A stretch of 63,907 bases of DNA, the filler included, from Rhabdomonas costata (taxonomy: Eukaryota), in assembly GCA_019059605.1 (NCBI GenBank). It is 49 parts of 49 records of this genome, joined end to end, with 100 filler letters (N's around TTAATTAATTAA, not from the genome) between each part and the next. Parts side by side here need not be neighbours in the genome. Positions count along the whole stretch, not along the records: positions 3,915 to 5,121 come from JAHMHO010023612.1; 48 more parts are not named here. The stretch is one strand, 5' to 3'. Positions within the stretch are counted from its first letter, which is position 1, and each line of letters starts with the position of its first letter. Position numbers and translations under genes: made by a program. A model generated the notes under the pieces. That model worked only from the letters and a program-made list of their open reading frames with translations. It was not told the origin of the DNA and made no database searches. Shown here piece after piece: positions 1 through 63,907 of this stretch.

Positions 1-530
1 GTTTGTTGGTTATTTTTTCTTTCGTATTCTGAATGAGAAAATAACCAACTGCATGCTACCGCGGGCACGGGCTCTGGGCACTCTGGCTATATGAGGGTGT
101 GGGCTTTTGGATGACATCCCCCTGCTTTTTTTTTCGACTGAGGAACGTGTGCTACGGTCCGCGTTGCTCGTGGGCTCTCATTTCCGGTTCATTTCGTCTC
201 TATACTTTTCGCCATGGGCACCATGTTGTGTCGGCGTCTGGATGTATCGTATTCTACCCGAACCGAACGGTAGCAGTGCAGAGGGAGAAGGACTCCAAAG
301 CTTTTGCATGGCTTCAAGGCTGAGATCTTGCAGGGGGGGGGGGTTCGATTCCAAATACAAATGTAAACGTAACCAACCGGCATTCTGGGCTAACTCCAAA
401 GGGGTAGCAAATTGAATCGCAAAGGAGCTTCTCCCCTCGGAGGCCTTTCTTGATATTCTCTGCGATTGCTCTGACTCTCATTTAGAGATTAAGTGAAATG
501 CAAGCCCAATCGTTGCGCATCACGTCCTTA

Positions 531-788
531 TCACCATTCTACCATTCTAGAGCGTGCCAAAATTGACGCCTGCGCTGTGGCCCAACCACCATACTTCCCA
601 AGCTGAATCTGCTTCAACCCTTGCTCGTCTGTCACACGGTTTTGATGGAGGAGTTGGAGGTCAAGGAGAAATGCAACCGCAGTAGACTGTGTTGTACGGG
701 CCAGTGGTAGTGGGAGTGCTTGGGATGGGCCGGAAGCTCCCGTTGAAAGCCGTGCCCATTCCGGTGCCCCATTCGGTGTTTCGAGGGG
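531..788 (-). CDS. Probable terminal exon of a hypothetical protein (PLETPNG...RMVEW*)
   Basis: TTGCAG acceptor, open frame, TGA stop; no recognisable family. Confidence 0.35.
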   Translation of the reverse strand, partial: PLETPNGAPEWARLSTGASGPSQALPLPLARTTQSTAVAFLLDLQLLHQNRVTDEQGLKQIQLGKYGGWATAQASILARSRMVEW

Positions 789-1199
789 CTGCAATGACAG
801 TGGGAGGCCCTGCCTGCCCGGCCCCGCCTGCTGTTAGAAGTCAGAATCCTCCGCCCACTCCCTTGTTCCCCATTTCCTGAATTCCTTTTTTTCAGCTTTG
901 AACCTGCACAACGCAGCCTTTTTGTTTTATTTCTTCCTCACGCCTCCCCCCCGACCGTACGTTGGCTTCATCAGTTTTCGTCCACGCATCCTCCTTTGAA
1001 TCAAAATTAACTTGGAACTTGGGTTCAGTATTTCGCTGTATTTCCTTCCGTTCCCTCCCCATTTCGCCATAATTTATTATCAATCTCCACCCGTACAATT
1101 ATAAATATTTATAAACTCAACTGATGGCCTACCGCTCCGTGGAGCTGCCCGTCTCTCTGCGTGGCGAGGTGCATGTCCTTTCATCTGTGTCCACCACAC

Positions 1200-1299
1200 N
1201 NNNNNNNNNNNNNNNNNNNNNNNNNNNNNNNNNNNNNNNNNNNTTAATTAATTAANNNNNNNNNNNNNNNNNNNNNNNNNNNNNNNNNNNNNNNNNNNN
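1200..1299. other. Artificial contig spacer N44-TTAATTAATTAA-N44, repeated 48 times (first copy shown); separates 49 independent ~1.2 kb contigs
   Basis: Identical 100-nt block with a six-frame stop palindrome about every 1306 nt; the sequence on either side is unrelated. Confidence 0.99.
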
Positions 1300-1309
1300 G
1301 GTGGGGTGG

Positions 1310-2130
1310 TTGCCACATTTGCAAACTTCTAGAATAATTGATGGTAGAATCAGCAAAGTACGAGAAAACGTCCGACGTTTTTGACGTTCCGGTGGTCGGC
1401 CAATACGAGATTGACTGCAAGTTTTCCGGCACTATGCGAAAGAGCTCTTCTTCAGTTTCACAAAGAGCTGCTCTCGGCGGAGGCAATCAAGAACTCTCAG
1501 GATGTGGTTCGGGTGCTCCTCGTAGATTTCCTAAAAGACAACAATTTTGTCGACGCAGACGTCGTAAATTCTGTCATGTTGGCAAATGCAAAGTCCACAG
1601 TTCGCTGGAACGTGGTTGTGGCATTTGATAATATGAATGTAATCACTGTACATTTGAACGAGACGAAGTTTGTCTGTAATACTGTTGTGTGATAGTCCCT
1701 AAAGAGGATTCTAATCTGGTGAAAACTACTCGACACGTCCATCTTCGTGAATTATCAAGATGCCTCTAAACGTTTCATCATCTCATTGATTCTCGGAAGC
1801 GGGTTCTTGCCATTGACCGTTCGATTGGATTTGTCGTATTTGTTCAGGAGCATGACGCTCCCTTCTAAGTGACTCGTAGACGGTTGGATTCCACCGGCTT
1901 TTATCAACCAATCAATCAATCATTCTATGGGATTTTATCACATCGCTTCTTCCGTACCACTGTATGATCAATGCGAGACATCCGGTACAACCGGTGTGCA
2001 AGCGGCTTCTTACTGGGTTCAGTGTGAATTCTGTAGTTCGTGTGGGAAGTCCGGCTGGAAGCTTCTCTGGAAAGACGTCTCTGAAATCCTCTAGTCGAGT
2101 GATCTCCTCTGGTGGTGAAAGGCTGTACGT
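1310..2130 (-). mobile_element. Degenerate Ty3/Gypsy LTR-retrotransposon pol (reverse transcriptase) fragment
   Basis: Minus-strand translation gives EDFRDVFPEKLPAGLP ... KNPLPRINEMMKRL ... FTKMDVSSSFHQIRI ... LSNATTTFQRTVD ... EEHPNHILRVLDCLRREQLFVKLKKS, which follows the Gypsy RT motif order; stops and frameshifts present. Confidence 0.85.
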
Positions 2131-3914
2131 GATTTACTTTGGAGAGTGGTGTCGGATTATTTCAATCAGTGTTCCAGACTCTTGACGATATCTGTGCGCT
2201 CCTCTGGTGTAAGGAATATTTCTTCACTGTGGTCTACCCCATTCAGCTGTAGCAGCGAGCGTCGACTAATTTGGCTCCAATATGGGCGGTTGGTAAACAG
2301 GCGCTAATGTTTCGGTGGAGTTTTCATCCTGGAGCGAGGAAACCTGCTCTCCGGGCTCCTGCTGACCTGCAGCGAGCTCTTCCTCGGGCTTACTGCCCAT
2401 CCCTCCTCCATCCACATGCTGCCCCTGACCTCCTTGACCTTGGCCGAGCTCAGGCTTTGTAAGAGGCATCCATCAATTTTTGAACTTATGCCCCACAACC
2501 CCCACCNNNNNNNNNNNNNNNNNNNNNNNNNNNNNNNNNNNNNNNNNNNNTTAATTAATTAANNNNNNNNNNNNNNNNNNNNNNNNNNNNNNNNNNNNNN
2601 NNNNNNAGCTATATTGTGGAAGGGAGCCGTTAGAGAGATCGGTCGTCGGTCGTCAGAGAGACGCCCTCCACCCTAGCAGTGGAGTGTGTAACGGCTCAGG
2701 ACACGCAGGAGAGCCTTCGAGTGGATGAAAAAGGTAAAGAACACGTTGGTGTTCGCCGTCGTGAGAAATTTCAGAGTCATTTTCGACGGAGAGTAGAAAG
2801 AGTGGTCGATATACGAGATTTGAGTGGAATGGTTGACCAGCTAAAAATTGGAAGTTCAGCACTTGAGTTGAGAAGAGAGGAGAGTGTTGTTGCTGCAAGA
2901 GCAGAGATAAATTCTGTTGGTGAGATGGGACTTCAGAAAAGCTCAAGAGTTGATGAAGTAGTGGTGCATTTGGATAAAGCAATTGGAGGAAGTCACGGAA
3001 GATATATGGGACCAGTTGAATGGGAGAGAACTAGCTTGACCTAGTTGATGAAGAAGGGGAAGCAAGAGCAAGAACATCTGACCGAGGCAAGTCGGGAAAA
3101 AGCACAACCCGAGTATATGACACCCTGCCCGGCAGAAAAGCAAAGCGAGAGAGGGAAAGGGGAGAGAAGGTCGAACCGGAGAGAGAGAAGGGCAAGACCA
3201 TCGAGCGAGACAGTGAGAGAAAGGATTGGGAAGGAAAGTGGAAAAGACGCGAAAAGCAGGAAGGCACGGCAAGCGAAAAGCACAGGAGAAAGGAGAGCAG
3301 CCAGCGAGCAGAGAGGAGAAGAGATAAAGCGCACCCGAGATATAAGATGGGAGCGCACGCGGAGTTTGATGTGCAGCCTCCGACAGAGCCAATGTTGACC
3401 TAGGGGGGCTTCAAGAACGACGGCGAGAAATGTGACGAGATAGAAAGGGAGAGACAATAAAGGAAGTGCGAGCAAACTAATAAACGAAAACAAACAAGCG
3501 GACAAACAATAGCAAAAAGGAAAGTTGCCGAACTGACCACTGAAGCAATGAATACGAGAGCCTTCTTGGAAGCAAGATACCAACCAGGAAGGTTACAGAA
3601 GGACCATGCTGTTGAAGTGATAGGCACAGTCACAGCGAAAAATAGGCAGAAGGAATCCAAATATCGAATCCAAAACCAACATCCCCGCTCTTGACAGCCG
3701 CTGTTCTGTGCAGATTTCTTTTGCTGAAGAAGTCCCCTGTTTGTTTTATTGTCACCGTGTGTAGCGGTAGGGCACACGCGGAAGTCAAGAATCAAAGCCC
3801 GAGAAACCAACACANNNNNNNNNNNNNNNNNNNNNNNNNNNNNNNNNNNNNNNNNNNNTTAATTAATTAANNNNNNNNNNNNNNNNNNNNNNNNNNNNNN
3901 NNNNNNNNNNNNNN

Positions 3915-5022
3915 TGTGTGGTGGTGAGGAACATGGCAACCCGCTCCTTAATCGCAGGGCTCGCGGGAAGTGGGGCATCCTATGTAAATGGGGTGTGTGC
4001 ATTCGCGTTTGGTTGACAGGATGAGCTGATCAGTAGTGTGCGCGTTTGGGTTCCTGTAAGTGATGTCTGGATTGTGTGTGTGGTTGCATGGGACATATGA
4101 AATTGGAGGAGCAAAGATCTGCTTTCGGCTTCTGCAGTCCACTTCCTTCCAGGATAACACTTCTCCTCACAGAAGTTCGATTTCTTCTGAACCGTCACCG
4201 TCTCATACAACACCGTGAAAAGTAACCCGTGAAACCCACCTCAAATATTGTTAGATAGACGGGTGGGGCTGCGTCAGTGAGCAGGGGTGCGCCCACTGCT
4301 CACTGACGCAGCCCGACCAGTCTATCTAACAGCAGATGAAAAACTCCTCGCTATCGGCGATGGCCTCGACAAACAACGCGGAGAGGGTGTCGAGCTGCCC
4401 GTGCTTGCGGCACACGTTGGCAATGTTCTGCTCCAAGCTGCGGTGGACAGACAACGGCGCTGAACCACGCACCATAAAGATTTGTCACGCTGTGTGAGAG
4501 CAAAGCAACCGCACCGCACGGGCCTGGAAATAAAAGTGGAGAAGAGGAGATCGAATTCCCTAGTGTTCGGAGGTGAGAAGCGCCAGAAGCCAACATTCGA
4601 TGGGAGAAGGGGAAACTCCCGCGGCAAGAGCTCAGCCCGGAAACCTGGACAGGGCGATCAGGACGTCCAGGGCTACCAGCTTCACCGCTTCCGAGGGGCT
4701 GCCCAGGAACCGCAAGATGTCCAGCACTGGGGCACTTCCAATCACTGTCGCAAAGAAAGACAGAGATTGGGTGCAGCAGCAACATTTTCGCAGTACGTTC
4801 CCCATAAGCAGCGGGGCAGGACTGGGGCTACCGGTTTTGCCTCGCACCTCCTTCCTGGTGTGCATGAACCATGAGACATACATTCACGACCGCTGCGGAA
4901 CCCATTCCCCTTTTCTTTTGTACCAGAGGGCTCGTAGCTCCAAAACATGAGCGTCTCGTCGAGCTTCTTCAGTGGGGATCCCTCGGACGGGCGCTGCAGC
5001 AGCAGTACCTCCGCTGCACCGG
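3915..5022 (-). CDS. Multi-exon helical/ARM-like hypothetical protein; exons 5022-4924, 4744-4645, 4437-4332, (4248-4240), 3979-3915
   Basis: The first two introns are phase-consistent GT-AG (…WSYEPS/VIGSAPVLDILRFLGSPSEAVKLVALDVLIALS/SLEQNIANVCRK…EEFFIC); continuation requires removing the 4249-4331 hairpin. Confidence 0.6.
4249..4331. repeat. 83-nt hairpin (36-bp stem, 2 mismatches); candidate nonconventional intron
   Basis: TGTTAGATAGAC-gggtg-GGGCTGCGTCAGTGAGCAG ... CTGCTCACTGACGCAGCCC-gacca-GTCTATCTAACA. Confidence 0.9.
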
Positions 5023-7153
5023 CTGTGCAGAAAGACAGGGGGGGGGGGAAGGTCAATTCAAGGCTTGCCAGATCTCGCAATGGAAGGCAGACAGGCAAGC
5101 TGCAGGGAAGATGGGAGCGGGNNNNNNNNNNNNNNNNNNNNNNNNNNNNNNNNNNNNNNNNNNNNTTAATTAATTAANNNNNNNNNNNNNNNNNNNNNNN
5201 NNNNNNNNNNNNNNNNNNNNNGTGGTGGAGAGCTGGGAAACTGCACGGGAGCTGAGACTACTGCACAGTACCAACGCAGAGAGTATAAATGCAGTTTACT
5301 TATTAGAACTTCGGGTCCTCCTTTTTCCGTTCCGAAAACCTGCAGCTGCTGTGCTCGTGTGTTTGCGATTGTCGCCCAACTCGGTGTGCCCCCGGAGTAT
5401 GTCGCTGTCTGGCCAAGCCACAGGTTTCCCGCACCAGTTTCGAGGAGCATCATCCCCTTGCTCGTCTGATCTCGCGCCCTGGGTCACTCCTTCCGATCTC
5501 TGGCCTCGCAATGCCTCTCCCACTTGTCCCACTTGCTCCCGCCTCTCTCTACTCTCATTCCCGATGCGAACGCGATGCTGCACAACTTGGCAGGCTTGCT
5601 CTTCCCCCTGCCCCCAGCCTGCAGGTTGGGACAAGGTCCGGAAAACGCTTGCTCCCGCTTGCTCCTGGACCTTGACCATTTTTTAAAAAAAATTTCGCGA
5701 ACCCATCATTGGGGTGGCGTCTCCCTCCGGGTCGCTTTTTTCATCTTTTGTTGTCGCCAGTGCTGAGCTAAAGGGCGAGAGTACCCTTGCCGAGCACGCC
5801 CAATAAATTACAGCAAGAAGAGGGGGTGCAGAGGGTGGGGAAGTAGCCCGTACCTTGACCATCAAGACGATCGGGATCCTTCCTCGCGGAGAAGGGCGGC
5901 AACGACGTTCCCGGTGTCAGCTGATCTCCTACCGAGCCTTGCTGCGATCGAGTCGAGAGGTCCTTCCGGATCAGTTGCAAGCCCGCCTCATCGGGTTGAC
6001 GAAGTCGTCTGCGAACCCCCCAGCATTGGAAGCTCACTGGGAGAGATCCTAGGGTGCCCTACCACATTCCGACTGAGATGGGAGGAGCGACGAGCTGCCA
6101 CGTAGCAGCGCAAGACTCGGCGCACGCTGTGCAAGTAACACGCCCGCGGGTTCGAAGCCCCATTCCATATGCAAAAAGTAACACCCTTCCTGGATCTTAG
6201 GTCACTCAATAAGACATGGCCTACACCCCTCCCTCCCTCCAGTTCTTCCTTGACTCTTCGCTGTCTTGGACCTTTCCCACGCTTCAGACTTGCTTTTCAC
6301 CAAGTTGGATGTGAGTAACTATCTGGTTACTTTCTTGTCCCTCCTTCACCCGCCATCGGTGAATGGCTGCTTCACGTTCTCTGCCGGCGCCTCCCTTTTG
6401 GGTGGTCGTGGTCGCCCCTATTCCCCAANNNNNNNNNNNNNNNNNNNNNNNNNNNNNNNNNNNNNNNNNNNNTTAATTAATTAANNNNNNNNNNNNNNNN
6501 NNNNNNNNNNNNNNNNNNNNNNNNNNNNGGTATCATCACTGGCACAATGCCCACAGACCCCGCTGGACGCCTGCAAGGGATCACGATTGCGATTTCACAC
6601 GCCCCAGAGCCCAGACGAACGAACTCGAGAAGCAAAATCAGACACGTCAAAAAGCAATGGTGCACAGCCCACGTGCGCTAATTCAAGGGATGATACAAAA
6701 TGCGCCCAACTCCGTGCACCCCAAGGGGGCTGCAGAGAAGGAGGCCGTGCGGACGAAGGGGGTGGAATAGAAACCGTGGAGAGCAGAACGCAAGGGGCAA
6801 CCTCACATGGGTGCTTGTGCGTTTGCTTTGTTGGGGTTAGCCGTCAGCGTGGAGGCCGACATAGGTGAAAGAAGGAGAAAAAGAAAACAGTGACGCCGGA
6901 GGCGTGCAATACACAGGGGAGGTCTCCTGAACAAAGTTGCAGAGAACCCCCCACAGGGGCCGCGGGACAGGAGAACTAGAACTGGCAACACACACCCCAA
7001 GAATACCCGGCGGGCCCCAAACCAAACGCTCTTTAAAAAGGAGAGTATGGGGAGGACTGGAGAGGGCTCTCCCAACGAAAGCAGAAGGACGAGGAAAGAC
7101 ACGTTGGGCAGCAGGCCGCTTGGCTCAGCAAAGGGAGGCGGCCCCCACGCCCC

Positions 7154-7362
7154 TCACAGGGAGTACATCGTGGCCGCGGCCACGGGCATGGCCACGGCAG
7201 CAGGTGGCGGTGGTGGTGGCGGTGGTGGCGGCGAGGGGCCACCACCACAGCTGGGGCCACTGGGGCTGCTATCGGGACGGGAGCCGCCGCGACCACAGGC
7301 GGGGCCAGTACTGGCGCAGGAAGCACCGGCTCGGCAACAACTGCTGGGGCTGGCACGAACAT
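7154..7362 (-). CDS. Short Pro/Val/Ala-rich protein with an apparent 1-nt frameshift (MFVPAPAVVAEPVLPAP...PPPPAAVAMPVAAATMYSL*)
   Basis: The P/V/A composition continues in the shifted frame to TGA; ATG-to-TGA span is 209 nt. Confidence 0.4.
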
Positions 7363-9142
7363 CTTCGCGTGGTACTCACAGAAAGAAGGAGCAAAAGAGC
7401 GCCCCACTGTCAAAGTTTACAGAAACGCGGTGCCCGGGCAGGGCGGGGGAGGGTCGGGGTCCACGCGGGCATGCACAGACCTTTGAAATTCGGAAGAGTA
7501 TTGCCTCAGAATGGGCTTCTATTGCAGTTCACCCCCCCCCATCCAGCAACGTAGCGCCACGGTCCGAACCCACAAAGTAAATCCTGCATAACTTTCTCTT
7601 TTGCATGGGACAAAACAAAAAACAGTCGGTTTCGCGTCAGCCGTACACAGTGGTCTCCTCTTACCGCCCAGGGAAGGGATTCAGGACTGATTGAGAAATC
7701 GAAATATTGATGAACTATGTCACTTGTTTTCTATCNNNNNNNNNNNNNNNNNNNNNNNNNNNNNNNNNNNNNNNNNNNNTTAATTAATTAANNNNNNNNN
7801 NNNNNNNNNNNNNNNNNNNNNNNNNNNNNNNNNNNTGCTTTGGTTCGCTGCCCAGCCAGTTAAATGCCGTTCGGGGCCAGGAAAATTGGAGTTCATGTGA
7901 GTTAGCGCACCGGCAGTGTCCCAACAACACTACCTGACTTGGACCCATGCACCAGCGTATCGTCGTGAGACGATAAAAACCCAAAGCCACCAGCGATTAT
8001 ACACACAAGGTCCAAGGTTTACGTGGCTGCATCGCAGACGCAAAGAAGCCAACAGATCGCTCGACGCCTGGCAGAACGCAAAACCCACAGGTATGATGCA
8101 GTCACAGAAGGGTGGTGTACATTTGTGAGGTACGCAGGGGATGCGCCGCAGGAGGGAAAGGGGGTGGGACAAACCAGAAATGGGGTTCGGAGAAAACATA
8201 TAAAAAGCACTCCTTCCAGAGCAGGAAGGGAGGGTGCATCAGTAGTCTCGAAAATGGCCTGGTACTGCGTTCGGGGGAACAAATATGGGGCATGGGTCAC
8301 TAACTAACGTTTCGGGGCTCCGCGCTCAGTGCACGACACCGGTGACAACCCCATTAGTGCGAAAATCGGAGGATGAGGAGGAGACCACAGGAAGCTCCGC
8401 GAACCCCGCAGGAATCCCTTGGACCACCTTTTGAGTCCAAAAAAACAACAACTCGTGGAGAAAGAACAAGGTCAGCGGCTGTTTTTGAAGCCACGAGACA
8501 TGATTTCGGCGCAGAATCTCGAAACCACAAACACCACATCCCAGTGTCGCACTGTTTGGTGGTTTGACCACAACTTGGGTTGGGTGGTAATTCCATTAAA
8601 GACAAATGTGATCCCCAAAAATGTTTGAACCCTAGCGGCAAACACTACAATGTTCTAACTCTGCGAATCCCTTGGAAGTATTCATAAAAAAAATCGAGCT
8701 CAAATCAAAACGTCGCCTCAGCTGCTGAAAAGCACAACGGAAACCTCGAAAACCTGAGTTAGCTCAGATAACACATACCCACTTGGGCAATCCCAACTTA
8801 TAATCATGCATTGCTTCCTAACTTCCAGACAGAGGTACACCGCGGCAAAAAGAAAACCTGTCTCTGTGCGCCAGTGTACAGCTCCGGGGGGACCACCTGG
8901 ATCCGCATCACAGTGGAGTTCTCCGCGCTGTCCCCAGGGGCCGGGTACACCAAGCACTCCAGCGTAACCCCCTCCCGAGCACTTGCACCAGAAGCCGTTG
9001 GGTTGGAGGACCGCCTATGGTGCACATGCTGCACCCACAACCNNNNNNNNNNNNNNNNNNNNNNNNNNNNNNNNNNNNNNNNNNNNTTAATTAATTAANN
9101 NNNNNNNNNNNNNNNNNNNNNNNNNNNNNNNNNNNNNNNNNN

Positions 9143-10349
9143 GGGGTTTGGGGCTGACCCTGGTCGACGCCCTGGACAGCCTCTGGCTCATCGGGGCGCA
9201 CGAGGAGTTTGCGGAGGTCCGTTCTCATCATCACAGCACTTGCTGGCCTTCACACGGCCGCATACGCAGAGAGACAGAGTGTGTGTGTGTGTGTGTGAAA
9301 ACAGGTAAACGGCTTTCAAATGGGCATCGACTGCGCTCTAGGCAAATCATTCAAACAACATACACTCAATTAACACATACGCAAGCGCATCGTTGTTGTT
9401 TCTTCTTCCTCCTGACTTCGTTTCTTCGGTTTTATTCGGCGCCATCATCCCAAATTTCACAACAAACAAGCGAAATTGGAACTGTGTGAAATGGGCTCCC
9501 CTTCTTTTAATTGCTCCTGAATAAGGACTTGGTACTGCTGCGAAAGGAGGCAATGCACCATGGAAAAGAGAAACAGTACGGAAGCAGACGACAGCCGCGG
9601 GCGAGCAAGCGCAGAAGGCAACGGACAACCACAGTGACGGCGCTTGGGCTAACACTCTTCGGACTCAACACACCACACACCACAGCAACCAGGCAACCAG
9701 GCAACAGCCAGCGCGCAATGCGGCCAATGCACACACCACAGCAAAAGAGAAGGGCAGCCCTGTGTGGATTTTTGCTGCCCAGGCTAAGCAGTGGGTCCGC
9801 TCGAGTCTCAACTTCGACATTGACGCCTACGTCAGTGTCTTTGAGACTACCATTCGCGTCCTCGGGGGCCTGTTAGCAGCCTACACTTATGATAATGGTA
9901 TTACCCGGACCCTCTCTCTTTCTCTCTTTTCCCTGACGTGTTTTGCTCTTTTACGGGATTAGTTGCGTTGGATTTCACCTCACATGTTTTGTGTTTTCTC
10001 AGAAGTTCACAATTGCGGAAGTGATGGCTTGAGACCCATCCATGGTGACTTGACGTATCCGTCTTGTTAAGTGACCGCGGCAATATTGCTAACTGGCGGT
10101 CTCGTGCATCCCGTACAGCTCAGTCAACGACACCCTGCCCCCTCCCCCTCTCCCGAAAGCCGAAATAGCAAGTTCGCTTCCTGACTGGGCATAAGTAAAT
10201 ATCAACTTGCGTTTGCGTTTGGCCTTTTCTGCTTTATTGGGGGGTGGGCTCTCAGACTATGTTTTTGTGGAGAGAGCTCGGGAGCTGGCGGACCGCCTGC
10301 TGCCCAGCTTCCAGCACAGCGCTTGTGGGGTGCCGTACTCCCACAACCC
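9143..10349 (+). CDS. Class I alpha-1,2-mannosidase (GH47), partial; exons 9143-9216, 9783-9897, 10256-10349
   Basis: [31 protein letters not shown] and [14 protein letters not shown] motifs; phase-consistent GT-AG introns. Confidence 0.95.
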
Positions 10350-11057
10350 NNNNNNNNNNNNNNNNNNNNNNNNNNNNNNNNNNNNNNNNNNNNTTAATTA
10401 ATTAANNNNNNNNNNNNNNNNNNNNNNNNNNNNNNNNNNNNNNNNNNNNTGTGGGGTGGGGACAATTCGCAACTTTGGTCAGTAAAGACGCTATCAATTG
10501 CATTTATGCCCCCCTCCGTAGGGTGGGTCCACCCTATTTGGGGTGTAAACCAGTGCTCTTATGGGCACCTTCCTGAGAGTATGGGGGGTTAGGAGGTGAT
10601 GCACGGGTCCCCTGGTATTCTGATAGTAATTTGCAGGCGGTTACGTGGCGATGAACGGTTCCTACAGCAGAGGTTAGGTGGCGATGGATGGGTTGTAATA
10701 GAGGAATTTGCGCGGGGTAAGGTGGCGATGCCCGTGCTCCCTGCGACACTTTCCAGCATGTCTTGAGCCGCTTGGGCCACGGAGGTCTTAGCTGCTTTCT
10801 CTTGCTGGACATGCATTTTGCGGGGTTCAGGGGGAGGGGCATAAATGCACCTGAGGAGGGCTAAATGCACTTATCCCTCATTAAAGTGCATAAATAACGA
10901 AGAGCTGTCCAAAAGAAACTCACAGCACCCTCTCCTCAAACACCTCTCGGACGAACGCCCTGCCGGATTACATTGTTTAAAAAAAACCTCGTCCACGCCC
11001 TAGACACCCACCCACACCTCCACTGGCCAACGGGCCCTTCCCAGGGAGGAGGGGAGC

Positions 11058-11180
11058 CTTGGAGGCCCACACGGACACCCCACGGTGGCCGCCGTACTCC
11101 AGATGGGACCGAGTGGCACGCTCCCCACTCTCCAGAAGCTCCCGCTCCAGGGCCTCCCGGGCGACCACCGCGGTCACAGA
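11058..11180 (-). CDS. Internal exon of a hypothetical protein (SVTAVVAREALERELLESG...VWASK) with a GC donor
   Basis: CGCAG acceptor, 41 open codons, AAG|GC donor; next acceptor TTTTGGACAG ends at 10905. Confidence 0.5.
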
Positions 11181-12457
11181 CTGCGACGACATACGAGGGA
11201 TCAATCACAAGCTCGAAGGGGTCACCGAATACGTTGATTGAGAGTTTCCGAGGAGGAAGAGAGGGGTCCACAAAAAAGACAATTCACACAAAAAGCTGTG
11301 CTTCTGGCACAGCCTGCAATGATGCGTTTTTACCTTTGCTTCACTTGAATCGCATATGTGCCCATCGCACATTTCTTTTTGGAACTTAATAGTCTCCCTT
11401 CTCTGAACATATTCCCACTGCCACAACTTTCTTTCTATCAGCTTAATTGCATACGCCCTCAATACTTTGCGTCTATTTTTCCCTTCTCCATTTTTTGTCT
11501 TTCATCAACCACTGTAGATTCGCACTGCCTGCAACTCGTATCCATGTCAGCCCGCAATCATGCTGTTCACCAACAAAAAATGGAGAGTTGTCGAGGAACA
11601 ACGGGGTCCAATACACTTGTACCCGCGCAATGTCATTAAAAGGGCAACCCACCCNNNNNNNNNNNNNNNNNNNNNNNNNNNNNNNNNNNNNNNNNNNNTT
11701 AATTAATTAANNNNNNNNNNNNNNNNNNNNNNNNNNNNNNNNNNNNNNNNNNNNTGTTGGTTTGGAAAAAATGACCATGCTTCGATCGGCCAGCGCAAGG
11801 GCCGTCTGGCGTTTCTAATGGTCACAGCCTTGTCCGCTGAAGGTCGGTTCTGTCTTCCCTCGGAACGTGTACGTGCATCCCTCCTTGCCGTCGGAAGAAG
11901 AGAGGACGGGCACAAAGGGACTTCACGCTCCCGTTGTGCTCGTGGTTTTTTTTTACTGCGTTCGCTTGGTCAACTTTAAATCGCACTATTGCACTCTGCT
12001 TGTGTGCGCAAACAAGGCCTTTGACCCTTCTCCCTCTATCTAACGATGCGCGTGGGTTGACATTTGTGGCTGTGGTAGCGTGAATGGGCGTTTGCTTTCA
12101 CCAGTAGTCAGGCGATGCCTTCCCCAAATGGTGCTGACGCCCTTTCATTAGCCGAAGGCTAAAAATGCAAAAGATGCAAAAGACTGCAAAAGATTTAGCC
12201 GCGCCCGATGTTTTCTTCTGTTTTGGGCTGTCCGCTTGTAAGATTTAATCGCAGCGGGACCACGAAAGATCTCTAAGGGGGGGGGGGTCGGTCACCGCCC
12301 TCTGGAAAGAACTCCCCTCCCGGCTTCCGCTTCCGCGGCGGCAGCGAGAAGCTTGTGGTGGGCCCGCAGAAAATGCCCGCGCAGAGTCTTCGAGGGCTCA
12401 GCGGCGGGCTTCGCTTTGGTAGGCTCTGCGGGAGGCGCAGGGAAGTCTTCGGGGAAG

Positions 12458-25830: not shown

Positions 25831-28740
25831 GAACGATTAGCAGCCATTATCTTTCGGTCCCTTTCGTACCTACACACAAGCACAGACTTCCTTTCTCCGT
25901 TCGCTGCCTTACCTTTCTCAGAGCAAAAAGGCGACCTCAAAGGTTCCAAGCGGAAGAGAAAGTTCCGAAACCGAAAGGAGGCCAAGGCACCCAAGACATG
26001 AGCCCCCATCGGGGCCCTTTTCCTCACANNNNNNNNNNNNNNNNNNNNNNNNNNNNNNNNNNNNNNNNNNNNTTAATTAATTAANNNNNNNNNNNNNNNN
26101 NNNNNNNNNNNNNNNNNNNNNNNNNNNNTTTTGTTGGAAAATTGGAAATTGGAAAATTGGAAATTGGACCTGGGCGAGCGGCCGGAAGAATTAGATTTGG
26201 AAGTTCGAGTTCTTTTTCTAGACTGCCACTTGATGTAGCCAGGTTGCCTTACGTCTCTGGTTGCGTTCCCCATGCGGAGTAGCTCTGTGTCTTCTTTTCA
26301 CCGTTTCCTCAGCAACTTGTGGTCACAGCACTGTCAAGTGTCCGGCTGGCCACACTGAAAGGAAGTCAGACACCCTCTGCTCGTTGCCGATCTGCACCCC
26401 TTCGGATTGCTGCCTCGGTGTGTGAGAGCCTGGGTGTAGCGGGGCAGGAGGGAAAGAGAAAGGCAAAGTAACACGTCCTTTCCAAGCATGCCACCGGAAG
26501 TAACCCATAAGCCGCCCAAATTCTCTCCTTGAGGTTATCAGATTTCCGAACCCCCGACAACCAAGAACTCCGCTACGCTTAGCATCATCAGGGGCCAACA
26601 GAGAAAGCTCAGTTCCCACGCTCCGAATTTAGCGACTGCCGGTTAACTCCCACCACGAATCAGCCATAACGAATTTCTGAGTCTGGCGCCCGAGGGCCCA
26701 CCGTTCCCGCTCCGGCTGTTCCGTGAATTGGAGTTGCTCGTCCGAAGCTCGAGATCAAGGGTTTCGCGACATGTGTCTCCAAAAAAGCAAAAAAAAAAAG
26801 GTCATTGCTCTGAAGTCCACGCAAATTTCAACTTTGCACCCAACCCGGTCATACTCAACCCCCTCCTCCCCTTTCTCCTCTAGGACGGTAGGAAAGGACA
26901 TGACACAGGAAATGAACGTTCTTAAGTGATTTATTGTGATTTAAGCCTCAGCCAAAGCTCCCAGCGCCGTTGCTGTCCGCTCTATGCCCTGCGGCGAGTG
27001 GCCGCTGTCCACCCTGGTACTCTCTGTGCCCACTGGCTGCAAATTCTTGTTTCCACATCGAACCCGGATACCCTCCTTTCGACCGAAGAAGCTACCAATA
27101 CACACCTGCCGCCTTGCGCAAGTGGGGCATTCGCAATCATTTTTTTGAGGTATTCGCTTGTCTTCGTTTTCAGGAACCTGTCGGAACTACACCTGTCCAG
27201 CTGGTCATACTGTAAAGGTTTTATCCAGCGTTTGTTCCTCCTTCTCCTGCAGCAACAGCGAGTGTTGCCAAGGTTTGCCTGGTTTTCACGGTTTTCACGT
27301 GAATGCACGTTACATATTGCACACACACCCCACANNNNNNNNNNNNNNNNNNNNNNNNNNNNNNNNNNNNNNNNNNNNTTAATTAATTAANNNNNNNNNN
27401 NNNNNNNNNNNNNNNNNNNNNNNNNNNNNNNNNNCGTTTTGCCGTGACTGCCTGGATCAATTATAGACCAAGTTTTGGATGCAGTTTGGGGACACGATGG
27501 TGAACCGACAGTTTACCTCCATCGCCTCCATCGACGAGCACGTTTTCACGCTCTCTCCCTCGAAACTCTTAGAGTTGGAAGCGCATATGCCGTTTGAAGG
27601 GTTGTCCTCACCAGAGGACAGTTTCCGAAGGTAATGGTTATGACAAGATGCGGATATGTGCGAACAGCAGGCGAATTCGAGCTAAAAGTCCAGCCCCGTG
27701 ATAATGGGCATTTCCCAGTCCGCAGATTGGCTTCCACGCAGAAACAACCTTTGCGCTACGCGTTTGACCGGAGATCGGTTTGGGTTTGGGTGATCATGAC
27801 GTTGACGTTTCGGAGTGCTAAACGGTGTGCCACCCACTCCATGGAACCTCCCGAGACCGCCCCATGTGCTTTTCGGCTTGCGAAAAAGCTGTATTCCTCC
27901 TCTGAAATGTACCAACGACAATTTCATCAGTCCAGACAAATAAATTATCCAGGTGAACCATAGGTAGTGTGGCCACGAAGCAGCAAGAATTCCTCACAGA
28001 TCACAAATATATGGCGAAAACAACGAGTCGCTCTAGCACATGAATCCCACACCGCAAGGCACAAAGCGCAAACCTACGATCAAAGACCGCAGTGAGTCCC
28101 TGGGAGGAAGGCGATGGCATCGCGGCAGCGTGGTGAACAATGGGCTCACTCTGCAACCAACCAAGCAAAACAAAAAACATCAAAACCGAACATGAACCGA
28201 ACCGAAGGATTTCGCCCCGTCGAAAGAAGCGCAAGGGTAAGCTTACAAAGAGATGACATGATATAACAACTATCAAGACCACCAACAACGCATTGCTTCA
28301 GGTGTAATTCCTGTTTGGCTAGGTGCTCGACTGGGTGCAATAAGGAGACGATGGCGGTAGAAGGCGAGGCGTACAATTTGGAGCGCTTCTTGACAGCCGT
28401 ATGAATTTCGGTGCTACCCCCACCCCAACGTGCTAGCTCACTCTCTTGAGGTTTTCCACAGTTCGCCGCAGGGTAATGGTGCCATCGCACGAGAACTGTG
28501 TGAGCCATGGCCCAATGAAAACCACTGGGGAGCGCAGCCTTCAATAGAGAATGAAGTCCATTTGAGTTTCCAGTTGAAGTCCTGGGAACGCTATAAAATG
28601 CCGCTAGGCTGGTGTGTATGCATACGATATGTTTTAAACGNNNNNNNNNNNNNNNNNNNNNNNNNNNNNNNNNNNNNNNNNNNNTTAATTAATTAANNNN
28701 NNNNNNNNNNNNNNNNNNNNNNNNNNNNNNNNNNNNNNNN

Positions 28741-28916
28741 TTGTTGGGGGATCCGAAGTAGGCCATGTAGAGGTCGGGGTGGGCCCGTAGCTGGGCCACA
28801 GCGGCTGCGCGCACCCCGTGGTGCTGACCGGGATCTGCGAACAGCTGGTGCGCCACCGCGGCGAACATGCAGTTGCCATCGTCGCTGACCTCGTGGTTCT
28901 TCACCCGTAGTCCAGA
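28741..28916 (-). CDS. OTU-family cysteine protease (deubiquitinase), exon
   Basis: EVSDDGNCMFAAVAHQLF....HHGVRAAAVAQLRAHPDLY catalytic-Cys motif; ACCAG acceptor. Confidence 0.9.
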
Positions 28917-30046
28917 CTGGTACAGGGGCAGAGAGGAAAGATTACATAGAAGAAGAGAGAGGTTGTAGAGGTTGTCATTGCACTAGCTTGGTTGGTGGAC
29001 AGACCTTTTTGATGGGGGGGATACTTTGCAACGTTTTGGAAACGCGTTGCAAAAGCTGTAATGGAAACTTTTGCCCAACGGAAGTTACCAGTGGTACAGA
29101 AATCGGCCTTGAAACTGTTGCCAAAAATTAACTTAAAATCGGTCACGTAAAATATGCCAGCACTTTCCCGGTGCTCGCTAGATGACTGTTTTTGCTTCAC
29201 AGCTGAAAACGGCTGCGAGCTAAGGACTGCCCAATGGCTGAGATATGGCCAGTAGGAGAGCATTTGTTTTGGGGGAGAACGCGGCCAGAGTGGGCGGCTG
29301 GGGCGGGAACGTGACCTGGGGTTTTTTAACTACTTATTTAAAGTTATCTCCCACAGAAAAGATTGTTACCACTGGTACCCCGACACACTTGCAATGCCTG
29401 ATAAATTTTCTTTGCAACGCGATGCAAGGTTCACTCACCCCACCCCAAACGATCTGTCCACCAATGCACCTGCTTACCTGTGGAAGACTACCCCCGATGC
29501 GAGGAAATGAGCGGCCTGAACGATGCAGAAGCATAATGTCTTGGGCAGAGGCTACGGTTAACCGCGGGGCGCCGTTGCCGATGCAGAGCGGATATCCTTA
29601 TCCAATGGTTTTGGTCCCACGGTTTCTGAGGTTATGACCTGTCCTGTCTGGGGAGCGAGGGAAGGGCACCAAGAGAAGGCAACAACCACCGCGGTTGGGG
29701 CTGAAAAAAAACTGAGTTGCGAAAAAGTTGGCAGCTCACTAAAAGTTTTATAAGTTTTAGGTAATCGAAGTACGAACCAAAGAACATTTGGCTCAACTCC
29801 AAAAGTGGAACACAGGGTACGGCTGTAGAGCCGCCGCGCAATCTTTCTGCCTGGCAATCAGTGAAAGGTCCCCCTAGGACAGTTTATTGAGATTTAAGGG
29901 GGTTAGGTCGACTTTGCCACCACCCCCTAGGACAGTTTTTTGAGATNNNNNNNNNNNNNNNNNNNNNNNNNNNNNNNNNNNNNNNNNNNNTTAATTAATT
30001 AANNNNNNNNNNNNNNNNNNNNNNNNNNNNNNNNNNNNNNNNNNNN

Positions 30047-30842
30047 GGGTGTGTGGAAGGTGACCCCGGAGCTGAAGAAGGTTGAGGTGGCCTCCGCGTC
30101 GCCCTACAACCCATTTGTTCGGCCGTGGTACACCGCGGTCCGGGACCGGAACTTCAGCGCGGCTTTCTCCCCAGTATTTCAACTGGTCTCGCAGGCCTCC
30201 ATCGGCTTGTCTTTGGGAGTCCCTGTGCGGTCCTCCGCTGGCACCCTTCTTGGTATGGTGGTAGTGAACTACGACCTGAGCACCATTCGCAAGGCGCTGT
30301 ACTCTGTCCACCGCGCCCTGAAAACCACAGGGATGCTGATTCTGCTCGCCGAGGACGGGACGCTGATCTCCACCCACATGGGCAGCAACTCGACTGAGGG
30401 AATGGAAATGATGGCCTCGCTGCGGTCACTTCCGGACGCTGGCGGTGTGACCCAGGCCACGCTTGCGCCGTTTGGGACTTGCTTTGTGATCCAGCTGACG
30501 ATCACGGGGCAGATTCGGCCGGATTTCTTCGCCTATGGGCTGAACTGGAGGCTGTTTGTGGTTCTCCCCCAACAGGAATACTATGGAGGGGTGTGGAGCA
30601 ACAACCGCCTCGCGGTTATCCTGTTGGCGGTGTGCACGGTGACCTTCTCCGCGGTACAGCTGTTCTTCTACCGGTTCATTCTGGTGTTCCACATGCGCAC
30701 CCTTCTGCGAGGGCTGGTGCAGCTCAAGGCCGCCGTGGACAGCTGTGGCGAGACGCTCTCTGAGAACTCCGTGGTGAGTCAGCGTTCTTCGCCCGCTCCG
30801 GAGAACCTGTCGGTGTTTTCGGAGATCCGGGCCCTGCATCAG
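30047..30842 (+). CDS. Cache-domain membrane sensor (receptor cyclase/kinase type), partial exon
   Basis: YNPFVRPWYTA...FSPVF...SLGVPV...GTLLGMVVVNY.L..I, DGTLIS, LNWRLFVVLPQQEYYG, then a TM helix and a HAMP-like SEIRAL; CAG|GT donor. Confidence 0.8.
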
Positions 30843-31418
30843 GTTCGCCATATTCGCTCTTGGTAGGTTTCAGATACAGATTGTGGGAATGATGGGATCA
30901 CTTCGCTTCGTGGCTTTTCGAGAGCTTTCTGGGGGCGCTGAACAGCGTTAGTAAGCAATTTGTTTTTCCAAACGATCACACAGTGTGGGGCTCTGCCTCC
31001 TGAAACGGCCCGTTTATGTGTCGCCTCCGTGTCCACAAAGACTCCCCCACCACCCCGGCGCCACAGCGTCTCTGCTTCTGCCGCCCTCCTCTGAAATAAA
31101 ACTGTCCCAACCGCCAAAGCCCAAAACGAAACTGCTCCAAACTCAACTGGAAATAACGGAGGAAACAGATTCGTTTTTTTTTGTTGCTGGCCGTTTAACA
31201 CCCCATCCTAACCCCAGTTTTATTGTGTTGCAGGCATCTCGTCGGTCCAGGANNNNNNNNNNNNNNNNNNNNNNNNNNNNNNNNNNNNNNNNNNNNTTAA
31301 TTAATTAANNNNNNNNNNNNNNNNNNNNNNNNNNNNNNNNNNNNNNNNNNNNGGTTGTTGTCCTTTCAAGAATTCCCTTTTCCTTTCGCTTCATTTCTAT
31401 TCTTGCCTTCTTTCGTAG

Positions 31419-31991
31419 ATTAGAAACTACGACATGGTGACCTTCGTCCCTTTGGACATCACTGATCCTGATAGCATAAAGTGCGCCAGCCGATTGTTCG
31501 TGTTGCCTTTATTGGGTTTTGACGAATATTTTGAATGGGGGACGTGTTCTGAGGCTCTTCACTGTTGTTGTGCAGGTTGTTTCGATAAAGAAGGCCCCCG
31601 TTGATTTCTTGTTTACACACGTGTCTGCGAAAACACGAAACTAGTCACACACTTCGGAAGAGCAGCAGTAAGAATATTAATATCCCCAAGGGGCATCAAG
31701 GTTATATGGGGGAGGATGGTCGGGAAATTGACGGTGCCAAGGGAAGTCAACAGCGGACTGAGCTTTCCGAAGAACCCAAAACGGCAAAACGGCAGGTCAA
31801 GGGGGAGACATTCATCACGGGTTTTGGAATTGTGTGCATGTATGCGTACGTTTGCGTGGTTGAGGTCCGGTCTGTTAGTTTATTCTTGACTATATCCTTC
31901 ACTGTTCAGTTACCTTCTGGACAGCATCGATGTTGCCATTCAGTACGGGGAAGACTTGGAGCCCAAGGAGCCGATTGAGCCTGAGGAATGA
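31419..31991 (+). CDS. GPN3: GPN-loop GTPase 3, 3' exons ~31419-31480 and 31910-31991
   Basis: YDMVTFVPLDITDPDSI/NYLLDSIDVAIQYGEDLEPKEP; in-phase GT-AG intron; TGA stop. Confidence 0.85.
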
Positions 31992-34900
31992 GCTGCACTT
32001 GCAGTGGCGTGTGGGCTGCCCAACGTCTCCGCTGCCCTGCTCCACCCACAGAGTCGGGGCCAGCTCGTGTATCGGGAAGTTCAGGACGCTTTTTCGTGGC
32101 AGAAATTGGGCAGGGCTTTCTCCTCCCAACAAGCAACCGGTGACATTTGGTCACTCTGCGCATACAATGGTCGCACGGTTCACGTTCATCTGTATGATGT
32201 GCTGCACTCTTTTGCCGGAGCTCATCCGCAGCTATTGACTATCCTGAGGTGGTGCCAACATTGGAGAAGAGATTTCTCCTTTTGTTATTGCTCTTTTGAC
32301 CTCAAGCGGGGGTGTTTGAAAAATTCAGAGCAATTTGAAATCGGTGGCTCCTGCGGAATAGGTTTTCTCTCCGTACCCAGTCAGGCTATCGGTTCCCAAC
32401 CCAAAGGCGGTCTTCTGGAGAGCATTTGATATTCTTCTTCTTTACAATTGTTGACATGGAATCCACCTTCCGTCCTATCACCAGTTGCGTGCTGCCGCTG
32501 AGGACCTTCTGCAACTTTCCCTGTGTCTTGCTATACCTTGAATTGATTACCAACAAACNNNNNNNNNNNNNNNNNNNNNNNNNNNNNNNNNNNNNNNNNN
32601 NNTTAATTAATTAANNNNNNNNNNNNNNNNNNNNNNNNNNNNNNNNNNNNNNNNNNNNTTTGTTTTGGTAATCTTCTTGACTGCAATTTACAGGCAATGA
32701 CGATCGAATGTCAAAATGGGCAACCGCAGAGATGAGGACCGTACAGCTGGACTGCAACATGCGTCCAAACGCAGGTCTAGGTCCATTGGGGTCCAGTGCA
32801 GATCTACCAGTATAGTTCCCGGATATACTTCCTTGCATCGCCCAAAAAAAAAACAGTGACAAGTTCGGACGAGCACGGGTGAAATCGGAGGATCACCCAC
32901 CCGGAACGTCTCGACCCATCCGCCTGCTCCGGCCTAATAATGATCCTGTCCCTTTGTCTGCCAAAGCCCAACAATGAGAATTTCCAAAAATCCAAGCATT
33001 GCTTACCGTTTTGGGGTGTTAAACGTTGAACCACAGAGCCCCATACGAGCCCAAGTTCTTTCTCTCTCCTGGAAGCTGGTTCAATTCGAACGATTTCTCA
33101 CCAAGTCCGTTGGTGTAAAGTCCAGCCACATGCAGACAGCCACACCTCCACGGCTTCGTCGAGGACCCCGCGGAGAAGGCTCAGGTTGGCGTACAGAAAC
33201 CATTTGGGAGGCGGGGTGGAGTACGACGTGGGTATCCCATAGTAGAGGCTGAAAATGGTGCTGTTGGAAGTGCTGCCGTTGCGCGTGCTGATGTTGGCGC
33301 GGGATAGCTGCAGGGCTAGTGGCAGCCCGGGGACGGCCATCCAGGTCGTGTTCTGCAGGGCAGAGCTGAAGTCGCGGGTGCGTGACATTACGCAGCCAAG
33401 AGGCACGCCAATGAAGGGAACAATGAGAAAGGGCATATACTGGCAGTCCCTTGGCTTCAACGCCCAACATACGCTGTCTCTTTTATCTTAATGATATGCT
33501 TGCAACCCAAAGGGGTAGGGGTTCACAGGGTGCCGACCTTTCAGGTCGGATTGGTGTCAACTTTCCTTGGCTTCCCTTGGAAATGGTAACGGTAACCACT
33601 GGTGATTTTTCCCTATTGTTGAATATAAAATTGTAAAAGTGGGCCCTCCAAGTCACGTTCCCGCCCCAGCCAGGCGGTGGCCTACACGTCCGACCATATC
33701 CCAGATAGGTTAGTCCTCAGCCAGCATCTAGGGAACACTAGCACAGGCCAGCTAACCTCCTTATACTAAAATAAAGTCATTTCGAGGGTGCTTGCATCAG
33801 ACGTTTTCCATGGTAAAACAAGAAGCTTTCGGTTACCATCGGTAATGGTTACCACCACCACACANNNNNNNNNNNNNNNNNNNNNNNNNNNNNNNNNNNN
33901 NNNNNNNNTTAATTAATTAANNNNNNNNNNNNNNNNNNNNNNNNNNNNNNNNNNNNNNNNNNNNTTGTGTGTGGCTGAGGCTGCTTTGTTACTGCTGGGT
34001 TGTTGAAAGCGGTTGAACTTCTTGGCGGTACAGTGGTGGTGGGGACTGCAGTCTGCTGGTGGAGGCCAAAGCGGGACTCTGGACTACTTCACGGAGCAGG
34101 AGTACGCCACTTTCCTCCTGCCTTCGCTGCAGAAGAACCGCTCCCTGCTGGACTACCCTCAACGATCGTGTGTTCCCTCACTGCCGTCACCGTTTCCGAT
34201 GTTGTGTTTGGGCATGTTGAGAAAGGGGCGGGGGGGGGTTGTTGGTGATTCGGTCGTCTGCAGGTACCGGTAAACGGAGTGCGCTTCTGAGATTATCTGG
34301 TCATTGGGAGAAACAGGAGAGGCAAGGACCCGCGGCGGGCAGTTCAGCGCACAGCCCTGACAACTTCCGATACTGAGCTCATCATACTAATTTTACATAC
34401 AATGGTACATTCTACACTCAATTTTACAAATGTATATACACTAAGGGAGAAGCCAATTGGAAATCTCCCTCGCTCGCTATGAAGTTTTTCGGGGCATGTT
34501 GTTTTTCATCGGTTTACCGAACGGCCGGCGAAAGTGCCATGCACCCCCCCCCCTTCAACATACTCAGAAGCTTTCCGTTCCCTCGTATGCTCGCAGGAAC
34601 CCGATCATCAACATTCCAGTGCATCCAGTATGGCGTGTGACACCCCCTGCACACCTTCCCCCGCGTACACCGAACCAGTTTTGCATTGTGAAGCAATTTT
34701 GTTGTGTGAGAGAAACCTTTCTGTGCTATTGCATTCTGTCCGGTTCTTTTTTTCAAAGCTGTCTGAGGATTTGAACTGTTGCCGCCCATTCACAATGCAA
34801 GTCTATAGAATTCAGAATTTGGAGTGCGAAGCACCCCCAAAACAGCCAAAGCCAAAGTCAGAGTGTGCGTTTTTTCCCAAGAGGTTCTTTCCATTTGGGT

Positions 34901-35435
34901 TTCCCCTGAGTTGCGCGCTGGGGAGCTTTTCCCAGCAGTCCTTTGTTTATTGGGTTCGGGTTCAATGGTTGGGGTATTTACAGGTCTGTACCTATTCCCA
35001 CCACGGTGTTCCCTTCCACCGGTACTGCGCGACTTTTGTGCTTTCTGCCCTCATTGCATCACTCCAGCCTCTCGAATCTCGACCGACCTCCATCGCACGA
35101 TTCTGTGAACAGCCAAGCGAGGGAACAGCAACAGTCTTTTTTTTTTGCACATGCACCGGACCCACACCCCNNNNNNNNNNNNNNNNNNNNNNNNNNNNNN
35201 NNNNNNNNNNNNNNTTAATTAATTAANNNNNNNNNNNNNNNNNNNNNNNNNNNNNNNNNNNNNNNNNNNNTGTTGTGTTTCGGTCAGCATTGCTGTGGTT
35301 GGTTGACTAGTGGGGTACTGTTTAACATGGTCGGCACGTCCAACGGGCAACGTCGACCTTGAACCTCGCACACGAGCCGACCATGTTAAACAGTACCCCA
35401 CTAGTCAACCAACCACAGCAATGCTGACCGACACA

Positions 35436-36476
35436 CATACACAACCAGACAACTCCACTGACATCGACAACAGTTCTAGTGAATTTTGGACAAATGTTCA
35501 ACCTCGCTTCGGAAGAAAATCCCACCGACAACCACTACCTACGACCCGGCTCATGACAATAATCAAGTCACGCACAGCATCATTTGGGTGGACCAGGAAA
35601 GCCACTTGCTTTCTGGGACACTCGACATGCAGTGGCATGATGGGACACTCTTTTGCTGATGGAAGAACAGTGGCAGACCAGAAACCTGACCACACAAGAA
35701 GTGGTCACATGGCAATACATATCTGCCACCTTCCACACCATCCACAAGAAGAATATCTCCTACAACCGACAACACCGTGACATTTCCTGGGCTTTTATCG
35801 ACCCCAATGCCAATGCCCAGTGTTCAATCATTTTTGATTGCTATCAAATCCAACCACCACTCTCCAACCGTGACTTCTTCAAAAAGTTCTTCTTCTTCAA
35901 AAAGTCAATCGCACCTTGCTGCACCTCACAAAAGGACCGCAGCACTTTACGTGTGTTGCAAACCCACGTCCATCTTCTTTCCTTCAAAGTCCCGCCTGAC
36001 ACACCCAACACCAAAACACTCAAAAACGCACTTAACGCCATCCTCGATGCAATTCATCACTCCCATCCTTCAATCATTGCAATTATGGGCACCGCAGACA
36101 AAGCCCACTTCATCACCCAGATTATCAAACTGTATACCGGTACCCACATTGCCATTGCCTACTCAGACGACATACCACTCATTCATGATCACTATTGGTA
36201 ACCTACAGTCCTACTCCACTTCGCTGAAGTATCACAGACCAACCTCCCCCATTCCCACGTAGGCTTTGATTTCTACATCACAGAAGACCAACGCCATAAA
36301 CATCCACCCACCAGCGAGCTATTTGCACACCGTTCCATTGTTGAAACACTCTATCTCTCAACATTCTATGATTACTACCAGAGCACCCTTGCCAAACGCC
36401 ACCCCTCGTATTCATCCGACAACCTCCCTTCTTTCACCCACTACCGACCCCAGCACTGAACGTTACCCAAAACCAC
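35436..36476 (+). mobile_element. C/A-rich degenerate ORF, probably a retroelement remnant
   Basis: Strong strand asymmetry, no splice structure, long frame interrupted by isolated stops; no diagnostic motif recognised. Confidence 0.3.
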
Positions 36477-38513
36477 NNNNNNNNNNNNNNNNNNNNNNNN
36501 NNNNNNNNNNNNNNNNNNNNTTAATTAATTAANNNNNNNNNNNNNNNNNNNNNNNNNNNNNNNNNNNNNNNNNNNNGTGTGTTTGGGTGGGTGTGGTCTC
36601 CGCGGTGTGCGCGGAGGGGGTGAGGTCGGGGGTAGGTATGGCCGTGGGGTTGTACTCCGGTGGCTGAGAGGGGGGCGAACAGTAAGGGACAAAAAGGGTG
36701 AACAACGCATCCGACAAATCCCCGGAACGCCGCGTACTTACCACCCTCAGCCTTGGCAGGGTTACCATCCTCGACATAGCGTCCCTGAGCGGTCGAAGAC
36801 AAAAACCAAACCCATTTCCGGCAATCTGCGCCGGTACGCTGAAAACTTTCTTCATTGCACAGCCGCATCGAAAAGACCGAAGCAACAGGAGGGCTGGCCC
36901 TAACGAAAATCACTGGTGCGCTAAAGGGCTTTGCAAGGGTATACATATTTAGTGAACCTCTGAACGCAATGAGCAGAAGGGAAGGCCAACGAGCAGCCCG
37001 ATTCGAGCGCAATCAAAACAGCAAAAGAAGACGGTAGCGGGGTGGAGGATTTCGGACCTCACACGCCTCAGCGGTTGCGAGAAGTCGGTCACGCTCAGCC
37101 GTCACCTCCGCCATCTGAGCCCGTGGGAAGAGTGCGGGGGGGGGGGGAGGCAGAGGGAATGCGGGCGGCCACTTCATGCCCACATGCGCACGTATGCAGG
37201 GCGCAGTGCTTTCTGCCTTCTGCTGTGTCTTTCAAAGGACAACTTTCACCTCATATCAAAACTACACACCCCTCGTCATAAAAAACGGCACGAACTGCTC
37301 ATATAATGAAATTATTTGAAAACTCTGGACTTCTCGGATTCGATTCGCCAGAGATACCGCTGGCGCCTTCCTTGGCCTCACGCCCTTCAATTTGGGCTGT
37401 GCGGATGCTTCTTTCATGAGAGAACCAGACCAAGGAAGGTGGCGGAAAACATACAAAAGGTTCCGGAGATAAAAAGAAGGCCCACTTTTTCTTTGCTTTC
37501 ATCCTTTCATCTGCAAACCGTTCAATGGGTCCCAAGCGTCCACGGGCATATGGCAGAAGTGACCAGCAAAAGAGCACACGCACGCGAACCTGCTCCTGCA
37601 GCTGAACCAGCTTCGCCTCAGCTTGCCGAAGCTTCTCTGCACGCTCCCGGGGGGTGGGCTGCAAAAAAAACACCCACACATGCAACAACACCAGAACTCA
37701 CAGTGAGAAGAACAACCTTTCGTTAGCTCACAGGCATGCTCGAAGCAGATGCAGTGGGGCGAGCAGCTTGATCCCACCCAACANNNNNNNNNNNNNNNNN
37801 NNNNNNNNNNNNNNNNNNNNNNNNNNNTTAATTAATTAANNNNNNNNNNNNNNNNNNNNNNNNNNNNNNNNNNNNNNNNNNNNGGTGTGGGTGCGGCCCC
37901 CCGATGTTCACCAGCCGGTCTGAGATGGCTGAGCGGCCCCGGACGCGGAACGAGCTGCAAGGGCCGGGTGCGCATCAGGAGGGGGCTGCGAGGACGGCAC
38001 TGGCTGCTGGTTTATCCAGCCAGCCAGAGAGGAGTAAGAGGCTCGGCCGAGTGTCTGAGTTTTCTCGTCCGTGGGGTTGGCCATGCAGTGCTGAAGGAGG
38101 CTTCACAGGCTTCAGAAAGTCTGGCAGGCGGGAGTCGGAGGCCAATTGGGCGAGGGCCTCGGGCGTGGGTTGCTCTGGGTAGGTGGGCGGAGCCAGAAGG
38201 GCGGGAGGCACTTGGAAGGGAGGGCACTAAAATGGGCCTGTAGCTGGGTCATCTGTGCGAAGAGGTGATGCTCCCAAGCGGGGGGAGACTCCGAGTTGTC
38301 GTCGACGGCCCTCCGCCTTCGCAGTGGGCTGCTCATTTTTGACCGGAGATGATATGAAAAGGGGTAGGTTGGGTGGATGGGAGGTGCACCACAGAAAATT
38401 CTAATGAGGGCAGAAAGGGCAGGGAAAAGCCGCAAGACACTAGCGCTAACTTCAGTTTCAATTGAAACTTCAGTTATTTCCGGTCACTGCCTACCTAAAG
38501 ACTGCAGTATCAA

Positions 38514-39089
38514 GTGCGTGCACGCGCACCTACCCACACGGCCCGACGCAACAGCTCAGCCCCAGTGTCCTTTCGACCGTGAAGTGTGTTTGGTTGCTTG
38601 ATTCACTTCATTTCCACATTGGCGCTTCCTTGTTTTTTTTGGCGGCAGGATGCCTCTGGGCGTGTTCCCATGGCCGTGGCCATGACTGCCCACAAGGACT
38701 CCGCCTGTGCGGTGCTGGCCGGGCCCAGCTTTGCGGCGAAGGCGATGGCCCCGAACGACATCGTGGACCCCGCGACGGCGACCACGCTGCTTCACTTTAC
38801 CGCCCAGCACAACATGCTGCAGACCACCACCGCCCTGCTGGAGAGCAAGGCCGACGTTTGTGCCAAGGTAGTTTTTTTTTCCGGTCAGTGCCCCGCTTAA
38901 GAATGGAGCATTAGGTGCACGCACGCGCATCTGCCCCCGCGGCCCGACGCAACAGCTCAGCCCCAGTGTCCTTTCGACCGTGAAGTGTGTTTGGTTGCTT
39001 GATTCACTTCATTTCCACATTGGCGCTTCCTTGTTTTTTTTGGCGGCAGGATGCCTCTGGGCGTGTTCCCATGGCCGTGGCCATGACTG
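38514..39089 (+). repeat. Tandem duplication of an intron+exon unit, period ~401 nt
   Basis: 38540-38688 recurs almost identically at 38940-39089. Confidence 0.9.
38649..39089 (+). CDS. Ankyrin-repeat protein; exon 38649-38867 and the start of an identical exon copy at 39050
   Basis: DASGRVPMAVA...TTLLHFTAQHNMLQTTTALLESKADVCAK; phase-0 GT-AG introns. Confidence 0.85.
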
Positions 39090-39660
39090 NNNNNNNNNNN
39101 NNNNNNNNNNNNNNNNNNNNNNNNNNNNNNNNNTTAATTAATTAANNNNNNNNNNNNNNNNNNNNNNNNNNNNNNNNNNNNNNNNNNNNTTGGGTTTGTG
39201 TAATGTAAAGACAGAAAAGAAACACACACACACACACACACACACACACTCGGTCTTCCATTTGGTGTCCCTCATGTTCATCACATTCGATTGTTGTGGC
39301 TGATGGGGTGGCGGTGAGCAGGAGAAGTCCCCGGAGAATTTCTTTGTGCATTGCGCTTTGCGCGGAATCGTTCAGAAAGTGGACCTTACTTCTTTTCGTT
39401 CAGGTTCACTTCAGTTGCTTGGGTGGATTGCATTTTCTTGTGATTACAAGGTGAAAGGTGATGGGAATAGTATAGCCAAAGAACATTTGATGGACGATGA
39501 GACCAGATCGGGTGCAAAACCCATGTGTATTTTCGATGTGCGGCTTGGACTGATGAAGTTCCATCGGTGAAAATCACTGGTAGACGTATGGAGCTGTGAT
39601 AGAGGTTGGGGCTGGTGAATTGGTGCGCTCACTGGGCATGGGGCATGGGCGGACCCGAAC

Positions 39661-39949
39661 CTGCAGAGCCTTAGGGCTGGTGAACAGCGCGACCTGCTTG
39701 GGCTTGAGTGGGTCTGTCGGGCGGAGGTGCACGGCGGGGTTGCTGCGCACCACCACCACCGCGGGGAAGGCCCGCCGCACCACCGCCAGCAGCACCGTCG
39801 CGAACATCTCCCCGGGCTTCTTGTTGGAGAGCAGCAGCTGGTGGTCCGGGGGAACTTGGGGCGCGGGGAGGACGTAGTTGGGCTGAGCGGCCTTCTTCCG
39901 CTTCTTTTCTGGGGGTGGCTCTGGAGGCGGAGACAGAGAATAACTCCTG
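39661..39949 (-). CDS. Hypothetical protein exon (…PEKKRKKAAQPNYVLPAP…ALFTSPKALQ)
   Basis: GC-rich open frame bounded by TGTAG and CAG|GT. Confidence 0.5.
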
Positions 39950-40497
39950 GCTACAGAGGGTGCAACCAAGCAGAACAAAGGTGGTGATGCAATCGTGGTT
40001 GAGCACGACACTTGTAGTCACAATTAATAGTGATGATAAAAGAAATAATGAAGAAAAGAATTATAATCATGCCGACCATCAAGTTCATGCCCCTTTGCCA
40101 CTGCATCGCTCTCGATCGAATCGCCCACAAGAACGCTTGGAAGCCACCAAAAGTATCATGCTTATCAAAAACCGACCCCTGACCCTGCAAATCATCTCCA
40201 GCATCAAAAAACACTAAGCGGTTTTAACACAGCTCAAACTCAAATAGGTCCCAGTCCTGAAGACTACCTCGCCAAAAAATGCTTGTGGTTTTCGAAGACT
40301 TCCCTCCTTCCTTCCTTCCTCAAAACAAATCCCTAGACCCAGGGACGCACCCTCTTTCGGGGTTTCGGCGTCCACGTCCATCTTCTCCACAACCACNNNN
40401 NNNNNNNNNNNNNNNNNNNNNNNNNNNNNNNNNNNNNNNNTTAATTAATTAANNNNNNNNNNNNNNNNNNNNNNNNNNNNNNNNNNNNNNNNNNNNT

Positions 40498-41376
40498 GTT
40501 GTTTTGTGTGACAACTCCGCGCAGGGTGCGACCCTGCCCACGCTGGTTTTCCATTCTCGGAGGAAGCCGCAGTCCACCTCGCAAGAACTGGATCGACTCT
40601 TCGGGCTTTCTGGGATAGTGGCTGGACGTGTGGAACAGGATTTTGCACACCTGAGCAGGTCGGGGATGAAGCAGCGAGTGTCTGAATTCGCACAGGAGCA
40701 GCTACTCCGATTTGGGTTTTTGCCTGGCCTGAGAGAGGAGTGTGTTCGGTTCTGTTTGGCTGGGGGTTGCTTCAAGACCCTCTTGACGGGTTCGGCCCCC
40801 CGTGACTTAGACCTCTGGCCGTGCTCGGAGACCGATCGCACTCGCCTTCTGCGTTTGCTGAGTGAGCAGATGGCGAATTCGAAGGTGGTCAAGGCCACAC
40901 CATTTAACACTCAATTCGATGTTCGTTGCCTTCAACCTTCATCGGAAATGCCTGTATCGATTCGGGTGGAGGTTACAACTCGAGTGGAGCCTCCCGACTT
41001 GCAAGGAAAGCTCGCCCTCTTCGACCTCATCCCCAGTTGCGTAGGGGTGCAGTTCTGCGGGGCGTCGGTGGAGGAGGTCTTCGTACACCCCCTGCTCACG
41101 ACTGCGGTATTGTTGAAGCAGCCAATGCTCGTGAAGCCCATGCCAAACACTCCCTTTCTGCTGGCCACCGCTGAGCGTGCGGTCCGCTACGCGGAAGAAC
41201 TGGGGCAACCCTTCCCTGAAGCGGTACTCAGGGATCTGTTGCAGGAATTTCAGAAGATGATGCAGAGCTCTCAAAGCCACGTCGTTCGAGAAACGCTAAT
41301 CGAAAACTACCGCCAAACGACCCAGAGAGGGAGCGCTTTTCAAAGAGTCTGTGAGGTTTTTGGTGTACAGCTATGA
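40498..41376 (+). CDS. Intronless nucleotidyltransferase (class II/CCA-PAP-like head), possibly 5' partial
   Basis: LAGGCFKTLLTGSAPRDLDLW matches hGG-x12-DhD; VEVT (third carboxylate), FDLIPSCVGV and LATAERAVRYA occur at the expected spacing; TGA stop. Confidence 0.75.
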   Translation, partial: VVLCDNSAQGATLPTLVFHSRRKPQSTSQELDRLFGLSGIVAGRVEQDFAHLSRSGMKQRVSEFAQEQLLRFGFLPGLREECVRFCLAGGCFKTLLTGSAPRDLDLWPCSETDRTRLLRLLSEQMANSKVVKATPFNTQFDVRCLQPSSEMPVSIRVEVTTRVEPPDLQGKLALFDLIPSCVGVQFCGASVEEVFVHPLLTTAVLLKQPMLVKPMPNTPFLLATAERAVRYAEELGQPFPEAVLRDLLQEFQKMMQSSQSHVVRETLIENYRQTTQRGSAFQRVCEVFGVQL

Positions 41377-43107
41377 ATAAGCTCATTTGAGCAGGCCTTT
41401 GGGTGCCATTTCTCTCTTGGGAGGAAAAGTTCGGTTTCTATTCACCGCATTTTTGGCGCGATGCAGCCACCTGCTTTGCTTCTCATCATTACCATCACCA
41501 CTACTACCGCCGATGCATCCACGTGTTGTGATGAATGACACGCAGAACATGTCCGATGGAACAGAAGTTGATGTCGTTCTCATCGCTTTGGGATGAACTG
41601 GCCTCCTACATCATCCACTGGCTCAATTTTATTACTTTAAAAAAAATTAGCCATCGCATTCTCGCCCAATGGTGCGTATTTTATTCCACTGCACATCAAC
41701 AANNNNNNNNNNNNNNNNNNNNNNNNNNNNNNNNNNNNNNNNNNNNTTAATTAATTAANNNNNNNNNNNNNNNNNNNNNNNNNNNNNNNNNNNNNNNNNN
41801 NNGGGGGTGTGTGGCTTTCACTCAGAAGCTGAGGGAAAGCCATAGATCCCCTTATCACTGACCGAAAAGAAAGAAAGCGCCTGTGATTGTTGTTTTCTTC
41901 ACTCATAGGCAGACTGATGATATCCAGACCGTCTTCGCGCATGTCAAAAAGCGGTCGTTCGAAAGCGTTGTTGGAAAAAACTATGGAAGCCACGGGTGTG
42001 CGAGACAAAAATGTAAAGAGAAGCAATAGCGCCTCGTTGATTGGCAACATCAAAAAGGGTCGAATCATTGAAAAATACGATTGACTCCGCATAGTCACAT
42101 ACTCCCCCACTCTTCGACGTCCGCCAGCTTCTTGTCATGATCTATCCAAACTGGAATCAAACTGGTAAGTCACTCGATATTAGAAACCAACCTCCTCCAC
42201 CAAGTTATTCCCAGTGGAGGGGTCGAAGCAGCACTTCCCCAATCATGTGGCAAAACAAAAAGATCGAGGAAAATTGTCCCACACATCCGGGCCAACGCAT
42301 TGCACTTTTTTTGGGGGTGCTCACGTCTCAAAACTTTTTGAGGTAAGAACACGAGGAAGGTCAAGGCGTACCTGGAAGTCTGGCGAGAGCAGCGCGCCGA
42401 AGCCCTGCTCCAAGTCCACCCTCCTCAACAGGTATGCCGCATACTTTCCCAAGGGGTCCGCGCTGCAGTGGCGGAGCCCAACGTACCCATCCTTGCGCTG
42501 AAGGGGAGATGCCCCATAACCCAAGAAAAAACAGAGCACCTCATATGGGCTCCTGGATACTGAGACAAAGTATTACCCCATACCACGATGGGGGGAGGGG
42601 GTCGCTTCCCCATATCTGTTTTTACAAACAGGTCAGAGATGGGTCTGAGGATAATTATTGGGTCGCTTATTCGGGAAAATTGAGCCATCCCTCTCAGCCT
42701 AATCGTGCAGTTCTTATTCTCAGGTCCCCTGTGTCACCTGCCCCCATACCCGCCTCTTCCAGTCGCATCCCTTTCGCAACTCTCCCATCACCATTCAATC
42801 CTGCCGTCCACAAAGTGCTCTTCTGGATCTCCGTTCCAGTGCAAATACTGCTCTTTTGTTGTGCTCGCCACAGCACCTTCTTTTTCTCGTATTTTGCTGA
42901 GCAAAGTTTAATACAGAACACCAATGCATCTAGTTCACTGCAACCAGTGGTCATGTGGGGTTGCGAAAGTAAGGAGACAGCATCAAACAGACAGGACCAC
43001 CCCCCCCNNNNNNNNNNNNNNNNNNNNNNNNNNNNNNNNNNNNNNNNNNNNTTAATTAATTAANNNNNNNNNNNNNNNNNNNNNNNNNNNNNNNNNNNNN
43101 NNNNNNN

Positions 43108-44313
43108 GGTTTGGGGAAAGCATTGGGGCAACGGCCGCAGCAGCAGAGCTTTCAGCAGAGCTTTCCTCAGCCCTCTGGAGCGGCCGTTGCCCCAATGCTT
43201 TCCTCGGACCCCTTTGACTTTGCTGTGCTGGAGACTGTCAATCCCCCGCCCCCGCACCACACCACTGTGCCAGAAATGGCCCGCAGCTCGGCGGCAGCAC
43301 GGCAAGAGGGGGCCTTCGATTTCGACGCACGACAGCGGTTTCTTCAGTCCGTTCTTCCCCCAAGGTCACAAGTTCCCATGTATCCTATGCTAGTGTTGTG
43401 TTGTGAGCTCGGTTTTTGTGAGGAAGAGTGGGGAGCGATCGGTCGTTCCTGAGCTGCAAGCAGAGCTTATCCCTTGCTGTGAATAGGGTTCTTATCAGCC
43501 TAAGATTCATTCTTCTGGTTTGCACCAGGTCTCCCCAGTGGAGTGAGGAGTTCTTTCAGGAGTACAAGACCTCACTAAAGGAGGACCTCACTCTGCAGTC
43601 CGCACAGAAGCGCTACGTGCTCTCCAATCTCACGACCATCGCCAAGGAGAACAAGGTGCACAGCGCAGAAGTTATTGCGGCGATCATTGTGTGCCTGGTG
43701 GAGGCATCCTCAGGGTTTGTCCCAAGCAGCCCAGTCCCCTGTCATCCCTCCCTCTTACTCTCGTGTCGCACTCAGTATGTATTATGAATGCACATTGTGA
43801 TTTTTCGAAGAGTTGCTTGCTATTGGTAGTTTATATCTCTGGTTACGACGTTCCAGCTTCGCTGTTGACAAACAGGCAAATGAGCGTTTCAATTCTTAAC
43901 GACGATGGTTTTCTAAAAGCAACAATTTGGCGGTAAAAGAGAGGCTGTGGAGTCCCAAAACTGCACTGTCGAAATGAGGGGGGTAGGAGGAGCTTCAACA
44001 AATTGATTATCAACCAAGAAATAATAATATATAGAAAATAACCTGCTCAAGGTCCAGACAATATAAACACATAGATAAAAATCCACAGCATGATTCTATG
44101 AAGTTATCAAAGAATTGCTCACACGCACGCGCACACACACCTGCACAAACACACAGGGCACAAAAGCTCGACCTCTGGTATCTCATCGACAGCATCTGCA
44201 AGAAGGTGGGTGGGCGCTACCTCACGGGCTTCGAGGACCGCCTGCCTGTTCTGGTGGGGTGCGAGATGCCCTGCGCTGGAGATGCCGTGCTGCGGGAGAA
44301 GTTCGCACCCCAC
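43108..44313 (+). CDS. PCF11: PCF11-like CID-domain protein; exons 43108-43364, 43529-43714, 44157-44313
   Basis: EYKTSL.EDLT....LSNLTTIAKEN and KLDLWYLIDSICKKVGGRY; phase-consistent introns. Confidence 0.75.
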
Positions 44314-44413
44314 NNNNNNNNNNNNNNNNNNNNNNNNNNNNNNNNNNNNNNNNNNNNTTAATTAATTAANNNNNNNNNNNNNNNNNNNNNNNNNNNNNNN
44401 NNNNNNNNNNNNN

Positions 44414-45488
44414 GTGTTGGGTGTGGTTGGTGTGGTGTGGCGGAGCGCACCCAGCTGCGCCGCCGTTGCGGAGGTGGCTGCGGGGGGCACGCGAAGGTAG
44501 GCCGTCAGCATTGCCGCCAGCTCCGTGAGCCGGGAGGAGACCACCTGGGTTGCCGGCACCCCAAAAGAAACGATAAAGCTCTAAAAAGGGGATGGAAATG
44601 GACAAAACGAATAAACACCAATACACAAGTCCAGTGTTCAAAAATGGACAAAATGAAAATTTATCTGACCCCACCAATGGGTTACGGGCATCACCCAAAC
44701 GCTATTGTACCTGGTATGTAAGGTGTGTGTGCGAAGTAGTGGGTGATGTTGATGTTGGTGGTACCTGGCAATGAAGGCCTGGCAGTGGTACCCTGCTACA
44801 ATGCCTCATATTGCTTTTCCCTTCACCCTGCGATTTATGTAGTGTCCAAAAGAGCGCAGGTCCTGATGAGGCATACCCCCATCAGTGTCGGACCTAATGT
44901 TGACCCAAAGGAGGGCACGGATAGGGTAAGGACGGCTGGGATGAACAAAGGCCCCTAGAAATTCGCACGAGAGTTGCCCCACGACGTGCCGGGTGTGGAT
45001 GGTGTGGATGTCAATCTGATGGAGTGACATTCAACTTCGGAACAAACCCGCTGCTGACTACTCCCAAAATATCTCCCACATCCCCACCTCCACCTTTTTT
45101 TCTTGGGAATGGAGAGGTCACAAAAATCCCTCAACCTTCCTTCGAATCCTCGAGTCTCCCTCTCTCTCAGACACCTTTCTGCCCAACTCTCTTCATCCTG
45201 TCATGCTCCAGCCAGACAATGTTCATAGACGTCTGCGGCCCTTCCTGCTCTGCTTTTCTTCTCGAGCACCTCGCACCCCCCCCCCCGGCCCTTGCTACTC
45301 CGTCAACTTGTGGGGTGTGGGTTCCGTTCCAACTCCAGCATTGTCCTGTAACAACAGTGCTGCGAGGTTTCAACCGCTCTTCCCCACCACACAGCCATGC
45401 CTGGTACATAGTCCGGGTCTTCCACCACCGGTCCAGCACGGCCACCACGAACAATCCCAGCAGGAAGGTCACGAGGGTCTGAATGGCA
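44414..45488 (-). CDS. Bestrophin-family channel; exons 45488-45401 and 44544-44414 (GC-AG intron)
   Basis: TLVTFLLGLFVVAVLDRWW..R/VVSSRLTELAAMLTAYL. Confidence 0.8.
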
Positions 45489-46686
45489 CTGTGCAACAAA
45501 AAGGGACCTGGGGTCGAAGACGTTACTTAAAAGGCATTTTAACACTGGACTCGACCAGCGCCAGTATCCGTTGTCCAGAAGTGTAATTTCACCCCACCCT
45601 ACTGTTCCTCCCCACAAAANNNNNNNNNNNNNNNNNNNNNNNNNNNNNNNNNNNNNNNNNNNNTTAATTAATTAANNNNNNNNNNNNNNNNNNNNNNNNN
45701 NNNNNNNNNNNNNNNNNNNTTTGTGTACACATATACGTGAATGTGTGATCTGCGCAGCCATTAACTGCGACTGAGCCTATCCCTTTCTGTAGGGTGTCCC
45801 ACATAACTCTGGGTACTGGGACTCCATGCGCAACATCCCTGATGTTGCTCTCAATCAAAACATCAAAGTACGCGCTATGCCATTGTCTTGTCTTGTTATC
45901 ATCAAATGTTGCTGTTTCAGGTTGTTGTTTCAGCTTTATTCCGACTTTCCTTCGGTTTTTTTTAGGTGCCCCGTACAATGCAGTGGACCGACCTACGACG
46001 CCAGGTTCCTGCAGCTTTCATTCCGCCCGTTGCATTTTTGTTTTCAGCCAACCCTTCCGGCGTACAGCTCCACCTCCATTACCAAGCCGCAACACAACCA
46101 CGATTGATTAACAGTTAATTAATACTGTCCCTGCCCTTAGTTAAATGGGACACCTGGTTTTCATGTAAATGTTCGGATGTGCTCCTATGCCCAAACTCTT
46201 CATATCGTCAGCCGAGCTATTTGGGACCCGTGCTGGCGGAGCGGCAGTTTACCTTATTGAGTTTTTTGGCAGCTGTCCAGGCTCTGGCTGCATCTCTAAG
46301 GCCGAGCTATGGCAACTAGAAGGGTCCATTGTGGGTTGAGACATAATTAAGGGTCTGAATGGGCAATGTCAGGTGTTCAGCAGTACAGAGCAAAAAAAAA
46401 TAATACAGAAAAAACAGAAAAGCGCGCAGGGCCAAGACAAGCCATTCAGGGAAGAAGAAACTCAGACGCACGAGATAAAGCGAAACAAGCCAAGAAGAAG
46501 AACAAACCAAAGAGGGCGAGCGAATGACAAATCGAGAAGAAAGCAAGGAAAGCATTAAATCGAAAATGGGGAGGGCAAAAATGGGGGATGGGAGGAAGTT
46601 GTGTGTTCCGCGAGTTGTATGAGAGGAGAGGGAAGGGAAGGGGAGGAGAACGAAACCAGATCGGAAACATGAAAGTGGGGGGCGTA

Positions 46687-46816
46687 CCCTCTTGCGCAGC
46701 GGCGGCGGCGTTGCTCCAGAACCGCAGTGAGGGCAGGTTCAGGGGGTCCAGCTTGTCTTTGAGCTCAAATTCGTACTTGATCAGAAGGGGGAACCGGTTC
46801 ACCTTGACAAAGCGGG
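46687..46816 (-). CDS. Hypothetical protein exon (ARFVKVNRFPLLIKYEFELKDKLDPLNLPSLRFWS…)
   Basis: GACAG acceptor, G|GTACGC donor, coding-like codon use. Confidence 0.5.
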
Positions 46817-47140
46817 CCTGTCGCACAAAGACAAGCGGTAACTTTGTGACTTTCAAAGCCATCCAGTCAATTAGGTGGGCGTGGCGTGGCTGTGGCTGTG
46901 GAAGGGGGTTTTACACAAAAACANNNNNNNNNNNNNNNNNNNNNNNNNNNNNNNNNNNNNNNNNNNNTTAATTAATTAANNNNNNNNNNNNNNNNNNNNN
47001 NNNNNNNNNNNNNNNNNNNNNNNGGGGGTGGTGAAGTCAACGCGAAGGTCGAGCTTCTCCGAAAGGGGGCAGTCATTGGGTGTAATATCCACCTTAGTGA
47101 GGGGAGAGGGAGTTTATATGTTGGGCAGGGAAGGATGCAC

Positions 47141-47525
47141 CCCCAGTTCTCTTCAAGGTGACGATGATCTCGCATCCCGGCAGCTTGAAATCCACCGCCG
47201 AGCCGTTGATTGCGACGTCGGAGCGCGTCATGCTGGAGCTGGCCTTGAACCCAAAGCTCACCGCAAAGGCGGCCAGCGTGGTAGAGCCCTAGTCTGGCGG
47301 GACGAAGGTTGCAGAGAGGGTAGCGGGCAGCCCGGAAAGGTCGGGCTCCACCATCACAATGGGGATGGTGCACACCTGCGTGTCAAAGGGGTAGCGGTGG
47401 AAGTCCATCGCGCAATTCGTCAACCCCGTGACGCGCCGGTAGAGGAAGAAGACCGGACTGGAGGACACCGCGGGGTTGAAGGTCAGGGAGAGGTAGTCAT
47501 TCACTCCGGACGCAGTTTCGTCCAC
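47141..47525 (-). CDS. Pentameric ligand-gated ion channel (Cys-loop) extracellular-domain exon with an in-frame TAG at 47289-47291
   Basis: CAMDFHRYPFDTQVC (C-x13-C); after the TAG the same frame continues to the pre-M1-like LPGCEIIVTLKRT; TTTTTAG acceptor, GTGCAT donor. Confidence 0.8.
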
Positions 47526-49634
47526 CTAAAAAGGAACCCACGCGCGCAACATCTCCAGAGGCACTAAGGTAGAGTGGCCAAGTTTCAGGGTTTGGGTAAT
47601 GGTTTTGCTCTGGAGAGCTGCGACGGTCAGCAGCCAACCAGATTGGCAAAGCCCTGCGTGCCCTGAGTGCTCGCAGGAATAGCCTTCTAATCAAGGACGG
47701 TTTCTCCCCTTGTAATTGTGTGCAGCAAACCCGTCTTCTCCACGACAAACGCGACTGCTGCTATTTTGTGATAGTTCGTTGTGTGATGTGTGTTTGTGTG
47801 TTTGTGTGTGTGTGGGTACCACAGAGTACAGAACGATGAGGATGGTGGATTCCTTGCGCGTTTTGATTGCGGGAGCTCGGTGTGGCCAATCCTTTGGGAA
47901 ACACCAGCAAAAGATGAGCCGTGCAAATTGGGATCGTCACTTCGTCAGCACTCACGCGAGTGCTCCCCTTCTAACACCGAACTCGGAAAATCCACGGAGG
48001 TGGCAGGCCCGGCGCACGCCAACACCAACGCATGACATCCGTCGCACATAACACGCATGAGAAGCTTCGCGAGCCTGCAGCGGCAGAAAAAGGATGAAGG
48101 AAGAATGAGAATGGAGACAAGGACACACCGGAAAAGGCTGTGTGCGTTGGATCTATTCCGGTCGAAGCAAAAAGACACCGACGACACCCTTTCTCATCCC
48201 GGTCAATCTCCCACATCAACCACCCCCCNNNNNNNNNNNNNNNNNNNNNNNNNNNNNNNNNNNNNNNNNNNNTTAATTAATTAANNNNNNNNNNNNNNNN
48301 NNNNNNNNNNNNNNNNNNNNNNNNNNNNGGTGTGTGTGGGAAAGGTCAGGTGTGCGATTACATACGATTGACTGGAGTAGAGCTGACCGTTTGCTGAATA
48401 TCGCGAGTATCGAGGTTTTTGGCCAGACCTATATGTTCGTGTTTTGTATATGGAAGTTGAAATGTTAAACTTCGTAACTATCGGGTAGAAAGAAAGAGCG
48501 AAAGAAAGAGCGTTCTGTGGGGTGGGTGTTAGGTGCGTCTCGCTGAGGCACATTTGCAGCCCGAGCCACAGGGAAGCTGTGGAAAAGGTTGCCAGGGACT
48601 ACCGCTTGAAGACCCACAAGTCCTTTCTTGCGGTGTGCCTCGCTATTGCTGCGTACATAAGCTGGCGACATCAGTGGATTATATCAATAATGCTTGGAGG
48701 CGTCACTGTACATTCGCGCAGACATGTTACCTCTGTTCACCGTTTTGCCGTGTTTGCTTTGGAGGTGGAGTCAACTAATTTAGTCGCTGATTCTGACTCT
48801 TCCGATTACTCTGCAACAAAGGTACTCACAAAATTCTGCGCAGCCAATTAGTGCTTCATATTTTCTAATCTATCGTGATCATGGTGGCTCATGGCGTATT
48901 CCTCACTGGTTCCTTGTCAAACCAAGAATTTTTAACCTGAGGTTCGAGTTATCTCACCACGCTTTGCACGTATGGTTAGATTTAATGAATTTTCTCCAGC
49001 TGTGTACGCTTTTTTGCCTGCCTCCTGTGTAGAAACGCCCGCTGTTCGCCGGAGGCAAGGAGCAGTGATGTCCCAATAAAAACCGGGCAAAAATGTAGGG
49101 GTTAAGCTGAAACTCGACCCCCTCCCCGTGAACCACCCCTGTGATTCACGTTCGTGAACCAGCTGGTGATGGTAAACACCATCGCCTTTTTGACCTCACG
49201 CTCCTTCAAGCCCGACACCACAGTTCCAGCAGAAGTTAAGTGTAATTTGCCCCGGACATGAACATTGCAATACTGAAGTTCATTATCCTTCATATATTTA
49301 AATGTTTAAATTTTATTTTTTCAACTGTGGATTTTTCGGCTTCTGCAGTTACAGGATTACAAGTGGAAATTTGACACTTCATTGGGAATTTAGTTGCTGT
49401 TATTTTTCCTTCTTATTAGAAGCTTGCATGTTTTTCATTTTCGAAAAAAAAACTAAAAGCCATCTGAGTCTGAGACCAAAAGCTGAAAAATCAACATATG
49501 CAACACATGGATGAAAATACACAAAAAGAAACAANNNNNNNNNNNNNNNNNNNNNNNNNNNNNNNNNNNNNNNNNNNNTTAATTAATTAANNNNNNNNNN
49601 NNNNNNNNNNNNNNNNNNNNNNNNNNNNNNNNNN

Positions 49635-50658
49635 TTGGCGGTATGGCCTGCGAAGTGAAGAGCACATTATGTGCGTGTGATTGTTGCAGTGATAGCAGGC
49701 GGGCACAAACGTGGCAGCAGTGGCAGCAGGCGTGTGTGTGTGTGTGTGTGTGTGTGCGAAAGCAATGCATGTGCACGATGCTCCAAATGTAGATTTTCAC
49801 CAAGCCTAAATCGTTCACAGAGGTATTTTTATCCTCCTTCTCGCCATCAAGAAAATGGGAAAACATGGCACGGCAAGGCACTTTCAACACAGTGAATGGC
49901 GTCCAGATAGTTCTGGAGGTGAAGGCTGTGGAGATAAGGAGGTGCGATGTGCACCGATGCAAGCGCGCGTCCACAATAAACAAGAGTGCGGAAGATAGAA
50001 AGAGTTCCCTATCCTTGCAATTGAAAAAGATTTGAAAAGGTTGAAAGAATATGCCCAACATCAGGATCGCCTCCCGATTGGACTTGAGCCGCAGATAGAA
50101 TCACACTGCTAAAAAGACGCAGCTTCAAACCCACAGAACAGCTCCATTTAACCTCGAATACCTTATCCTTTTTCTTTATCCTTTGACCAAACACGTTGTC
50201 TCTGGATTATCTGTGAAACTGATAGGTTATTCTTGGGAACGACCCATGCATCGTCAGCAATTCCAGGTCTCACAGAGGGAACAAGAGCAATCAAAAAAGT
50301 GAGCGGAGAGGGCCTCTGGTCCAATGCCGTAGTTTCACAGTCCAACACCCTCTTCTCCTTACCAATGTTTGGTGAACGGTTCTACAGATTTCGCAATGCG
50401 GAAAAGTACCGTCGCTCGCTGGCGATGAAATTGGTTGCAAGCAAAAGAAAACATAAGTAAAAAAACCAACCCCAATCCATCCCACCTGAACGATGGAAGG
50501 AGGAAAGCGCCAAGCGGGAGCTCCAAGAAAACTACAAACGGAAGGACACTCAGGAGCGGTGCGTTCAGGTCACCTTTGCGGTCGCAGACCGTGCAGTATA
50601 GCTCTTCAGGACAGTTCTTGGCGGTGTGCTCGAAATTGCCGCAGTTGAAACACCCCAC
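49635..50658 (-). CDS. CCHC zinc-knuckle repeat protein (CNBP/UMSBP-like); exons 50658-50574 and 49647-49635
   Basis: CFNCGNFEHTAKNC..LYCTVCDRK/GHTAK; splicing completes the second knuckle. Confidence 0.8.
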
Positions 50659-52947
50659 CTGCGCGCGACGAGAGTGCAGTCTAGAACCTGTAATGAACGG
50701 AGGGGGGTGAATTCCGGCAAGAAAACAAGGTTGTGATGGACGTTGGGCGGGACCACACAAACGGGATATCAGCAGTACCAACCACCAACCAACGACAAAC
50801 ACACACACACACACACACATGGAGAAAGAAACGAAAAAGAANNNNNNNNNNNNNNNNNNNNNNNNNNNNNNNNNNNNNNNNNNNNTTAATTAATTAANNN
50901 NNNNNNNNNNNNNNNNNNNNNNNNNNNNNNNNNNNNNNNNNGGTGTTGGGGGAGATCGCTCCCTAGCCCTGAGCTGAGTGAGGGCAAGGGAGAAGGACAT
51001 CAAGCCCTCGTCCACGAAAAGTTTGCGGATACGGGGAAACGGGCTCACGCAGAGTTTGGGTGTTCGTGAATCTCAGGGTGCCAGGGAGGAGCTGCGGGTG
51101 CTGCCGCTGAAGAGGGGTTTGCGTCAGATATTTGAAGCGTTGCTGTTCGCATGACAGGCTTCCCCGTGTCTGTTCTTTTTCTTACTGGTCTTCTCCGGCA
51201 CCCGTGCACTGTGCTTTCTTTTTTATATCGCCGTGCACCGTGCACCCTTCTTTGGAGTGCGCGGGAGTGTTCTTTCCAACTCTTATTTGTCCTTTTCCCC
51301 CACTGCAATTTTCTTTTTCTTTCCTCTCGCTTTCCCTCCATGTGGTCGCATGTCAAAAGAACTGTTGCTGTTGGTGCCCGAAGTTTGCTCAGCCTCGCCC
51401 CCGTCGAGGGGGTGTGTGTGGGATTGAAAAGCTTCTCTACTTCGGAGTCTGTTTGGAAACCAGCCGAGTTTGCAATGCTCACCCTGGGGGCGAGGAATTG
51501 GGTTACGGTGTGCCCTGCCCTGCCTTTTTATTCTGTGGTGGTTGCTCTTCCCTCTCCTTCTAGCCCTGCTTGCTTGCCTTTCTTTCTTTGTTCTCCACTT
51601 TTTCACCAGCCGTTTCACCAAAAGGTAACATGATCGGATCTGGCATCTTTTCTTTGCGTGCACGTTTCATGAAACATCAAAAAGTGCCTCGCTCTTCCCC
51701 TTCTTATTTCCGCCTCTTCATTAGTTTTCCGGTTGATTCAGTTCAATCTTTTTTGACCCCCCCCCCTGCATACTTGCTCTGCTTTTCACGACGGTGTCAC
51801 TCTTGCTGTCTGTCTCTCTGTTATTAATTTTTCGGTTGCAGAGCAAATTGCCGACGCTCATCAATCCTGAAAAATCATCAGCGATGATGATCTTCGAAAG
51901 CTCCTCAGAACTACATCCCATCCATGATAATTAGCAATGCTTGCTCTTTCAATGAAAGGGTCTAAAATTCCCATGGTGTGTCCACCACAGTTACTAACAA
52001 CACTCATCTCATTCACCACTCACCCAAAAATTGTTACCTCTCTCTCTCTCTCTCTTTGGGTCCGCCTACACTCAACCTTCTTTAGGACACCTCGGCCGCG
52101 GCCGCAGTAGGGTGTCCCCCACACCACCCAAACACACGTAACACANNNNNNNNNNNNNNNNNNNNNNNNNNNNNNNNNNNNNNNNNNNNTTAATTAATTA
52201 ANNNNNNNNNNNNNNNNNNNNNNNNNNNNNNNNNNNNNNNNNNNNTGTTGTGGGGCTACTGGCCACCTTGTTTTAACCGAGTTGCATGATGCGCGCCCCT
52301 CTCATTTTTCAGAGGTTGGAATGGTGCTCTTCATGCTTCCAGTTGTGGCGCTGTTTAGCTGGTACGAGACTTGACTTCTTCTCCTTTCTTTGCACGATAG
52401 CGCTCGTTCTTGTCCCACTAAAAACTTCTCGAGAAATTTCAGTTTGTCGCTGGTCTGCGCTTTGCTGTGACTTTTCCGTTTGTTCTCGATACATTCCAGG
52501 TTTTTTCGGTTCAACACCCTAATCCCTCGCTCATTTTTTAACACAGACCCTGAAATACTTCATTTTCAAATTTTTTGGTTTTTCCACCAGCGGATCCTTC
52601 CCGGATGAGATCTTTGCCATTTTTGAGCGCTCACATTGGTTCAATGCCGCGTGGCTTTGTTGTACGTTCTGTTGTATGTCTGGAAGCTGATGGTTTGACA
52701 CATTTTTAAGAGATACCCCGGAACTGTGCCACAGCCCAGGGGTGTCCAACGATGCATCCAAACGACTTGGACCGTTTCGACGGCGACTGTTGTTAAAGAG
52801 TGGTGGGTGTGGACGTTCCAATTTTCTGATGATGGCTTGTGCGCTTTGTTTTCTACTATGCTGTTACGTCACATATTTATTTCTTTGTTTCAATCATTGT
52901 CTAGGTTGGCATTGTGGCAAGCCGACTCGCTGGGCCGTCTCGTTGCC

Positions 52948-52990
<43 letters not shown>

Positions 52991-53119
52991 CTGCCTTTCT
53001 TGCTTTTGTGTTTTGCTATGTTTCAAGTCTGGCAGGTGGAGTAGCGAAGGAAAACAACAGCGAATAGCTCACTGTGCGTTGCTGGGTTATATTCCCCTTC
53101 TTGGTTTTTTTTCAATTCT

Positions 53120-53340
53120 CACGAAAGGAGGAAGAGCAATCTTCTTCGGGTATTGGTACAACCAAAAGGCTTGGGGTCGCCGTTGTGGTTGGACTGCTCT
53201 CCGCGATGGTGGTGTATGTGCGGGCCTCGTTGCACGCCGAGACCCGCCAGTTGCAGCTGGCACACTCCAAGCAGCTCGCAGACAACATGTTGGCGTCGGA
53301 AATTGCAAAGCGGATCGCGGTATCTGTGCCTGTATGCTAC
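53120..53340 (+). CDS. Possible single-pass membrane protein fragment (…LGVAVVVGLLSAMVVYVRASLHAETRQLQL…)
   Basis: Hydrophobic segment followed by a coiled-coil-like stretch; boundaries uncertain. Confidence 0.35.
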
Positions 53341-54183
53341 TTGTGGTTGCTCGTCCAACTCATCATCATCACATTTCTGAAAAAACTTCCATTTGGACTT
53401 GCAGGGAGGGGGAAAGTTTTTTCAGAAATGTGATGATGATGAGTCGGACGAACAACCCCACNNNNNNNNNNNNNNNNNNNNNNNNNNNNNNNNNNNNNNN
53501 NNNNNTTAATTAATTAANNNNNNNNNNNNNNNNNNNNNNNNNNNNNNNNNNNNNNNNNNNNGTGTTGTTGGTCGTGCCGCGGAGTATGCCTGGGGTTAAG
53601 TTTTTTGGCTCGCTCATGCGCTGAAGTGTGTGTGTGGGGGGGGGGTGTTTTAAACGTTTTCTTCAATGCATGTTCCCAGGTAAGAGGATAGACCCCCACA
53701 ACCCCTGGGCCGGAAACCGTGGACACGTTTGCTTGATGGCTTGCCAGCTTGCTGGCTTGCTTGCTATACACGGGAATCCCAGCCTTCCCCTCTGAAGCTC
53801 GAAAACCTGTAGTTTAGTGTGATTGTTGGGGCTTGGCGGGGGGACTGGGGGAGATTTACTCAATTCCAAGCCGTCGGTGTAGAGGAGCGTATGTGCCTGT
53901 TTGTCCACACAGTCATGCCGTTCAGTTGTTTTGTTACTTTCTCCTGTCCTGACGTCAATCATCTTACACGATAAGATGACAGCCATTAAGGTTGTTGGGT
54001 GTTAACCGTATTAGCCTCTTTCCGCAACCCCCAAAACATAGTAGGCTGGCGGGTTTCTGCAGTGGGAAATCGCAGGTTCGATGTCCCCCGGGTTCCGAAT
54101 GGATGAATATGGAGTTCCATTTGGGGATGGGGTTGATCGTGTTTCGGTGACGGAGGGAAGGAGGGAGGGGGTGCTGTCCTCAG

Positions 54184-54439
54184 TCGAACCGTGCTGAACA
54201 TGCTGGAGCAGATGCCTCCATTCGTGGTGGGGCTGTGGGTCCACGCCGTCTTTGTGGACCCCAAGGTTGCAATGTGGCTGGGGGCGATCTACACGGCGAT
54301 CCGGATGATGTACCCGCTGCTTTTCCAGCCCACCAAGGAGGCCTTTCGGTACAACGTCTTGCTGGTCACGGTGCCTAACTACGCAATTATCACGTTCTTC
54401 TTCGGGGGCGCTGTTTGGGCTGCTCTGAAAGCCCACTGA
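54184..54439 (+). CDS. MAPEG-family membrane protein, terminal exon
   Basis: RTVLNMLEQMPPF...W....GAIY...RMMYP motif; CTCAG acceptor; TGA stop. Confidence 0.85.
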
Positions 54440-54708
54440 GTTGGGGCGGTGCCAAGGACTTGGGGGCCTTTGGTGGACTAATTGAAGTGGACCTCAATGA
54501 ACGCTTAGCTTGTTGCCTTGGCTGGCCGTTCCAGGCAGGGTGGTTATTGGTTCGAGTTGGCTGACTGTGACGCTGGGAAACTGGTTGGTACTTTGAAGCA
54601 TTTCTCTGCCGTGCGTGTGTTGCCGCTGACGCCTGAACACCAGAGCAACATCGAAACGTACAAACTTGTTCCATCAATTGCGAATATGGCAGGCTGTGTT
54701 CCACACAG

Positions 54709-54739
<31 letters not shown>

Positions 54740-54866
54740 CACACACCCCCCCAAACACACCAACACNNNNNNNNNNNNNNNNNNNNNNNNNNNNNNNNNN
54801 NNNNNNNNNNTTAATTAATTAANNNNNNNNNNNNNNNNNNNNNNNNNNNNNNNNNNNNNNNNNNNN

Positions 54867-55199
54867 GGGGGCCCAGCCTAGGGTGAACGACAAACTTCCC
54901 CCGCTCACGATGTAGGTTGGAGTGGCTGCTGTGGAGAGCAGGGGAGTGCCGAGGAAGGCGAAGGAGAAGGCGCTTTCTCCGACTCCAGAAAGTACGGACC
55001 CGATGCTCCCGCAACGGGGTTTCGACAACAGCAGCACAGCGGTCGGCACAACGATGATAATGATGATGGCGACGGCGGCGGTGGCGGCGAGAACAGTCAG
55101 GAGAAACTTTTTCCTCGAGTGGGATGAGGATACGGGGACCAAGACATGCGGTCCCCGCTCCACGCTGATGACATGGTCCGAGGATGCGGTAGCCTCCAT
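54867..55199 (-). CDS. Type II membrane protein N-terminus (MEATASS…KKFLLTVLAATAAVAIIIIIVVPTAVLL…), 3' partial
   Basis: ATG ~25 nt after a CCGCAG acceptor-like site; signal-anchor helix. Confidence 0.55.
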
Positions 55200-55729
55200 T
55201 GTAGAGAAAGCAAAGCTGAGCAACTGCGGAAAATATAACAGCAAACCTTTTGACTCTTTCGGCCCTTTTAAGAGCGAGTCGCATGATGACAGAAGCGATG
55301 CGCACAAAGAGAGAAGCAAACTTGCGGGTAACAATTGTTCGCATCTCCAATGCGTTTTCCAGGCAAATAATTCTGCACCTCGGTACCCTATTCCCCTCGT
55401 GGGTCAACCTTTACACAAAAACTGCTCACATAACATAGACCGATCTCGGGGGATAGGGGAACGAAATTGACGACATGCAGTTGTAAATGATCTTCTGCCC
55501 AAAGTGCAAAACGTGCCTTTTCTGTCTTTGTCGTTTGCCAGCTGTGTCGCTACGCTCCGTGCTAACCGCCAAAATTACTGCGAAATTACCGTCTTTCCTC
55601 CTTACCAGCTGTGGAAAGTCCGTGGAAAAGGCAAATCTATAAACACTTTGGCATAACACTGGAACCGCGGTTGCGACGGGCGAAAATTGTACCTGGGAAG
55701 TCATTTTAGCAAACCGGAAAATTTGTCCT

Positions 55730-55825
55730 GAAGCCCACTGAACCCCACTGAAGCCACGCATTTCATAAGAATAAGGGTAAAAACCCTTATAATAATGTGG
55801 TTTCAGTGGGCTTCAGTTGGGCTTC
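55730..55825. repeat. ~96-nt imperfect hairpin built from CCCACTGAA subrepeats (MITE-like)
   Basis: GAAGCCCACTGAACCCCACTGAAGCCAC ... GTGGTTTCAGTGGGCTTCAGTTGGGCTTC, with inner TAAGGGT-aaaa-ACCCTTA. Confidence 0.8.
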
Positions 55826-56264
55826 CGTGGGCGATGGGAGAAAATTTTCGATCCCAGCCTCGGTGTCCCCTGGGATGGGCATATTTGACATTTGGGACAT
55901 TTCCGGGACTCCATGGTTCACGATGGTTGATTCCTGTCACCTTTTCCTCACTTCTGAAACACAATGCGTCTTCCAAAGTAGTTGATCTCGAAGTCCTTCC
56001 AGCCCTCATCTGCCCTCGTCGGGAACGGGAAGTCGGAGATCCTACCGCTGTATTGCCACACAGGATCACTGCNNNNNNNNNNNNNNNNNNNNNNNNNNNN
56101 NNNNNNNNNNNNNNNNTTAATTAATTAANNNNNNNNNNNNNNNNNNNNNNNNNNNNNNNNNNNNNNNNNNNNGTGGTGGGTGTGTTTGGTTGTGTTTTGG
56201 GCAACTTTTTTTAAGTGATGTCGATCGCTTCCTTTTGTGGTCCTTTCGTTTTGGGTGTAATCAG

Positions 56265-56564
56265 GTGCTCTCGGGTTCTGCCGATGCTACAGCGAAATTG
56301 TGGGACATCAACAACGGGCAGTGCGAGCGAACCTTTGCCGGTCACACTCGTCCTGTCAGCCACGCCGTGTTTTCAACCAACGGCCGCGTCATGGTCACCG
56401 CAAGCCACGACAGGACTCTGAAGCTATGGGACTACCAGAGCGGGGTGGAGATCACCACACTTCGCGGGCACACCGCTCCCGTGACGTGCTGCTCTGCTCT
56501 CGGGACACTTCTGGTGAGTAGCAGCTACGACAGCACTCTCCGCACTTGGCTCATGCCCCCGTGA
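56265..56564 (+). CDS. WD40-repeat protein, terminal exon
   Basis: SGSADATAKLWD, GHT...TASHDRTLKLWD, GHT...SSSYDSTLRTW; TGA stop. Confidence 0.95.
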   Translation: MLSGSADATAKLWDINNGQCERTFAGHTRPVSHAVFSTNGRVMVTASHDRTLKLWDYQSGVEITTLRGHTAPVTCCSALGTLLVSSSYDSTLRTWLMPP

Positions 56565-59500
56565 GCAAGGGCTTCTTCGAACGCCGTGTCCGCGTTTTCG
56601 CCACTTCATGGATGTCAGAAATCATATCGTCGTTCAAGAACAACATTTTAGGCAAGTTTTTGCATCTGTGACCAAGGTGGGTTAGGTTGTTATTGTCGGT
56701 TCTGGGCTCAGTTGGACAGGGGGAAAACAGCACAAACATCCTGTTGACTGGAGAAGGCAGCGCAACGCGACTCCGCTGAGAGATGCCCAGATGTCACTTC
56801 GATTGCCCTTTTGTATTGCAGTAGGGGTGCAAAACAATCGGCTCGGAAGCACATACATGAACTGAAAACTGTCTGAAAAACGCCTGTCCTCAGCAACACG
56901 TCCTGTGTCAGTCAATGCCGCTTTCCTCTTGCACCCACTGGAAATTGCTTCTTGAAGTTTTAACTGTTGCATTTAGTCATACTGCAGTTGTAAAACGGTG
57001 AGACGGGGGGGGGGAGGGGGCTCCTGATTCTGAAAATGAAATTTTGTTTACTCTTGCTCAGCTTCTCTTTTGCACCTGTGCGCGGAAACTTTGATATGTT
57101 GGCTGCGATTGGCTGATGGCAGCGGTTGTTTGAGAAGGATTGAGTGTCTGTGAGTTTATTTTGCAATGACTGACGCAGAGGATTGGCTGCGAACCTCCGA
57201 AGGGCTCTACCGTGGCTGATGGCAAGACAGTTGTTCCCTTGCTCCAAGTCGAGCGGGAAATTCACCGCGTTGAAGCCGTTGCCCGGGAGCGCCACAAGGC
57301 CAGTGACTCTGCTGGGGAGTCCCGCGTGCTGTGTAGTCTGGCCGCGGCATGTCACCGAAAAGGGGCGAGGTTCCAAACNNNNNNNNNNNNNNNNNNNNNN
57401 NNNNNNNNNNNNNNNNNNNNNNTTAATTAATTAANNNNNNNNNNNNNNNNNNNNNNNNNNNNNNNNNNNNNNNNNNNNTGTGTGGGTGAGTTGAAAACTC
57501 AGACGTTTTAAACTCATACATCACCACCATTCCACGTATCTGCGTTTTTGAAAAGCTACGTTGGTACCGTAATCAGACCCCCGACTAAATTGCGTTGGGA
57601 CCACCTTGGGACCACCTTCGGAATGCCTTCCGGAGTCTCTTCCGTATTTCGTGGTTTGCAAAAAGTGGATGTCTCTAGAGTCATAGTACGACTTTAAAAG
57701 CGGAACTAGCGGCCAACTGACTTGTAGTCTCAAGAAGAAACCGAGTTGCGAGATGTAGTCGGTCACTCCGATGAGCTTCTTGATTTCGTTATCTGTACCC
57801 ACATGTGAGAATGTGGAAGGAAACACTGCGAGTAGGAATTTGGAAAAATGGCACTTTGACAGGAGACATGAAAAATGGTATCTAAATGTTCTAGAATTGT
57901 TCTCCAAACAAATGAATTTGCATCAAAACCAATCTTTTGTAACATTTTTTTCCTGTGCTTTCAGCACGAGTAGGTCTAGACTATTTTGGAAGTGAAACAA
58001 ACGATCCGCCAACACCAAACCCGTTGTTTTTTCTACCTCTTACCTTTGAAACGACGATATGTATTTGGTTGACCTAGACTGTTTCATCGGTGACAACCTA
58101 GTTAAGGAAAACGAGCTACCGCTGAAAAGATTGGCAGTGCGGAGGCCACTTGGGCGACTATCAAAGGCTATTGTCGTAACTTGCAAAACGCGTTCATCTG
58201 CGGCACGGTAGAACCGCTGCATCACTCAACCTTTTTATCCTGATTGTCACTGGCGGAACCACTGCTTAATGTGTTGGCTTCTGATGTGGTGTGACGTTTT
58301 CGGTAGGCGGTAATTCGAAACAGTTTGCGCCGGATTGTTTTCACTTGATGGGCGATATGCTGCGGTTGCAGGAACCTGGCCGTAGGCACGTATCCTTGAA
58401 AGTTGGTCAGGGTTTGGGTGGAACATGGGTCAGGAATTTTACTGGGTGATTTGAGTCTGGTGTACCCGGCATCCGATGCAAGAACTAGTGCGTCTTCTTC
58501 AGAAGGATGAATGGAGGAAGGGAAAGGGTACTGAACTCCAGATTGCTTTTTGGCAACAGGAAGACGAGTAAGCTTCTTTACCGTCCTAATTGGCACTGTC
58601 CTATCCAAACAGGAGATCAAATGGTTGAATTGATGAAGGAAAGATTAGCCCATTGCAATGGTAAGAGGAATTTTACCCACAAACNNNNNNNNNNNNNNNN
58701 NNNNNNNNNNNNNNNNNNNNNNNNNNNNTTAATTAATTAANNNNNNNNNNNNNNNNNNNNNNNNNNNNNNNNNNNNNNNNNNNNTGTGTGGGGTGTGATG
58801 TGAGGCGAGGTAAAACTTTCTGCCCTCTCGTTTCCGTCGTTTCTGTCGTTTCCGCCAAAAGGGTGGACGAAAGTCTCAACCGCGAGTTCAGGACTTTCCG
58901 CCAGGTTCCCGTGCAGATGACACAGGTGAGCGGAACTCAGGGATACGGCTGCAAGACTGGCTATTTCCTTTGACCTCGGTTCGGACGACGAAACACTTGT
59001 CCAATGTTTTCCTGTTCGACTTCTGCTGTAAATCTGACGTTTCTTTTTGTCATGTCTGCTGCTCCTCTCTGTGATGGGCACTGCATTGAGGAGTTCTACA
59101 GTTCGGCTGGGGAGTTTTTTTTTTGCAAAGGTTACGTTGTTTTAATAGTCAGATCTTCCCGCGCCACCAATTCGCTCCACGAGCCGCGGGGCCTTTGCGG
59201 TGTTAGTGCTGACCTTAAGTTATTGTTGCCTCTAAATATTACTGTTCCGCCGTCCGCCCAAATCCCAACCATTGTGCGATTCGGAATATTCGTTTCGAGA
59301 ATAAGTTGGCTGCGAATTGAGGTGCGAATTGTGCTTTTCTGGACGTTTTCTTGTAACAGTTGGTGAGCACAACACGGTACAACAAAGAGTGTTCTTACCC
59401 ACCGTTTTGCCTAAAAAAAAAGGGATAAAAATGTGAAGCTCGGAACTGGGGTTCGTGCTGTCTTTCCCACAGGCTTTCTTTGTTGTGAGGTGCAGACATT

Positions 59501-60189
59501 ACTGGGAACACAGTCGGCCCTCTATTTTTGCAGCATAGACGTGCAAAAAATGACAAGTTTGCGCCCAACGAGTTCACATCCTGAGGACTCTTCTCCCGTT
59601 TCGGACGATGGTTTTGTTGCGCCTGCGCTTTTGTGCTGGTCCAGAGTGCTGCTTGTCCCTAAGTCAAAGAATAAAAGCTTGCCGCACTCGCCTTTTGTCA
59701 TTGGAACCCCAAACCCTCTCAGTTCACTTGTTCCCGTGTGTGCAGTGACCTGTTAAAGTCCAACAACCAATGGATCAATGGATTGGTGTCGAATGGACCC
59801 ATTGTTGCAGAGCCCTCCCAGCGCATTAACATCGGGTTAGGCGAAGTGGGAGTCAATTGCCCCTGTTCAATGCGAAGGAAAATTTGTTGGTCAGGCTCCT
59901 TGTACAATTTTTCATGACCCATTAGTTTTCTTCACGATAATCTGGAGCTATCATTATTAATCCGTTCCAATTTTAAATCTTTTGCAGTAGNNNNNNNNNN
60001 NNNNNNNNNNNNNNNNNNNNNNNNNNNNNNNNNNTTAATTAATTAANNNNNNNNNNNNNNNNNNNNNNNNNNNNNNNNNNNNNNNNNNNNTGTTTGTGTG
60101 GAATACTTACTGGTTTGTGGAAAGTCTGCGAGAGGAGCTTCCTTACAAAAGAATTGGGTTGCTCTGAGAGAAGACAATGGCAGAAAAAC

Positions 60190-61164
60190 CTGCGAACATC
60201 ACCGCGGGGACTGCGGAGAGGGTGACCAGAGCCAGCTTCCACTGAGTGACGAACGCAATAATCAGCCCCGCGAAGAGGCACACTGCAGCCTGGAACAGCG
60301 TCGCCAGCTGGGGGCCTGTGGACACGGCACCACCAAATGGCCGCCCTGGCACCAAAAGCAAATATACCGTTCGTTCGTGTATAAGAGCCATTTCACAAAA
60401 ACAGAATAGGACGTCTAGAGGCTTTCAAACTCAGGAACTTTTTGGATATGCCTTTTCTGATTTTCTGCAGTTACGTTGAAAGCAACTTTAATTGAGACTA
60501 TGGCGGTGAAGGCGCAAAAGCTCTACGTAAGTCCATACTCCGTAAGGGCAACGGCAGAGCGCATCTTCCACTTCAACAAGTATGCAAGGGCTCTTCCGAT
60601 ACAAACGGCAGATCAATTTGGGTTCTCCCAACAACCAATGCACTGTCAAGAAGGGCAGTCATGCGGATACCGAACACGCTATGGACTTTCTGCGCGTCCC
60701 CAGACAGCCGAGCGCAAAGGTTGCCCGACTCGTTTCCGGGAAGGTCGTAGAACCCAATGTCCTGGTGCATCAGTGCACGGAACAGCTGCTGCCGCAGGGT
60801 CGTGGTGAGCTTCTCTCCGGCGTATGCGAAGCAGGCAACCTTCATGGTGTTGCAGATCAAGTTCATCAGAGCCAGGCTGAAGTGAAGAAATCAGGAAGTA
60901 ACAAAAACAATGCTATGCAAAGCGGAATGGAAGGGTGAGAAGGAAGGACAAGTTATGCAGCAAGACGCACCACAGGAAGCCCAGGCACCACCACGGCGCT
61001 TTGGCTCGGAGCTCGTCGGGCGGGTAGTAGAAGATCTGCATCACTTGCGCGAAGATCACGGCGTAGGCGGGGTGGCTAGTGCCCGCAATGGCGGCGCCAA
61101 TGCACCCGAACAGGATGGCGACCCAGTGCCCACGGCACATCCGACCCACCCGGGTGAACGCCGC
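60190..61164 (-). CDS. ABCB/MDR-type ABC transporter TMD; exons 61164-60971, 60876-60671, 60315-60190
   Basis: FAYAGEKLTTTLRQQLFRALMHQDIGFYDLPGNESGNLCARLSGDA; IIAFVTQWKLALVTL; in-phase GT-AG introns. Confidence 0.95.
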
Positions 61165-61424
61165 CTATGTGCGTTTAAGGGGCGAAGTGCGAAGCAAAAG
61201 GAACGGCGCTGGTGGCGTTCGCCGAAGAGACAACTGCAAACACCACTCATGCAAATTATTGCGTGTTGTGATGTTACCCACCACCACCACCACCACNNNN
61301 NNNNNNNNNNNNNNNNNNNNNNNNNNNNNNNNNNNNNNNNTTAATTAATTAANNNNNNNNNNNNNNNNNNNNNNNNNNNNNNNNNNNNNNNNNNNNGGTG
61401 TTTGTTTTGTCTCTGTTTTTTCAG

Positions 61425-62344
61425 CCGGAAACTCCGCTCCTGCTGCGCAAACACATCGAGCTGCACGGGACGATCACCGACCTGGCCGCAGTACGCTTTC
61501 CTCGCTACTCCACGGACTGCCTACTGATTGCCTTTGCGGAAGCAAAGGTCTGCATGTCACACCGATATCCTTGATTCCTTCTGGATCTGGGGGCATACGT
61601 CTTTTAGCAGCGCTTGCGTTGCACCGAGCCCACTCCGAAATGGTGCGAAACGAAGCGATGGTACACGAGGTAAAGTGAATAGCTCTAGCTCGTCGTAACT
61701 GGTCAATCCATTACGTCGTTTTTCGGGTTCTCCAGAAAGACTGGTTCTTCACAGCGCGTCAGTCGAGGAAATCGATTGGAGTAGGACGTGGTCACTTTAG
61801 GAACAACGGTTCACTGGTTTTACGTTCTTTGTCGCAGGTGAGCGGATGGATGCGTTTCACTGTGCCGTGTTGACCTCTGCATAGGTTGTCGTGGCCTGCT
61901 TCGACGCCGCCTCGGATGATCTTCATACAATCTCTTTGCATTATTTCGAAGAAGACTTTATCCAGGCGCGTTGCCCCCCCCCTCCATACGTTCAGTGGGA
62001 CCGTCCCATAGCAAGCCCTTGGCGGTGTATTTCACTTCGCTTCTTTGTTCACGTTTGGGCATCTGGCTTTTCTACCCTGTTCATCGCACCCGCAGTGCCC
62101 AGTGCCCCTCCATTCGAATTAACCTTGGCCAGATGATCAGAATAGTAATACCTTTGATGGTACGTGAGCGAATGGGACTAATCCTTCTTCTTCTTGTTCT
62201 GTAGAGTTTTTGGCACACTTCACACGTGAAGCTCATTTCAGCTTGTTTTGCTTTTCAGGAGGGAAAAGCCCGCTGTGCAAGCCCTTGTTCTCAACTGATC
62301 GTTGAGCCGAGCCTTCGCTGTGCCCTCCTGGTTGTGTACCGCAG
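61425..62344 (+). CDS. CPSF1: Cleavage and polyadenylation specificity factor 160 kDa subunit; exons 61425-61547, 61885-61965, 62259-62344
   Basis: LHGTITDLAAVR...DCLLIAFAEAK/VVV..FD....DLHTISLHYFEE/...VEP..RCALLVVY; second intron is GC-AG. Confidence 0.9.
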
Positions 62345-62701
62345 GTATCCCTTTCTCGGTGCACTTCCTGTCTGTTTTTCACTGGACGAGAAACCCTGCA
62401 AGAGCCTTGCATGTCTTTAATGCACTGAATCCCAGAATCTTTGGGCGATGCTTCTTCCTCGAACAGAGGGCTGCTTTCACACTAAACTTATGCTCAGGCC
62501 AAGTTCTGGACAACAACGCTGGTCATCTTGGAATCTGCATGATAATCTTATTGTGCGCCTCCCTTCGGGGGGGGGGGGGGAATGGTCTATGCCGTGTTGT
62601 TNNNNNNNNNNNNNNNNNNNNNNNNNNNNNNNNNNNNNNNNNNNNTTAATTAATTAANNNNNNNNNNNNNNNNNNNNNNNNNNNNNNNNNNNNNNNNNNN
62701 N

Positions 62702-63620
62702 ACCAAATGGTGGGGACAATCTTTGGGTCAGAATTATTACTAACCGGGGCCATTTTTGCGTTGGTGTTTGTATGTTGGGTTTCTGGTTTTTGGGTTAATA
62801 ATCGGCATTATGTGTCGTATTAGTGTATTCTAGTGTATGGGTGGAGTGGTTACCCCAGGCGGGTATTTGTGGTGTTTGTAAGCTGGCATTTACGGCGTGG
62901 GTCTTTGCATTTTGTGTTTCGCGTTCCGGGTTCATGTCATGGGATGTATTAGGTGGTTTGCTGTATAGCGTAGTGGTTCCGGTGTTCTGTGGTAACGTCA
63001 TTCACGTCGATGTTTGGATGGGTCTTCAATGTGGCAGTTTACGTTGTTTAGATATCCAGTGGCTGGGGTTCGATCTGGGACAGGTAACATGCGGTGGTTT
63101 GTAGTGGGTTCATGATGTGTGGGTTTGTAAGGGTCAGGAATCGAAGTTTGGGTCAAGGGTCGGGGTTCATGCATTCATGTGGTCAGAGTTCGTAGTAGGG
63201 TGTTAATTATTAGATCAGTAAGTTGGCTGTGTGGGTGTGCCTTCTGGGTTTCGCTTCTAGTGGTATGGTTTTGAGGTTAGGTCCTTACGCTTAGTTGTAG
63301 TCGTTGGATCTGGAGGCGCGCAAGCGTTGGTGGGTGGATTGTGGTTTCGGAGTTGCTGGCTTCGGGTTTGGGGTCGTGCGTTCCTGTGTAGTGGTTGCGT
63401 TGGGTGCTAAAGTGGGTCGGTGTGGGCGCTTTTTGGTGCTTCTGTGTCGTGTTCGCGTCGTTGGTTAGGTTCCCCGGTTTGCGGTGCGGATTCGCCTTCC
63501 TGTCTTCGGCCTTCGTCTTCGCTTTCTGGTTTAGATTTCTACCTCCGTTGTGCTACGGTTTCCTTCGCTACCACTTGTTGGTTCTGTTCGGCTATGACAA
63601 CCACCCCAGCAGTTCGGCTG
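62702..63620 (-). mobile_element. Degenerate C/A-rich (minus strand) element, possibly a non-LTR retrotransposon 5' region
   Basis: Strong strand asymmetry, stop-riddled frames, KLRFLTLT weakly resembles an APE endonuclease start. Confidence 0.3.
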
Positions 63621-63907
63621 AGACACCCCCCCTCCACATCAGTTCGGATGATGCACCTCCCCTTTCAAGATGGAAAGTAATGCAACACACGATCATCATC
63701 ATGCTTTAGTCCCACCTTCCGTTTGATTAGGGTATTGCCTTGGCAGGTGCTTAGGATGCCTAGAAGTGGAAGCACGTACGGGGGGGGGTCCTCGTTGCCA
63801 CTCGTTGACCGGGACATCCGGCCCCATGTTAAACAATACAACCGCTACACGTTCTCGTTGGCGGCCTAATTCCACGTCGCCGTATGTCGTAGATAATGTG
63901 ATAATGT

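Follow-up and report, generated by a model that had tools for sequence, protein, structure and literature searches.

A near-perfect palindromic hairpin at the end of a coding exon in Rhabdomonas costata and its possible removal as part of a 91-nt GT-AG intron

The window considered here, a stretch of 63,907 nucleotides from Rhabdomonas costata, is not a single locus but a series of 49 contigs of 1199-1216 bp that are joined by N/TTAATTAATTAA linkers. One of these contigs, at positions 3915-5121, carries on its minus strand three exons of a gene, which are named A, B and C in the following. Exon A (4924-5022, codons 5020-4925) has a GC3 of 0.78 in its frame, compared with 0.42-0.65 in the other frames. 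It is preceded by a C-rich tract and CAG, and the donor GT at 4923-4922 opens a conventional GT-AG intron of 179 nt (intron 1, 4745-4923), which starts with GTACAA and ends with a pyrimidine-rich tract and CAG. Exon B (4645-4744, codons 4742-4647, GC3 0.81) is phase-compatible with exon A and is separated by a second conventional GT-AG intron of 207 nt (intron 2, 4438-4644) from exon C (4332-4437, codons 4436-4332), which has a GC3 of 0.89 and a GC12 of 0.43 and which ends at a hairpin. The overall GC of these exons is 0.58-0.64. Each of the three acceptors of the contig that can be regarded as sure is a CAG preceded by a pyrimidine tract. The frame of exon C runs through its last codon, TGC at 4334-4332, directly into TGT TAG at 4331-4326. 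GC3-rich stretches are also seen elsewhere, as intron 1 contains one in another frame (4916-4797) and as 18 high-GC3 ORFs were counted in the window, several of them antisense.

The 35 residues encoded by exon C were compared by HMMER with 1.84 billion representative sequences, which gave 14 proteins at E ≤ 1e-3 and none at E ≤ 1e-10, the best match reaching 48.3 bits at 33% identity. Twelve of the 14 proteins were hit in at least two stretches, with a single-stretch score of at most 17.9 bits. Six of the matches were inspected, and five of these appear to be tandem repeat proteins that we would assign to the TPR type by our own reading of the motif, the sixth being a low-complexity repeat. 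Neither an orthologue nor a protein from the gene's own transcript was among these HMMER matches. In a word-index search among longer proteins, the exon C ORF found seven candidates, none of which scored; Pfam gave no match for exons A-C or for a proposed downstream exon, and Rfam gave no match in the window.

An earlier note on this sequence had described an 83-nt hairpin inside a coding region, and this was borne out by an inverted-repeat search and by folding, with the GC3-rich exon C lying directly upstream of it. The single inverted repeat found between 4100 and 4500 has arms of 39 nt at 4249-4287 and 4293-4331, which are 92% complementary and spaced by 5 nt. When a 111-nt piece of the minus-strand RNA is folded, the hairpin forms helices of 12, 3, 19 and 3 bp, interrupted by two mismatches and a single bulged U and closed by a loop of 4 nt. 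The stem is near-perfect, as had been said, its length being 37 bp in four helices rather than 36 bp. The folding energy of this piece is -74 kcal/mol, as against -33.8 +/- 3.5 kcal/mol for shuffled sequences (z -11.6), and none of 200 shuffles equalled it, in contrast to introns 1 and 2 of the same contig, which are unstructured (z -1.2 and +1.1). The outer 12 nt of the hairpin form a perfect inverted repeat and the entire element is palindromic; its arms differ at the internal positions 13, 17 and 37, the last of these being the bulged U in the RNA fold model. The two in-frame stops that had been placed in the hairpin, TAG at 4328-4326 and TAA at 4253-4251, can be read directly. The hairpin is most probably located in an intron, because it adjoins the end of an exon that is clearly coding, has stops inside, and is followed by sequence that allows an in-frame join.

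Further copies of the element were sought. In the 63.9-kb window, the 12-nt terminus of the hairpin occurs only in its own two arms, and blastn searches of this window, one with the hairpin and one with the whole contig, gave the self-match only and no further copy. The terminus pattern had no match in metagenome_contigs, and a 19-mer of the stem had one chance match (L001) in an unrelated G+C-rich stretch, near which an inverted copy was not found. No direct repeat marks the ends of the 83-nt unit, in agreement with the earlier statement that no target-site duplication is visible; around the 91-nt unit discussed below, GT alone is repeated, and TA lies inside the palindrome.

We think, with a probability of roughly 0.4, that the hairpin is a palindromic insert truly present in the genome, that it accounts for almost the whole of a short intron in a helical-repeat protein gene with several introns, and that this is a 91-nt GT-AG intron (4240-4330) at the hairpin foot, with ordinary ends rather than an intron of a new kind. 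The intron would start with the ordinary GT 4330-4329, at the base of the helix on its 5' side, and end with AG 4241-4240, the first AG past the helix, so that 91 nt would be removed and exon C would be joined to a further putative coding stretch starting at 4239. In euglenid terms it would be a "conventional/intermediate" intron, with canonical ends and a stable structure that draws the ends together. It had been stated that the intron has no AG, but GT 4330-4329 and AG 4241-4240 also bracket the hairpin. The GT stands in phase 1 of the exon C frame, the removal of 91 nt restores an open frame of 86 codons, and a CTAAC is found at 4254-4250, 11 nt upstream of the AG. In the fold of the 91-nt intron (-70.3 kcal/mol, z -14.05, equalled by none of 200 shuffles), the hairpin starts right at the 5' end and abuts the splice site, +1 pairs with -11, and the unpaired 3' tail comprises 10 nt. 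A second GT at 4239-4238 allows the cut to be shifted by 0-2 nt. A GC..AG cut at 4333-4240 also brackets the helix. Euglenid conventional introns with a stable structure that joins the ends have already been described (PMC4770533), and the 91-nt reading is supported by the predominance of conventional introns in one euglenid draft genome, in which 29 of 29 complete introns in six genes are GT/AG and only seven nonconventional candidates were found genome-wide (PMC8219788).

The 3' end of the 91-nt intron consists of a C-rich run at 4268-4253 followed by 10 A/T-rich nucleotides and GAG, and it thereby departs from the C-rich tract plus CAG that form the E. gracilis acceptor consensus (PMC11170887). 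The GAG after this A/T-rich segment is also unlike the three CAG acceptors of the contig, which speaks against the 91-nt reading, as does a second possible role of the acceptor bases, which can be read as a donor close to consensus (GAG|GTGGGT), a point in favour of the model of the earlier note. Two further routes were rejected: one GT-AG intron running from 4330 to 3980, because TGA would arise at its junction, and recursive splicing via AG|GT at 4240|4239, which likewise gives TGA.

There are weak signs that the stretch directly downstream of the favoured cut is coding. This candidate exon C2 (4161-4239) lies in the frame of the 86-codon ORF (3980-4240) and has possible donors at GT 4170 or 4160. 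Its 25 codons at 4237-4163, window limits that were set after the profile had been seen, have a GC3 of 0.72, a GC12 of 0.36 and a D of 0.36, a value that is reached by 1.38% of 106,392 25-codon windows from the other 48 contigs, or by 0.89% if stop-free. A repeat profile built from the three upstream repeats only, hand-aligned on a shared G, scored the C2 stretch at 3.2 bits, which 0.97% of 3000 null pieces reached, and the continuation proposed in the earlier note at -0.1 bits, which 12.8% reached. A profile built with MAFFT has no discriminating power, with -2.1 for the 91-nt model and -1.5 for the earlier one, reached by 50% and 30% of the null pieces. The overall GC of C2 is 0.48, like the surrounding non-coding sequence and below that of exons A-C, and false positives of the GC3 signal do occur, since a comparable GC3-rich stretch lies inside intron 1. 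The whole 86-codon ORF was rejected as a last exon (last 60 codons with GC3 0.43 and D -0.07), and so was the idea that a gene on the plus strand causes the period-3 signal at 4237-4163, the plus-strand frames having stops. The structure, its place at the end of an exon, the stops, the GT and AG and the frame arithmetic are shown by the sequence; we infer that the hairpin is spliced out, which cut is used, and that 4239-4161 is coding.

Nonconventional introns are excised from mRNA and released as circular RNA. The model first proposed for the locus consists of an 83-nt structure-defined intron (4331-4249 or 4330-4248), a micro-exon of 9 nt (4240-4248), a 260-nt intron from GT 4239 to AG 3980, and an exon from 3979, and we regard it as unlikely. 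Its landmarks are in place: 9 nt past the stem stands GAG|GTGGGT with its GT at 4239-4238 (donor 4234-4239, near consensus), which is the best donor-like site on the contig, and the CATAG acceptor is present with its AG at 3981-3980 (acceptor and exon D together, 3926-3984, CATAG|G). Exon D itself (3979-3926) is GC-richer, with 0.63, than 4239-3980 with 0.48. The removal of 83 nt (4331-4249) keeps the frame to 3979 as calculated earlier, but being "in frame" is a weak test because two of the three frames of this last exon, f0 and f1, are open (GC3 0.67 each, D 0.06-0.08). Against the model also stand the low GC3 of the micro-exon (0.33), the fact that the 260 nt taken as an intron form a single open frame throughout, with 25 coding-like codons at the start, and the lack of a second hairpin copy in the 63.9-kb window and in the metagenome_contigs terminus scan.

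The hairpin brings the intron ends together through stable secondary structure, as nonconventional introns do. A pairing of +4, +5 and +6 with -6, -7 and -8 is found only for cuts with S+E = 8578. The 83-nt cut at 4330-4248 (GT..AA) is one of them, with all three positions paired, and the slide by 1 nt that had been suggested, pairing +1 with -3, indeed yields the +k/-(k+2) register of euglenid nonconventional introns. With this cut, the intron also begins with a purine and is preceded by a pyrimidine, both of which are features of the nonconventional class (PMC4770533). The flush cut at 4331-4249 (TG..CA) is off this register and starts with a pyrimidine. The usual CAG/CTG is missing, as the earlier note had remarked: the on-register cut carries AGA/TCT at +4..+6 and -8..-6 instead of the CDG/CH'G of the genetically defined Euglena code, N3-CDG...CH'G-N5-6|R, purine included (PMC12501133). 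This is not fatal to the 83-nt model, because 38.8% of the nonconventional introns of E. agilis lack the code (PMC12501133). However, a purine opens the downstream exon in 55 of 55 nonconventional introns (PMC4770533), whereas the next exon would start with T after 4330-4248, an A being left only by the off-register cut 4331-4249. A longer on-register cut, 4337-4241 (97 nt), shows U-A, G-U and a C/A mismatch and carries TGC/ATA. In the region, 20 cuts fit the code, none of which has its 3' end at the hairpin, the nearest being at 4182. As there is a GT...AG at the foot, no code-fitting cut at the hairpin and a T after the on-register cut, the nonconventional class is neither shown nor favoured, and what most probably stands of the proposed structure-defined, non-GT-AG intron is its intronic nature.

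It is similarly improbable that the hairpin is retained in the mature transcript, either as a recent palindromic MITE-like insertion that truncates the frame at TAG 4328-4326 and leaves a dead allele or pseudogene, or as the opening of the 3' UTR behind a natural C-terminus. The stop lies one codon into the hairpin, the termini form the perfect 12-nt inverted repeat, and an orthologue that could fix the C-terminus was not found; moreover, if TA (4328-4327 and 4253-4252) were the target duplication, the empty site would read TGT TAA, also a stop. Against retention stand the coding-like signals after the hairpin, namely the GC3 contrast and the anchored profile, and the splice-site-like GT, AG and GTGGGT right at the hairpin foot. 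The 83-nt unit also has no convincing target-site duplication, and no other copy was seen in 63.9 kb or in the one metagenome scan.

As a bolder and still more doubtful idea, the helix itself could be the splicing signal, with the cut placed at the foot of the 37-bp stem independently of the GT-AG rule and of the CAG/CTG code. If true, euglenids would have a class of introns derived from hairpins, i.e. from palindromic transposons. A variant of this idea is that the palindrome would bring its own signals, with GT at one foot and the mirror-image CTAAC as branch site at the other; each new insertion would then be an intron from the outset, and the hairpin, once excised, could enter RNA interference in a mirtron-like manner.

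A larger intron of which the hairpin is only the 5' part has little to recommend it. Such an intron could be the 352-nt TG...AG stretch 4331-3980, which is in frame with 3979, or a code-fitting cut from 4338 or 4335 to 4182, 4127, 4126, 4113, 4062 or 4048. Of the 20 cuts that fit the code, twelve have their 5' end at 4338 or 4335, and several of these leave at least 30 codons open, but about 20 code-fitting pairs are expected by chance in such a region by our own estimate, and these cuts do not use the helix to join the ends. Those to 4182 would remove most of the GC3-rich stretch and enter sequence with a GC3 of 0.43. The TG...AG ends are not paired with each other either, as the fold shows the hairpin alone.

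The assembly bears marks of amplification, and the earlier note had raised the possibility of a foldback chimera from whole-genome amplification. At least eight G/T-only bases open 68 of the 98 contig ends, as against 1.3% of internal 12-mers, and such primer-like ends are a typical mark of whole-genome amplification; the G/T-only end of the hairpin contig (3915-3926, about 12 nt) is probably primer-derived and not genomic. Terminal foldbacks with arms of 31-66 nt close 4 of the 49 contigs at 0-3 nt from the contig end, and the differences between their arms are confined to the outer 16 nt, beside the G/T-only end. Of the five long hairpins (arms of at least 16 nt) across the 49 contigs, 4249-4331 alone is internal. 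That it is an amplification or assembly artefact absent from the native genome is highly improbable, as its distances to the two contig ends are 331 and 787 nt, with unique sequence on both flanks and without primer-like sequence before it, and as its three arm differences are internal, unlike those of the foldbacks. In this amplified and fragmented assembly, position and the placement of mismatches in the arms can separate internal hairpins from foldback artefacts.

To our knowledge, it is still unknown how euglenid nonconventional introns are recognised and removed, and their origin is debated. In this context, a coding exon broken by a near-perfect palindrome would be a clean natural test case, because no more than 8 nt separate the competing cuts of 83 and 91 nt. 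Should the 91-nt GT-AG cut prove right, the hairpin belongs to an unusually structured yet ordinary intron, which would be a modest find. If the 83-nt cut holds, the CAG/CTG code would be dispensable given a long enough helix.

Among known systems, the favoured, putative 91-nt intron is closest to the conventional and intermediate introns of euglenids (Milanowski et al. 2016, PMC4770533). These have few paired bases, and the 37-bp helix, which takes up 81 of the 91 nt, is far more extreme. Their acceptor is CAG where a GAG is found here. The nonconventional introns of euglenids and diplonemids (PMC4770533; PMC12501133; PMC12621601) resemble the hairpin in their paired ends, which place the junctions side by side, in the +k/-(k+2) register, here available in the one possible cut 4330-4248, and in the MITE-like origin that has been proposed for them, to which the perfect 12-nt inverted termini of the hairpin may be compared. 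Unlike them, the hairpin has no CAG/CTG (CDG/CH'G), no purine at the exon start on the on-register cut and no direct repeats at the 83-nt junctions, and it offers a GT...AG alternative.

Typical mirtron hairpins are shorter and less perfect than a 37-bp stem with a 4-nt loop. Mirtrons, which give rise to Dicer-dependent small RNAs from their arms, are described in animals and plants, and our literature search, which was not aimed at that question, found no report of them in euglenids. The 3'-tailed mirtrons (PMC3431481, PMC10853799) share the design of the candidate 91-nt intron, being short GT-AG introns that consist in essence of a single hairpin; the helix starts at the 5' splice site without a gap, and unpaired nucleotides, here 10, lead to the AG. 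A last comparison is with introners and the MITE introns of Fritillaria (review, PMC11282704). Unlike these, the hairpin shows a repeat of 2 nt only and no other copy in the sequence searched, and about 9-12 nt between the helix and the second GT fall outside the palindrome. Shared with them is a short exonic element with terminal inverted repeats, and, since GT is present at both 4330-4329 and 4239-4238, one splice site could have come from the element and the other from a duplicated target.

The inverted repeat at positions 4249-4331, considered here on the minus strand of the contig spanning 3915-5121, was recovered both by an inverted-repeat search and by RNA folding, which confirms the hairpin described in the earlier note. 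Its arms (4249-4287 and 4293-4331) are 39 nt long each and 92% complementary, and as RNA they form 12+3+19+3 = 37 base pairs, interrupted by two mismatches and one bulged U and closed by a loop of 4 nt. The predicted fold of -74 kcal/mol compares with -33.8 +/- 3.5 kcal/mol for shuffled sequences (z -11.6) and was equalled by none of 200 shuffles. An RNA-family search of the window gave no match.

Upstream of the hairpin, the host gene can be read on the minus strand as exon A (5022-4924), exon B (4744-4645) and exon C (4437-4332), with in-frame GC contents at third codon positions (GC3) of 0.78, 0.81 and 0.89, respectively. GC3 is near 0.5 in the two GT-AG introns between them, intron 1 (4923-4745, 179 nt, minus strand) and intron 2 (4644-4438, 207 nt, minus strand), and both are unstructured (z of the fold energy -1.2 and +1.1). 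Each of the three sure acceptors on this contig is a CAG after a pyrimidine tract. Inside intron 1, the minus-strand stretch 4797-4916, read in the exon B frame, is GC3-rich (0.70-0.80) and carries a Gly-Ser-Pro motif resembling those of exons A and B. Use of the in-phase GAG at 4842-4841 as acceptor would lengthen exon B upstream; the stretch may mark an alternative start of the exon or else give a false coding signal. A word-index protein search with exon C gave no match, and an exhaustive HMMER search with the same exon returned 14 matches at E <= 1e-3 (none at E <= 1e-10), 12 of which match in several stretches. All six matches inspected are tandem repeat proteins, five of which we take to be of the TPR type from our own reading of the motif. 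A Pfam search of the host-gene exons found no domain; no orthologue of the host protein came from these three kinds of search, and no transcript-derived copy of it is present in the protein libraries searched.

As the helix directly abuts exon C and a TAG follows one codon on, the hairpin must either be removed or end the protein. We favor, with a probability of roughly 0.4, that it makes up almost the whole of a 91-nt GT...AG intron (4330-4240). The donor would be the GT at 4330-4329, the two bases with which the helix proper opens, and the acceptor would be the AG at 4241-4240, the first AG past the helix, the existence of which contradicts the earlier statement that an AG is absent. Mirroring the GTTAG at the 5' end, a CTAAC stands 11 nt ahead of this AG. 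In the fold of the 91-nt unit (-70.3 kcal/mol, z -14.05), position +1 pairs with -11 and a 3' tail of 10 nt is free. Its excision joins exon C in frame with an 86-codon open frame (3980..4240). The second GT at 4239-4238 allows the cut to shift by as much as 2 nt with the product unchanged.

The coding signals in the downstream stretch 4237-4163 are weak. Its contrast between GC3 (0.72) and GC at the first two codon positions (0.36) is reached by 1.38% of 106,392 25-codon windows from the other 48 contigs, or by 0.89% if windows are required to be stop-free. A plus-strand gene as source of the signal was rejected, the matching plus-strand frame containing stops. Against a profile built from the three repeats upstream, hand-anchored on a shared G, the stretch, whose boundaries were picked after the profile had been seen, scores 3.2 bits (reached by 0.97% of 3000 null pieces), and the continuation proposed in the earlier note scores -0.1 (reached by 12.8%); a MAFFT-built repeat profile had no discriminating power. 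A similar GC3-rich stretch also occurs within intron 1, and the overall GC of 4237-4163 is 0.48, as in non-coding sequence. The acceptor would be a GAG after A/T-rich sequence, unlike the CAG acceptors of this contig, and for E. gracilis the conventional acceptor is described as CAG plus a C-rich tract (PMC11170887).

The bases of this GAG also read as a near-consensus donor, GAG|GTGGGT, nine bases past the stem, and this is the strongest point for the proposal of the earlier note, which we consider unlikely: a structure-defined 83-nt intron, followed by a 9-nt micro-exon, a 260-nt intron and an exon from 3979. The elements on which that proposal was built are all there, namely the stops in the hairpin, the donor and the CATAG (at 3984-3980), and removal of 83 nt does keep the frame. 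The proposal requires a micro-exon with a GC3 of 0.33, turns a fully open 260-nt frame into an intron, and leads to an exon with two of its three frames open. Euglenid nonconventional introns are described as having non-canonical ends, pairing of +4..+6 with -8..-6, usually CAG/CTG and generally N3-CDG...CH'G-N5-6, and a purine opening the downstream exon (PMC4770533, PMC12501133). None of the 20 cuts around the hairpin that fit this code ends at the hairpin (nearest 3' end 4182), and by a rough estimate ~20 would be expected there by chance. The cut flush with the helix, 4331-4249, falls outside the register; the on-register 83-nt cut 4330-4248 carries AGA/TCT followed by T, in line with the noted lack of CAG/CTG, and the on-register 97-nt cut 4337-4241 offers U-A, G-U and one mismatch, followed by G. 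The hairpin thus shows the structure in extreme form, lacks the sequence features and has ambiguous borders, so that it cannot be filed as a typical nonconventional intron. As the code is reported to be absent from 38.8% of E. agilis nonconventional introns (PMC12501133), the mismatch is still compatible with such a mechanism.

Equally doubtful is that the hairpin is kept, as a truncating palindromic insertion or as the natural end of the gene, which the TAG one codon into it would favor. A larger intron containing the hairpin is improbable. It is most improbable that the hairpin arose by amplification or assembly, as it is internal (331 and 787 nt from the contig ends), is flanked by unique sequence on either side, has arms that differ internally (positions 13, 17 and 37, the last modelled as the bulged U), and has no primer-like sequence ahead of it.

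The window is not a single locus; its 49 contigs (1199-1216 bp) follow one another in order of length, with 48 linkers between them that consist of N runs around TTAATTAATTAA (for example 3815-3914), and neighbouring contigs are unrelated, so that nothing outside 3915-5121 counts as context of the hairpin. At least eight G/T-only bases open 68 of 98 contig ends (such as 3915-3926, 54740-54766 and 56173-56200), compared to 1.3% of 20,000 internal 12-mers, and a few ends have a longer G/T-rich leader. We take these ends to be the footprint of degenerate G/T primers from a PCR-type whole-genome amplification. They look like untrimmed primer, and ~12 nt at either end of each contig (3915-3926 in the hairpin contig) should be left out when the genomic sequence is read. 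For one euglenid draft genome, produced with an amplification kit of this type, the same degree of fragmentation is described (PMC8219788). When all 49 contigs were scanned for arms of 16 nt or more, five hairpins emerged: the one at 4249-4331 and four that sit 0-3 nt from a contig end (18043-18186, 35274-35437, 53342-53460 and 43108-43210; arms 31-66 nt, loops 12-41 nt). Their arm differences all fall inside the outer 16 nt, beside the G/T-only end, and these four are probably amplification or assembly artefacts.

On other contigs, 16981-18187 has a G+C of only 26% and one long open frame, in which leucine-rich repeats (Pfam LRR_4, 52.4 bits) precede an acidic repeat rich in Ser and Glu; its composition sets the contig apart from the rest of the window, and it may therefore stem from a different organism in the sample. 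Contig 30047-31252 has a 272-codon open frame (GC3 0.78) that weakly matches a Cache domain (dCache_1, 24.8 bits, under the Pfam cut-off of 45). Its Atlas look-alikes are bacterial-type sensor proteins, and it may derive from the host or from a contaminant. Minus-strand frames in 1300-2506 resemble, by eye, a retroelement reverse transcriptase broken by several stops. (TG)n/(CA)n runs in several contigs (e.g. 16500-16560, 50800-50841, 52950-53000) translate as His-Thr or Cys-Val repeats in open reading frames.

The earlier claim of a new non-GT-AG intron holds in part: the hairpin is probably an intron, but probably not one of a new, non-GT-AG kind. The find is modest as it stands, and the deciding question is whether 91 or 83 nt are cut.

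Judged from the sequence, termini that are perfect 12-nt inverted repeats point to a MITE-like element, and such a hairpin would fit the transposon origin proposed for euglenid and diplonemid nonconventional introns (PMC11282704, PMC12621601). Against this origin count the lack of a target-site duplication at the 83-nt unit, as had been noted before, the repetition of only GT around the 91-nt unit, and the lack of a second copy in the 63,907-base window and in metagenome scans. In euglenid terms, the favored 91-nt intron would be 'conventional/intermediate'. Working RNA interference exists in Euglena, and the geometry of the 91-nt intron would be like that of a 3'-tailed mirtron.
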